Source: Podarcis melisellensis
Taxonomy: Eukaryota
DNA: 64,000 nt
Reading direction: 5' to 3' (one strand)
Assembly (NCBI GenBank): GCA_964234715.1
Contig: OZ174279.1
Positions within the stretch are counted from its first letter, which is position 1; every line of letters begins with the position of its first letter. The notes below the pieces were generated by a model. The model had not been told where the DNA came from and did no database searches. It was given only the letters and a program-made list of their open reading frames with translations. Positions 1 through 64,000 of the stretch are shown in pieces. Position numbers and translations under genes: made by a program.

Positions 1-264
1 TGCTGGTTTGGAACTCCTGGTGTAACACTGGCAAGAGCTCATTGTGAGCACCTGAGAGATAACAAGGCTCCTTCGTCCTGACCTCAGGCCTGTTTTGCAC
101 AGAGGCAGAGATGGGCCTACAGAGCAGCCAGGAACTGTTCTTTATAAGGGCGGGAGCAGAGACAAACTTTGCACAGGTATACATATTCAGGGACGTTGGG
201 GTGGCCACACTCAACAACTGTTGCTCAGGGGAGGACCAAGAGAGAAGGGCCCCCTTTCACGCAT

Positions 265-345
265 GACATTTTATCGTGTTTTTAATATTCTGTTGGGAGC
301 TGCCCAGAGTGGCTGGGGAAACCCAGCCAGATAGGCGTGGTATAA

Positions 346-393
<48 letters not shown>
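265..393 (+). mobile_element. L2 3' tail with (TTA)n microsatellite
   Basis: CTGTTGGGAGCTGCCCAGAGTGGCTGGGGAAACCCAGCCAGAT followed by (TTA)n. Confidence 0.75.
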
Positions 394-1380
394 TGCACCG
401 ATCAACCTGAATTTACTTTCCATCAGCAAGGGAAAACCTATTTATTTGCAAAAGCTTTTGCCGTTGGGTAAGGGGAAATCCTGTTAGAACCGAAGCACAC
501 ATCACAAAGCAACCTGGTGTATTATTAAGCATGTAGTATTTTGTTGTTTAGGTTTGTACATTGTCTCGAGTACTTTGGGGCAGATTGTGATGTATAAAAG
601 CTATAAATGAATGAATATACCTGAAGGTGTACAGACTAAACTTCAAAGTTCATATATTCATCTATTCCTCAGGGCTCACGGGATAGTCAGCTATTGCTGA
701 TTTTCACCAGGTGGTACATCTTGTACAATTTCCTTATAGTTAAAAGCCAACAACTGTACCTCCCCAAAACACCACCTTGGGGCAACTTCATGAGGATGTT
801 GTGGTCCTCCTCTCTTTCTAGTTTCCAATGGACGTCATCACCACTCAAGGTTTAATTTTATTTCCCCCCGTCTCCTTTTCGAACCACAGATTGTCACTCA
901 TTATTCTGTTTATAAGGAGTGACAGATTTCAGGGGGAGAAAAAATGCAAAGCTGGCGGGTTCTGAGCTCTTGCGCTGATGGCAACTTATCGTGTCATTGA
1001 GCCTTTTTAGCACCAGAGACATCATTCTGGCTTCATAATCCCTTCGGAGAATTCCTTCTTCCAACAAATATAGACAAGTGCTGTCATGGTGAGCGGAGGG
1101 AGAGGAAAAGAAAAGCTCTTTTCCTTTGAAACTATTTGCCATCCAGGAACAGAAAATGATGAAAAGAATGGCTTCCCATAACCGAAAGGATCAGGTGTTT
1201 GCTTATGAAAAAATGATGCTGCGAACTCAGTGTCTGGGTCAATCGTCCCGTCCCCCCAGTGTCTCTTGCTCATGTGAAAGTCACTTGCGAGATACAGTGT
1301 GGTATCTGCAGACAGCTGTCCTACTGGGCACTGGACAGACAGAATGGCTAGCATTGCTGAGCTATGTAGTCATTTGCGAA

Positions 1381-1612
1381 TGGAATGAAGCTCTTGCGTT
1401 TCACAGTGATTCACATATGCAGCACGGTTACACTGCAAGACTCATCCCTTTCCCCCCTCCCTCCCTCCCGCCCCTTGACACTAGATCTGGCTAGTTAACA
1501 TGCCTGGAATGAGAAAGCACCTATCTCGGAGCTGGCGGGGCTGAGGGCGTACTTGGATTCCCAGGTTGGAAGATTATCTCACTCCAAAGAAGTTCTTCCA
1601 GCAATATATAAG
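1381..1612 (+). promoter_or_regulatory. ANKRD1 proximal promoter: two M-CAT/TEAD sites, two GATA sites, TATA box
   Basis: TGGAATG at 1381-1387 and 1505-1511; CTATCT 1521-1526; TTATCT 1574-1579; TATATAA 1605-1611, ~150 nt upstream of the ATG. ANKRD1 is an established YAP/TEAD and GATA4 target. Confidence 0.75.
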
Positions 1613-1755
1613 CTAAACTAGATTGGCTGTATCTCAGTAAAGCTGCCTTGGGTGGAGGAGGCATCCATCCTTAAAGGAGTACCACACACAGACACACAAA
1701 CACACACACACACCAAGAGGCCACTATCGTTCTTTGATAAGCAGCAGCAGCAACT

Positions 1756-1782
1756 ATGATGATGCTGAGAGTGGAAGAGCTG
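1756..1782 (+). CDS. ANKRD1: ANKRD1 coding exon 1 (MMMLRVEEL)
   Basis: ATG at 1756 downstream of a TATA box; donor GTAGGT at 1783. Confidence 0.93.
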
Positions 1783-4700
1783 GTAGGTACAAAACTCACC
1801 TTTCATAGTAACTGCTGTGTTAAGGTTTCAACTGCGTCCAGTTTAATTGTGCGCTGGGTATTACATTCTTCTGCAAATTGTCTCTTATTAATGTGGTGAT
1901 TTATACCACTGAGAGAAGCTTGGCTGTTCTTTTGGTGGTAGTTTTAACCTGTGCCATGCATGATGACTTGAGCAGATTGTGCTGGGATGTAATTTGTCCA
2001 GGTGAGTTTGTGTGGTGGTTAAGAGCATGAGCTAAGAGCTGAAAATCCACCCAATTCAAATCTCAGCACAGCTGGTGGTTTTAAGAAGGCTGGTATCTCA
2101 TAGTCTCAAGCCTTTATTGCATTATATCAAAAGGTAAATATTGTTGGCCTACCTTACAAAGTTGTAACAATGACTGAAATGACATGTGAGATGCCTTAAC
2201 AACACAGGAGAAGCATTAATGAAATACTAAGCATCTTTGCTGAAGAAAATGGTCTAACTTTAGAGTAGTCCCAGAGTGTATAAATCAGATTATGTGCTGT
2301 AAATCATTATGCATGTAAGAAAAACGGAGATGGTTCTACCTTAGGAGATACAATGGAATCTTAAAGAAAAAAACAAAATAAAGGAAGGAAGGAAGGAATA
2401 TCTGCTTATTTTTTTGCCATCTTTTGATCCAATGGGACCTTCAAGGTGGTTCAAAACAAACTATAACTATTATCTGTGCTGGGAACAGGGATGGATTGCA
2501 GCTCCTAATCTCATAAATTACATGTGATTCAACTCTTGCCAGCTGCATCCAAATTAACATCTAGGCAAAGAAACTCGTGAGCATGTTTCCAGCTATGTTT
2601 GAGCTGTGCCAAGCACGCAAGCTGGATTCAGAAGTAATTGGGAACAATTCTGGGCAGGATAATAAAGAGCCAAAAGGAGTTGAGTGGCTTAATAGGCCTC
2701 TTCTCACCTCTGATGTTCATAACTGCTATTGATGACAGGAATTAGTAATGAAAGAAGCAAGCACAAGGCAGGATTCTTTTGGACTCGCGGCATTCTTGAA
2801 AAGGTCCAATGAGTGCATTTCCTATCATTATAGTATCCACTTCACCCAGGAGTTGCCCAGTCTGTCAAGTAAGAGAGACATTTACTGAGTTCACTACTTT
2901 GCTAGAGGGGATGTTTGTCAAGCTGTTCTTGAGGACGCGATAATTCTTGTTGAACTCTCTAGTGACTTAAGTCAATGAAAATTGATCAAGGCTGCTATCC
3001 CAGACACAAATATCTCACAGCAAGTCAGATGAGTGGCTTACTTCTGAGTAGACATGCCTAGGACTGAACTGTTAAGACTTCAATCCCTGGAAGGGGTGGA
3101 TCAGATTCTCAAATAAAAGTGGATTCCTAACAAATAAATGCATCTAAGCAAGAAGTTTGGAAATGAAATGCGTCTGGATCTAAAGATCTGCTCACTTTAT
3201 CTTGTTCATGTAAGGGGCTTTTGGGCTTGTGCTTTTTGACAGCAGGTGCCCACGCTACATGAGGAATTTCAGAATCAGATGGCATAGAGGTCTGCTAATT
3301 AATTGGGGTGGGGGAAAGATGATAAAAAAACCATTGGGTTTCAGTAAGCTCTTGGGTTCACTCCTACTGGCTCTCAGAATCCTAGTTACCATCCCCAATT
3401 CAGCTCTAAAGTTAGTCAGGAATAACATACATTAGTCATTAGTCTAACTTGCTTCCTTGATTTCAGTGAGATGTAGTTGCAACTATCTTTAGCTTGCTCC
3501 AATGCATGCATCGTACTGCCTGATTATTGTACACACAGCACACTTCCAACAGGGAAAGAAAAAGACTTGATTTTAAATGTGATGTACAGAATGCCTGAGG
3601 CCACAGATTTACTTAGTTGTTTCTAACAGACAGGAGAAATTTTGTACCTGGATCCATATGCATACTGCTGCGTCCATGTATGTCATTTGTATAGCGTTTG
3701 TCCACCATGGAGAACTCCATTTTAAACTTACTCACTTCTCAGCCTATTTGTTTCCAAGGGCCCAGTTACCAGATGGTTACAAGATGCCTGCAGCCCAATA
3801 AGCGTCTGGTTAGTTCCGATCAATATGTGAAATTCAGCCCGCCATCGTTCACTGCTTCTGGGCCTTCGCCGTCCTTTTAGAGTTGCCAGGTCACCAATGC
3901 TTCAGTGACAGGAGATGGCACAGCTAAGACAATTCCCCTGACTGGGCTTAAGCCTTAGGATCAAGGAAAGCCCCCCACAGGTTGTGTATGGCAATTTCCA
4001 TCAGCCCCAACCAGTACAACAATGGATAACTGTACAATGATAATTCTACCTGAGGTGACTGCATAGTAGGTGATAATGTTTAGGTCCAAAACATTGGAAG
4101 GGTACCAGGTTGGCTAGCCCTACTTTAGACTTAGCAACCCAATGCACCCTTGGCCCACAGCCCCCACACCTCCAAATCTCCTTTTGCCTGCCCATTTCCT
4201 TTCCCCGTGGAGTTCACATACCCTCCAACCCCTAAGCCCAAATATGTGGCTTTACCCTAGTTTTACTTTCCCCTGGATTTCTCCATTCTCCCGCCTGCAA
4301 GCCTGCAATGCCCATCCCATCCTCAAGTCTTTATTTTTCAGACCACTGTCTCATTGGGCCACTTGCTTCAGTAACCTTGTCTCTTGACGTCCTCTCTCTC
4401 ATTCCTGTATTCCTGCCCCAAATGGCAGAGAGCTCATTGTAAGTGCTATAAGCTAAAGATAACCCAAGCTGCCTGCTTCAGCTCCCTTATTTCATTCTTC
4501 TCCAGCCTGGTTGCTGGACTCCAGCTGTCACCATCCTTGACCTTTGGCCATGCTGGCTGAGGACGATTAGAGTTGGAGTCCAGCAAGGTCTGGAGGCCAC
4601 CAGGTTGGGGATGGCTGACTCATTTTCTCAGGCCCTTTCCTCAAGCCTCACCTTTTTTTCTTTCTGGTCCACTTCCTACTTTGCAGCCTTTCTTCAACCT

Positions 4701-7700
4701 CCTCCTTGCCTCTGACCTTCATGCTTCTTATCTCCCCTGAATACATCTTTCCCTCCATCAACAAAGCTTACAAAGCCGTCTCTGGGTCATGCGAAGGGTG
4801 TTAAATTGACAGCTTTCCTTTCCAGATGCTGGGCTATGCACATTTCTACCTGTTCCCTGAGCATTTGGAATCAGATGAACAACGTTCAGTGCCATGATTT
4901 CAACTTGCCCATTGTTTTCCGAAAAGGCACCCTGTCTTTGAGCCATCATTTTCACCTCTGTTTCCTCAGTATTTCTCGAGGGCTGCCTGCCCTGTCCTCA
5001 CGTGTTAGCTCTGCTTCTCAATATGTCAGAAAGCAAGACGTTGACACTCTTGTACCATTGTTCCTTTGACAGGTGACAGGCAAAAAGGCAGACGGTAGAG
5101 AGACAGGAGATTTCCTCCCAGAGGACTTCAAAAATGGAGAGTATGAAGCTGCTGTAAGGTTAGAGAAACAAGAGGACCTGAAGACCCTCACGGACCACTC
5201 AGTTGCACGACACAATCTGACCTACAAAGAAGAGAAAGCGCTAGAAGCTGAGGTAAAATTGTGTTTCTTGTATATCTTTTTGCACCTCTGGAGCTCTGAA
5301 GTTTCAAATTCCTGTGATCTGCCCTCTAACTAAGAAGGGAGTTTAGTAAAATAGATAGGTCCTGATAGATGTACACTGGAAACCAGTAGAAAGATTCCCA
5401 CCCCCAACCTCCAAGGTCTTGTTACATTGCCAATATGTTATTAACTGGGACTCAACATATCCTAATTATAACTAGAAAACCAGGAATGAGAGGAAATTAG
5501 AAGGGATAGGCCACAACTCCCTAGGGAATACACCTGTTTTACATTTAAAAACCCACGCTCTACATATTCAGTGTATTCAGCTAAGAGTGTCACAAACTAC
5601 AGGATTGGGGAAAAGGTTTCTCTGAAAATCTGGGAAATGGCTACCAGTTATGGCTGAAAGCCGTGGATTAGAGACAAACCAAGACATTTCGGTATTTGAA
5701 GCAAAAAGTAAACCCAAGTCTCCAGGCAGATATCTCTCCTCTTCACTGGAGATACTGGGGATTAGGGATGGACAAATCTGTTAATTTCATTTTCTCATTT
5801 CCCCACCTGCATCAATTTGTGATTTATATATATATATATTTAAAAATGTTCTCATAAAAAATTATCACTTTAATGTAACTGTCTGCTATACATATACTTC
5901 CATGCAGTTTTGCCTGCTATACATATCCTCCCCCCAACAGAATGCATTTTATATGTTATTTTCAGGAAAATATGCAAACTTTGTCTTAATGTATGAATTA
6001 CAAAAGAACTGCTGTGAAAATTCAGAGAAGTACAATTTTGTAAAGATAGCTTGTGTTTTGGTTTGCACATAGGCCAGTTTGCATTAAAATGTGAATCAAA
6101 TTTCTCACCCATCTCTGCTGAGACAATTCACACTGAGACTTTCTGCATGCAAATAATGTGTTATCCCACCCCTCACATGCCAAGGACATATTGGGACATC
6201 TGAGTGTTCCTCCTTAAAACCATTTTTGCCTTCCATTTATAAGATAAGGTCATCTGCAATTGTTTAGTTCAGTGCCAACAGAATTATGCCCATCATTTCA
6301 AGAATGGCAACATTGTTAAAAATCTTCCTCAATGAGAACAAAATTTTAAGGTGGACAATAAAAATAAGATTCTACCAACCCTTCCTCAAAGATATATGAA
6401 AATAGGAAAGACATTACTGGAATTTAAATCCACAGACTTTTCCTTTGAAGTAGCAGATTATTGTGAGCTGGTGATTTAGCATGTTACAGCTTCCCTGGCG
6501 ATGGATTATTCAAATGAAGAATTACAGAACAGGGTTAAGTTTAAGGGGATCCAAATTCTACATGGGTTTTAAAGGGTTTTGAATCAACCGCCCCTTCACC
6601 AGCCCAACACACTTTTTGCAATGAAGGTTCAACTTGAGACTTGATCAAGAATCACTCCAAAAAGGAGAAACAGTGAATCTGTCAGAGCAACAATCATTCT
6701 ACATTTTTTTGGGGGGGGGGGTAAATTATGTCACTCTTTATCACCTTGTTTTGTGAAAAGCAAGTTGGGTTGTTACTCTACCTTAAAGATGTAGCCTGTG
6801 CTTTAAATATAGGCTGACACGTATTTATAACTAGAATAAATTCTAAGGAACATGTGACCCTGTGCTATGTCTGGATGGTTCCTTCATCACTTATCTGTCT
6901 TACATTTAAATAACTAGTAGCATTTTTTCAGCAGAATTTCAAGTGGTATCTTTAGATTTGAATTGGTGTATTGACATTAGTGTAGTATTAGTAGCTGAAG
7001 TAACGCCTTTTCTGATTATTTTAAATGTTGAAGGAGATTCCAAGGGACCCTGGAGATTGTATGTTGAAGCTAATGTTATTGTTCCTCATATTGCTCTAAT
7101 TTCATGGCAGTCACTCACAGTCGCTACTTCCAGTGCCTTTTTTCCTAGAGACGTGCCAGAACTCACCACGAACAGTTCCCTTCTTCTCTTAGAATGGCAA
7201 TAGCACCCACCTGAGAGGTGCCTGAACTGAGTTCCATTGAGTTCTGGCAGGGGAAAAAAGCCCTGGCCATTTCCACCATTGGAAGTTGTATGACTCTGAA
7301 TACCAGTTGCAGAGATTCACAAATGGGAGCAGGACATTTACACTCAGTTCCTGCTTGCAGGCTTTCCATAGGCATCTGATTGGCTACTGTGAGAACAGGA
7401 TGCTGGAGTAGATAAAACAGTGGTCTGGTCCAGGAGGGATCTTCTTATGTTCTTATTTGCTTTTGTTGTTGTTGTTGTTCAGATCAAGAAAAAGAAATTA
7501 GAGGCGAGACCAAAACTTGAGAGCTTGGAAGATCTTGAAAAAATCATTCAGCTGAAGAAAAGGAAAAAATTCAAGAAGGTTAAAGTGCCCATGGTAAAGG
7601 AGCCTGAGCAAGAAGTTATAGTAAGTTCAGGGACAAAATAGTCTTCTCTGCTGTCTTTATGGAGTTCCCACACACGGAACTGAACTAACTCTTATTTCTG

Positions 7701-10700
7701 CTCTTCATCAGACTGAACCTGTGGATGTTCCAACATTTTTAAAGGCTGCCTTGGAGAACAAGATGCCAATAATTGAAAAATACCTGGCAGACAAAGGAGA
7801 TCCAAACGTTTGTGATGAGGTATGATTTGACCATCAATTTCTGTCCCAAATCTACTATAAGGCGCACATCTTTGATCTTAGCTTTAACAGTCATGGCTTT
7901 CTCAAAGGATCCTGGGAGTTGTAGTTTGATGAGGGTAGAGAAGGTTCTCTCTCTTTAAAGAGCCTGATCTCTCCCCAACCGCTGCTGTTTTCAGATCTCC
8001 ATAGGGAGAATGAATGCCTCTCAAGCCAGTTTTTAAGAGGTTTTTATGTCCTCCTTAAAAATTATATCTTAAGGTTAAATTTAAAATCCACCACCACTCT
8101 GTCAGTGTTACCTTTTGAAGCAGATACACTTTTCATGGTTAAAGTATTCTGAACTCCCAAGACAGGAGAGCATTGTTTCTTTAAATGGGCATTCAAGCAA
8201 TATCAAAAATCTATTTCCTTGTGCTTGTCGTGTTTTGTCTTCATGAATTTATGCTGTTTAAATTGTACAGCTAAGAGAGCCTACTGTTACTGAAGAGTGG
8301 CTTATAAACTGACAAAACTAAACAAGTTAAGTACATAAATGCCATACGGGGCTGTTGTTAACAAAAGACTGAAATTATGATTTATCTGGCATTGTATACA
8401 TATCTGTACATGACACCATACATGGTAATGAAAGAGAAGGCCTTGCCTTCAGGAGCTTAATTGAAACGAGGGGGAGGGAAGTTTAGCGAGGCACAAGAAG
8501 GAAATGTAAAACCTTACATGTGCATGTCTTGTTTTGGTAAGGGTGAGACGGGCGGGGTTAATTTATGTGTAAAGTGTTTTGAATATTCAACATGCTAAGG
8601 GTTGTATGATTTATTTCAAAGCCTTGCAGGTTAAAATTGACCACACTATGACTATTCCTTTTGACAGTACAAGCGCACAGCCCTGCACAGAGCATGCTCA
8701 GAAGGGCACCTGGCAGTTGTGGAGAAGTTAGTAGAAGCAGGAGCCCACCTTGAATTCCAGGATATGGTAAGTGCTCATTGGACACATGCAGAGTTCCTTG
8801 GGTTGGTTCACACAGACACACGTTCACTACTCATCCACTGTAACCATCAGCAAGCGATGCCTAGCCTGTTGCAGATGGAACCACTACAGTGGTACCTCGG
8901 GTTACAGACGCTTCAGGTTACAGACTTCACTAACCCAGAAATAGTACCTCGGGTTAAGAACTTTGCTTCAGGATGAGAACAGAAATTGCACAGCGGCAGT
9001 GGGTGGCCCCATTAGCTAAGGTTAAGCTTAAAAACAGTTTCAGGTTAAGAATGGACCTCCAGAATGAATTAAGTTCTTAACCCGAGGTACCACTGTATTA
9101 CCTCCTGCTATCTCAAACACAAGGCTTTTCTTTTCAATAAAGTTTTTTATTTTTCAAAGTAATAAAACTTTTATCAACAATAACCAGGCACAAGTCTAGT
9201 GGCCAGGACTCATCAGGACATGAGTAATTAGGTGCTGAAAACTCACATCATATGTGAACCAGTTGACAAATATTTTTTATTATTTCCCCCTGGCGTAGCT
9301 TGAATCCACAGCTATTCACTGGACCTGCCGTGGGGGCAATGTGGAAATCCTGAAGTACTTGCTGAACAAAGGAATAAACAGGAATGCTAGAGATAAGGTA
9401 AGCTATTTCCGTTTGAAAAACTGAGGTGGGAAAAGTTAAAAGTGGATTTGCAAGCTGTTTGTACAAGAGGCCCTTTTAGATCCGAGCTTGTTGTTTCGCA
9501 CTTTAGAATGCCTTGCCCTGCTTCTGTTAATTATGCCTCTCCCTGCCCTTCCTTTTCTACCAGTTGCTCAGCAGTCCTCTACACGTGGCCGTAAGGACAG
9601 GTCAGTACGAATGCGGGGAGCACCTCATCGCCTGTGAAGCAGATCTTAATGCCAAAGACAGGGTAAGTCAGGGGTCAGCAAACCTTTTCAGCAGGGGGCT
9701 GGTGTACTGTCCCTCAGACGTTGTGGGGAGCCGGACTATATTTTTTTGGGGGAAATGAATGAATAACCCAGAGATGCATTTTAAATAAAAGCACACCTTC
9801 TACTCATGTAAAAACACCAGGCAGGCCCCACAAATAACCCAGAGATGCATTTTAAATAGAAGGACACATTCTACTCATGTAAAAACATGCTGATTCCAGG
9901 AACGTCCGTGGGCTGGATTCAGAAGGCGTTTGGGCCGGATCCAGCCCCTGGGCCTTAGTTTGCCTACCCATGGGGTAAGTGCATTCCAGATGTGTGAGCC
10001 AGGCTGTAAATTCCACCATCCCTGACTATTAAGTCATGCAAGCTGGGGCTAAAGGAATCTGGCAGCCCCGGTAGCACCTGCGTGGTGGTGTTCAAAGGTT
10101 ATCCTTTCAGCTGAAGGTCCATTTCCATAGGGCAATCTTTTCCCGTATGACATTCTTGTTAGGGCAAGCCTTATCAAACAACATTCCCATGCAGCAGAAG
10201 GGAAAGTGGATGTACAAGCCTTTCCCCCAACAAGGCTACATGCACAGGATATATAAGCAGCAAGAGTCACAACGCTGCTCAGAGGGATGCCAATGAGGAT
10301 GACATGTGTCCACCTCCAAGGTCCTTCTGGCGGTTCCCTCACTGTGAGAAGTGAACTTACAGGGAACCAGGCAGAGGGCCTTCTCGGTAGTGGCACCCGC
10401 TCTGTGGAATGCCCTCCAATCAGATGCCAAACAGATAAACTACTACATGACTTTCCAAAGACATCTGAAGACAGCCCTGTATTGGGAAGTTTTCAATGCT
10501 TAATGTTATTTTATGTTTCTAGATATGTTGGAAGCTGCCCAGAGTGGCTGGGGTAACACAATCAGATGGGTGGGGTACAAATAATACAATTATTATAATA
10601 CAGCACAAATCACTTCTCTAGCATGGAGAAGGAACATGCATTATTGCAGGAATTTGGTGATTGTAGCCCTATAGTCTCCCAAATCCACCAACCCCAGCGA

Positions 10701-11724
10701 GCATAAGCAAGAGTGAGGGATGATAGAGGTGCAATGACACCTGCAGTTTACGGACTCCCCATTGCTCAGTTAGTGTCTTTAGGGTAGTAAAATAGCAGGT
10801 GATTGTGATCTCTTAAAGGAAACTTCAGGGAGAGAATAGCAATAGTACTTAACATTCCTTTGAATCACCCATTTCAACTCAGCTTCACAACAGCACACTT
10901 AAATAATAATCATTATCACTATTGGGTGCAAGATGATGGTGTAATTTATTGAGTACTTTCACTATTACACCAGTAGAGCCCCAAAGCTCATTATATTCAT
11001 TTTTGTCTCCTCTGTTCTAGGAAGGAGATAGTCCTATGCACGACGCAGTGAGACTGAATCGTTATAAAATGATTCGACTCTTGATCATGTATGGTGCCAA
11101 CCTAAACATGAAGAACGCTGTAAGTATTCCCTAACTCTTTGCTCTTTTCCTAAGTAAGCCATGTTGAGTTTATAAAGAAAATCAGGACACTAGTTACTAA
11201 AATAAAAACACCAAGATGACCGCAGTAGGATTGGATTGCATCTAACTTTTGCTGGTTTCCACGTTCCTAGATTTTGCTGTCCACATTCACTTTCTAGTCT
11301 TGAACATTTGTGCTAGCAAATTGACTGGTTGTGAGGAATAGGTGCTATTGGGCAAGAAAGATGCACTTGTTGAATGGAATTAGTGTCTGCGGGGGATGCA
11401 CATTCATTGCCCATGCAACACCCTCAAAGTTGGCATGCACCCAGAAAGACATTTTTGATGCATTTGTCACTTCAAAGAGGCATAAGCAGTCATTATTAAG
11501 AGAGCTTCCCACTACCACATCTGCAGAAAGTTAAGTCACAGAAACAGAATAGAGCAATGATGACATTTCAAGGGGGTGAAAATTAATGCCGTTTCCCTAA
11601 CTTTCCTCCATAGGAGGGGAAAACTCCAATGGATCTTGTTCTGCAGTGGCAAAATGGCACCAAAGAAATATTCAACAGCCTGAAGGAGAACTCTTACAAG
11701 AGCTCTCCTATAGACACATTCTGA
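1756..11724 (+). CDS. ANKRD1: Ankyrin repeat domain-containing protein 1 (CARP), complete 9-exon gene, 319 aa; join(1756-1782,5073-5252,7483-7620,7712-7819,8668-8766,9299-9397,9564-9662,11021-11119,11614-11724)
   Basis: Spliced translation [17 protein letters not shown]...LEKQEDLK...IKKKKLE...[17 protein letters not shown]...[10 protein letters not shown]...LHVAVRTG...[19 protein letters not shown]...TF* closely matches vertebrate ANKRD1 as recalled. All introns are GT-AG and phase 0. Four 99-nt ankyrin exons. Confidence 0.98.
5073..5252 (+). CDS. ANKRD1: ANKRD1 exon 2
   Basis: tttgacag|GTG ACA GGC...GCT GAG|gtaaaa; 180 nt. Confidence 0.97.
7285..7456 (+). mobile_element. CR1-like 3' end abutting the ANKRD1 exon 3 acceptor
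   Basis: GGCATCTGATTGGCTACTGTGAGAACAGGATGCTGGAGTAGAT...TTCTTATGTTCTTAT; sibling copies at ~34680-34862 and ~50030-50330. Confidence 0.6.
7483..7620 (+). CDS. ANKRD1: ANKRD1 exon 3 (basic/coiled-coil region)
   Basis: ttcag|ATC AAG AAA...GTT ATA|gtaagt; 138 nt. Confidence 0.97.
7712..7819 (+). CDS. ANKRD1: ANKRD1 exon 4
   Basis: catcag|ACT GAA CCT GTG...GAT GAG|gtatga; 108 nt. Confidence 0.97.
8668..8766 (+). CDS. ANKRD1: ANKRD1 exon 5 (ankyrin repeat)
   Basis: [33 protein letters not shown]; AG/GT flanks. Confidence 0.97.
8887..9095. mobile_element. Tc1/mariner-type MITE family A, copy 1
   Basis: TIR CAGTGGTACCTCGGGTTA; TA TSD. Confidence 0.9.
9299..9397 (+). CDS. ANKRD1: ANKRD1 exon 6 (ankyrin repeat)
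   Basis: [33 protein letters not shown]; AG/GT flanks. Confidence 0.97.
9564..9662 (+). CDS. ANKRD1: ANKRD1 exon 7 (ankyrin repeat)
   Basis: [33 protein letters not shown]; donor GTAAGT at 9663. Confidence 0.97.
9669..9972. mobile_element. hAT-type MITE at the ANKRD1 exon 7 donor
   Basis: Ends CAGGGGTCAGCAAAC / GTTTGCCTACCCATG; 8-bp TSD GGGTAAGT; internal ~55-bp duplication. Confidence 0.9.
10320..10599 (+). mobile_element. L2 LINE 3' fragment
   Basis: Same family as 17595-17966. Confidence 0.8.
11021..11119 (+). CDS. ANKRD1: ANKRD1 exon 8 (ankyrin repeat)
   Basis: [33 protein letters not shown]; AG/GT flanks. Confidence 0.97.
11614..11724 (+). CDS. ANKRD1: ANKRD1 exon 9 (last coding exon)
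   Basis: [36 protein letters not shown]; TGA 11722-11724. Confidence 0.97.
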
Positions 11725-12615
11725 AGACTCAAAGCGTCAATGGACTGGACAGTTTCCTTGCAAAAAGCAAGATATCACCAATGTGAAGAGCAGGAGCATT
11801 ATAAATGCTGCCACCTTCACAGAATACAAGCAATTTGTCCTGCTGCCTTTGCTAAAGCCGCAAGGAACCAAGAGGGTCCTGAAATACTTCAAAGGCAGTT
11901 TCGAGTGTTGAGAAGCCTCTGATTTCAAGCTGGTTTATTTATTTCTATTCCATCATTTCTCCCATAGTGTTTCTTTTCCGATATTTTCAATAAGTCATGT
12001 TGGTACTGCTGTTCTATAGAAAAAGACCATCTTACTAATGTGGTAATCTGAACCAGTCAGGAGCATTAAGCCCCTTTAAAAACCGCACACAAGCCAACAG
12101 GCTTTCAGAGCCTATTAGCAGTGTTTCCCATTAAACCCTCTTTCGATAGGCAGTATTTGTTATTGTCACCCGGTTTCTGCTGAATTGCTATTGTCAGAGC
12201 AAGCTGTTAAAAAAGCAAAGATCAGAGGGTTGGAGAATAGTAGTGAGAAAGGGGAAAGCAAAGTGGAATTTTAAAAAAGGAAGGGCTCTGCTCTTCTGCC
12301 GAAGTTTTTAATTCAGGCTACCTGAACTACATAAGAGGCAGCCAACATGGCACTGTCCTGGTGTTGTGGGATTAAACCTCCCTACCAACCCCATCGACTG
12401 GCCATGCTGACTGGGGCTGGTGGGAATTGGGAGTCTAGGAACCTCTAGAGGCCGCCATATTGGTTACCTCTAAATTGCAGTGTTCAAGACAGGAAGTTGG
12501 GCAGACGAAGAGGACGGAATCCAAAGACGAAGAGGAAAAGTTGCCGTTACTGTCGAAGCTCGATATTGTAACAAATGGTAGTGTATATTTGTATGGCTTT
12601 TTATGTACATTTTGT

Positions 12616-12621
12616 ATTAAA
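12616..12621 (+). terminator. Candidate ANKRD1 polyadenylation signal ATTAAA
   Basis: ATTAAA preceded by TGTA motifs in an AU-rich block ~0.9 kb after the stop codon. Confidence 0.45.
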
Positions 12622-12794
12622 CCCTATTTAAATGTTTTAAAAGAAGCAACAGAACCGCTCGCTTTAATCTACCAGAATGTATTATTTCTTCATCTGAAAA
12701 TGTTACGAGGGATAGAAGATGCTGGAGGCAAGAGTCGTGGGGGAAAGGAAGTAGACCTTCTTTGAATTCTGTGGTTTTACATATCAGGATATAA

Positions 12795-12905
12795 CAACAA
12801 CAATCTGTTCCTTAGCAGCTCTTAAAATTAGGTAAATACAACCTCAGATGAACAACACATGACATATTACACCATGATTTATTCAACAAAAATAAAGCCA
12901 AAATG
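12795..12905. mobile_element. Tc1-like transposon terminal-region fragment
   Basis: AAATTAGGTAAATACAACCTCAGATGAACAACACATGACATATTACACC resembles Tc1-family inverted-repeat sequence (recognised from memory, not searched). Confidence 0.4.
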
Positions 12906-13785
12906 TCCCCATGTAAAACTACAGAATTCAAAGAGGTGTAGTTTCCTTCTACCACGTGTTTGTGTGTACACACAACACACATTTCAACCAAGATGAAAAA
13001 TTGGATACCATCTTCTTTGTTAGTAGGAGCCCTGAAAGTTATTAACTCTTAGGTCGGGGAAGAATTTTCAAATGTCACATTTCTCAATGACTTGAAGGGA
13101 ACTAAGACAGCCCTGTCCCAAACCATTCCCACTGTCTAGCTCAGGTCCAGATTCTATAGAAACTTACCACCAGGCCATTTTATAACCGATAAAGCTCAAG
13201 TAGCATCTTAGTTGAATTAAAGGAGGAAAAGTCAGTGGCAAGAGGACACACACACACACACTTTGCAAAGTAAACATTTCTGAATGATTTTTAGTTTACT
13301 CAGAGATCAAAGCCAAGCTCAATCAGTTCTGCCAAGGCAAGAGTTTCAAGCGGCGATGCACGTCAGTTGCAAAATAAATATGAAATACTTTTGAAGCTGT
13401 AACAGCAACACCTGAAGCTACTTGGTAATAAGCAATCCTGACGTTATTTGCTGGCATTCCTGTTGAGAGTTTCAGGGCCACAGCCCACAAACAGCCATTC
13501 CTTTATCTTGTGAACCTCTCTGAGATCTTCCAATGAAGGGCAGTATATAATAAATAAATAAATAAAAATAAAAATAAATTAGTGGCACTAGCGAGCAGGC
13601 CTTTGGGACACAATGTAGTTGCAATGCAAACCCTTTCAAGCTCTTTGCTATTGGGGATCTAATTAGATGCAATGGAAGCCCAACCCACGTGCTAAGAATA
13701 TACAAATTTCGGAGAGGAGAATTAGGGGCAATTTAAAGTGGAGAAGCAGAAGGAACAGGGCTGAGCACTCCAAAACCACCTATCC

Positions 13786-13921
13786 CAGGCTTCCTCAACC
13801 TTGGCCCTCCAGATGTTTTTGGCCTACAACTCCCATGATCCCTAGCTAGCAGGACTAGTGGTCAGGGATGATGGGAGTTGTAGTCTCAAAACATCTGGAG
13901 GACCAAGGTTGAGGAAGCCTG
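13786..13921. mobile_element. Short palindromic hAT MITE (family C)
   Basis: Near-perfect 136-bp hairpin; TSD ACCTATCC / ACCTACCC. Confidence 0.85.
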
Positions 13922-14407
13922 ACCTACCCTCACTTGATTTCCTCCTGGGAAGGCTTGCTTCTGGCCTTGGATCCTAGTCGGAAGAAAAGGGGCACTTTTC
14001 TGCTAACCATCCCTTCTCTGCATGAAATCACCTCTGCCCCCCCCCACCCTGTCTCCTTTGGACGGCAACCTGTGTTCCAGAGCACAGTTCTGCTAGTGTC
14101 ATAACGAGAAGATCCTTTTAATTCAAACCCTTAATTTAACGCAATAAAAAGAAAAGCTCTTAGAACTTCTTTCCCCCCTCACACACACACCTTTGGGGAG
14201 AAAGCCAATTACAGCCGTGCCTTAGGAAACTGAAGATAAAAGGGCATCACGTGGAAGAATAGACATTCCAAGGTAATGAGACAGAAAGCACCAGCCAAGT
14301 CTTAATTCTCTTGTTCCCGTCAAGGTGAAGATGGCTGTTGCAGTTTCAGCTGGGCAGAAAGTAAGCTGTGTCTTACATGCGTAGGCAACAATCTTGTTAG
14401 TCAATGG

Positions 14408-14595
14408 CAGACGGCCTTCTCAGTGGTGGCGCATGCCCTGTGGAACGCCCTGTGGAAATAAACAACTATCTGATTTTTAGAAAACACCTGAAACCAGCCC
14501 TGTTTAGGGAAGTTTTTAATGTTTGATCTTTTATAGTGGTTTTAATATTCTGTTGGGAGCCACTCAGAGTGGCTGGGGTGGGGAATAAACAAACA
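14408..14595 (+). mobile_element. L2 LINE 3' fragment
   Basis: Same family. Confidence 0.75.
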
Positions 14596-15261
14596 AAATG
14601 GCCCCTTGCTCAGGATGTGAAACAACCATTGTGCATGTTCAAATAGTTTTGAGGGGGGAACAAATACATCAGGCAATGGATACTACACTCAGCTGCGGTC
14701 CATCCACTGCTGTGGATAGGAAAATGGCAGACCATGCTAAAGAAAAACATTGAAATTTACCAGTGGTGAAGCAGGTTTGTTGCCGTTCCACAAACAGCTA
14801 AAAACATAGAAGCAACAGCAATGGAAACCACTCTAGTTGTACGGCACCCTAATGCACGTTGCCCAAAATGTTCCAGATGGTCAGGTCTCCCTACTATAGA
14901 CACACACAAGGAACGGTTAGCAAACGCATAACTTCAGCTCCCACTGCAGAGTACGCAACTTCTTTCCCTGGGCACAAACAATAAAATACGCTCACAGCTC
15001 CGCAGTTTGGAATTCACAGTTGCAACCTGTGACTTTAATTCGGTGGTCAGGTGCCAGGAAAACTCTGCAATCATTTATGTGTGCGTGCATGAACCGATTT
15101 GATAGCGATCAGGGTGATTACGCATCTAGGGAGTTTCGAGTCCTAGAAACTTACTGAACAAAAGGGTTGGTAAAAAAGAAAGCAAGTCTTCAGTACAAAA
15201 GGCTTCATCATAAAAGGGAGTGTCCGCAATCTCCCATTCCTATTCCAATGGGAAGCGTGGA

Positions 15262-15314
15262 ACATTATCTTCTATCCTGGCATCCACAGTCAAGTCGCTC
15301 CACTGAGGCTTACC
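15262..15314. repeat. 53-bp direct repeat, copy 1 (downstream of the RPP30 stop)
   Basis: 49/53 identical to 15817-15869. Confidence 0.92.
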
Positions 15315-15420
15315 GACAATGAATTGTCAAATCGTAAAGCACCCTATTCTTATCAAGCCATGCAACTGGGTATTTTAGAGGTTAGGGGGTTGATGGGCTC
15401 CCCTGAAAAGAGCCTTCTTG

Positions 15421-15527
15421 TCACAAAGCTGTCTTGGCTTTTTTACTGACTGGAGTAGTCTCATCTTCCTCTGTGGCTCGGTTTTTTTTCTTGGTGTACA
15501 CTACTCCAGAGGCAGTCTTCCGGGCTT
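15421..15527 (-). CDS. RPP30: RPP30 exon 11 (last coding exon)
   Basis: tttcag|AA GCC CGG AAG ACT GCC...AAA AAA GCC AAG ACA GCT TTG TGA. Confidence 0.93.
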
Positions 15528-18500
15528 CTGAAATCAAAATGGAGAGAGACATTTAGAAAGGCTCCCCCAATTACAAGCTGCTGGCTTGCAGAACTGCACC
15601 TGGAACGAGGCACTAAGTGCACAAGGCAAGGGCTGCACACCACTGTGCTATAGCGACTTCAACCAAGGAGACCACACCTGTACAACTAAGGGAGCTGATC
15701 TATTGCAGTGGCAACTGCCACCATCACCATCATGGCAGCGTTTTTCTATCAAAAAAGGGACCAGATGGATGCCGAGCAGATGAAATACCGCACATGAACA
15801 GACCCATACAGGCCATACATTATCTTCTGCCCTGGTGTCCACAGTCAAGTCGCTCCACTGAGGCTTACCCACTATAACCAGGCAAGATAGGCAGCCTTTG
15901 CATCATTATTAACACTGCCACTAATTGGGCAGGTGAACAGGGCAACTCAACCGGCTCTTGCAAGACACCCTACAAACTAGGTTAGCACAAACCATTCTGT
16001 GCGCTCCCGAGCTCCGCAGACCTATAAAGTCAAAGCACTTATTTGGAACCATTTAAATGAAGGCAGTGCTGACACATCCCCTGCTCATCCAGGACGGTAG
16101 TCTAGGCCAGGAACCTGTGGCCCTCCAGCTGTCATTGGGACTCTAAAACTTCCCTCAGCACCAGCCAGCATGGCCAAACATCACAGATGAGGGGAGATGT
16201 GCTCCAACGTCTGAGTGCATCGTGCCAAGCAATCCTAGTCTAGGGAACACGGCGTTTTAAATGCCGAACTGCAACAAAACCAGAAAAGGTGCTCTGTCAC
16301 CGTTTATACCACTCAGGGTGAGGGCCTGGATGGGTGGAGGGTGTGGGGGAAAGATGTTAAGCTACTCAAAAGCCACAGAGTGAGAATCTGTTGGCACAGA
16401 ATGCGGCCCACTTTGTGTGATGGACAGAGAAGGAATGGTTGGGCTGCATTAAGTGGAAAAATCGGGAGGGAACTGCTGCTCAAACCACCGGTTGTTTATT
16501 CTGTTTCAATCTGGTTGAACGTTTTATTTACTTTTACCTAGGTGTTTGGTTAAATTGGAAATAATTTTGATGCTGTAGTTTTGCTTGTTTACCTTATGGT
16601 AGATTGTTAAATTGTTTCTTGGACCTGTTTATACGATTTTGTAATTTATGTATCTTGCCTCCCCCTTTTCCCGGTGACTTTTCCTATGACTTCTGCTCCC
16701 TGCTTTGGGACTGAACACATTCACTGAAGTGCGGGTAGAAATACTATAAATAAATAAAGCTAGAGTTTTACATTAGCACAGGTATACAATATCCCCCCTG
16801 TGATTTTAATATGTTACAATAAGCCCACATTGCACTTTTTAAATAGACATTATGAAAACATTGCTTAGATTTAGGTAGGTAGCCGTGTTGGTGTGACGCT
16901 ATATATATATATATATTGCTATATATATATATATTGTCCAGTAGCACCTTAGAGACCAACTAAGTTTGTTCTTGGTATGAGCTTCAGTGTGCATGCACAC
17001 TTCTTCAGATTTGTTAACTTTGGACATTCTTGCAAATACGTTCGTTATCCCAGTTACTGTTCCAGCTTACCTCCATGAAGAAGGACTGCTCGGCCATTCG
17101 TAGAAACTGCTGCCTTGGCAGTGCTTTCAGACAGGCCAAACAGCCACCCTCTTTCCACTTTCGTTAAGGATATTCAAGCACAAAGAGGGCAAAACATGCT
17201 TGAGGCATAGCTAAGCACAGCTCCTCTACCAACCTACAAAAGCTACTGTGGCACACAGGACGGAGTATTGAAGTTGTCAAAGTTCAGCATGTTCAAATCA
17301 CTCCCAGCTCCCCAGATATTGCAAGGACGGAAATCAGAATAACCTGTCTGACAAAAGTGCTTGTCAAATTAAAGGGGTGGGGAATCTGCAGCCCTCCTGA
17401 TGTTGTTAAGACCACGACTTCCACCATCCGTTGCTATTTGTCTCCAGCTCCCAGCCAGCACAGACAGCATCATCATTCTAGAGGGCCACACCAATATTTT
17501 AACGTGGGGTGGTTGTGGCATTATATTCCAAACAGTGATCTGAACCACTTAGCTGCTTCTCTGGTCACAGGTGTTTAACTACAGATTCATTTTCATAATA
17601 ATAATAATAATAATAATTTATTATTTATACCCCACCCATCTGGCTGAGTTTCCCCAGCCACTCTGGGCGGCTCCCAATCAGTGTTAAAAACAGTACAGCA
17701 TTACATATTAAAAACTTCCCTGAACAGGGCTGCCTTAAGATGTTTTCTGAATGTCAGGTAATTCTTTATCTCTTTGACATCTGATGGGAGGGCGTTCCAC
17801 AGGGCGGGCGCCACTACCGAGAAGGCCCTCTGTCTGGTTCCCTGTAGCCTCACTTCTCGCAATGACGGAACCGCCAGAAGGCCCTCGGCACTGGATCTCA
17901 GTGTCCGGGCTGAACGATGGGGGTGGAGACGCTCCTTCAGGTATACAGGACCGAGGCCGTTCAAGGTTAGCTAGGCAGGTTGGGATCTTTCTGTTCATTT
18001 AGTATTTTTGATGCAACAACCAAACATCAGAACCGAAACACCAGTACTAGATACCCGTGGTTCCGGTCTGTTAACGTTCCGTATGACTACAGTAAGCTAG
18101 TATACGACCACTGAGTGTAGAAGAATATATATCTGCAGCATTTACAGGCTATTGCACACAAAGGCATTGGGAGACTGTTCTATTTATTGGCTGCCCAACA
18201 AAAAGGAATCTTGAGGCACTGGAGTGGGGATGTTCTAAACTTTCTTAGAATGCCTTATCTTAATTGGCAACCCTTGCCCATTATTCTAGTAATATTATGG
18301 GTTGGCTCTTCTGTTTTCCACTTTGTTATACCTTGTGTGGATTGTACAGTGGTACCCCGGGTTACATACACTTCAGGTTACAGACGCTTCAGGTTACAGA
18401 CTCCGCTAACCCAGAAATAGTACCTTGGGTTAAGAACTTTGCTTCAGGATGAGAACAGAAATTGCGCGGCAGCAGCGGGAGGCCCCATTAGCTAAAGCGG

Positions 18501-19662
18501 TGCTTCAGGTTAAGAACAGTTTCAGGTTAAGAACGGACCTCCGGAATGAATTAAGTACTTAACCCGAGGTACCATTGTATTGTTTTTAAAAAGGGCTTTT
18601 ATAAGAGAAAATGTTGAATGTCACTCCCAACCCCAAACTATCAATCTGTCCTTGCTGAATCCTGAAGGTCCACTGTCAGCCAGGACCCATTTGACTCACC
18701 GTGTAAGAAAACCCCAGGAGATGATTTCCCCCCTTCCCTCCCTAGTCCTTCTCTTTTTCAGCTCCGCGCTCCCTCTACACCACCCTTCACAGACACCCTC
18801 CTTTTCAAATCACTGCTTTGTCTTCCTCCTCCATTTCCTTCGGCTACTTTCTCACCCTCCTAGCACTGCTTCAGCCTCACACCTTGTCTCCTGCCATCGC
18901 TACACAACCCTTCCTTGTCTCTGGGCTCTCTTGCGTTGTTTCCTCTCCAAACAAACTGACCTTTCACCCCTCTTGCAAAAAGCAGGATCATTTATGAGCA
19001 TTCTGCTGCTGAGAGTTTTACCCTTTTCAAGGAGAGGCTAACGGCTGTATCTCAGGCAGCGAAGTTCTGAAGGTCCTAACAAACACACTTGAAAAGGATA
19101 CAGGTTCGCCACATCGTACGGACCTCGTAGTTGTAGAGGCTGCAACGGAAGAGAAAGCCATTACGCATGCAGATGCTAGGTGACAAATACAAAACTGTAT
19201 ACGCTAGGGCAGTGTTCTTCGCCCCTGGGCCCCCAAATGATACTGGACTCCCAACCCCATTGGTCTGGGTCTGCCTGGTCAACGACCAGGGATTAGCTGT
19301 GCCTAGGAGTTGCTAGAAAAAAACAAAAAAATTACCAAATTTTAGGTAAAGGCTATGTGAGTTTCCCCAAACGAAATGGAGTGTGTGGGAAGAAGTGTGT
19401 GCAAATGCTGCCTGGTTAGCAAAAGATAAATACAAAGGGATGATCATTCAAAAGGAACCCAGGAAGCTACCAGAGTCAGATACCTGGTATATTTAGCTCA
19501 GTATTGTTTTCAATGACTTGGAAGCAGATCTCCAGGATTTTAGAAAGGAAGCAACCCCAGTTCTAATGGAAGATACCATGGATCGAACCTGGGATTTTCT
19601 GTAGGCAACCCAGGTCCTCCAATGAAGCACGAATATGAAGCACCCATTAGTCATTGCAGGAC

Positions 19663-19693
<31 letters not shown>

Positions 19694-22600
19694 CTTTTCT
19701 GCTGCACTGGATAAAACTATATTCTAGGAAATAAGGCAACACAAAAAAACTAATTAGTGGAAGTTTCTGAACGCATTCCCTTTCTTCTCTGAAAGGCTTT
19801 CCCCAATGCAGAACCACAATGTGAACACAAAATGGCACATTATAGACACACACACCCTCTGAGCAGCCTTGTGCCTTGCAGAGCACAATTCACTGTGCAT
19901 ATCTCACTGGGAAGCAAACACGCCATATGCACCTTTCTCACAACCTACAGTGATTCCTTGGGTTAAGTACTGAATTTCTTCCAGAGGTCCGTTCTTAACC
20001 TGAAATTGTTCTTAACCTGAAGCACCGCTTTAGCTAATGGGGCCTCCTGCTGCCACCGCGCCTCCAGAGCACGATTTCTGTTCTCATCCTGCAGCAAAGT
20101 TCTTAACCTGGGATAATATTTCTGGGTTAGTGGAGTCTCTAACCTGAAGCGTCTATAACCCGAGGTACCACTGTAAAGAAGAACTCTGGGGAGTGGGAGC
20201 GAGTCCTGTGGGCACAGGGGAAAGGACTCAAGGAAATGATTCAATATTGGTGATTAATCAAACCAAGACACTGCTATAGTGCACTTGAATCAGGATTCTC
20301 TTAAGCTGCATGGACCGAGTGATTACAAGTCAATGTGCTGCAGAGATTTGAGAGGTGAAGTAGGAGCTAATAGGCCAGGGTTCAAAGCCCTCCTTAGTCA
20401 TGAAGTTCACTGGGTGACTTTGGGGTTGTGACTTTTCCTTAGCTTAACCTACCTCGCAGGGTTGTCGTAAGAATAAAATAGTGTGTGTATGTACATGCCT
20501 ATGTGTTGGGGTGGGTGGGGCAGAACCCTATACAGCCGTACCTGTTCTGGAAGTCCGTTCGACTTCCGAAATGTCCGGAAACCAAATTGCGGCTTCTGAT
20601 TGGCTTCAGGAAGCTCCTGCAGCCAATCGGAAACCCCGTCAGACATTCGGCTTCCAAAAGAACATTCGAAAACCGGAACACTCACTTCCGGTTTTCAATC
20701 ATTGGGGAGCTGGAACGCTCAACTCCCAAGGCGTTTGGGAGCCGAGGTATGACTGTATGCTGCTTCAGCTCCAGGAAGGAACAGTGGGCTGTAAATAATA
20801 AAAAAACATGGCATGGACTTTGGAGAATATATTCTCAGAAAAAAACTGGAATAGGTTACGTTATTTCATGCAAACCTGACTCATCCTAATTCAAAACCAC
20901 AACATCCACGACCGGCAAGAACAAAATGAGGAATAAGACAAGCACCCATTCTGCTTTTGTTTGTCATGGGCATGGGGGTGGTAGTCTGGGGCCCATCAGC
21001 TGGGGATGGAATGGGCCCCCACCCACACGAAATAGAACTTCGCTGACCCCACAGGCATGCAAACAAATATTGGTCTGACAAAGAAAAGTAAGCAGCACAG
21101 GACCCATTCTCTGTGGCTTTCAGGGCCTATTGAATTAATTAGCTGCTTAGTTGAAGCAGAAGAAAGGGGGAGGGGTTGGTCTACTTGAGAAGGGGTGGGG
21201 AACACTGGGTCCCTCAGATATTGCTGAACTACAATCCCCATCATCCTTGGTCACCAGCCATGTTTGCAGGGGCTGATGGGAGTTATAGTTCAGCAGCATC
21301 TGAAGGGTCTGAGGTCCCCTACTGAAATCTTACAATCTCGCGAAGTTGTGGATTACTCTTAGGACGGCAGCAGGCTATGTATGCACCATGCGGTTAAAAC
21401 AACAACAACAACCCCAAACACTTTCCTGTTTTAAATACGTAGGAAAGAAAGCGATGGAGGACCTCTTTTCTTTCTATTACTTTCCACAACCTCCTCCACG
21501 CCAAAAAATAGCCATGAAGTCCTGAGGTTCTGTTCTGAGAGAGAGGGAAGGTTTCACAGAGGCTAATAAAAAGCACCCTCTTCCTGAAGCCTCCCCCCCC
21601 CCCGGAGCCCCAAACAGCATTTCAAGGCTCCTGTTTTAGGATGGCCCAAATTCTGCTGAGAAGACACTCTTGTTAAGGGCCAGTGACCCAGACATTTCCC
21701 CTCTCCCCTTCCTTCAACAGGCAATCTGATGTTAATAGTCTGCCCTCCTTCAGGAGTTCCGCAGCTTTCCTGAGAAAGTTTGCAAAGTCAGAAACGTATC
21801 AGTTACACCGAGCTCTCAAACAATGATCATTTGCTGCGGTGATCGAAGACCAACAGAAGGAAAAGGGGAACAGTTCAAGCTGCCTATTCTTAATTCAGAA
21901 CAACATTAACTGGAAGGGGGGGGGAAAGTTCTGACGAAAAAGAAGTGGGGCAAACCCATTTTGAGCCTCACCTTCCCTCGGCAGATCTGCATCAGACTGA
22001 GTGCATTTGAAACCGTGTATCTTCTCATTGTGGAGTCTTTGATGGCAGGCACATAAATAAGTTCAAAGTAGATGCCTCGATCTATTGCCTTCACATGAAA
22101 GAAAAGCAAACAGAAGCTGAAGGGAGTTTGACACAGTCAACGTCTCACAGCTATTGTATATTATTGATGTGTTTTCCCTGCTGTCTCATCTCCTCCAAAA
22201 AGCAGAGGCACCCAGTGGGACAAAGTTAATGGCTCTCTAGAAAAGCAAAAGTCCCTCTTCCTCCTCCTCTGCTACACATAACATAAAAAGGACACAGTAT
22301 TCCATGCTCCCGCACTTGGGATTTCCAAACTGTAAAGTGTTTGGCAATTCCACACCTCTGCAAATCTGGTATTGTTTCTTCTGGTTTTTTTTTTAAAAAA
22401 GTTTCAACAGGAGAATTTGGATTTTGGCAGGGTGTATAAAAGTCCAAGCAGTGCCACAAAACCTCATGCCCACCTTGTTAATTAATTAATGCTATTTATA
22501 TACTGCTTAATTACTGTAGAATTCTATCCATTATATTTTACCTGCCCAATCAGAATGAATTTCAGGAACCAAAAGAGTCTTACTGAAAAATACAAACTTT

Positions 22601-25600
22601 GAGCTGCCTGGCCCCCAAATGTGCAACCAAGCATTCCGTTTTGGCTGCTGTAACCCTGATTTAAGAATCCATTGGGTGCCTGGGCTAATATATCTGTGTT
22701 TCTAACATGATACCCGAGCTGCTTCTCCACAGAGGACAAAACTGTTAATGGACAAGCAGAAAAACGAAAGGAGAAAGAAGAGGAATGTCAGGACTGCGCA
22801 CGACATTTGCAGGCCACCTTACCACATTCACAGAAGGTCTCTTGATGTAGAACGGCAGCTTTTCTGTTACGTTGATGCACACAATATCTACGTCTAAGGT
22901 TGTGCAGGCCACCTGTATTGCAAATTTGAAAGCAGAGGGTTACTTTTTTTTTTTAAAAAAGGCAGACACTGACATACTTGTATAGTTTCTCTACAAGTTC
23001 TAGTATTGTGCCCTGCAGCAGAATAGCTGACAGGAAAGCAATTGTTGCCCAAGTGTCAAGGAAAGAGATGGGGGAAGCCGTGGCCTTCTAGGCATGGTTG
23101 AATGGTAGCTCCCATCAGTCCTACCCAACATTGTCAGCTCCCATCTTCACAGGATGGAAATAAGCGGTTTTACTGGATCGCTTCTATTCCGTATGTTGAT
23201 TATTCTTAGTTGAAAATTTAAGGGTTTCGTTGAAGCGAGAACTGAGTAGATTGGGTGGGCGTACAGAGAGCCTGATGGTTGAATCAAGTGCATGTGGGGG
23301 CTGTTGTGTTTACGTTATAGTTTTGTGTACTGTGAAAATGTGTATGTGATTTTGGAGACGGTATGATTATGTGTTTCTTTTTATAGGATGTACGAGATTT
23401 CCAAGATATTATACTATAATTATGCTGCATTTTGATGTTTTCCACAGGATCTGCTTTTGTGGCTCTTAAGTTGTCTTTACAAATGTACATTGTCTAAAAA
23501 CATTTATTGCTGTTTAATTATGTAATTTAAAATACGGAACTGCTGTGAGGTACAGAATGCAGAATCCGAACTGCATTTCTTATATCGGCACCATTTTCTT
23601 GAGATATACAAGCTGTTTAGAGATTTCTGTTGACATGCGAAGCGGTATACAGTGGTACCTCGGGTTACATACGCTTCAGGTTACATACGCTTCAGGTTAC
23701 AGACTCTGCTAACCCAGAAATAGTGCTTCAGGTTAAGAACTTTGCTTCAGGTTGAGAACAGAAATCGTGCTCCGGTGCCGCAGCGGCAGCAGGAGGCCCC
23801 ATTAGCTAAAGTGGTGCTTCAGGTTAAGAACAGTTTCAGGTTAAGAATGGACCTCCGGAACGAATTAAGTACTTAACCCGAGGTACCACTGTATAAACTA
23901 AACGAAGCCCAACAGCACCTGGGAGACCACAGGTTCTTCATCCCTTCCAATGGACCTAGTGTATTCTTCCAACATTGCATGTTGAGGTCAGGGCGGAAAG
24001 GGGTTAATCAGAGCAGCATTGAAAGATCTCATATGCTTAATGATGGTATGTAAAACCCTGGAGCAAACTTTCAGAATGCAAGGGAGGAATCCAACTAAAA
24101 AAGGTTATATTTCAGAGAATTTGGAGAGCACATACACTCCCTTCGTATAATATCAAAACATAGTATATCTATGGGCTTTCCCCTCTTGAGCGTCACATAC
24201 AGTGATCCTTACAAGAACCCTGTAAGGCAGGACAGCATTGCAGAAGAGAGGTCAGGACAGAGGTTGTAGTTTGTCCAAGGACCCTCAGGGAGTGTCTAGG
24301 GCAGTGTTAAAGCTTGACAGCTAGCAATTTCCTTGCCACCAGAAAGAAAACTCAGCTGATTCCATTCTTGAAACCGTGGCAACATAATTATTCACACCAT
24401 CAAAAGGAATCTTAAACAGAATCTGCATCAGCCAGGGACACAAAACCCACAAGAAAGGGAGTTCTTCAAACTGCAGCAGCAGCAACAACAAAGCTGACCA
24501 ACATTCGTCCAGAACGATGATGTTAGAAAAGAAAACTTAACCGCTGGCTTTTGTACAAACTCTCGATTTTTCCATGACTTGTAGGGATTTAAAATACTAA
24601 GTATGCAGAGAAAAGAAAACCTTGGGGTAGGGGTGAGGGCAAGGTGGGAAGAATGCTGAAATGTGGCCTATTATTCTGGGAAAAAATATTTCCTTCCTTT
24701 AACAAGAGGCAACACTGCCATCTGCTGGATACAGGACTGCTCTCCATACCAAATATATCACTTGAAAAATCCAACTAGTTCCTGTCCCAGTGTGCAACTG
24801 TTGTACGTTTACAGTTTAAAAACCCCATATTGTTGCTAGATAAAGAATAGCAGTATTTTTTCTCTTGCCTTGGCATTCACCCAAGAAGCAGCGTTCAGTG
24901 AAATCTCTCCTCACATCAGAAAGAACAGAAATCTCCATTAGATCCCTGCTTGTCCATCGCTACAAGAAGCAGTAGTAGCATGCGTGTAACCCTGCAGGAT
25001 GCATTTCCTTTGTGGGTATAAACCTTCTTGCAGTGGGAAAGACGAAAGGTTGGGACAATGGACATGACTCCAACCTCTGTACAACAGGCTACATCAGAGA
25101 TTCTCATGCAGGAGAGCAAACAGGAGTCACTCTCACAGTTCAAGGCCCTTGAGGAGGCAGAGAAGTGAAGGGGGTAGCCTAGAGAGAAGGCCAGTGGATA
25201 CGAGGTCTGAAGGGCTAAATGTGGCCTGTAGGCCCAAGACTTCCCAGCCCGATATAGAACTCTGAACACTCCAAAGCCCCTCACAAATGTGTTTGGACAA
25301 CAGTATCTTGGCCAATATGAAGGAAGCACATGTCCGGCTACAGTTTTTTGTTATGTCGAGTCCAGGAAGTCTTCCTCATCAGATGCAGCTTGAGCTGTGG
25401 CCACCAAGGAAAAATGTCCCTTTGGGTCATCTGACATCACTGTGATGTCAGATGACTGACAGGCGAGCAGCTTTTGGAAGGCCCGTCTTAGCGAAAACAC
25501 AGAGCGAGTCAATAATCTGCAAGTGCCTTAGGGAGAGTCACTCTTGGGCATGGGTAGGCAAACTAAGGCCCGGGGGCCGGATCCGACCCAATCGCCTTCT

Positions 25601-28600
25601 AAATCTGGCCCGTGGATGGTCCGGGAATCAGTGTGTTTTTACATGAGTAGAATGTGTGCTTTTATTTAAAATGCATCTCTGGGTTATTTGTGGGGCTTAG
25701 AAATTCGTTCATTCCCCCCTCCCAAAAAAATATAGTCTGGCCCTCCCCGCAAGGTCTGAGGGACAGTGGACTGACCCCCTGCTGGAAAAGTTTGCTGACC
25801 CCTGCTCTTGGGCATCAATCACTGAGCTGCCCATTGGCAGACCTGTGATCCACAGCAGCAACTACACCACATGAAGAAATAAAGTGTAGGATCAGGCATT
25901 AGCAGTGCCATTAACAGCTTCTGGGTTTTGCAACTTCCTTCACAATTCAAATGCTCGGGGTGGGGGGGGAAGGAATTTTCAAAACTTACATGAAAGAGTT
26001 TTCCACTCTTAGGAAACACAGCAAAGATGTCATAAAATTTTATGTTGGTAGATGTCGATCTCTAGAGCAGAAAAGAGAAAAAGTGTAACATTAAAAAAAC
26101 AAAACATTTTTCAGACTAGCCATTTAAGCTGGTGCTTTAAGCCTGGCCATAGCCCAGCTCAGCCAATGCCCCAACAAACAGCAGGAAGAAGCCACTTGTA
26201 GCCAACATGTCTCCTCCAGCACTTTAAATCCAAGGCACTTTCTAAAGGGGGGGGGGAAATGCCCTGTTGACAAATGGAGCGTTTTCCTCTCTCCTGAGAA
26301 AGCAATTTGCATTCCAAGAGCTGGGGGAAGAGTTTAGAATACAAACTGCTTTCTCTCCATAGGGGAAAATGCTGTTTTCAAGCATGTTGGCTCCCAGAGA
26401 AGAGCTCACCGCTAAGACTACAAACCTTGGCTATAGATCTTGGTTGAGGAAGAGACACTTTAATCACGATACCTGGTTCAGATGATACACTAAGCCAAAC
26501 TTGACTTGCGCTGTACTAACAGAACTGAAGGCAAGCAAAGCAGGATGAACGCCTCTGTGAGTGGGCACATTTGCACAGTCCTGGTAAATTGGTTTACCAA
26601 GTAAACCATGGAAAATTTGGTTTACCATGGTGTGCAAGTGAGGCCAGTTTTTCCACTGCTCATGAAGCCAGATTGCCGGTTGATTCATCCAACATTGGCT
26701 AGATGCAGGCCTTTTTTCATTTGGTCTGGGAGGGAGATGTCCTGACTGACTCCAGCTACAAAAAGCTGAAGCTGCTTCTTCAGCACAAGGGTGACTTGTA
26801 GACAACCATTTTCCTGAGAAAAGTTAGTGTCTTCAAATGGGCAAACAAATAAGTTTTTACTGCGGTTTTCTCCCCAGATTGCCAGGGTAACATTTCTTCC
26901 ATAAATAACGAAAAGATGTGCTGGCAGGCAAATTACTAAAATTGTATTGTGAACTAGTAACTTTGGTAGACATTTATGAAGGTGGTGGTGATGTTCCATG
27001 CCTTGCCAACCATTCTTAAGTTTCTGACAATTCTGGAGCATTTATTACTCAAGAACTATGGATTTTCTTCACTGTCTGTAAATTTGACTTGACTTTTAAA
27101 AAACTACAAATTTAGACATTGGGGGCCATTCAAATTTCTCGTGGAAGAGAGTTCCAGAGGTCAGCAAAGTTGTAAGGTAAAGGTAAAGGGACCCTGACCA
27201 TTAGGTCCAGTCGTGGCCGACTCTGGGGTTGTGGCGCTTATCTCGCTTTACTGGCCAAGGGAGCCGGCGTACAGCTTCCGGGTCATGTGGTCAGTATAAC
27301 TAAACCGCTTCTGGCGAACCAGAGCAGTGCACGGAAACGCAGTTTACCTTTCCACCGGAGCAGTACCTATTTATCTACTTGCACTTCGATGTGCTTTTGA
27401 ACTGCTAGGTTGGCAGGAGCAGGGACCAAGCAACGGGAGCTCACCCCGTCGCGAGGATTTGAACCACCAACCTTCTGATCGGCAAGTCCTAGACTCTATG
27501 GTTTAACCCACAGCGCCACCCGCGTCCCCTATAGCAAAGTTGTAGTCTATCACTATAAAGCACAACAGATTCTAAGCCACTCTTCTTCTTCTTTCTGTGA
27601 AATAGAAAAGGTTGTGAACTGCATCATAAGCTTACTAGAATATTGCAGTGCGATGGATCAGAAACAACAAGTGTTAGCCTCGATAAAATCTTAATTGGCT
27701 TGGATTTCCCCTGCAAAGAAGAAGAGAAGCAGCCGTGAGGGAAAGGAGTGAAACAGAAACCTTGGCAACATGCCTCCTACTCATCATTAATACAAAAATG
27801 AGGAATGATGCTGTGTTCAGAATTGGTGCCCACACAAATCTTGTATCTTTGCCCTTTCTTTAATTCGTCAGGAGTGTTGGCAACCAAGGTCTATTTTTAG
27901 TCAGACAAAAGGGCTATAACTGTGCTGTTCATAGTCAAGTAATAAGACCTTACACAGAGGACTCAAGGACTCTGCTCCTGGTGGAGAAGACTGTTACTTT
28001 TCACTAAAGACGCTTATAACTCCTGCAGTTAAGCAGCTCCTTGCCTACAAGCCCGTTTCCAACAACTTCACTCAGAATTACCCTTAAATTGCAATCCATC
28101 AATGGAAAGTGAGACAGCTGACCATTTCTGCTAATTACCCCCTGCTTCCTTGTTGCAATGCACTTTACGNNNNNNNNNNNNNNNNNNNNNNNNNNNNNNN
28201 NNNNNNNNNNNNNNNNNNNNNNNNNNNNNNNNNNNNNNNNNNNNNNNNNNNNNNNNNNNNNNNNNNNNNNNNNNNNNNNNNNNNNNNNNNNNNNNNNNNN
28301 NNNNNNNNNNNNNNNNNNNNNNNNNNNNNNNNNNNNNNNNNNNNNNNNNNNNNNNNNNNNNNNNNNNNNGAGTTTGTTTGCTTGCTTTCCTCTCACCTCT
28401 CCATCCTTTCCTTTTTGTGTCATGTCTTTTTCAGAGTCTAAATCCAAGACCAGGGAATATGTTACGCAGTTAGTTTTATTTGTTTACAAGAAAGTCTGAT
28501 CCTTTTTTTGGCTGGAAACCAGGGTATAAATACTTCTAATGAATAAACAGAATTCCTCACGTTTGATACAACGAAAACAAGTGTAGCTTTGTTGCATGTC

Positions 28601-29526
28601 AGGATCTGCCAGTAACCCAGTAAAAGAAGCCCAAAAAACATTATCTCCTTTAACTACCAGCTCCATATTTCAGCTTAGGTCTGGGAGGGAGAAGGGAGCA
28701 GTTTCTTAAAACACATCCTGCAGACAAAAAGCTCCCGGGCTGTAGTGGTTTTATTTCTACCCTTCTATCCTTGTCTAGGAAACCTTCCTACCAAAAAAAC
28801 ACACACATTCTTGCACTGATTTTGAGGAGCTAACACCAGGTCTATTTCAGTGTGCCAGAAGTTCTCAGGTACCATCAAAGTAAGCCTTCCTTCGGCTTCT
28901 TAAAAAAAAAAAATCGGCGTTAGGGACTGTGCTACTCCTCCTCTGAGCGCATGTGCGGAGCCTTCCCCAATCCGACCATTTAGGGACGACCCTGAAATCC
29001 TGGGCAACCCGAGGCAAGACCTGCCCAACAACGTGTCGCCAGAGATCCTTACGAACCATCTCGTCCCGAGGAACAAAATGATCATCCCCGCGCACCCGGG
29101 GATCGGAGCCTGTGCGCGCGGGCTGAGAGGGAGCAGAGGCGCGCCTAAGTCCTTGCTCATGGGGGTGGGGAGGACGGGAATGAAGATTTCAACTCCAATT
29201 AAAAACTCTGTACGTAGCTTTTTAAAAAAAATAGTCCCAATTTAAGAATGGAGCAAAGGCGCGCGCGCGCACAACCCCAAGCGTTATCCTTTCCAAAAGC
29301 GCAGATGGAGCATCTACACAAGGGGCAAGGCAGGCGTCCCAAACCCGCGAGGGGGCATGCAGAGCCAAGCTGGGGGTGCAGAGCCAGACATTTCCTCCCC
29401 CCCGCCCGCCGCCCCCGCTCGCTCTTTGCCCGCTGCCCACTCACGGTGCGCTGCCGCCTCCACCAGCTTCTGCAGCGACGCCTTCTCCGCCAAGTGGGGA
29501 ATATTCAGGTCCACAAACTCAGCCAT
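15421..29526 (-). CDS. RPP30: Ribonuclease P/MRP protein subunit p30; complement join(29445-29526,[exons 2-3 not seen],27636-27710,25990-26061,22823-22912,21972-22088,19694-19723,19102-19139,17071-17150,15421-15527)
   Basis: Exon translations MAEFVDLNIP...AAH / GKSKPIKILSRLTLVVSDPSHCNIL / RSTSTNIKFYDIFAVFPKSGKLFH / VACTTLDVDIVCINVTEKLPFYIKRPSVNV / AIDRGIYFELIYVPAIKDSTMRRYT / NIVLSSAAEK / PLQLRGPYDVANL / GWLFGLSESTAKAAVSTN / EARKTASG...SKKAKTAL* match RPP30. Position between ANKRD1 and HTR7 matches known synteny. Confidence 0.96.
15817..15869. repeat. 53-bp direct repeat, copy 2 (RPP30 intron 10)
   Basis: 49/53 identical to 15262-15314. Confidence 0.92.
16868..17010 (-). mobile_element. Penelope-like element 3' remnant with mutated hammerhead core, RPP30 intron 10
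   Basis: Shares GTAGCCGTGTTGGT and CCAGTAGCACCTTAGAGACCAACTAAG...GTGTGCATGCACACTTCTTCAGAT with 45886-46099; internal (TA)n. Confidence 0.75.
17071..17150 (-). CDS. RPP30: RPP30 exon 10
   Basis: ggaaag|A GGG TGG CTG TTT GGC...CAT GGA G|gtaagc; 80 nt. Confidence 0.94.
17595..17966 (-). mobile_element. L2 LINE 3' fragment
   Basis: ...[40 protein letters not shown]...; (TTA)n tail. Confidence 0.85.
18347..18577. mobile_element. MITE family A, copy 2
   Basis: Same TIR; TA TSD. Confidence 0.9.
19102..19139 (-). CDS. RPP30: RPP30 exon 9 (38 nt)
   Basis: ttgcag|CCT CTA CAA CTA CGA GGT CCG TAC GAT GTG GCG AAC CT|gtatcctttt. Confidence 0.94.
19694..19723 (-). CDS. RPP30: RPP30 exon 8 (30 nt)
   Basis: tcctag|AAT ATA GTT TTA TCC AGT GCA GCA GAA AAG|gtgagt. 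Confidence 0.92.
19948..20173. mobile_element. MITE family A, copy 3 (opposite orientation)
   Basis: Same TIR (left end diverged); TA TSD. Confidence 0.88.
20533..20755. mobile_element. Related TA-flanked MITE (family B)
   Basis: TA|CAGCCGTACCT ... AGGTATGACTG|TA; internal palindrome TGATTGGCT..GGAAGCTCC..AGCCAATC. Confidence 0.75.
21972..22088 (-). CDS. RPP30: RPP30 exon 7
   Basis: gtgaag|GCA ATA GAT CGA...GGG AAG|gtgagg; 117 nt. Confidence 0.95.
22823..22912 (-). CDS. RPP30: RPP30 exon 6
   Basis: atacag|GTG GCC TGC...AAT GTG|gtaagg; 90 nt. Confidence 0.95.
23650..23891. mobile_element. MITE family A, copy 4
   Basis: Perfect TIR; TA TSD. Confidence 0.9.
25549..25804. mobile_element. hAT-type MITE, same family as 9669-9972, opposite orientation
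   Basis: Same ends; 8-bp TSD CTCTTGGG. Confidence 0.9.
25990..26061 (-). CDS. RPP30: RPP30 exon 5
   Basis: ctctag|AGA TCG...TTT CAT|gtaagt; 72 nt. Confidence 0.95.
27175..27532 (-). mobile_element. Full-length Sauria SINE
   Basis: tRNA-like head GGGACGCGGGTGGCGCTGTGG...GGTTCAAATCC; (ACCTTT)n tail; 12-bp TSD AGCAAAGTTGTA at 27163-27174 and 27533-27544. Confidence 0.9.
27636..27710 (-). CDS. RPP30: RPP30 exon 4
   Basis: ttgcag|GGG AAA TCC...ATT CTA|gtaagc; 75 nt. Confidence 0.95.
28170..28369. other. Assembly gap (200 N)
   Basis: Run of exactly 200 N, consistent with a placeholder of unknown true size. Confidence 0.99.
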
Positions 29527-29660
29527 GTTGAAGCCACGTGGTGGGGAAGCGCCGCTTCTAATGCCCTGGCGCCCCGCTGCATGCTGGGAGCTGTAGTCTT
29601 TCCGCCCCCTCTCTTTCTCCTCCGCCCTCGTCTCACAGCGGGCGGGGATGTGGGACGGCT
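28910..29660 (-). promoter_or_regulatory. RPP30 CpG-island promoter with ZNF143/SBS-type motif and E-box
   Basis: CpG/GC-rich; GACTACAGCTCCCAGCATGC on - at 29598-29579; CACGTG at 29535-29540; NRF1-like GCGCATGTGC at 28947-28956. Confidence 0.8.
29445..29526 (-). CDS. RPP30: RPP30 exon 1
   Basis: ATG at 29526 (-); MAEFVDLNIPHLAEKASLQKLVEAAAH+C; donor gtgagt; 82 nt; inside CpG island. Confidence 0.93.
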
Positions 29661-29670
29661 CAAGCTTAAA

Positions 29671-30143
29671 ATCATAGCAGAGTTGGAAGGGGTCCATACC
29701 CTCCAACATTTCTCTGATGAAAATAGGGACGCCCCTTTAATATTTATACCCCACACATTTTACTGGGTTGCTCCATCTTCTCTGGACAGCTTCCAACATA
29801 CATAAAAGCATCATAAAAGATTAAACATGTTGTGTGTTGTTTTTTTTTTTAAAAACCCATTCCCTATACAGTACAGGATTGCCTTCAGACGGCTTGGGGG
29901 TCGGGTAACTCCACACCCTTCAACATTTCTCCAATGAAAATAGGGACATCCTAAGGAAAAGTGGGATATTCCAGGATCAAATCAGAAACCGGCATGGCTT
30001 CTCTAAATCAAGGACGTCTCTGGAAACTAGGAGGGTCTGGGGGTCGTAAGGGCCGCCCATTCCAACCCCCTACAATGCAGGAATCTTTTGCCCAATGTGG
30101 GGCTTGAACCCACGACTCTGAGATGCTCTACAACCCAAAGCTG
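29671..30143 (-). mobile_element. tRNA-Lys-derived SINE with CR1-type 3' tail, interrupted by a DNA element
   Basis: 30143-30090 resembles tRNA-Lys(CTT) lacking the anticodon loop; tail GGGTTGGA...CCCTTCCAACTCTGCTATGAT is CR1-like. Confidence 0.6.
29695..30039. mobile_element. Non-autonomous DNA transposon
   Basis: TIR CATACCCTCC / GGAGGGTCTG; flanking GGGGTC duplication; internal repeat CAACATTTCTC..ATGAAAATAGGGAC. Confidence 0.65.
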
Positions 30144-30659
30144 TAGGTTGCATAGCTTGCATATAAAGACAGGTCGCTGCTGGAAGCCTGAAGAGCTGGT
30201 CAAACTGGGAGACGATGCTAAGATAGATGGACAAATAGCCTGACCTGGAGGGGGCAGCTTTCTGGGTTCTTACCTAGCCTGGAGTCAGTGCTTGAATTAT
30301 AGAGGGAAAGGGCAGCCTTTAACACATTCACAGACTCCATCCTTTCCTGTTAAAGCCATATCATACCGCTCCCCCCCAGCACTTCTAAAAGTAGTTAAGG
30401 CAGCAGTGCAACTGGTACAGTATCCAGGGTCCCTCTGGCTCTCCTGTAATTCAAGCACACTCCTGGAATTCATTGAAGGTTTCATAATCTATATTCCTAC
30501 ATTTATGTTATATCCCATCTTTCCTTCAAGCAGCTCTCCCCATTTTATCCCCACAACAACTATTTAGTTGGGTTAGGCTAAGAGACAGTGGGCACCCAGT
30601 GAGCTTCATTGGCTGCAGTGCCAGATTTATGTATAGGCTAAGTAAGCTGAAGCCTAGGG

Positions 30660-30876
30660 CCTCTAAATCTAGGGGGCCTTGCCACCCCTCCCGCTCCCCA
30701 GCAGGCAGTCTCCCCTCTCCCAAAATTGCAAACCCAAGACTTCATGCGAGGGCAGGGCAACTCAGACCTCTAAGTCTAGGGGGCCTCACCAGCCTGCCCT
30801 CTCCCCAGTGCCGCAGTCTCCCCTCTCCCAAAATTGCAAGCCCAAGACTTCATGCAAAGGCAGGGCAACTCAGGCC
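30660..30876. repeat. Tandem duplication, two copies of ~107 bp
   Basis: CCTCTAA.TCTAGGGGGCCT...GCAGTCTCCCCTCTCCCAAAATTGCAA.CCCAAGACTTCATGC..GGCAGGGCAACTCAG occurs twice. Confidence 0.9.
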
Positions 30877-31560
30877 CAGCAACTATGAGACTCAGGTGCC
30901 CAATCTGAATACACCCAATATGTAGCAATGGAAATTTATGTTACTGGTTTATGAATGAACACTGTGTTTTATGAATTGACTCTGTGTTTTGTGAATTACC
31001 TAAGAGCCACCAATAGGGAGCTCTAGAAACTGACAGCTAACCAATTGGGTACTACCAAACAGCAACCCCTATTGCTGAAAGCAGGTAACCAGCAGGGAAT
31101 GCTTCAGCTCAGCCTTTGCACTGTTGACTTAACACCCCCTGCTGTGCAGATAATGGAGAAAGCTCATAAATTGTATCCCTTCTGGCATCCTGGCCAACTC
31201 TATTACACTGGTGTAAACCCTGGTGCACCAGAAGCACAGAATAGCAGCAAATAAACTCCGCTCATACGTCAGCCACTGATAAGACTTGTCAACCAGTTCT
31301 TCCAAAGTCTTCCTAAATTATAAAGTTCCAAAATACAGGCCAAAAGAGAGCAGGTCTGGGAAGAGCGAGGCATACAATGAGCACCACCAGTGAAAAGGCC
31401 CTGCTCCGTGTAACTCTTGTCCTGTCATTTGATAGAGTGCCCACTTGCCCTCCTTCTTGACATGGAATGCTCTCTATTGGAGTCTCCAGGTCCAGTACAA
31501 AGACATAAGAAGGGAGAGCAGGGACCTTGAAGTTCCCAAAAGCTGTTAATCAAGCAAGCA

Positions 31561-31595
<35 letters not shown>

Positions 31596-32264
31596 CACCT
31601 TTGTCACAGTCAGGATACCTATGTCCTGGCCAGCCATGCACCCAATCTTGTTTTTGTATAATCTTGTTTGTTCTCAGTAACCGAAATTATATTACCAACA
31701 TATACAAGCAGAAAAGTTGTTTTCCTTCATTTGCAAGGAATCGAACAAAACAAAGTGGCACTAATAAAGAAAAGTTCTTGGGTGGCAACAGAAAGCAAAC
31801 TAAAAATGCTTTTGCAGTTCATCAAAACTATCCAGCAATATCAAGTTATAGGAAAACTGGTGCTATTAACAGTAATCCTTCTAGCTGGTTAATTGGTTCA
31901 GCAACTTCCATGCACATGACGTGTGAGGCTAATTATTTCTGCCAAGAGATTCAGGTGAAGGTCAGATGCCTTGTCAATCCCAGCAGGTATATAAAAGGAT
32001 GACCTGGCCTGCCCAGCACGGAAGACTTGTGTATAGTACGCAGGTCTGAAAGGACCACAAAGGGTAAGCCACCCAAAAGGTATGCTGAAGAGTTTGCTAA
32101 AACATTCATAGCAGATACAGAGGAACTGCCATAGGCGGAAGGGACAAAGTGAGAACCGGAAAAGACGCCAAAAAGCAGACTAAGATTGTAAAGCAAGAGA
32201 GGCATCAAGGAGAGAAAGAGCCAAGAAGCAACACAGTGACCCTGTGTGGTCAGTACTGGAATAG

Positions 32265-32490
32265 ACATTGACAGGAAAATATTCTTCCCAAACCTGCTGA
32301 AAGAGGCAGTCATTAAACCGCCTCTTAAAAAACAATTCTAGACCCGGCCAATATGGCCAACTATCACCCAGTCTCAAATCTTCCATTCTTGGGCAAGGTG
32401 ATTGAGCGAGTGGTTGCTGAACAACTCCAGGCACGCCTGGAGGAAGCGGACCATTTGGATCCCTTCCAGTTGGGATTCAGGCCTCATCAT
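32265..32490 (+). mobile_element. L2 reverse transcriptase fragment
   Basis: LKEAVIKP.LKK...NYHPVSNLPFLGKVIERVVAEQLQ...DPFQLGFRPHH. Confidence 0.8.
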
Positions 32491-32940
32491 GTTGAATATA
32501 GACTATTTTTACTGGGGTCTTAGGAAATAGGATGAAAATCATTTTAAAAAGAATTATAAGGAAAGACCAGTCCGGTTTCCTATCCGGAAGACAAATAAAA
32601 GATAACACTAGGATAATTATCGACCTATTGGAATATGCTGAAATGAACCCGAGTAAAAATAGTAATGTTATTGGTAGATGCTGAAAAGGCATTTGATTGT
32701 ATCTCGTGGAGTTTCCTGACGGAGACATTTGAAAGTTTGAAAATAGGAAATAGAATAATGAATGGAATTAAAGCTATCTATAAAAAGCAAAAAACAAAGT
32801 TAATGAAATTACAGAGGGATTTGATATCGAGAAAGGGGTTAGACAGGGATGCCCCCTGTTGCCGCTGTTATTCATTACAGCACTGGAAATCCTTCTAGGA
32901 GCATTAAGAAAAGACAAGAAAATTAGAGGGATAATTCTGA
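32491..32940 (+). mobile_element. L1/Tx1-clade reverse transcriptase fragment
   Basis: LNIDY...DQSGFLSGRQIKDN...DAEKAFD.ISW...GVRQGCPL.PLLF. Confidence 0.8.
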
Positions 32941-34201
32941 AACCACCTTCACTGGGATTCTTCTTGCCAGTTTTGCTCCCCCCCCCCCGCCCCCTCACCT
33001 GTTAGCTGCATGTGTTTCATGGCTGTGCACAATGCCCCCAGCAGTAAGGAATACAGAGAGCTGATCTAGTATAGTTATGAAGTCAGAAATAACACATGTG
33101 TTATACTTGAGTTTATTTACAAACACTGGCAGAAGAATAGGTATGCGGGGGGAGCCCACTGCCCCTGGCAGCACGATCACGGTGAGGTGCCATCGCGGCT
33201 GTTGCCCCTCCTGCGCTGGGCGCCATGTCCCTACAGGCAGCGTGCCATGCCCCTGGGACGTGTGCCAGCCCCGCCCCCTCCTCCTCTCCTCCCCCCGGTG
33301 CTGGAGCATGAAGCTCCGCCACTGTGTACAAAACAGTGAAATCATTTCTACGCTAAGTCTTCCTGAGATAACATTTGAAAATCACCTTTCCACTGCACAT
33401 CCACAGGGATAACGTCCATACCTTGCAGACACATGGAACAATTTTATGGCAACAAACACACAAATCTGCTGGTTTTACTGATGACAGTTTAATGCAAGTG
33501 TCACAGGTATCAGTTGATCAACATATGGCACAAGAATTAACATCGTTCTTCAGTCTCTAGTCTCCTGGCGCAGGCCAGATGCCGCCAGAAAACAGCCAAC
33601 TGCCTTGGTTTTTTAAAAATTGGTACTGTCTTGCTGCACCCTCTTTTACTGATGTTGCCTTATGTGAGATGTCCTTTTTTGGTTCCAGTCCAGTTCAGTG
33701 GCATCTTGTTAATCCTTCTTTGTGACCTGGCCGTGTTCTCTATCTATATAGCTCAAGGGGAAAGAAGAGACAGCAACAGGTTTCCATGTCTCTGTGTTGT
33801 TTCAGCAAAAAAACCAACAATACACAAACAAACCAGATGGTATCTTTGCCTTTGGGAAGAGCAGACAACTTGTTTCCGTGGAACACATGCTTGATTGTGA
33901 TTGAGAGTGATTTTCAGGGCAGAAAACTGCCTCCCTCCAGAAACACAGCATGCTTCAAACTCTATGCACAAGCGATTATTTCTTCTCCAGCACGGCATCC
34001 TTATAGATGGCTCACAGGATACCTTTCCATCAATGATGCCGTCTCAAAAAAGTGTTTGTGTTGCATGTCAGAGCCAGGCTGGTCCACTGTTGGCTCGGGG
34101 TATCCTGGTTCAAATCCTGGTTCAGCCATGGAATGAATCTCTTACTTGAATAACCATGGGCACGTGGCCATTTCTTCCCCCAGTCTCTGCTCTCCATCTC
34201 T

Positions 34202-34657
34202 GTTGTTGTTGTTGTTGTTTAGTCATTTAGTCGTGTCCGACTCTTCGCGACCCCATGCACCAGAGCACGCCAGACACTCCTGTCTTCCACTGCCTCCCGC
34301 AGTTTGGTCAAACTCATGCTGGTAGCTTTGAGAACACATTCCAACCATCTCGTCCTCTGTCGTCCCCTTCGCCTTGTGCCCTCCATCTTTCCCAACATCA
34401 GGGTCTTTTCCAGGGAGTCCTCTCTTCTCATGAGGTGGCCAAAGTATTGGAGCCTCAGCTTCAGAATCTGTCCTTCCAATGAGCACTCAGAGCTGATTTC
34501 CTTCAGAATGGATAGGTTTGATCTTCTTGCAGTCCATGGGACTCTCAAGAGTCTCCTGCACCATAATTCAAAAGCATCAATTTTTCGGCAATCAGCCTTC
34601 TTTATGGTCCAGCTCTCACTTCCATACATCACTACTGGGAAAACCATAGCTTTAACT
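34202..34657 (-). mobile_element. 5'-truncated RTE-BovB copy
   Basis: Translation MVFPVVMYGSESWTIKKAD...SRTRLND; (CAA)n tail; apparent TSD ATCTCT at 34196-34201 and 34658-34663. Confidence 0.93.
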
Positions 34658-36692
34658 ATCTCTACTAACCATAATGACTATGCTCTGCCTCCACAGCTGG
34701 AAGCAGCACTGCTTCTGAATGCCAGTCACTGGAAACCACAGGAGGGGAGAGGGACCCTGTGCTTGAATCTTGCTTGCTGGTTCCCCACAGGCATCTGTGA
34801 GAAGAGGATGTTGGACAAGATGGGCCAATGGCTTGAACCAGCAGGCTATTATTGTGTTCTTAGTCTCTAATATCAAAGCACTTATGGTGGTTTCCAATCT
34901 AGCACTAAATTAAAGCCACCTAGTGGTAATCTGTAGTGCAAAAGAATGCATACAGATCCCACTTACCTGGGAATAAGCCCTACTGAGTTTTATTGGACTT
35001 ACTTCTGACTAGAAATTCTGACATCAGTAAAGGGAAGGGGGGGGCAGTGAATACTTAAGATGGACAGTGCTTGTTCCTTGTTTGTGTCAATTCATAGTTT
35101 AATTTCATTTACCTTTTGAGGAGGAGTAATTTTGTAGCTTGGGAAACTAGGCAATCTAGAAAAGACCTTTATGAGTCCTATTTGGAGCCATATGGGAAGG
35201 CAAGTTTGGCTATGTTATTGTTCAGTTCCTCATCCTTCACTGTGACACTGCAGTAGCAGGAAATGGCAGTCTCTGAGGACCGTACTCGGGAATGTGGAAA
35301 AAGTTTCCAGGTTTCTGCTAGAATCAATGTTTCACAGTCAGGAGGTAGATGGATGTTTTTCAGAGCCTTTGCTGTTGATAAAGGGCAGCAAACAGCATGC
35401 CATCTACTTTCTCCCACGCTGAGGATTACTAATTTACATAACTCCAAAATTTACCTTGATTCCCTCCTACCTAACACTTGAGGTCCATACTTTTTAAGAA
35501 AAAAAAAAGATGGTGAATCATCTGAGGAAAGAAATATGAGGAAAGATCATGCACGTCATACAAATAGCAGTGCCGATGAAATATTCTTGCAAATATATTT
35601 ATCCTGCAGAACTTGTCCTTTCTTCTGTCAGAGCCAGGGCTGTGGGCAGTTGCACTGAAATCCAGATAGTCTCATACATCATTTTATTTGTATGCTTCCC
35701 ATAGTTCAAACCATGCTCAAGGCAGCTTACAACATCGGGGGGGGGGGATCACAAAACTGCAAACATAACCCAAAGTAGTAACAAACAATAAACAAAATAT
35801 CAAAAAGTACACAACCAAATGTGAACAATTTCCACATAAATAATAATAAGATCTAAAATAAAGATTAATAATAATAGCAGTAACCGCAATAGCTCCCCTC
35901 CGTTAATTTAGTGAAATTTTGTTTTTACACATACATTTTTACTCTTATATCTTACATTCTACCCCCATTGGAATGTCTAGGAAAATCAAGACATCTTCTC
36001 ATACAATGATAGGGGGCAAAATAACCACACAAAATGGTTGTTTGATACAGGTGTTGTGCCCAGAACCTGTTCTATCCATTTCATGTGAGAAAGGAGAGTA
36101 GAGGATGGGAAAAGCAATATTTTGTGTAGTTTTATAATAGGCAAATCACCTACTTCTGTTAATATTACCACAAACGATATCTGGAGTCAATAGTATGTTT
36201 AGGTTTACAAAACTCCTTCACACATCTAAATGCTTCTTCCACAGTTAGAAGCTTCCCTGCGATCTGGCAAAACTGGGTTGTTTTTGTCTGATTTTGCATT
36301 ATAGCTATAATTTCGTTACTCCGGGTTTTGGAGTCACTGAGACCTCAGTTGCATCTGCAAATGTCTGTAAGCTAGCAACCAGCACCCTCACTTCAGCAGG
36401 TGGCAAGGCTTAATGCCAATTCTCTTTCAAGGATGCTTGGGTGACTTTTTTTTCAGTTCATGGAAAGATTTTTTGCAAAATGTGCTGTGGATGGTTGCCC
36501 TCAATGCTTATGAGGCACAATGTCACTGATCCGCACAAGAATCAATAAAGCCCTCAAATTTCATTATTGGCTAGTGGCTTCAGTGCCAAAACAACAAAGT
36601 GAAAGACACGCTTATCTGTGTGTGGGATCGCCAATAGTGTACTCTTCCAAAACACTTTGTACCACGTATGATCGACACATATACTTCCAAGT

Positions 36693-36908
36693 GGGACACA
36701 GGTGGCGCTGTGGTCTAAACCACTGAGCCTCTTGGGCTTGCTGATCAGAAGGTTGGCAGTTCAAACCCCTGTGATGGAATGAGTTCCCATTGCTCTGTCC
36801 CAGCTCCTGCCAACCTAGCAGTTCAAAGGAACACCAGTGCAAAAAGATAAATAGGTACCACTGTGGTGGGAAGGTAAATGGCATTTCGGCGCACTGGCTT
36901 CTGCCACA
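36693..36908 (+). mobile_element. 5' half of a Sauria SINE, fused to BovB
   Basis: Aligns by eye to the first ~215 nt of the full SINE at 27532-27175. Confidence 0.85.
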
Positions 36909-39766
36909 AGTCCAATGCTGTAAAGAAAAATATTGCACAGGAACCTGGAATGTAAGAACCATGAACCTGGGTAAGTTGGAGGTGGTCAAAAATGAGATGG
37001 CAAGAATAAATATTGACATCCTGGGCATCAGTGAACTAAAATGGACGGGAATGGGTGAATTCAGTTCGGATGACCATCATATCTACTACTGTGGGCAAGA
37101 AACCCGTAAAAGAAATGGAGTGGCCCTCATAGTCAACAAAAGAGTGGCGAAAGCTGTACTGGGATGCAATCTCAAAAATGATAGAATGATCTCGATACGA
37201 ATCCAAGGCAGACCTTTTAACATCACAGTAATCCAAGTTTATGCACCAACTACTTGTGCTGAAGAAACTGAAATTGACCAATTCTATGAAGACTTACAAG
37301 ACCTTATAGAAGTGACACCAAAGAAGGATGTTCTTCTCATTATAGGGGATTGGAATGCTAAAGTAGGGAGTCAAGAGATAAAAGGAACAACTGGCAAGTT
37401 TGGCCTTGGAGATCAAAACGAAGCAGGGCAAAGGCTAATAGAGTTCTGTCAAGAGAACAAGCTGGTCATCACAAACACGCTTTTCCAACAACACAAGAGA
37501 CGACTCTACACATGGACATCACCAGATGGGCAGCATCGAAATCAGATTGATTATATTCTCTGCAGCCAAAGATGGAGAAGCTCTATACAGTCAGCAAAAA
37601 CAAGACCTGGAGCTGACTGTGGCTCAGATCATCAGCTTCTTATAGCAAAATTCAAGCTTAAACTGAAGAAAGTAGGAAAAACCACTGGGCCGGTAAGATA
37701 CAATCTAAGTCAAATCCCTTATGAATACACAGTGGAAGTGAGGAACAGGTTTAAGGATTTAGATTTGGTGGACAGAATGCCTGAAGAACTATGGATGGAG
37801 GCTCGCAACATTATACAGGAAGCAGCAACGAAAACCATCCCAATGAAAAGGAAACGCAAGAAAGCAAAGTGGCTGTCCAATGAGGCCTTACAAATAGCGG
37901 GGGAGAGAAGGCAAGCAAAATGCGAGGGAGATGGTGAAAGATACAGGAAATTGAATGCAGATTTCCAAAGAATAGCAAGGAGAGACAAGAAGACCTTCTT
38001 AAACGAACAGTGCAAAGAAATAGAGGAAAGCAATAGAATGGGAAGAACCAGAGATCTGTTCAAGAAAATTGGAGATATGAAAGGAACATTTCGTACAAAG
38101 ATTTCCATAATAAAGGACAAAAGTGGAAAGGACCTAACAGAAGCAGAAGACATCAAGAAGAGGTGGCAAGAATACACAGAGGAATTATACCAGAAAGAAA
38201 TGGATGTCTCGTATACCCCAGGTAGTGTGGTTGCTGACCTTGAGCCAGACATCCTGGAAAGTGAAGTCAAATGGGCCTTAGAAAGCACTGCAAATAACAA
38301 GGCCAGTGGAAGTGATGGTATTCCAGCTGAACTATTTAAAATTTTAAAAGATGATGCTATTAAGGTGCTACATTCAATATGCCAGCAAGTTTGGAAAACT
38401 CAGCAGTGGCCAGAAGATTGGAGAAGATCAGTCTACATCCCAATCCCAAAGAAGGGCAGTGCCAAAGAATGCTCCAACTACCGCACAATTGCACTCATTT
38501 CACACGCTAGCAAGGTTATGCTTAAAATTCTACACGGAAGGCTCAAGCAGTATGTGGACTGAGAACTCCCAGAAGTGCAAGCTGGATTTAGAAGAGGCAG
38601 AGGAACCAGAGACCAAATTGCAAACATGCGCTGGATTATGGAGAAAGCTAGAGAGTTCCAGAAAGACATCTACTTCTGCTTCATTGACTATGCAAAAGCC
38701 TTTGACTGTGTCAACCACGGCAAACTATGGCAAGTTCTTAAAGAAATGGGAGTGCCAGATCACCTCATCTGTCTCCTGAGAAATCTCTATGTGGGACAAG
38801 AAGCTACAGTTAGAACTGGATATGGAACAACTGATTGGTTCAAAATTGGGGAAGGAGTACGACAAGGCTGTATTTTGTCTCCCTGCTTATTTAACTTATA
38901 TGCAGCCTATCATGCGAAAGGCTGGGCTGGATGAATCCCTAGCCGGAATTAAGATTGCCGGAAGAAATATCAACAACCTCAGATATGCAGATGACACAAC
39001 CTTGATGGCAGAAAGTGAGGAGGAATTAAAGAACCTTTTAATGAGGGTGAAAGAGGAGAGTGCAAAATATGGTCTGAAGCTCAACATCAAAAAAACGAAG
39101 ATCATGGCCACTGGTCCCATCACCTCCTGGCAAATAGAAGGGGAAGAAATGGAGGTAGTGAGAGATTTTACTTTCTTGGGCTCAATGATCACTGCAGATG
39201 GTGACAGCAGCCACGAAATTAAAAGACGCCTGCTTCTTGGGAGAAGGGCAATGACAGGCCTAGACAGCATCTTGAGAAGTAGAGACATCACCTTGCCAAC
39301 AAAGGTTCGTATAGTTAAAGCTATGGTTTTCCCAGTAGTGATGTATGGAAGTGAGAGCTGGACCATAAAGAAGGCTGATCGCCGAAAAATTGATGCTTTT
39401 GAATTATGGTGCTGGAGGAGACTCTTGAGAGTCTCATGGACTGCAAGAAGATCAAACCTCTCCATTCTTAAGGAAATCAACCCTGAGTGCTCACTGGAAG
39501 GACAGATTGTGAAGCTGAGGCTCCAGTACTTTGGCCACCTCATGAGAAGAGAAGACTCCCTGGAGAAGACCCTGATGTTGGGAAAGATGGAGGGAACAAG
39601 GAGAAGGGGACGGCAGAGGACGAGATGGTTGGATAGTGTTTTCGAGGTTACCAGCATGAGTTTGACCAAACTGCGGGAGGCAGTGGAGGACAGAGGTGCC
39701 TGGCGTTCTCTGGTCCATGGGGTCACGAAGAGTCGGACACGACTAAACGACTAAACAACAACAACA
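36909..39766 (+). mobile_element. RTE-BovB LINE, near-complete endonuclease + reverse transcriptase ORF with one stop and one frameshift
   Basis: APE motifs GTWNVR, LGISE, GDWNAKVG, IDYIL, SDH; RT motifs FIDYAKAFD, GVRQGCILSP, YADD. In-frame TGA at 38560-38562 (likely CGA decay); ~2-nt deletion near 38906; (CAA)n tail. Confidence 0.96.
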
Positions 39767-42002
39767 GGCTTTATTCATGAGCCCCCTTCCAATTCCTAGA
39801 TCAAGCAGGGATTAGCATCCTGGTGAGGTTATGGCCCTCCAAGCATGGGCCATTAATGTAACAAAGGAAGTGTTGGGCCACTGCCTCCTTCAACTCGCTG
39901 GTAGTTAGAAAGACAAAGGCCAGAAGCTGGCAGGCTGGGCAGCTGGAAGACAAAGCTATGCCTGATTTCTGTTGGAATCTAAGGCCAGGGGCAGATGAAA
40001 TTATGAAGCTTAAGCTTCAGGGCCACTAATCCTTGCAGGGCCCCAGAAGTGACTTTGTTCCATGTTGCTTAAAATTTGGGGGCCTAGTAGACCCGGTTTG
40101 AGCCACACATCTCAAACTGATTATGTTTTTGTTGTATATATTTCAACAATCCCAAAGTTTGAGAGTCAGTAGCACAGATGTTGTAAAGGTGTGGTGATCT
40201 TCTGCAGAACAACCCCAGACCTTGTTGCTGGTTGCGATGGGGCCCCCATGACAGTTCAAGCTCCAGAGCCCCCAAAATGTAGGTCCACCAATGGCTGTGG
40301 CTATAGGAGACGCAAGACCCTCTTTGGATGTTAATGCTGTGAACCCTTCCACCGTAGGTTCAGGTATATATGTGTAAATAAACCATATATCACAAAGACA
40401 CCACAGTCTCTGCTCATTCCAAAGGAAACATGAACCCCGAGTAAGCACCTGGAACCCCTGGAATCTTGCACCGCTCAGAGATTGGGGTGGCCACAGAAAA
40501 GAAAAAGGTTGTTTTGAGGTTCAACACAATTCACAGCAACAGTGTGCTTCATTTTGTCTGTCCCAGTCAAGCTGTTGTGACGTGGTGAGTGTGCATAGTT
40601 GCATATGCCACATCTGGACTGTCTGCGAGATGCTAAGACTGTTGTTATCAGTAACCAGTCTTGATTATTGCACTGTTATACTTCTGCAATTGTTATAAGT
40701 ACGCTAAACGCTAAATGCATGCTACTGGCACAAGATTTATTATTATGAATTGGCTCTCCGGAGTCACCAAAATACTGACCCTTCACCTCTCAGTGCAGAA
40801 GGATACCATGGTCAATGGTACTGAAAGCTACTGAGAAGTCCAGGAAAATTAGCAGGACCACACACTTCCTCCCTCCCTCCCTCTCCTGGCGTTGGCCTTC
40901 CATCAGAACATCCAAGGCTCTTTCTATGCCAAACCCCATTTGAAATGGATCCACATAATTGCCTCTTTTCAACAAAGTAAAGGTTAGTCTTTTTAAGATT
41001 TCTGTTAAGCCAGCATTTTCTCTTTCTTTTTCTTCTGACTCCAATCTATTCTGCATGCTGGGATGAAATGCCTCTTTTTATTTGGGATGAAAATGTCAGC
41101 ATACGTAATTGCTCTGCTTTTGGCACTAAAGAGGATTTTACCATTTCTATGATTGCCCTACTATGCTCAGCAACACAGAAATACTTACAAAAGGCCGCCT
41201 TTGTGAGACATATACCACAGGAGCAAACACAAAGTGTGCTGTGTGGCTGCCCTACGTGATAAAAGTCCTGGGAATTTATAACAGGTGGACAGGACTGACA
41301 TAAACTCCTAGGAGCAGAGAAATTTGCTTCATCCAAACATGTGCAGAGACCCTGTTTTCCTGCTTTAAACACTGCATGTAGCCTCAGATAACCCAGATCG
41401 TGATGGGCTGAGCAGCATATGGAAATCATAGCTAGCAAAAATTAATCCAGCATGTGGCTGGCATGTCCCGCATCATTGTAGGCAGATGCGACAAGGGGAA
41501 GTAGTGTGATCTAGTTATCCTGGCAATCATTCTGCAGAATTTGTATCACTCAAGAATTTCATTTGCATGTTCTGGGTGGGTTGGATGCTATGCGCTTTTA
41601 TTTATTTGTTTCTTCCCCACTCCCGATCCATTTTCTTTTTTTGTTGTGTCTGTTAGATTGCAAACCCATCTCATTACGGAAGTCAAAGGCTGCTCTGGGA
41701 GCCTTCTGAGTCGGAGAGTGGGACAAAACTTTAAAGAAGTAATCACTGGAGACATGGGAGCGGGACATCCTCCTGAGGGTGGTATTCAAGCAGCAATGGG
41801 GAATATGAAACCCAAGCTGCTAAGGGTCAGGACCACGGATAGCACCCTGTGAAGCAAGGTACAGAAATAGGCTGCTGGAGACTCACAGATGGGAGCACTT
41901 CTTCAGCACAAGTTTGGGGCTGATTGATGGTTTATATCAGTGTTTCCTAACCTTTTTCTGACCATGGCCCCCTTCTGACCTTGTTTCCTTTCTGTGCCAC
42001 CC

Positions 42003-42135
42003 GATGGGCGTAGCCAGGGGGGCAGGGGGCAACTGCCCTCCAATAAGTAAAAACCAGTAAAAACCAATACAAATCTGAGGTTCTGCCCCCCCAACAAAAG
42101 CCTGCCCCCTAACAAGAATCCTGGCTATGCCCATG
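42003..42135. mobile_element. Short MITE
   Basis: TIR ATGGGCGTAGCCAGG / CCTGGCTATGCCCAT. Confidence 0.65.
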
Positions 42136-43033
42136 CCCCCCCTCCTACCAGTAGAAAGGTAGCTGTTTAAATTTTTTGTTTCTAAATAGAACATGTTTTA
42201 TTAAGAATTTTTAAAATAATTTATACAAAATACAATTACATAAAATGATAGGAACGTAATGAAATATTGTTGAAGCAGAAAAACATAGAATCATGGAGGT
42301 GAAGCGTCATATTTCTAGTGCAACTCCCCTAGAAACCTAGCTAAAGCATCCATGACAGATGGCCATCCAACCTCTGCTTAGAAACCTTCAAGGAAGGAGA
42401 GTCCTCCCAAGGGAGATCCATCTTCCATAGGTTATGAAAAGTAAACAACACTTATTTGACCCCAGTTATTTGACACAGAGGGGGAAACCTGCAGATACAA
42501 CCCAAAAGGCACACAGGACGTTCTGTATATATGGGAGAATTTTAAAAAGCAAGTGGTCCTCACTGACCTGGTGCAGAAAGATTTTGTCATCTGGAGGAGC
42601 CCTGGCTGCCTAGATAAAACACTATAGCTCCACATACCCTTACCTGGGAGTAAGGCCCACTGAACTCAATCCGGCTTTCTTCTGAGTAGACATCCTGTGG
42701 TGCTGAAGCCAAAGCATTCACCACAGATGGATCTAGGGCCAATTTGCACATGCAAACAACCGCCATGGCAGATGGTGTGTGCATGAATGCTTTCATACGT
42801 GCCAAGGTCCTGTTCACATAATCATATGATTAAATTTGGGGAAGATAGGCTTAGCTTATGCTTTATGCTGTGTGCACACATAGGGCTTCGTGTGGAATGC
42901 CACGCTTACATGATGCCATATGTGCACAATGAGGAAAAGGGCACATGGCTACTGCCATCGTCTTGAACGGATAGTCCTTGGCTAGATAAGTGTGTGGACA
43001 GAACCCCTGACTTTGGAACTCTTTCCTGTGGAG

Positions 43034-43587
43034 CAGGGCCAGATTTTGGTTTGATGAGGCCCTAAGCTACTGAAGGTAATGGGGCCCTTTATATGTCCCG
43101 CTGTCCTTTGTCAACAACAAATTGTCATTGTTTTTTGTGTTGTATATATGCTATAAGGTAAGTTATGGACCTAATAGGTATCTAAAGCCATTTGCACGTA
43201 ACAAAATATGTATTTTATCAAAGTAACTGTTGAACTGAAATACAAGAAGAAGTAGATTAATAGCGAAATACAATTAAGAAGAAGTATATTTTTGGAGGGC
43301 TCCCAAGGGGTGGGGCCCTAAGCTATATCTTGTTTGGCTTACAGTGGTACCTCGGGTTAAGTACTTAATTCGTTCCGGAGGTCCGTACTTAACCTGAAAC
43401 TGTTCTTAACCTGAAGCACCACTTTAGCTAATGGGGCCTCCTGCTACCGCCGTGCCACTGGAGCACGATTTCTGTTCTCATCCTGAAGCAAAGTTCTTAA
43501 CCTGAAGCACTATTTCTGGGTTAGCAGAGTCTGTAACCTGAAGTGTATGTAACCTGAGGTACCACTGTATATATAAATCCGGCACTG
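43034..43587. mobile_element. hAT-type non-autonomous element
   Basis: TIR CAGGGCCAGATTT / AAATCCGGCACTG; TSD CTGTGGAG / CTGTGGAA. Confidence 0.85.
43342..43567. mobile_element. MITE family A, copy 5 (nested in a hAT MITE)
   Basis: Same TIR; TA TSD. Confidence 0.9.
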
Positions 43588-44735
43588 CTGTGGAAGCTTA
43601 TCAGAAGTTGGCTTTTCTATCCAGCTTAGGCTACTAGGTGTGCTTTCACTTTCCTCTGTTCCAAACTCGAGTCAATCATTAAGTTTATGGTTGTTGTTTT
43701 TTCTTAATCATGCCTATGTACACAAATGCCTTTTGCTATTGTGTGCTTTTGAGACACTAAAACGACTACTGCTAAATAGCCTTTAAAACAATTCATGGGG
43801 AAATTGCATTTCCTCTTTATGCTGTCAAAACGTTCAGCGCTTCGGATCAGGCGGCATTCTAATTTGGAGCATGCCAGATAGAGAAAATAATACTTACATC
43901 GAGTCAGATGCCTTTTACAACACCTTTCAGTGCTGGACTAGATGGTCCCGTAATCCGATTTAGCAGGGCTCTTCCTGTGTTCTTAGACACAGATTTAGGG
44001 TCCTGCATTTATTTTTCTTACATGAATTTAAGAGAGCACAACAGATTGCAGTACTGATGACTGCAAAACTATTACCTGAAAGTATTCTGAAGTATGCACA
44101 CTATGTGCAGATGTCTCCATCCAGGCCCCTAGAGAAATTGATACATAGAAAAATGACCTCGTCTCAAATCCATAAAAAGATATTTTGATTTCCCATTCCT
44201 ACACACTGAGTCAGAATTTGTTTAAATCAGCAAAACCTTTATTCCGCATTTAAATTGTCAAGACGTTGAAATGTATTTTGACAGTGCCAGAGAAGTGAGT
44301 TTTATTGCCGCCTCCTTCTGCTGCAAAGTGACGGAGATTTATTTGTGCAAAACGCAGAGATGGCAGCACAGGAGACAGCAGCTGCAACATCTCTCCTGGA
44401 AGTCAAACAAGAGCTGCATTTGATAAACAGTTCATGGTGGGAATCAATATCAAGCTAAAATATGACACAGCTTCAGAACTTACTTAAGACTTTCATTTTT
44501 TAAAAAATGATAAATATTTAGACAACGTATCTCCAGCACAGAGTTTTTGTTGTTTTCAGCTCATAATGGCAAGAATTTACATAACTTTAAAAGGAATTGT
44601 AGAGATTACGTTGTTTGTTGTCAGAAAAAGGGAAAGAGGGATAGGACAAACAAAGGAGGAAATGAAGTAAGAACGAGACAGAGGACAAACTGGGTCACCT
44701 TCACATAGAGTGGGGGGCATTCTGTGGAATGATAA

Positions 44736-44978
44736 GAGAGCCAGTGTGGTGTAGTGGTTAAGAGCTGTAGTCTCGTAATCTGGGAAACCGGGTTCGCGTC
44801 TCCGCTCCTCCACATGCAGCTGCTGGGTGACCTTGGGCCAGTCACACTTCCTTGAAGTCTCTCAGCCCCACTCACCTCACAGAGTGTTTGTTGTGGGGGA
44901 GGAAGGGAAAGGAGATTGTTAGCCGCTTTGAGACTCCTGAAGGGGAGTGAAAGGCAGGATATCAAATCCAAACTCTTT
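44736..44978 (+). mobile_element. tRNA-derived SINE (MIR/Squam3-like)
   Basis: A box TGGTGTAGTGG, B box GGTTCGCGTC, CORE-like GTGACCTTGGGCCAGTCAC, L2-like tail. Confidence 0.75.
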
Positions 44979-45244
44979 TAAGACTCCCACCTGAGACTAG
45001 ACAAAACCTTGGCATTTAAGAACATTATGCTAGCACCTATAAGGAAGTATATTGCAAAGGACACTAGTTATCTGTCTATTGCTAGCAACCGGGAAGCAGT
45101 TGCACTGAAAGAAGGGATGAAGCATGATAGTTTCTCAAGTTGCTACCTCCAGAGAATCTCTTCCACATTGAGGTGAATTACCAAACAATCCCATAACTGT
45201 CAGGTTTGGTTGGGGAGAAGCCTTTGCTACACCAGTGGAACCAC

Positions 45245-45800
45245 TTCCAAATCCTATACAAGACAGTTTGAGCATATTACGTTGATCCTGGTCTGACTGC
45301 ACTGGCTACCAAATAGTTTCCGGGCCCAATTCCAAGTGCTAGTTCTGACCTATAAAGCCTTAAAGGCTCAGGACTGCAATACCTCAAGGACCACCTCATT
45401 CCATATAAACCTACCCAGACCTTGAGATCACCTTCTGAGGCCCTCCTTCATGTGCCTCTTCCTTGAGAGGTCTGGAGGGTGGCAACATGAGAGTGGGCCT
45501 TTTCTGCAGTGGCTCCCCATCTGTGGAATGCTCTCCCCAGGGAAGTTCGCCTGGCGCCTTCATTATACACCTTTGGGTGCCAGGCAAAAACATTCCTTTT
45601 TAACCAGGCATTTGGTTGATTTGATTGACATCCTATGCCCTTTTAAAATGTGGCTCTTTTTGGGGGGGGTGTTATTGGGTTGTGGTTTTTATTTTGGTTA
45701 TATATATTGTGGATTTATATGTTGATCTTGTTCTGTGAACTGCCCTGAGACCTCCGGGTATAGGGCAGTATATAAATTCTAATTCCAATTCCAATTCCAA
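45245..45800 (+). mobile_element. L2 LINE 3' fragment (second subfamily)
   Basis: LHWLP...FQVLVLTYKAL and AFSAVAP.LWNALP-type coding remnants; related copies at ~60160-60510 (-) and ~31330-31440 (-). Confidence 0.75.
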
Positions 45801-45885
45801 AATATACAAGCTCAATCCAAGAGGTGGAAAATAAACAAGAAGAAAACCCAAACTTAGTGAAGGGGAAATGACAGACATGTCCCAA

Positions 45886-46099
45886 CAAAAAAAATTTCTT
45901 CCAGTAGCACCTTAAAGACCAACTAAGTTAGTTCTTGGTATGAGCTTTCGTGTGCATGCACACTTCTTCAGATACACCATGTGCATGCACACGAAAGCTC
46001 ATACTAAGAACTAACTTAGTTGGTCTTTAAGGTGCTACTGGAAGAATTTTTGTTTTGTTTTGACTATGGCAGACCAACACGGCTACCTATCTGTAACTG
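45886..46099. mobile_element. Penelope-like element remnant with inverted (fold-back) structure and hammerhead motif
   Basis: ~70-bp near-perfect inverted arms; 13-bp TSD AGACATGTCCCAA (45873-45885, 46100-46112); same family as 16868-17010. Confidence 0.8.
45936..45979 (-). ncRNA. Minimal type-I hammerhead ribozyme motif
   Basis: Minus strand GUAU-CUGAAGA-A-GUGUG(CAUG)CACAC-GAA-AGCU-C^AUAC: conserved core, helix II, palindromic AGCU in place of helix III, helix I GUAU/AUAC. Confidence 0.7.
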
Positions 46100-49000
46100 A
46101 GACATGTCCCAAGTTTGCTTGAAAATGCCTCCCTTAGTCACCAGTCAAGGACTGTGCCAGCAACAAGGCCCACACACTGCCTGCAAGGGAAGCCAATGAG
46201 CTCACCATAATGGGGGACCCTCCTTCTGCATCACAACACACATGACACCTGAGATGATGTCCCTCCGGCAGCCTCCTGCTGCTGCCAGCCCTCAGGCATC
46301 CTTGCAATCTGACTCCCCTTCTGCTCCTTCATCCTAAGCATGGCTTCTCTGCACAAAACACAAAGGGAAGGGAAGCCCACAGTACCTACAGGAAGCCTGC
46401 ACAGCCTCCTGGGGGCTTAGGGTTCAAGACCCATCCTGAGAGAGAAAAGGCTCCTTTTCAACAAGAAGCCAAGTGAAAGAGGCTAGGTCTTTAGGGGTGC
46501 TTGTCCTGTTAGGGCCAATTCAGACATGCATGTTTGTGGTGGGTCATGTACTTGTCATGTGGCATGCTGTTAATCTGAATGCATCCCATGCAGGGAAAGA
46601 TCTAGAAGAAGATAGTGCCTTCTATTCATCAGAACTGAGAGATTACGAGGCTGGGCAGCCATTTTCTTCTTGAACTTAGAATTATTCATAGAAGGGTCCT
46701 CTGGCCCAACCCCCTAGAAATCTACCTTTCCATATTTGTTTTAAAGAAAGACGAGCAGGGTAGGAATGGGGCAAAACATTTATTTCCGTTTCGATTCTGA
46801 GTAGCAATTGGACATTATTCTTTTTGCCTTATTGAGGTATGTCGCCATGAAGCTGAAAGGAGCCAAGATTCCTAGTGGCTTCCTCCAAACTCTTGATGCT
46901 ATTTTAGTTATTATGGTTGACATAGCTCGATTTGATGTAGGAGAAAACTGGAGACGCCAATGCCTTCTCTATGGGGAGTGTTGCTTGGCACAGGATGGAG
47001 AACAGCTTTTGGGGGGATAACTTGGCAGTATTCCACACTTTTAAGAGTCTTCAGTCCCTTTCTCCAGCATGGTAAGATGCAGCTGGGTTTATTCGCTGTG
47101 AGCCAGGAGAAGCATTTGGTAAACTTGCTGGAACATTAACAGATTATTCTGCTTCAGAAGCTTTGTGAAACTTGAGGTCTGCAATGGTCCGATTACATTT
47201 TTGGAGGCGGAGGCAGCAGAGAGTTGCCTCCTGGGAAGGAGCAAAGTGGATTTTAAATATCTTCAGCATTCAAGGATTTTCTTTTAAACAAAATGCAGCT
47301 GTAGAGAGAAGGGCACCGTGAGGACAGCTCCCCTTCATTTTGACGAGGCTCACGCAAAGCAAACGTCTCAAAGGAGTTAAGGCAGATGGATTCAGAGCAG
47401 CTTGGCGGGTTGCAGCCGAGATCTGCAGAAAGATTCTGCACCAAATTTTACTAATGTACATGTGCTCCTGGAGAGAAGTTATTTTACCAGGGAAAACGGG
47501 GAGAGGCTATAACAGCTATAAGGTCCTAAATGTGGATGTCAGTACCTCATACTTCACATGAGGCTTAAGCTATTATGCAGTAGTTGAGATGGTAGAGTAT
47601 GCCCTTATCTTTCTAGTTATAAGGAATCACACATTTTCATCATGACCAGGTATGACATGTGCATCTTTGATTAGTCTTATTCTTAGGAGTCCAAACCGCT
47701 GAAATAAAAAAAGGGGGTATCTGGGGAGTGGGTGAGAAAGACAGCCTTTCTTCTCACTTTCCTTCCTTCAACTGGCCTGAAAGTAGAGCAATATACACAC
47801 ACACAGTAACAGCCAATCTGTTTTCCTTCCTCATCCAACAGCCATAGACATCTTGGTCTGTGCTGGATCACCAAGTGCTCCTGTGTGAAAACAGCTCAGC
47901 TAGGAACGTCCGTACAGGTGGCTGCTGAAAGCCTGTCTTGGGATTACGATGCAAGCAGAGAAAGATGCATTTTCAGCTTTGCCAGAGAGAGACCCTGTCT
48001 GCCTTGCAAAGAGGCTCCTCCTGCTGGCTTTGTAGGCTCTTGGGGGACTGAAGCGATGCTCTTCTGAGGCTGGCACTGTCTCTGCCTGTGAGCATCCTTG
48101 CTACCCATCGATTCAGCCTGTACATTGATAAAGAAACAGAATCAGTCTGTCCTCCCAGGAAACTAGCTATGCTGTAGGGCAATCCCAACCACGTATTAGC
48201 TAATTGTTGGTTATTTATTATTGTATTTTTACTGCACTTGTAGGGTTTTGTGCCTCAGGTACTAAAATAATTTGACCTGTCTTGGGTATCATGCACCTTC
48301 ACTGGGTGGCCTGGAGGGCAACATTTGCTGTTCCACTTCTGGCAGTAGAGTCTGCTGGCTGGTCATGTCATGCTGGGATTCCCTGAAACATATTCCTGTA
48401 TTGTCCACATGGGGAGCATAAAATCCTAACCTGCTTGTCAAGTGGACTTAATAATAATTATTATTTTAGTTAGTGTCAGGAGCAGGTGCCAAGAGCAGCT
48501 CAGCAATAAATCACACAATGTTGTGCAGCTAACTCTTTATTCAAGAAAAAAAGGTCGCCTCAAGAGGCCAGGCCTATTGAAACCGATAGGACTTGCTTCT
48601 GTAGGATGGAGCTGAATTTTTTTGAAAATCTAAAGGTTTCCCCAGCCAAGCTCACATGGATGCAGTGCTGCTGACAGAAAGAACAGTCGTTTTACCTCTC
48701 TAGGTTTGGAGTGAAATATACTGTTTTTCTTTTGGCCAGGCTGGGTAGGAGGAGAACGTGAGTTGTGGTCAGCATCTGCTTCCGCAACCCGCCTCGTACA
48801 TATCTCTTCCGGCTCACTCCGACGTCGTAAGAACCACTGCTGTCCAGGGCAAGGCAGGAGGGGAAACCTGAATCGGCAGCCCATCAAATTTCAAAGTGGT
48901 AGGTGGTAAGCTTCCTTGAACTCTCATAGCGCAGATAAAAATGAGAGCAGCTAAAAATGGGGAATTGGAGAAGAAGGCCCTGAACAGATCCATTTATATG

Positions 49001-49334
49001 AAGTGCTAGAAACACATGGCTCAATGCAGATTGCCAAATGTAGTGCAAGGCTCCCGAGGCTGTGAAATCCCACACCTCATTCTAACCGGAGTATGCCATC
49101 CGCTTTACGGCGACGAGGAATATTTCATTTAAGTGTCTTCCCTCTGTGCAACAATGTAGGAGGCACAGGCTGGCTCCCCACGCACCCATGTACTTCTGTC
49201 TCTTTTCCCCTTTCAGAAACAGTTCCCATCTCTCTCTCTCTTGCACCCTTCAAAATCCTATCCAATTTTCAGAAAGAAGCACTCCAGAAATTAGAGGGCT
49301 TACTGTCTACGCACAGCTTAAAAAGGAAGACAGC

Positions 49335-49518
49335 AAACTACCTTATACCAAGTCAGAATCATTGGTCCATCTAGTTCAGTATTGTCTACAGTGAGTGGCA
49401 GCAGCTCTGTGGGGTTTCAGGGAGGGAGTCATTCCTGGCCCTATCTGGCGATGCTGGGAACTGAAGTTTGGACCTTCTGCAAGCAAGGCAGATGTTCTGT
49501 CTCTGAGCTATGGCCTTT
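49335..49518 (-). mobile_element. Degenerate tRNA-derived SINE
   Basis: Minus-strand head GGCCATAGCTCAG...GCAGAAGGTCC...; similar degenerate copy at ~19480-19630. Confidence 0.5.
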
Positions 49519-50162
49519 CCTTGCGCCAGCCTGTTTTGGTGTTCCCTGCCAGACCGCAGAGAGGGAACCGCGGGTCTCTCTCTCTCTCCACATGCCTTGC
49601 TGCCACACAGAGCATAGAAGTAGCCCAAGGCAAAGGCGCAAAGGCGATATTCAGGTGAAGACAGATGTAACATTACATTTCTATTACAGCTTAACACGGA
49701 GCAGGAAGCTCACTCGCTGCTCCTTTAGGAAAGCCACACTTTTCAATAGAAAAAGCAACCCTTTTCTGCTATGGCAGCAGCACCTAATTTGGGATGTCAA
49801 ACAGATGGGAAACCTGTGGCCAGTTGGACTCCAACTCCCACCCCTCCCTCCCTCCCTCCCTCCCTCTTGGCCCTGCTGGCAGAGGTGCTTGGAGAAATTT
49901 TATCTTCATGCATTCGATGCAAGCAGCCCTGTGAACGTGGTCATCTGGTGGCACAGATAAAATCTGTACAATTAAATGATTTCCGAAGTGTCTGAGCCCA
50001 GATCTATCCCCACTTACTGCCTACATAGTTGATGTCTGCTGCTGGAGGCAACCTGCCTCCCTATACCAGTTGCTGGGAATCACAAATGGGGAGATGGGTA
50101 TTTGTGTTCAGGTCCTGCTTGGGGGGCTTCCCATGGGTAAGAACAGGGCAATTGGACTAGGT

Positions 50163-50298
50163 CGGTGTTTCCCAAACTTGGGTCTCCAGCTGTTTTTGAA
50201 CTACAGTTCCCATCATCCCTGACCACTGGTCCTGCTAGCTAGGGATGATGGGAGTTGTAGTCCAAAAACAGCTGGCGACATGAGTTTGGGAAACACTG
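50163..50298. mobile_element. Palindromic MITE family C copy, nested in a CR1-like 3' end
   Basis: Core CTACAGTTCCCATCATCCCT...AGGGATGATGGGAGTTGTAG; TIR GTGTTTCCCAAAC. Confidence 0.8.
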
Positions 50299-51399
50299 GA
50301 GTAGATTTGGCCCGATCCGGCCAGGCTGGCTGGTTGTGATGTGAGAAAAGGTTCTCTGAACCTTCTCAATGGCGTTTCATTCTCTTACTAATCGCTCCAG
50401 GTCTGCACTCCTGGCTCACGTAGACAATCTGTGCAGCTTTACACAAGAGAATCTAAAACTGCCATTAGCCAGAAAGCGCATTTGAATTCTGAATGCGCAT
50501 TTGAATCCACTTCCTCCTATTCTGCATTACTGAAGTCCATACACTCACATAAAAAACTGCAGGAGGGGGCCCAAAAGCAGCTCTGAGGCTCAGATGCCAC
50601 CCCAACCCCTTTTCAGCTGGGCTTAAAATAAAAAAGAAAGATCCCCACACTCTTTATTTGAGGTCACTGAACCTGGCCTACATTGAAATGGAGCCATCTT
50701 GCTCCCACCCTCCAAACAATGTGAGCAGCTTCGCCTCTGAAAATGCTGTGTCCATCCAGCGGCAGGCCTCTTGTCAAATATAGCCTCGCCATTTCTCCTT
50801 TTTCTTATTGCAGTGAATCAGCACTGCTCTGCCTTCCTGGTTCCTTCGCACCCTGGTCTTCAGCAGCTGGCAGGGGTGTGAGAAGGTGGGGGTGCTGGGC
50901 TGAGGCAGCGGAATCACCACAAAGGTAATTAAGAGAGTTTCTATTTTCAGGTGAGATTCAGTCACATACCTGCAAGTTCAGGGTGAGCGCTCATTAAAGA
51001 GCAAACATTGTCCAGTCTCCCTGCAAACAATATGGATTTTTCTCTCTCTCCCTTATTCTGGATTTCTGTGTGTTCCATGGACACGCGGAAAAGGAGATGG
51101 GAAAACCTGGACTGAAGGAAGGGAAGGTGAGGGAAGGAAGTAATTTGGAGGAAAACCTCATATGGACAACGGAGAATTAATGAAAGTACGGAAGGCTGGA
51201 AGAAAATAAAATGGGATGGTGCTGGCCCATTTAGGCACTGGAACTCACACCTTCTGTTACCCTCGCCTAATATACCCTTGCCTAATTTGGGGAGGAGATT
51301 CAGTGGTGTGAATAACCACACCCTGTTGGTTTTCTGCCTGCCCTGCTGTCCAAAGCCCTGGGATCATGCGGGGATGGGTACCAAGACAGGATCACTTCA

Positions 51400-53000
51400 C
51401 ATTGCATCGCGTGCCATCTTCTCAGCAGTCGGCCCCACCTAGCCGCATGTGAATAGTCCCCGCAGCGTCTGCAATACACCGCGTGGAATCCAGAAACGCG
51501 AACGCGTGAACCAGGCGCGGAGACGGAACGGCGCTCTGAGTTCCCAGGAGCGCGCAGTGCCGTCGGTGCACGTGCCCCAGGGTGCAACGTCGGCGACACG
51601 CGAGATCTATTCAGGGGTGGGGGGCAGGCAGCCAGCCCTGCCTTCGAAGGAGCCCTGCCCCTGGGGCCAGAGCGCGCGCCACGACCACGCCTCCGACGGT
51701 GCTCTCCGTCGAGGGACGCGGCTGCTTGCGCAGAGGGCTGCAGCCGCGCCGTCGCTGCCTCGAAACTTCCCGGCCGGACCTCGACCGGCTCGCGTGGGGC
51801 TGTCGCGTCCCGCTTGCGGCTGAGCCAATGGGCTGGGCTGTGTCGGAGCTCACACTGCCCCCTGCGGAGGCGGACCTCGGCGTCGAGCGGGAGCCGAGCG
51901 GACTATGCTAGAGCCCTCGGCGCCGGGGCAGCGGCGGGATCTGCGCGGGGATCGTGCTGGTGGCGGCGGGATCCCAGCCCGGGAGGGGGCGCGCGGCGGG
52001 GGTGGCTGGCGCCGAGGCAGAGGGAGAGCTCCCTGCCCGGGCAGGCGGAGCCCCTCGCCGCCGCCGCCAGAGCGCTGGGAGTCGCCGCGGCGGCGCGGAG
52101 AGGCGGCCATGCAGGGGGCTGGCTGCTGCTGGCTTGGTGGGCAGCCCTCCTCAATATGGTCCTCGACGTCCACGGCGCCGGCAGCTGCCCGCTCGTCTCC
52201 AGCCCGCGGCGCTGCTTCGCGCCCCACGCTCCCCGGCAGCTGGGCTCCGGCGGCGCGGCGGCGGCGATGATTTCGGGCTCGCTGCACCCGCCCCGCTTAG
52301 GGATAGGCGGCAAGCTCTTGCAAGGGGTCACGGCCAGCCCCGGGGGAGGCGGCCATGCGGGCAGCGGCAGCGGTAGCGGTAGCGGCAGCAGCAGCCCCAG
52401 CCCGGGCTTCGCGGACAACGACACGCAGTGCGGGGAGCAGATCCTGAGCTACGGCAACGTGGAGAAGGTGGTCATCGGGGCCGCGCTGTCGCTCATCACC
52501 CTGCTGACCATCGCCGGCAACTGCCTGGTGGTCATCTCCGTCTGCTTCGTCAAGAAGCTCCGGCAGCCCTCCAACTATCTCATCGTGTCGCTGGCGCTGG
52601 CCGACCTGTCGGTGGCCGTGGCCGTCATGCCCTTCGTCAGCGTCACCGACCTCATCGGCGGCGAGTGGATCTTCGGCAGCGTCTTCTGCAATGTCTTCAT
52701 CGCCATGGACGTGATGTGCTGCACTGCCTCCATCATGACCCTCTGCGTGATCAGCATCGACAGGTGAGCGGGCAGCGGGCGGCGCGCCGTCGAGGGAACC
52801 GGGGAGGGGGCTTCGCGTCGAAGCAGCTCAGGCTTGGGACGCTGGGTGTGTTTGTAAAACTTGCTCGCGGGACAGCCGACGGGTGCGTTCGCACGTGCGA
52901 GCGCCTCGGGAGGCTGCTGCAGTGTGGGAAGCAGCAGACCAGGTCACCGCTTCAGACGCCGCGTTTTTTTGGCGTGGATCGGCGTGCAGATGGGAAGATG
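51400..53000 (+). promoter_or_regulatory. HTR7 CpG island / promoter and 5'UTR
   Basis: Very high GC and CpG content; CCAAT at ~51825; GC-rich boxes. Confidence 0.85.
52156..52763 (+). CDS. HTR7: 5-hydroxytryptamine receptor 7, coding exon 1 (N-terminus to TM3/DR); gene continues beyond the window
   Basis: MVLDVHG...VTASP...CGEQILSYGNVEKVVIG...IAGNCLVVISVCFVKKLRQPSNYLIVSLALADLSVAVAVMPFVSVTDLIGG...CNVFIAMDVMCCTASIMTLCVISIDR; donor AG|gtgagc at 52763/52764. Confidence 0.97.
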
Positions 53001-54030
53001 CCCTGAAATTCTCATTCGGAGAAGAGGAGGAATATCATGAGAGGGTTAGAGAGGAGTTTGTTCCTTAATCCACTCGGGAATGTGGATTAAGTGCGGATAA
53101 TGGCAGGCTTCATCTTTAGGATGAGAGTTCTTTTCTGAAGAACTCAGAAAATTGATCACTATTTTGTGGTATGTTGGTTGGCCTAATTTAAAAAAAACAC
53201 GTGTTGCCATACTGAGGATTTTGGGATTTGAAGTAGATTCTTTACTCTGCTTGCTGACCTTCATTCTGATATACATTTCACCAATGTGGTTTTAAGAATG
53301 ATGAGAGAGAGTGAATTTCTTACTGGTCTCCTCATGCTTTTATGTTGACTGGTGGCTCTGGTCTGTTTTTAGCAATAGCAAGCTGTTCTAAAGATCACTT
53401 GACCTTTGTTTTCTGCGTAGGTTGTGAAGGAAATTGCTCAGAAACATTTGAGGTGAGCAACCAAACCCGTAACACATTTGCACAGGGTGGCTTTTATCTG
53501 TGTGTCTTACGTAGAGAGGTGATTCCAAGCTTTGTTAGGGAGAAATTGAATTGAGAGTAATCGTTCTGGAGGAATTTAATCTAGAATAAAACAAGGCTTG
53601 GAACCGGGCTGCTGTGGTACAATATTTGTTTTGTTTACAGAAGCAGGACACCTTAGGTCTAAGGCATCTGTGTGCACAGTCGCTTTTCTACCTTCTAAAT
53701 AAAGCCCACCCTTCACATTATGGCTAGAGATTCTGCTTGAGTGCATCTTAAGTTTCCCATTTTTTTAAAAGTTGCCCCTATTGAGGCATGAGGACTAATC
53801 ACAGCTTTGTGATACTGCGTTGCCAAGACTGATGGAGGGACCTTGAGCGAAGTTAACCGATGCATTACGGCAAGGCTCTAAAAACTGAATGAAGTAGTAA
53901 ATTGTCTGACTGGAGCAGAAAGGCAGGTTCTACAACCGTTCCAGCAGGGGTCACTTTTGCTTTGTTTATCCTCGTACCTGAGAAGTAAAAGAACAGATAC
54001 ACTGTGTAAAAAGTCAGGCCAAACAAACAA

Positions 54031-54301
54031 ACTGCTGTTTAATGTGACTAGCAAGCTTCCCATACCTCCATTAATTTGCTGTCGCCCATACGATGTTCTC
54101 CTGCAAATCTCTGGGCTCTCACACTTTCCCCTTCCTCAATCCGGATTTCCACTTCTTTCTGGAGTATCCCTGGTATGAGAAAATCCAGAATGAGGAACGG
54201 GGGAATTGTGGGCAAAGGCAGTGTTTTGCAGGAGGACCTCATGAAGACAAGGGAGAATTAATGGAGGTCCTGGAAGCTTGCTAGTCACTTTAAACTGCAG
54301 T
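54031..54301. repeat. Long imperfect inverted repeat (old fold-back element) in HTR7 intron 1
   Basis: Perfect 17-bp GTGACTAGCAAGCTTCC inverted pair within ~30-bp TIRs; arms pair imperfectly towards the centre; related sequence at ~51050-51190. Confidence 0.75.
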
Positions 54302-55141
54302 ATGGGCGAGCCTTTAGTTGATTCTACCTGCCTCTGCCTCCTATTGGCCTCCCAACTTTGCATAATTCTATAGTAAACAGGGTCTTTCTGTCAGCCCCAT
54401 CATGCAATTAGGTGTTCCCAAGCCCGTTAAATCAGTGGGCTTAAGCCTGCCTAATTCTGCACGGGGCTGCAGTCTGTTAGAACGATTTCTCCATTTTTAT
54501 ACTAAGGCAACATGTGGCACTCCCTAAAGAGCTACTAAATCTTTGACACCTGCACTTGTTTACAAATCATCCTGGGTGCATTGGGTTACCTTTTAGTACT
54601 AGGATGCTGTGTAGGAATGTTTCAAAGCAAAGGTATCTAGGTTATTCCCCTTACGCTGATAGTAAATGGCTAATTGCAGTTGACTCATGAACTGCTTCCT
54701 TTCCAGTGTAAGAATTTGCTTGGTTTTACTCTTGCAACATTTTGGCGATAGAAAAAGCCCTCACAATAGCTTACAAAAATAAAATATCAGCATCAATTTA
54801 AAAGAGCATTTACAGCCCATTTTAAAAGAGATAAAGGAAACCATAAGCAAATAATCATTGCAAGTCTGGTGGAAGAAAAATAAAAGTCTTGATCCACTGC
54901 CTGAAGGACAACAGAGAAGGGGCCAGTTAAACCTCCCTTGAGAAAGAGCTTCATAGTTAGGGCGCCACAACCAAAAAGGCACTGCACTTTGCCCTTGCCA
55001 GTCACACTTGCCTTGATGGTGGAATGCAATTGATGAGCCAGTTCATGGAGGAAGAAGCGGTCCTTGAAATATCTGGTTCTGGATCCAAAGCTATTTTGTA
55101 CTGTTAAAAATAATAATACAGATTTATTATTTAGCCTTATA

Positions 55142-55383
55142 CAGTAGTACCTCGGGTTAAGTACTTAATTCGTTCTGGAGGTCCATTCTTAACCTGAAAC
55201 TGTTCTTAACCTGAAGCACCACTTTAGCTAATGGGGCCTCCTGCTGCTGCCGTGCCGCTGCTGCGTGATTTCTGTTCTCATCCTGAAGCAAAGTTCTTAA
55301 CCCGAGGTACTATTTCTGGGTTAGCGGAGTCTGTAACCTGAAGCGTATGTAACCTGAAGTGTATGTAACCCAAGGTACCACTA
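55142..55383. mobile_element. MITE family A, copy 6
   Basis: Same TIR (slightly diverged); TA TSD. Confidence 0.88.
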
Positions 55384-57156
55384 TACTTACTCCTAGGCCC
55401 AATCTAGTACTATTCTGTGCATGCACACACACATGGATTGGAGGGTGGGTAGCCATATTGTGCTTGTGCATTAGTCATATTTATTTATTAGAATCAATGT
55501 GTATGTTTTTATTTCCTAAGTGAAAGAGATGGATCCTTGCTCCTGAAAGGAGCTTAGTCTAAATGTTGGCCATGAGGAAGAAGGCAAAATTGGGGAGAAC
55601 AACAGATTTGGATAGCAGACGGGTATTTGCTGCTTTAGAAAAATCAGGACTGGTGAAACCCTGGAAGAATTCTGTATGCTTGTTCTCTCCAGTATGTGAA
55701 TGCTCATCTGGACTGAATTCAGTGGAATTGACATCAACATGAATGAGATAAACTTTAAACTCATTCAATATTAGGTTAGCTGTACGCAGATCCTCCTCAG
55801 TCCCACGGAGAAGCTTTGAGCACATAAATCTTTACATGAACATTCCCTCTTTCATGCTGAAGCCAAGCTGCTGAGGGTATAACCGCTGACCAGTGAACAC
55901 ACTGGAAGTTGTTGCTTACGGGTGCAATCCTGCAGCCCCTATCAATTGTCAGAACAGCTTTTTTGTTTATCTTTTAATCTAACAAATTATATCGGTTGTG
56001 CTGAAGCCATGGCTGTAGTGGGGAAAGTGGCTTTTTAATTTTATTGTGCTAAACTAGAGCTTGGGCTTCAGCTGCGAACCTACAGAACATCCCCTAATTA
56101 AGTAGAAAGGAATGAACATGTCATATTGCTGACAGTGCAATTACTTTTCGTCTTGCGTAAATAAAAATTGCTTCCACGAAAGAAGAGTATTTCTGGAGAA
56201 AAGAATCCCCTGTGGTTTGTTTATTCCAGTGCACAGGTGGTCAGATTTTCATCCGCTACTTTCAGTGGGGCTCGGGCCTCAAAGTCCTGGGCTAGAGCCA
56301 ATCTCAGGATTAAGAAAAGCCTAAAGAACATTCCACATGACCTCAAGGCCCCCCCTCAGGTTTTGGAAGATGATGTCCAAAGAATCGCAGACAAAGGAAA
56401 CACCCGCCAGAATTCCAGACAGCATGTTGTTGCATGCAGTTCTCTGGAAAATGAGAATGAACTAGAAAGCAGGTCAGTCAGAGTTTTGGGAATAGGGGGC
56501 TGGGGGCTGGGGGGGGAGTGGCAGAATCCGGTGAGAATGGAGTATGAGACAGACAGAAAATAGATTCTGCTGCCAAAGGAGCTTATGTTTGCTACATAGC
56601 AATAGTCTCCATGGCCAATCAAACTGCAGCTGCTTGACAAACAACAGGTTGTGCCCATAGCAGCTGCTGTCGTAGGGCAGAGCCTTGGAGCCGCCCTCCC
56701 AACATGTGTGCTTTTGCAGCTTCCTTGGATGGGGATGGGATGAAGTGGGCCAGTTGTGAGGTCAAGGCTGGTGCTCCCGCTGGTGTGTCCGCCCAGCCCT
56801 GATCTTGCTCCCGTCCTGCCCCAGCCTCATCAAGCTAAGCTATAGCAAGGCTGGTGTTTAGAGGGCAGCTCCTTCCATACCAGTAGCTATTGGGAAGTGC
56901 TGTATAGAGGAAAATTTCCCGCTGCCTAACTTTCCCGCAGAAAATTTCCTGTTCCATAGGATATATGCCAGTTTCAAATCCAGTCTGAGGCCAGCTTGGC
57001 AGTTTCAAAGTGTTTACCTTTAAGCATGCTAAATTAGTTTACTCTAGGGCATCAGAATGTTATCCAATGCAAACTGAAAACTCACTGATGGGAAATAACC
57101 CTATGCAAATTTCACTAATCTGCAATTCCAAATTTTCTGGAAAAGTCACATTACTA

Positions 57157-57412
57157 ACCAGGCAGAGGGCCTTCTCGGGAGTGGCGCCCACCCCGTGGAA
57201 CACCCTCCCATCAGATGTCAAGGAAAGAAACAACTATCTGACTTTTAGAAGACATCTGAAGGCAGCCATGGTTAGGGAAGTTTTTAATGTTTGATGTTCT
57301 ATTGGGCTTTTAATTCTATTGGGAGCTGCCCAGAGTGGCCAGGGAAACCCAGCCAGATGGGTAGGGTATAAATAATAAATTAATATTATTACTATTAGTA
57401 GTAGTAGTAGTA
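57157..57412 (+). mobile_element. L2 LINE 3' fragment
   Basis: Same family; (TAG)n tail. Confidence 0.8.
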
Positions 57413-58225
57413 GGAATGAGGCTCAGAAGCAAACAGGACTAGGAAAGTCTAGTCTAGGCACTTGATCCTGATGCTCGTTCTCTACAAATACTGCCAGTCC
57501 TTTTCTTCCATAACAGTTTTCCCTCATAATCTCCAATTTTGCTGTGCAACGGCCCCACTATTACTTGTTTCCATCCCCTTGTCCCTGAAGAAATCCTCAA
57601 TTCTTGGAGCACCCTATACTTCTGAGCCTAATAGGTGACACTCCTACTTTCTTGTGTTGTCTGTGATGAGAAAAAGACAAGTCTTTACTTGTGTTCACCT
57701 GCCCACCTGCTGACTTTTCTTGTTTGCTTCCTGTTCTGGTTGACTAGCCCTGGTAGTCATCTTTCACTTGCCCTGGAATCATGTGTGGTCCATGAGCCAC
57801 AGATTGGCCACCCCAATCCCAGTCTAGCAAGGTCTTGCGCTGTGAGTTGTTTTGGGTGCATTTGTGTGGGGTCTTATTGCATGGGTTCTGAGTATGTCAT
57901 GCATATACTGTACAGCCTATTCCCTTCATGATAGTTCAAACTCTTGTAATCAAGCCCTCCAAGGAGAAGGAAAACTCTGATCATAAACCTCTGCTGCCTT
58001 GCTGGAAGAAAAGGCTAAGGAGTGAACCATACACAAATCTGGAGTGGAGTCTCTAAGACAGTTAGATGGTGTCTTGTACACCTCCTTCAGGCAACTCCTG
58101 CAGCCAAGCTGATGCCAAATGTACTGCACTGCTTTCCTTTGGAGGAAGGGCAAAAAAATTGCATGCTTTTGCGGTGGAGTGAGAGAAGGACGGGAAGCTT
58201 CTCCCCCGTTGGATCTTGCCACAAA

Positions 58226-58557
58226 CTGCCTCAGCCCAGTATATCTGAAGGAGTGTCTCCACCCCCATTGTTCAGCCTGGACACTGAGGTCCTTCTGGCG
58301 GTTCCATCACTGCAAGAAGCAAAGTTATAAGGAACCAGGCAGAGGGCCTTTTCGGTATTGGTGCCCATCCTGTGGAATGCCCTCCCATCAGATGTCAAGG
58401 AAGTAAACAACTATCTGACTTTTAGAAGACATATGAAGGCAGCCATGTTTAGGGAAGTTTTTAATGTTTAATGTTTTATTGTGTTTTTAATATTTTGTTG
58501 GAAGCCACCCAGAGTGGCTGGGGAAACCCAGCCAGATGGGTGGGGTATAAATAATGA

Positions 58558-58600
<43 letters not shown>
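58226..58600 (+). mobile_element. L2 LINE 3' fragment
   Basis: Same family; (TTA)n tail. Confidence 0.82.
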
Positions 58601-58602
<2 letters not shown>

Positions 58603-59779
58603 ACTCCATAGTCTGACAGGTGATTTTTGTGACCTCCTGGGCCTGTTTTACCAACCCTTAGGTATCTCTGACCGAGAAACCTTAGTAATTATCAAAAATT
58701 GATTGATGGATTAAATGTTGCTTGCCCACTAATTAACTGTTTTAATTACATTGTTGGATTTAAAAGATTGATTAAAGCACACTTTATAAATGCATGATTT
58801 GAATCCAGTGAATGCAAAAGTTGGAAACATTTCACATAACCAGTGAAGGGTTGATGTGGCCCCATAGCGCTGCCTGTGCCCTGGGGGTTTTCATAGGGCA
58901 GAGCCAAACCCTTTGGCACCCCATATTTTTCAGTCTTTAAAGGAAATCTGAATTTACGTACTGACTGGTGGCAGAGAAAAATGGAACGTGAAGCTGTTCA
59001 TTTCAAACCATAGCTATTCTGAAATACAACTCCTGTTCATGGGTATCCTGTTTTCTGTTTTTCTTTATAAAAGCGGCAACAACAGCATATTCTTGGACCA
59101 AAGGCACCCATGGCCTCTTGTGGCTTATACATCTGCTGGAGAGCAAGAGGCAGCTGTTAGCGAGGCAGGAAGAACAAAATACAAACAAAGGACATGTTTA
59201 ATCTGGGGCTTCTCTTCCCTCGCCTGTCGTGACACACAGACATACTTTGGCGGCTCCATTCACAACATCACTTTGGAGCGTTTTCCTCTGTTTGCTGCTA
59301 TGTCTGGCTGTCGCCCATTTCCTTGCACTTCCACTTGACCTGCACCTACCCCCACACCCCAGCAAAGAGATCACATGTGCATCCACCTGAAAAGATCACA
59401 CTTCTGATTAATTGCGCTTGGAAGTCATAACAAAAAGGGCAACTGGGAACAGGAGAGAAGAAACTTAACATTTATCCCTCTTACCTCCCCCACTGCCCCC
59501 GAAACAAATGGGACATTTGGGGGGGGGGAAGTGTATGTGAAATTCTATAGTACATAGCAATTTATGTACACAGCAGATGGATGGTGCTGTATAAATAATC
59601 ATAGTTTGCTTGCTTACAAAGCTTGTGTCTCACATAAGTGACAACTTTGTGCTAATGTGCAGATCAGCCTTTGCCAACCCAGATGCTTTTACAAATTATT
59701 GATTAAGTATTAAGTTTGTATGCTGCCTGTAATGGTTCTAGGGGTTGCTTGTGCGTAAGTTGCTGCCACTCCTGGCTAG

Positions 59780-60159
59780 GTTACCTGATTGAACCCTTTC
59801 TGTCTGGACAGCCTCACACCGTGGCTGTCTCAGTCGCTGGCAGAATCCGTCAGTGGGCGTTTCTTGAACTTCTTCCAGCAAAGAAGTTCTTTGACGCCAA
59901 GTCTCCTCCTACTCTCCCTGTGCGGAAGTCTTCTGCGCAGGGAGGATGTGGGCAGCGGAGTACCCGTGCTCTCCCCGCCGGTCTCCGGCGAAGAGTCCTG
60001 GAGCCTCCTCTCCGATTCCCCCATCTGCCCCCTTCTCCACCGGTGTTACACTGATTTCCTTCCCCAGCAGATGGGCTGCCTCTCTCCCTACTGGGACCCT
60101 TTCCGGCATCCCTCTGGAGCCTTCCCTCTGCCTCTGGCTCCGATGGCAGTTCCCTGACA
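59780..60159 (-). mobile_element. Probable LTR fragment
   Basis: CpG-rich block beginning TGTCAGGGAACTG on -; other end uncertain. Confidence 0.35.
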
Positions 60160-62422
60160 CTGCCCTTCACAGGGTGGTTCACGACATAATACAAAATCTG
60201 AAGGCGAAATAAAACATACAGCAAACCAATAACCCTCTTCCCACAAACATATTTAAAAGGCCACAAAAGGTTTAATCAGCAAAAGGCCTGGTTATAGAGA
60301 AATGTTTTTGCCTGCTTCCTAAGGATACATAATGAAGGCGCCAGGTGAGCTTCTCTGGGGAGAGCATACTATAAATGGGGAACCACAGCAGAAAAGGCAC
60401 ATTCTTGTGTTGCCACCCTCCAGGCCTCTCATGAAGGGGCACATGAAAAAGGGCCTCAAATGATGATCACAGGGTTTGAGTCAGTTCATATGTGGAGAGA
60501 TGGTCTTTGAGGTATTGAAATTTGTGGATGGGTATAAATGAATCTTGTCAGTTTTCATTTCTTTCTCAGGATCCCATTTCCCAGGCTGAAATTCAGTTCT
60601 CCACATTTTCACATCAAGCTGAGTTTTTCTTTTGACAAAAGAAGATTCATCAACAGTTTTGGTGTGAATTTCTCCTAATACGTACACATTTTTTTAGTAT
60701 GCAGTTTGAACTAATATGTACCTTTTTTGCTCCATCAGTTCTCCTTAATCCAATGCATTATTTTATTCTCCAGGAAAATATTTTTATGTACGCTTTCTTC
60801 CAACAGAGGCAATTTTTTTTGTACACATTGTTTGACTGGAGAACTGCAAAATAAAATCTGGAGAAGTGCAAATTTTGGAGGACAGTGGTGCTCCTGTTTT
60901 GCGCATTGGTTTGAGAAATGTGACTGCTAGCAGTTTCTGATTAAAATGCAAACATAATTGATACCCCACCATCCCTAGCTACAACTCCCATTAACCCCAG
61001 TCGGCATGGCGGCCATGCCGACTGGGGCTGATGGGAGGTATAGTCCAAAATATCTGGAGGGCACCAGGTTGGCAAACCCTGACTTAGAAGTTCAGTCGAA
61101 TGTTGTGAATCTAGGTTCCCTAACCATGCTGTAGATGCCATTGATCTTGGTAGGGGCTGAGGGCTTACTTCTGAGCAAACATGCACATGGTTAGGTTTTG
61201 CAGATTTGGATCTTGACTTTGGGTCTTGGCAAAGCTTTTCTTTTTGAAGTACCATAATGCTTCCTAAGCAGACGGGCTGCCTTGCCCCCCACAACTGTGG
61301 GTGCCCGGTGTGTGCTGATGTCACCGCGACATACACTTGTGATGTCAGCAGGTCCTGTGGCATAGAACCTTTGGGGGGTTCAAAATTTCGTTCAAAATTT
61401 GTAGGTGCCAGGGCACCCAGCGTCCTGCATATTTAGCACCTATGTTCCCAAGTGAAGCCATTTGCTGATACGTAAAAAGCAAAGGGGCTCTATTTACTAG
61501 AGAGGGAAGAATGGCGCCAAATATATTTGTGTAATATGTAGCTTATTGAAGAAGAACTTCAGTACATAGCAAGTGAAAGAATACTGAAGGGCTGGGTGGG
61601 GGGAAGGGGCAATAGTCTAATGTGGCCGTATATTTTATTAGAGCATCGCTAGGTAATTTGGCTGTCTTGCTAGAGGCATGCAAGGCATATATCAGATGCA
61701 AGACAGCCTACAATTTGTCTTTTCCACCCCTGGGCTCCGATTTTTCACAATACAGGTCCCTGAATATATACCCATTTCTGGCTCTTTGGATCAGCATGTC
61801 AACATTTATGTGCCTGTTTTATCATTCAGATGTGGGATTTAAGATCCCTGTTATTAGAATTATCTTCCCTGGGGTGGCCGAGACTCTAAAAGGAAGTCCA
61901 TGCTTTGCATATCGTAGCACCATTCCACCGTTCAGTGAATAGTTTTAAAAGGCCTGTTAGAGATTGCCCTCTAGGTATCTGGAATGGATGCATCTATCAC
62001 TCTAAGGCTGCACAGATTGCTTGCTTATAGGTTGGCAGGGATATTCTTCTTATTCCTTATCTGGTAGTAACCTCAGAGCCCAGAGTGTGTTCTTTTTGCT
62101 ACAGGGTGTGGAAAAGACCCTTGAACTCATATCCCCTTATATTGAGATGCTAGTTCCCCAAGAAGCTTGAAAAGGTTTCACGTTGCACACCATGTGAGCA
62201 TGGTCAATTTGTATATACAGTGAACAAATGCAAAGCCTCTAGGACTGCCAACTCTTGCAATAAATAAAATCTAAAATATATGTGAGTCCAGAAAAAAGAA
62301 AAGCAACAATAGCCTATTGCAGCCTTGTAAGTAAGCCCACAAAACTTACAATGCCTGGAAAAAAACAACAACCAGCAAACAAGCAAGGGAACAAAAACCT
62401 ACCACACTGCCTTATTTTAGTG

Positions 62423-62560
62423 CAGGGGTTGCCAACGTTGTTCCCAGCTAGATGTTGTTGGACTACAGCTCCCATCATCCCTGACCACTGGTCCTGCTCG
62501 CTAGGGATGATGGGAATTGTAGTCCAACAACATCTGGGGACCTGAGGTTGAGAAAGGCTG
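62423..62560. mobile_element. Palindromic MITE family C copy
   Basis: Same core. Degenerate copies also at ~4500-4615, ~12335-12470, ~16110-16240, ~21190-21325, ~60965-61081. Confidence 0.8.
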
Positions 62561-62774
62561 TCCTATTGCTTTGGCAAGCTTGATGAAGTCAATACCTAAT
62601 TAGTTTATGATCTTTACTGGCATGGAAGAACGGCATCTAGATTTTATTTTCTAAAGCTTCAGGTACAAAAATGTGTTAGTCCATTTCTGGACCCGGTTCA
62701 TCCTAAAGGCTGAACCACAGGTGACACCAGTGGTTGGTTCTTTTGACCTTTTCCAAGGCTTTTAGCAGATAAGA

Positions 62775-63016
62775 TGAAATATACTCGGAGTCCTGCAGTG
62801 ATTTCATGCTCTTTATTGCAGCTTGTAAAACACTGATTGAATTTCCCCCCAAACCTCAGACTTATATATACATTACTTACAAAATGAGTCCTGTCTGATT
62901 GGCTGATTCTGCTTCCCTCCTGGAGCCTCTTTGGCCTTCTCCTGCAGGCCAATCAGTTGTTGCATTCTAGGATCCTACCTGCCTATTGTTCTAGGATCCA
63001 GGCTTAATATATAACA
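62775..63016 (-). mobile_element. Solo LTR
   Basis: On -: TGTTA...CCAATCAG...TATATATAAG...AATAAA...TTTCA; flanks TAAGA / TACGA (5-bp TSD with one mismatch). Confidence 0.7.
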
Positions 63017-64000
63017 TACGAGTAGGGTGGTTCTGTGTCCTTCACCCAGAGAATTGTCTTCTGTATTTGTCTGAAGGGTAACTTGGTCCAAATCCAGTTT
63101 AGAGATAAAGCACTATAAGAGGCGAGAGGAGGGGCCTTGATGCTGACCATCACTAGCTTGCACCTATACAACAGGTAGCAGTCTTCCTTATTATGATGAG
63201 GTGGGTTATATTTCCATTTGCATTATAGTAGCTATTTCTAAAATATTGTGTCTAATTAGCAGATGCAAATATCATCCTCTTTTTTTTTTGGCAATACATA
63301 AATGGCCACCCTCAGTAAGAAGTGTTTGCATTTGGCTGAGGCCAGGGTGTTTTGGGAGAAGGCGTATTATGTTTCCCTCTTTCTCACTGTGCCATTTCCT
63401 CAATCCAAAATAACTTTCCAGTCTCTGAAGCTGCTAGTTTTCCCTATGGGGAAAATTACAAATAGCAGCCAGGTTTGGGGTGTGTGTAGAGAGATGAAGG
63501 ATGGTGGTGTGCAGGGGGGGGGAGAAGAAAAACTTTCCCTACAGCTGTTGCTTTAATCCAGTGGTTCTCAAAGGGTGTTGTGCACGGCACTGATGTGGCA
63601 GAAGAGGATGACAAGTGTGGCAGGAAGATTCAAGAACAAAGAAATGTTTAAACATTTCAGGGTAGTATAGTACTGTGTCAAAGTTTTTCTGTGCAGAACA
63701 TGGATAGATAAATTTTCAAAATGAGAGCAAGAGCATCACATGATATTACAAACCCACCCCTCTCACTGATTTTACATACCTTCTTGACGTACATATGTAA
63801 GAGGTTCATTTGTATTTGGGGAATGATTCATGTTATTATGTAGCTGCATTGTTTTATGCTTTCTGGCTGTCCCTTGATCTTAGTATAAAATAGTTGTGTT
63901 CTGTGTTACAAATCAAAGACTGCTAGAAGTTGTTTCCTTTTTGTTTTCCAGTGTATCAATTAAAAAATCGGCGAAGTGGGAGCAAATTTTTATTCTGAAA

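Follow-up and report, generated by a model that had tools for sequence, protein, structure and literature searches.

A hAT-type MITE at the exon 7 splice donor of ANKRD1 in a lacertid genome: two donor copies, of which the upstream one probably does the productive splicing

The 64-kb stretch of DNA analysed here (the window) comes from a lacertid (wall-lizard-like) genome and carries a gene of nine exons on the + strand, with 960 nt of coding sequence (319 codons plus stop) and introns that are all GT-AG and all of phase 0 (Table 1). Exon 7 is bordered by the acceptor ...TTCTACCAG/ and the donor AGG/GTAAGT, the slash marking the exon boundary. For naming the gene, we used queries from exons outside 8600-12600. 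Exon 2 found nothing in the ESM Atlas, exons 2-4 found nothing in Pfam, and a word search with exon 2 returned unnamed Logan fragments only. A large representative search yielded partial ANKRD1 models, and the one from Naja naja (P0018) led to named ANKRD1 proteins of many vertebrates. The 319-aa translation is similar to these named proteins over its full length, which identifies the gene as an ANKRD1 (CARP) orthologue. Reading the sequence, we take each of ANKRD1 exons 5-9 to encode one ankyrin repeat. The protein has been described as having 319 aa and five ankyrin repeats (review PMC5535855).

Table 1. Positions of ANKRD1 exons, the MITE insertion and related features in the window
Feature	Position	Strand	Description
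ANKRD1 exon 1	1756-1782	+	
ANKRD1 exon 2	5073-5252	+	
ANKRD1 exon 3	7483-7620	+	
ANKRD1 exon 4	7712-7819	+	
ANKRD1 exon 5	8668-8766	+	
ANKRD1 exon 6	9299-9397	+	
ANKRD1 exon 7	9564-9662	+	99 nt; encodes aa 218-250, a single ankyrin repeat; both ends in phase 0
Left target-site duplication GGGTAAGT	9661-9668	+	Last 2 nt of exon 7 plus original, upstream donor; GT at 9663-9664
hAT-type MITE	9669-9972	+	304 bp, non-coding, terminal inverted repeats matching at 12/15 positions
TGA in exon 7 frame	9756-9758	+	32nd codon past exon end; 216 nt upstream of downstream donor
MITE internal tandem duplication	9762-9903	+	71-nt spacing; cores 9762-9816 and 9833-9887, 52/55 identical
Right target-site duplication GGGTAAGT	9973-9980	+	Second, downstream donor GGG/GTAAGT; GT at 9975-9976
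ANKRD1 exon 8	11021-11119	+	aa 251-283; preceded by ...TTCTAG
ANKRD1 exon 9, coding part	11614-11724	+	aa 284-319 plus TGA
Second copy of the same MITE family	25549-25804	-	256 bp; own perfect 8-bp duplication CCCAAGAG at 25541-25548 and 25805-25812

ANKRD1 proteins were all compared one exon at a time. The translation matches Podarcis ANKRD1 (P0099, a sequence common to several Podarcis species) at 318 of 319 residues, and the sole difference, V106M (exon 3, codon 106), may be the mark of a different species or allele. With Lacerta agilis ANKRD1 (P0026) the identity is 315/319, corresponding to four differences. These figures place the genome among the lacertids, near Podarcis. Exons 7, 8 and 9 are all protein-identical to Podarcis ANKRD1, exon 7 being equivalent to P0099 residues 218-250. 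Consequently, the reading frame 3' of the insertion described below is still conserved. The known protein joins ...AKDR to EGDS..., which corresponds to the junction 9662->11021. Some of the database models depart from this structure. Two 286-aa ANKRD1 models, P0025 (Phrynosoma) and P0028 (Gavialis, isoform X2), map to every exon in the window but exon 7, so skipping of this 99-nt phase-0 exon is annotated in other reptiles; several 286-aa mammalian ANKRD1 isoforms are also among the listed matches. The Podarcis muralis UniProt model P0101 (421 aa) agrees with ANKRD1 up to and including exon 8, after which comes a repeat-like tail resembling the window at 44735-45052 (-) and 22559-22894 (+). 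The prediction is probably chimeric.

At the exon 7 donor, the initial annotation had described a hAT MITE whose target-site duplication consists of the last two nucleotides of exon 7 plus the full GTAAGT, so that two donors lie 312 nt apart with the transposon between them. Our analysis bears out each of these points. The 8-bp duplication GGGTAAGT is perfect on both sides of the MITE, its copies are 312 nt apart, and it covers exactly donor positions -2 to +6. Both donors are intact: the upstream one reads AGG/GTAAGTCA at 9662/9663 and the downstream one GGG/GTAAGTGC at 9974/9975. From -2 to +6 there is no difference between them; they diverge only at -3 (A upstream vs G downstream) and beyond +6, where the insertion has changed positions +9 to +12 after the upstream exon end to GGGG. 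Removal of the element and one duplication copy reconstructs an empty site, ...GACAGG/GTAAGTGCATTCC..., which is an ordinary donor; the sequence expected before the insertion is ...AAAGACAGGGTAAGTGCATTCC.... Intron 7, counted from the upstream donor, is 1,358 nt long with the element and would be 1,046 nt without the element and one duplication copy.

The MITE itself (9669-9972) starts with CAGGGGTCAGCAAAC and ends with GTTTGCCTACCCATG; CAGGGGTCAGCAAAC and the reverse complement of the opposite end, CATGGGTAGGCAAAC, agree at 12 of 15 positions. When the whole window was searched for further copies, the second family member listed in Table 1 was detected. Both termini of this copy are the same as those of the ANKRD1 copy, and it lacks the internal duplication with the 71-nt spacing. 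Since the second copy combines the same ends with a target-site duplication of its own, the boundaries of the MITE are set independently of the splice site and the gene. The two copies share 84% identity over aligned columns, and CpG decay is visible in both; the corresponding K2P distance of 0.18 gives only an upper bound on the age of the insertion, because part of the divergence may predate it. The K2P distance, together with the CpG decay, indicates that the MITE family is not young, and ANKRD1 may have been host to the insert for a long time.

The assignment to hAT follows from hallmarks known for this superfamily, namely an 8-bp target-site duplication and short terminal inverted repeats of 5-27 bp (PMC3517528). 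Both copies have 8-bp duplications, they share short inverted-repeat ends, and they are small (304 and 256 bp) and non-coding. In these respects they resemble other hAT MITEs such as Mar of Drosophila, which has 8-bp duplications, inverted repeats starting with CAG(G/A)GG and no coding capacity (PMC3517528). An autonomous element encoding a hAT transposase was not found within the 64-kb window. As for target choice, the pattern reported for Buster-type hAT elements is nnnTAnnn (PMC3517528). Of the two sites available in all, a number too small for an assignment, GGGTAAGT fits this pattern (T4, A5), whereas CCCAAGAG of the second copy fits at A5 only.

Two further ways in which the element might affect the transcript were considered and dropped. 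A hairpin formed by the MITE could remove the insert as a loop or block access to a donor; however, the RNA fold of 9655-9985 is unexceptional (z = -1.07) and the MITE ends do not pair. A cassette exon could be formed by the MITE-internal acceptor ...CCCTCAG (9711-9717) together with the downstream donor, but this would leave an intron of 55 nt behind the upstream donor, which we judged too short for vertebrates.

How might ANKRD1 have come to carry two donors at the end of one exon? In the scenario that we favour, a non-autonomous hAT MITE would have entered the exon 7 donor GTAAGT at its TA, the 8-bp staggered cut typical of hAT would have spanned donor positions -2 to +6, and repair would have left a complete donor on either side of the MITE. 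The original donor at 9662/9663 would then stay the working site and give the normal 319-aa protein, with the whole MITE and the second donor being removed within intron 7. The downstream donor at 9974/9975 would either be silent or give rise to a minor transcript that includes the TGA at 9756-9758 and is cleared by nonsense-mediated decay (NMD). In other words, we think it likely that the upstream donor does essentially all productive splicing and that the downstream copy contributes nothing or, at most, a small amount of by-product that is degraded, in which case the insertion would be neutral or nearly so. A hAT cut placed around the TA of GTAAGT should always copy positions -2 to +6; hence the donor would never be destroyed and an insertion of this kind would be survivable. 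It had been proposed earlier that the insertion was tolerated because the duplication left the proximal donor intact, and this proposal is well supported by the extent of the duplication, exactly -2 to +6, and by the intact state of ANKRD1.

Several lines of evidence speak for use of the upstream donor. The frame of exons 8 and 9 is intact and their translation is protein-identical to Podarcis; moreover, the known protein needs the KDR/EGD junction, and it is the upstream donor that makes this junction. Precedent comes from intron 7 of F7, where identical donor copies downstream of the authentic donor are silent in cells and splicing takes place at the site furthest upstream (PMC1557585). The arrangement is alike in that an authentic donor is followed by identical intronic copies; unlike in ANKRD1, where the second copy is transposon-made and 312 nt away, the copies in F7 derive from a 37-bp minisatellite and are 37 nt apart. 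Annotated proteins point the same way. We inspected five lacertid/Rhineura ANKRD1 proteins (three RefSeq-type 319-aa models, the UniProt model P0101 and a second Podarcis UniProt model, P0082) and found no MITE-coded tail in any of them, bearing in mind that the genomes they come from may or may not carry the MITE. A weaker argument is provided by the sequence between the donors. It is intron-like and rich in G-runs: there are seven runs of three or more G in the MITE, four of them in its first 100 nt, whereas the coding exons have 0.5 such runs per 100 nt. When two donors compete, intron-type or silencer elements (G triplets included) in the sequence between them suppress the downstream site (PMC1877881), but the effects of G-runs depend on context. 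Two features of the donors themselves have to be counted against use of the upstream one. One is that the two donors are nearly equal. The other is the GGGG that the insertion placed beside the upstream donor, since a GGGG in such a position can be mildly silencing in some contexts (PMC1079783).

The consequence of using the downstream donor can be predicted from the sequence. The exon would gain 312 nt and extend to 411 nt. Straight translation from 9564 gives the 33 residues of exon 7, 31 further residues and the TGA at 9756-9758, followed by several more stops inside the MITE in the same frame. The initial annotation had pointed to this in-frame TGA ahead of two later junctions, and it is indeed there, 216 nt before the junction at 9974, with a further junction at 11119. 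As a rule, NMD is elicited when a premature stop precedes a later exon junction by more than 50-55 nt. Given the distance of 216 nt and the additional junction, a transcript spliced from 9974 is a predicted NMD target; it should be either degraded in this way or a source of truncated protein. The predicted truncated protein has 281 residues and is devoid of those encoded by exons 8 and 9 (aa 251-319). Earlier it had been suggested that such a protein would lack the last ankyrin repeat. The truncation as such holds, but the count has to be corrected, as loss of exons 8-9 would remove the last two of the five repeats.

Transcripts containing the MITE need not depend on the duplicated donor. They could arise by retention of intron 7, in which case the second donor would be irrelevant to them. 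For the heart of mammals, ANKRD1 isoforms that retain intron 8 (i8) or introns 7 and 8 (i7,8) have been reported (Torrado et al. 2009, cited in the review PMC5535855), and any read-through into intron 7 would meet the TGA at 9756-9758 after 31 codons even without a second donor. We regard this origin of MITE-containing transcripts as possible, if doubtful. It is compatible with productive splicing from the upstream donor and does not exclude it.

Somewhat less probable, in our opinion, is frequent use of the downstream donor, by which a substantial share of the transcripts would include the MITE and the latter would act as a built-in hypomorphic or regulatory switch, either through NMD, which would lower ANKRD1 output, or through the 281-aa protein. 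The equality of the two donors from -2 to +6 is consistent with such use, and an extended exon of 411 nt lying between introns of 166 and 1,046 nt should be accessible to the splicing machinery. In mice, the consequences of losing ANKRD1 are mild, so that a partial loss might be only weakly selected against. Moreover, when two strong consensus donors were placed ~174 nt apart in vitro, splicing proceeded almost wholly from the downstream, intron-proximal site (PMC3413131). The normal product is also largely lost in two published duplications. A junction duplication in FGG leads mostly to aberrant RNA (PMC9052919), and an AluSx-like insertion at c.588+8_588+9 of MLH1, found in Lynch syndrome, entered the mRNA, the allele being pathogenic (PMC7767547). 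However, frequent use of the downstream donor is argued against by exons 8 and 9, which are intact and protein-identical to Podarcis ANKRD1, and in the F7 case it is the upstream site that wins over the pseudo-donors in cells. The G-run-rich, intron-like interior of the MITE should likewise disfavour its inclusion in an exon, and none of the annotated isoforms shows a MITE tail (among the five proteins, with the same proviso regarding their genomes). Published precedents thus point both ways on the choice of donor.

It is tempting to speculate that use of the downstream donor is regulated, for example during muscle stress, when ANKRD1 is induced. If this were the case, the MITE duplication would have created a switch specific to the lineage, by which unproductive splicing adjusts ANKRD1 output in wall lizards; we consider this improbable. 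Finally, that the repeat of GGGTAAGT is due to chance or to a local duplication unrelated to transposition can be dismissed for practical purposes: donor-like 8-mers are common and the window has one further copy of GGGTAAGT on the + strand (36969; zero on the - strand), but the probability of an 8-nt match at two fixed positions is 1 in 65,536, and the 8-mers lie exactly at the ends of a recurring element whose termini are found again at 25549-25804 with a different perfect 8-bp duplication.

Copying of a donor by target-site duplication is already known from MLH1, and ANKRD1 is a further example. The MLH1 allele is the closest precedent. In both cases, the element sits just inside the intron after the donor of exon 7; in MLH1 the duplication AAAAAAGTAAGTTC copies the donor, leaving the wild-type donor upstream of the insert and the duplicated one downstream, so that the same question of site choice arises (PMC7767547). 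In MLH1 a retrotransposon with a poly(A) tract gave rise to a 14-bp duplication, and the result is a new pathogenic germline allele in which the insert probably ends transcription (PMC7767547). In contrast, the element in ANKRD1 is a DNA transposon with an 8-bp duplication and no poly(A) tract, and the gene is intact in a reference genome. Introners, MITE-like DNA transposons that create introns, offer a second comparison (PMC11282704). They share with the ANKRD1 insertion a MITE-like element and a target-site duplication that supplies splice-site sequence at the edge of the element. However, introners land in exons and generate new introns, taking one splice site from the element and the other from the duplication (PMC11282704), whereas the ANKRD1 MITE hit a donor that was already there and made the intron behind it longer, providing no acceptor and forming no new intron.

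The ANKRD1 locus may be viewed as a natural experiment in splice-site choice, in which a native vertebrate gene presents two donors identical from -2 to +6 and 312 nt apart. It also illustrates how an insertion directly on a splice donor can be survivable owing to the 8-bp duplication. With assumed figures of three registers per donor, ~2 x 10^5 donors, a genome of ~1.5-2 Gb and 10^5-10^6 hAT-type insertions, our rough guess is that tens to hundreds of such donor hits would occur per genome before selection, so that finding one instance is not surprising.

Other features of the window include SINE-like pseudo-ORF stretches of a type common in squamate genomes, at 10348-10500 and 14401-14523 (a 13-residue peptide / AFSVVAHALWNAL); of the two, the former is within intron 7 of ANKRD1, 3' of the MITE. 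At 28170-28369 the window has 200 consecutive N, an assembly gap or a masked stretch, and upstream of ANKRD1 there is a perfect (ATT)16 microsatellite at 346-393.

Follow-up and report, generated by a model that had tools for sequence, protein, structure and literature searches.

Penelope-like elements (PLEs) carry a hammerhead ribozyme in their terminal repeat, where it presumably cuts tandem transcripts into units, acting as a dimer formed through a palindromic helix III and aided by the protein of the element. The generic architecture of PLE insertions was reportedly laid out by Evgen'ev and Arkhipova in 2005. In such insertions the 5' end is strongly truncated, an inverted copy that is itself 5' truncated lies next to it, and a 30- to 40-bp tail is present at one end (Craig et al. 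2021, PMC8557442), the tail being the segment between two reverse transcription start sites (PMC11167929, PMC8557442). The minimal hammerheads of PLEs are characterized by an unpaired nucleotide between A9 and G10.1, a G10.1-C11.1 pair, and palindromic positions 15.2-16.2, with a helix I of 4 to 5 bp and a helix II enlarged to 6 to 8 bp; they occur mostly alone in truncated elements and sometimes as opposite-strand pairs 100 to 700 bp apart (Cervera & de la Pena 2014, PMC4209133). Their cleavage as dimers is credited to Lunse et al. 2016, as that work is cited in PMC6765202. A comparable element in a lizard is Poseidon_Ac of Anolis carolinensis, for which both DNA strands were cleaved and extended in vitro and two internal reverse transcription start sites, with the tail between them, were located within an AC-rich region, about 90 nucleotides (nt) downstream of the hammerhead cleavage site; its hammerhead is protein assisted and dispensable for insertion (Frangieh et al. 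2024, PMC11167929).

Here, we describe a 214-bp insert in a 64-kb window of Podarcis melisellensis DNA (the window is the whole stretch analyzed, 64,000 nt). The insert is an ordinary product of an already known element type and probably represents a dead-on-arrival product of PLE retrotransposition, from a family that is extremely abundant in this squamate genome.

Results

The insert spans positions 45886 to 46099 and is flanked by two perfect copies (100% identical) of a 13-bp target site duplication, AGACATGTCCCAA, at 45873 to 45885 and 46100 to 46112. It consists of two inverted arms of 76 nt each (45887 to 45962 and 45980 to 46055; 96% complementary), which are separated by a 17-nt spacer (45963 to 45979), and of a unique 3' tail of 44 nt; a 214-bp insert between perfect 13-bp duplications, with two inverted arms of about 70 bp and a tail, had been proposed in the initial annotation, and this holds. 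The left part (45886 to 45977, minus strand) is an inverted, antisense copy of the family end that lacks the tail. Its U-rich tract is outermost and adjoins the duplication, followed by a complete hammerhead and then by the common 5' boundary of the family. On the right lies a sense copy (45980 to 46055, plus strand) that is 5' truncated within helix II of the hammerhead, at position 10.2, and comprises the 3' half of the hammerhead and the element body. Its first base, position 45980, coincides with that of TGTGCATGCACA, and its hammerhead remnant consists of helix II from 10.2, then GAAAGCUC, and then AUAC, with no CUGAAGA, in agreement with the earlier observation that the right arm begins inside the helix II palindrome. 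The antisense copy reaches about 15 nt further 5' than the sense copy (45963 to 45977, including CUGAAGA) and for this reason is the only one of the two with a complete minimal hammerhead. Between them lies a two-base filler, CA (45978 to 45979), which matches the family sequence of neither arm; comparison with the contigs of other family copies gave TG at the start of the corresponding sequence. The unpaired tail (46056 to 46099, plus strand) is present at the sense end only, carries the AC-rich sequence CAGACCAACACGGCUACC, and forms the 3' terminus of the family, so that the sense part, tail included, corresponds to approximately the last 120 nt of the element. Folding of the tail gave no significant structure (z = 0.3 to 0.5), and a candidate AC-rich stem-loop within it was accordingly discarded as lacking structural support. 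No tandem repeat of the unit was found at 45886 to 46099, which holds a single inverted unit.

Both arms carry a rare variant at mirror positions, namely, T at 45897 (C in 98% of the family depth) and A at 46045 (G in 95%), which argues for a single source of the two arms.

In each of three DNA runs from related organisms (B, C, and F), one contig joins position 45872 directly to position 46100, thereby skipping exactly the insert and one copy of the duplication and leaving a single 13-bp copy; the flanks of these contigs diverge by 0.8 to 3.8% from the window. The initial annotation had called the insertion young and had proposed looking for the empty site in relatives, and the exact empty site in three of them shows that the insertion is genuine and young and that the 13 bp are a true duplication. 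The 214-bp insert is thus a real and recent retrotransposed insertion.

The insert belongs to an extremely abundant repeated family. The summed contig depth was 1.1 to 5.9 million over the insert compared to 6.3 to 41.7 on the single-copy flanks, and this ratio corresponds to approximately 1.4 to 1.8 × 10^5 copy equivalents. A second copy in the window (17010 to 16873, minus strand) is older, decayed, and not inverted, with the hammerhead in sense orientation together with the tail. Its core is mutated at G12 and A13 (CACAC-UGAA-GCUC), and an (AT)n microsatellite takes the place of the U-rich tract. This copy is possibly flanked by a 6-bp duplication (AAATCT); since the possible duplication overlaps the 5' end of the copy, that end is of no use for placing the 5' boundary of the family. 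The second copy runs from hammerhead through about 100 nt to an AC-rich 3' end in one direction, which fixes the orientation of the family. On the 5' side, contigs of other copies stop at 45975 or part from the insert after 45977, and on the 3' side they end at the U-rich tract (45884 to 45888) or at 46097 to 46099, with unrelated flanks beyond the latter. Exact-pattern scans of public metagenome contigs and of viral contigs returned no family copy, and a full-text literature search with strings of the family sequence returned no match. Within the 64-kb window, no open reading frame (ORF) for a PLE reverse transcriptase or a GIY-YIG endonuclease was found, and the only reverse transcriptase present is BovB-like, with an AP endonuclease.

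Base-by-base reading and a structural descriptor both gave a minimal type I hammerhead motif on the minus strand at 45938 to 45975, as the initial annotation had it. In 5' to 3' order, the motif reads GUAU (45975 to 45972), the core CUGAAGA (45971 to 45965), an extra, bulged A (45964), the helix II strands GUGUG (45963 to 45959) and CACAC (45954 to 45950) around the loop CAUG (45958 to 45955), GAA (45949 to 45947), the palindromic AGCU of helix III (45946 to 45943), C17 (45942), and AUAC (45941 to 45938). All core positions are present (C3-U-G-A-N-G-A9, G12-A-A14, A15.1-U16.1, and H17; descriptor match from 45971 to 45942), a G10.1-C11.1 pair (G 45963 with C 45950) closes helix II, and the predicted cleavage site lies between 45942 and 45941, where it had been placed previously. 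Helix I has 4 bp, helix II has 5 bp with a 4-nt loop, and there is no defined loop 1; helix II and its loop together form one perfect 14-nt palindrome. The descriptor, which was written for this analysis, matched once on both strands of the window and never in 300 simulated windows, and for a narrower sequence pattern the chance expectation was 0.04 per window. Helices I and II are identical in the two copies readable in the window, and among the family variants listed, none at ≥10% falls within 45938 to 45975. The initial annotation had suggested a search with type I hammerhead models. The Rfam hammerhead models (types I, II, and III, HH9, and HH10) gave no match anywhere in the window at the gathering score, where no other Rfam family scored either, and none at an E value of ≤10 on stretches of 401 nt and 53 nt, for which the only hits were subthreshold ones to microRNA models that respond to long hairpins in general.

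The predicted fold of a minus-strand transcript of the insert is one long hairpin (−151.4 kcal/mol; z = −20.7), while helices I and II folded in isolation reach only −6.8 kcal/mol. In modeled dimers, an intermolecular helix III of 4 bp could form through AGCU, and two helix II hairpins joined in this way, with helix I unpaired, would have −14.9 kcal/mol. A less probable possibility is that helix II, as a 14-nt palindrome, would also allow two copies to form a domain-swapped dimer, for which −33 kcal/mol was predicted compared to 2 × −8 kcal/mol for two monomers. The ribozyme at this locus is likely inert, because it stands alone as a monomer, the CUGANGA half is missing from the other arm, and a read-through transcript would bury the motif in the 76-bp hairpin. 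RNA reads showed no pile-up of ends at 45941/45942, which is weak evidence since the library was fragmented and the source organism lacks this insertion. That organism has the empty site, so the RNA run is silent on transcription of this locus; the reads did show other family copies transcribed on both strands inside other transcripts.

Discussion

The initial annotation had assigned the insert to PLEs. This assignment agrees with the hallmarks of the hammerhead sequence and with the insertion layout; against it, neither a PLE reverse transcriptase nor a GIY-YIG ORF could be connected with any copy of the family in this analysis. With the generic PLE layout the insert shares the target site duplication (here, 13 bp), the 5' truncation, an adjacent 5'-truncated inverted copy at the 5' side, the tail at one end, and the hammerhead of the terminal repeat (PMC8557442). 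It differs in having neither an ORF nor a tandem partner and is among the smallest possible versions of that layout. In sequence, the motif agrees with PLE minimal hammerheads in its core and extra nucleotide, in the G10.1-C11.1 pair, and in a helix III reduced to 1 bp with the palindrome AGCU; its helix I of 4 bp lacks a defined loop 1, as theirs does. The bulged A after A9, which had been entered as a caveat, is no defect; it is a published hallmark of the PLE mini-hammerhead (PMC4209133). The departures from published PLE features are a helix II that would have 5 bp rather than the usual 6 to 8 bp, in a motif that no Rfam model matched; a tail of 44 nt rather than 30 to 40; and a target, AGACATGTCCCAA, that is not AT-rich, with putative nicks at C/A and A/G, neither of which is at an ATT motif.

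The 214 bp entered at a staggered break, by which 13 bp were duplicated. We propose that the element RNA was reverse transcribed from both nicked DNA strands as primers, as happens with purified Anolis Poseidon protein in vitro. For the bottom strand, synthesis would have begun at the distal start site, past the AC-rich tail, and for the top strand at the proximal one, in the U-rich tract; the two cDNAs would then have been joined head to head with the 2-nt filler. The hammerhead is carried by the family as cargo. The cleavage and extension of both strands in the Poseidon_Ac system explain how head-to-head copies arise, and the two elements have the same layout, with a hammerhead, about 90 to 100 nt leading to the AC-rich region that ends the genomic copy, and an optional tail. 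The family differs from Poseidon_Ac in that its sequence has no similarity to the Poseidon_Ac consensus and in that the target at this insert is not AT-rich. The Poseidon_Ac ORF starts in helix II, whereas the AUG in loop II of the insert opens only 9 codons, and the frame that enters the insert's hammerhead from upstream ends at a stop 4 codons past the cut site. L1 twin priming is a further parallel, in that the same RNA is primed from the second DNA end as well, which leaves an inverted 5' segment within one target site duplication; however, the insert has no poly(A), its segments overlap by 76 nt instead of being merely adjacent, and the PLE enzymes are different (GIY-YIG endonuclease and telomerase-like reverse transcriptase).

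A possible but less probable reading is that the insert comes from a discrete, hammerhead-headed, nonautonomous retroposon of about 135 nt (SINE-like, or a "solo terminal repeat") that is copied in trans by PLE enzymes and is not the outcome of random truncation of an autonomous PLE; its fold-back would have the same origin as proposed above. The very high copy equivalent would suit such a retroposon, as would the 31 to 37 contigs per DNA run in which the family sequence stops precisely at 45975 and gives way to variable flanks. These ends are about as numerous as those at the 3' terminus at 46098/46099 (27 to 29), which hints at a fixed 5' end, and nonautonomous PLE derivatives have been reported in reptiles (bioRxiv 10.64898/2026.07.22.740005). 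The pile-up at 45975 to 45977 is partly forced, however, because the reference copy itself ends there, and a shared sequence runs on upstream of 45977 in the RNA reads and in some of the DNA contigs. The frame that stays open through the hammerhead to the stop at 45930 to 45928 would fit the end of an ORF. No polymerase III head was found, and a SINE derived from tRNA, 5S, or 7SL RNA was rejected on that ground and for want of a tRNA-like gene or an Rfam small-RNA match. Non-LTR retrozymes and the Schistosoma SM-alpha elements are likewise short, noncoding retroposons with type I hammerheads that probably borrow PLE enzymes, but retrozymes are tandem arrays with canonical hammerheads stabilized by loop-loop contacts and with circular RNAs (PMC7229834; PMC6765202), in contrast to the dispersed, inverted insert, which has a minimal ribozyme with no loop 1 and no tandem unit. 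We consider it rather unlikely that the family is a noncoding retroposon of about 135 nt that starts exactly at hammerhead helix I and reached about 10^5 copies via an internal PLE reverse transcription start near the 5' end of the RNA. If the discrete-retroposon reading were true, short ribozyme-plus-tail units and fold-back doubles would be the main product of the machinery and not a rare accident.

The start of the sense arm at the first base of TGTGCATGCACA bears on a claim of the initial annotation and on a second alternative. It had been supposed that the ribozyme's own helix II palindrome set the inversion breakpoint, and counting copies with the same inversion junction had been suggested. 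In the contigs of other copies, the inverted arm is joined at at least 12 different sense-arm positions (46015 to 46073); together with the filler and the fact that the arms do not share the palindrome, this speaks against such a role. The alternative, in which a 5'-truncated copy was inserted first and a later replication template switch at the 12- to 14-nt helix II palindrome produced the inverted duplicate, could draw on the same coincidence, palindromes being known switch points, but it is very unlikely. The inverted arm has 15 nt of family sequence that are absent from the sense arm and so was not copied from it, by which a template switch is close to refuted and a palindromic duplication after insertion was rejected. 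The outer end of the inverted arm also abuts the target site duplication exactly, and the two palindrome copies are separate, with spacer and filler between them. Least probable of all is an origin as a DNA transposon of the fold-back type (MITE) or as a gene for a hairpin RNA (microRNA [miRNA] or small interfering RNA precursor), for which a long, near-perfect hairpin and Rfam miRNA precursor matches (≤62 bits, against gathering scores of 43 to 211) could be adduced, but a MITE was rejected because 44 nt lie outside the right repeat, which is thus not terminal, and because the second family copy is not inverted, and a miRNA gene because the matches are generic for long stems and all below their gathering scores, the locus moreover being absent from three relatives and its flanks free of RNA reads.

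The PLE insertion described here is a natural example that can be dated cleanly: three relatives have the exact empty site, and both arms stem from one source. Its head-to-head, one-tailed layout is as predicted by the in vitro study of Anolis Poseidon from 2024, with two-strand priming and two internal start sites. It shows very recent activity of the retrotransposition machinery in this lineage. With about 10^5 copies, the family scatters perfect hairpins and ribozyme-like motifs over introns and intergenic DNA and will give rise to many look-alike findings in this genome; such copies are best regarded as routine PLE debris unless they show conservation or expression of their own.

A recent insertion with an exact empty site

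The 214 bp between the two identical copies of a 13-bp target-site duplication (AGACATGTCCCAA; 45873-45885 and 46100-46112) comprise two inverted arms of 76 nucleotides (nt) each (45887-45962 and 45980-46055; 96% complementary, with 17 nt between them) and an unpaired stretch at 46056-46099, and this layout of duplications, insert, and arms was already read correctly in the initial annotation. Both parts of the insert derive from one repeated family. Positions 45980-46099, on the right, carry it in sense, cut short at helix II position 10.2 of the hammerhead motif and closed by a 44-nt tail. Positions 45886-45977, on the left, carry it in antisense; this copy starts in the U-rich tract, at the duplication, and so lacks a tail. 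Its 5′ reach exceeds that of the sense copy by ∼15 nt and takes in the whole hammerhead; the filler CA (45978-45979), foreign to both arms, follows. A rare variant is present in both arms at mirror positions (T at 45897, where 98% of the family depth is C; A at 46045, where 95% is G), and the arms therefore have one source, most simply one RNA in one event. Later duplication of the sense arm cannot have given rise to the inverted arm, because the inverted arm includes sequence absent from the sense arm.

Logan contigs of three DNA runs (X2, X4, and X10) from three differently labelled, related organisms were aligned on 45600-46400. In each run, one contig joins 45872 straight to 46100 (X2 record 10, 723 nt; X4 record 18, 1,396 nt; X10 record 3, 722 nt), and the 227 nt missing from it equal the insert plus one 13-mer copy. 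These contigs are the empty site, exact in all three relatives; the initial annotation had proposed such a check in related lizards. Their flanks diverge from the window by ∼0.8% (X2), 3% (X4), and 3.8% (X10). The empty site proves the target-site duplication, means that the repeat did not arise through misassembly, and shows that the insertion postdates the split from these genomes or is polymorphic, the filled allele being known from the window alone.

A very large family and a second, decayed copy

Summed contig depth reached 1.1 to 5.9 million on the insert, versus 6.3 to 41.7 on unique flanks, a ratio of ∼1.4 to 1.8 × 10^5 in all three runs; this ratio is not a copy number and gives an order of magnitude only. 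The family is very large, and the ratio agrees with the presence of two copies in the 64-kb window. The other copy (17010-16873, minus strand) is non-inverted and gives the family orientation: hammerhead, ∼60-nt body, simple-sequence tract, and AC-rich end (…CCAACACGGCUACC…). Its hammerhead core is broken (CACAC-UGAA-GCUC, with G12 and A13 altered), and two ∼15-nt (AT)n runs (16898-16934) stand in place of its U-rich tract, changes that neutral decay would give. In this family, the simple-sequence tract joining body and tail looks like a variable microsatellite. No family copies were found in the public collections searched (metagenome and viral contigs).

A minimal hammerhead of the Penelope type

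On the minus strand, 45975 to 45938 reads GUAU / CUGAAGA / A / GUGUG-CAUG-CACAC / GAA / AGCU / C / AUAC. Base-by-base reading places C17 at 45942, with the predicted cut between 45942 and 45941, and the start of the right arm at 45980, helix II position 10.2, so that the CUGAAGA half is absent there; the initial annotation agrees on both points. A structural descriptor (core, optional bulge, G-C-closed helix II ≥4 bp, GAA, palindromic A..U helix III, H17, and helix I ≥3 bp), run over both strands, hit the window only at this site and had no hits in 300 simulated windows, and the chance expectation of a narrower sequence pattern was 0.04 per window. The covariance-model search that the initial annotation had suggested returned no match to the Rfam hammerhead models, either at gathering scores or at E ≤ 10; the sole Rfam matches were miRNA models, which were rejected as long-stem look-alikes, all under threshold. 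The hammerhead helices are identical among the family copies read and offer no variation to score for covariation.

Minimal hammerheads of Penelope-like elements (PLEs) share the conserved core, a conserved extra nucleotide located after position 9 and before 10.1, G10.1-C11.1, a palindromic 15.2-16.2, a short helix I (4 to 5 bp), and a long helix II (Cervera & de la Pena, PMC4209133). The insert has every one of these sequence traits, except that its helix II is 5 bp, and the extra A after A9, noted in the initial annotation as a caveat, is a family hallmark rather than a defect. Such motifs occur mostly as lone copies in truncated elements, some as opposite-strand pairs 100 to 700 bp apart, and their hosts include turtles and snakes (PMC4209133).

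Taken together, helix II and its loop are perfectly palindromic over 14 nt (GUGUGCAUGCACAC; 45950-45963, and also 45980-45992 and 16987-17000). Cofolding of two hammerheads favoured pairing of helix II between molecules over 14 bp, with the helix I strands exchanged (−33 versus 2 × −8 kcal/mol for the monomers), which in this model would provide a second dimerising route beside the AGCU helix III.

The fold-back matches known Penelope-like insertions

PLE insertions are marked by strong 5′ truncation, an adjacent inverted 5′-truncated copy on the 5′ side, and a 30- to 40-bp tail at one end only (Craig et al., PMC8557442). These hallmarks and the empty site support the main reading of the initial annotation, a young, non-coding Penelope-type insertion, folded back on itself and carrying a minimal hammerhead, and the insert belongs to a kind already well described in the literature. 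The purified Poseidon protein of Anolis carolinensis cleaves and extends both DNA strands, two internal start sites for reverse transcription lie in an AC-rich region, ∼90 nt 3′ of the point of hammerhead cleavage, and the tail is the segment between them; the Poseidon hammerhead is dispensable for insertion in vitro and cleaves only with protein present (Frangieh et al., PMC11167929). By analogy, the insert fits this scheme: the tailed sense arm would have begun at the distal start site and the tail-less antisense arm at the proximal one. Other family copies have their loose ends concentrated at these two points as well (45884-45888 and 46097-46099). The insert sequence itself is unrelated to the Poseidon_Ac consensus.

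No reverse transcriptase or GIY-YIG open reading frame (ORF) linked to the family was found in the window. Its only reverse transcriptase belongs to a BovB-like LINE at 36790-39754, whose ORFs encode an AP endonuclease (PF03372; E = 1.7e-16) and the reverse transcriptase (PF00078); this element is unrelated to the Penelope-type unit. Just upstream of the insertion lies a second very high-copy repeat (45600-45790), at up to 10^4-fold the depth of single-copy sequence, that looks like a SINE tail. Its last bases are ...GGGCAGTATATAAAT, an AATTCC microsatellite comes next, and its other copies go on with AATAAATAAA. About 6 kb downstream, in a GC-rich stretch (48 to 56 kb; 49 to 52% GC), ORF 51814-52767 has the first portion of a rhodopsin-type GPCR domain at its end (PF00001; E = 4e-26) and is probably a host gene exon.

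Inversion breakpoint and 5′ end

The proposal that the helix II palindrome set the inversion breakpoint was not borne out. Contigs of other copies join the inner end of the inverted arm (45964-45977) to at least 12 different sense positions (46015-46073), and in the insert the two palindrome copies are separate and filler stands between the arms. That the sense arm starts exactly at the palindrome may reflect chance (about 1 in 10) or an enzyme pause at the hairpin foot.

In each DNA run, 31 to 37 contigs stop exactly at 45975 and continue into unrelated flanks, a count similar to that at the 3′ terminus and inflated because the reference copy ends there too. Other contigs carry on for 12 shared bases upstream of helix I and then diverge. 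These patterns are a hint that the 5′ end is fixed immediately ahead of helix I and hence that the unit is discrete, short, and possibly non-autonomous. The shared upstream bases of the other copies (beyond 45975-45977) end in a pyrimidine run plus CAG, resembling a splice acceptor; helix I is also where the intron of Drosophila virilis Penelope ends (PMC4209133). An open frame crosses the hammerhead (VSEEVCMHTKAHTKN; 45928-45975, minus strand), with a stop at 45930-45928, 4 codons past the predicted cut. It may be the end of the ORF of the parent element, but it covers too few codons to be significant.

Function at this locus

An RNA run from an organism with the empty site showed that other family copies are transcribed, on both strands, within other transcripts, and 97% of reads extend into unlike sequence. 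Read ends did not pile up at the predicted cut, the reads being from other copies in an organism that has the empty site. For a minus-strand transcript of the unit, the predicted fold is one hairpin with a free energy of −151.4 kcal/mol (z = −20.7), against −6.8 kcal/mol for the hammerhead's own helices I and II, and the unit holds no second complete ribozyme for the dimer that such minimal motifs require according to the literature. On the basis of this folding model and the missing dimer partner, this copy is likely inert and its ribozyme the cargo of the family, in whose parent element the hammerhead would, as the literature has it, process tandem transcripts as a protein-assisted dimer.
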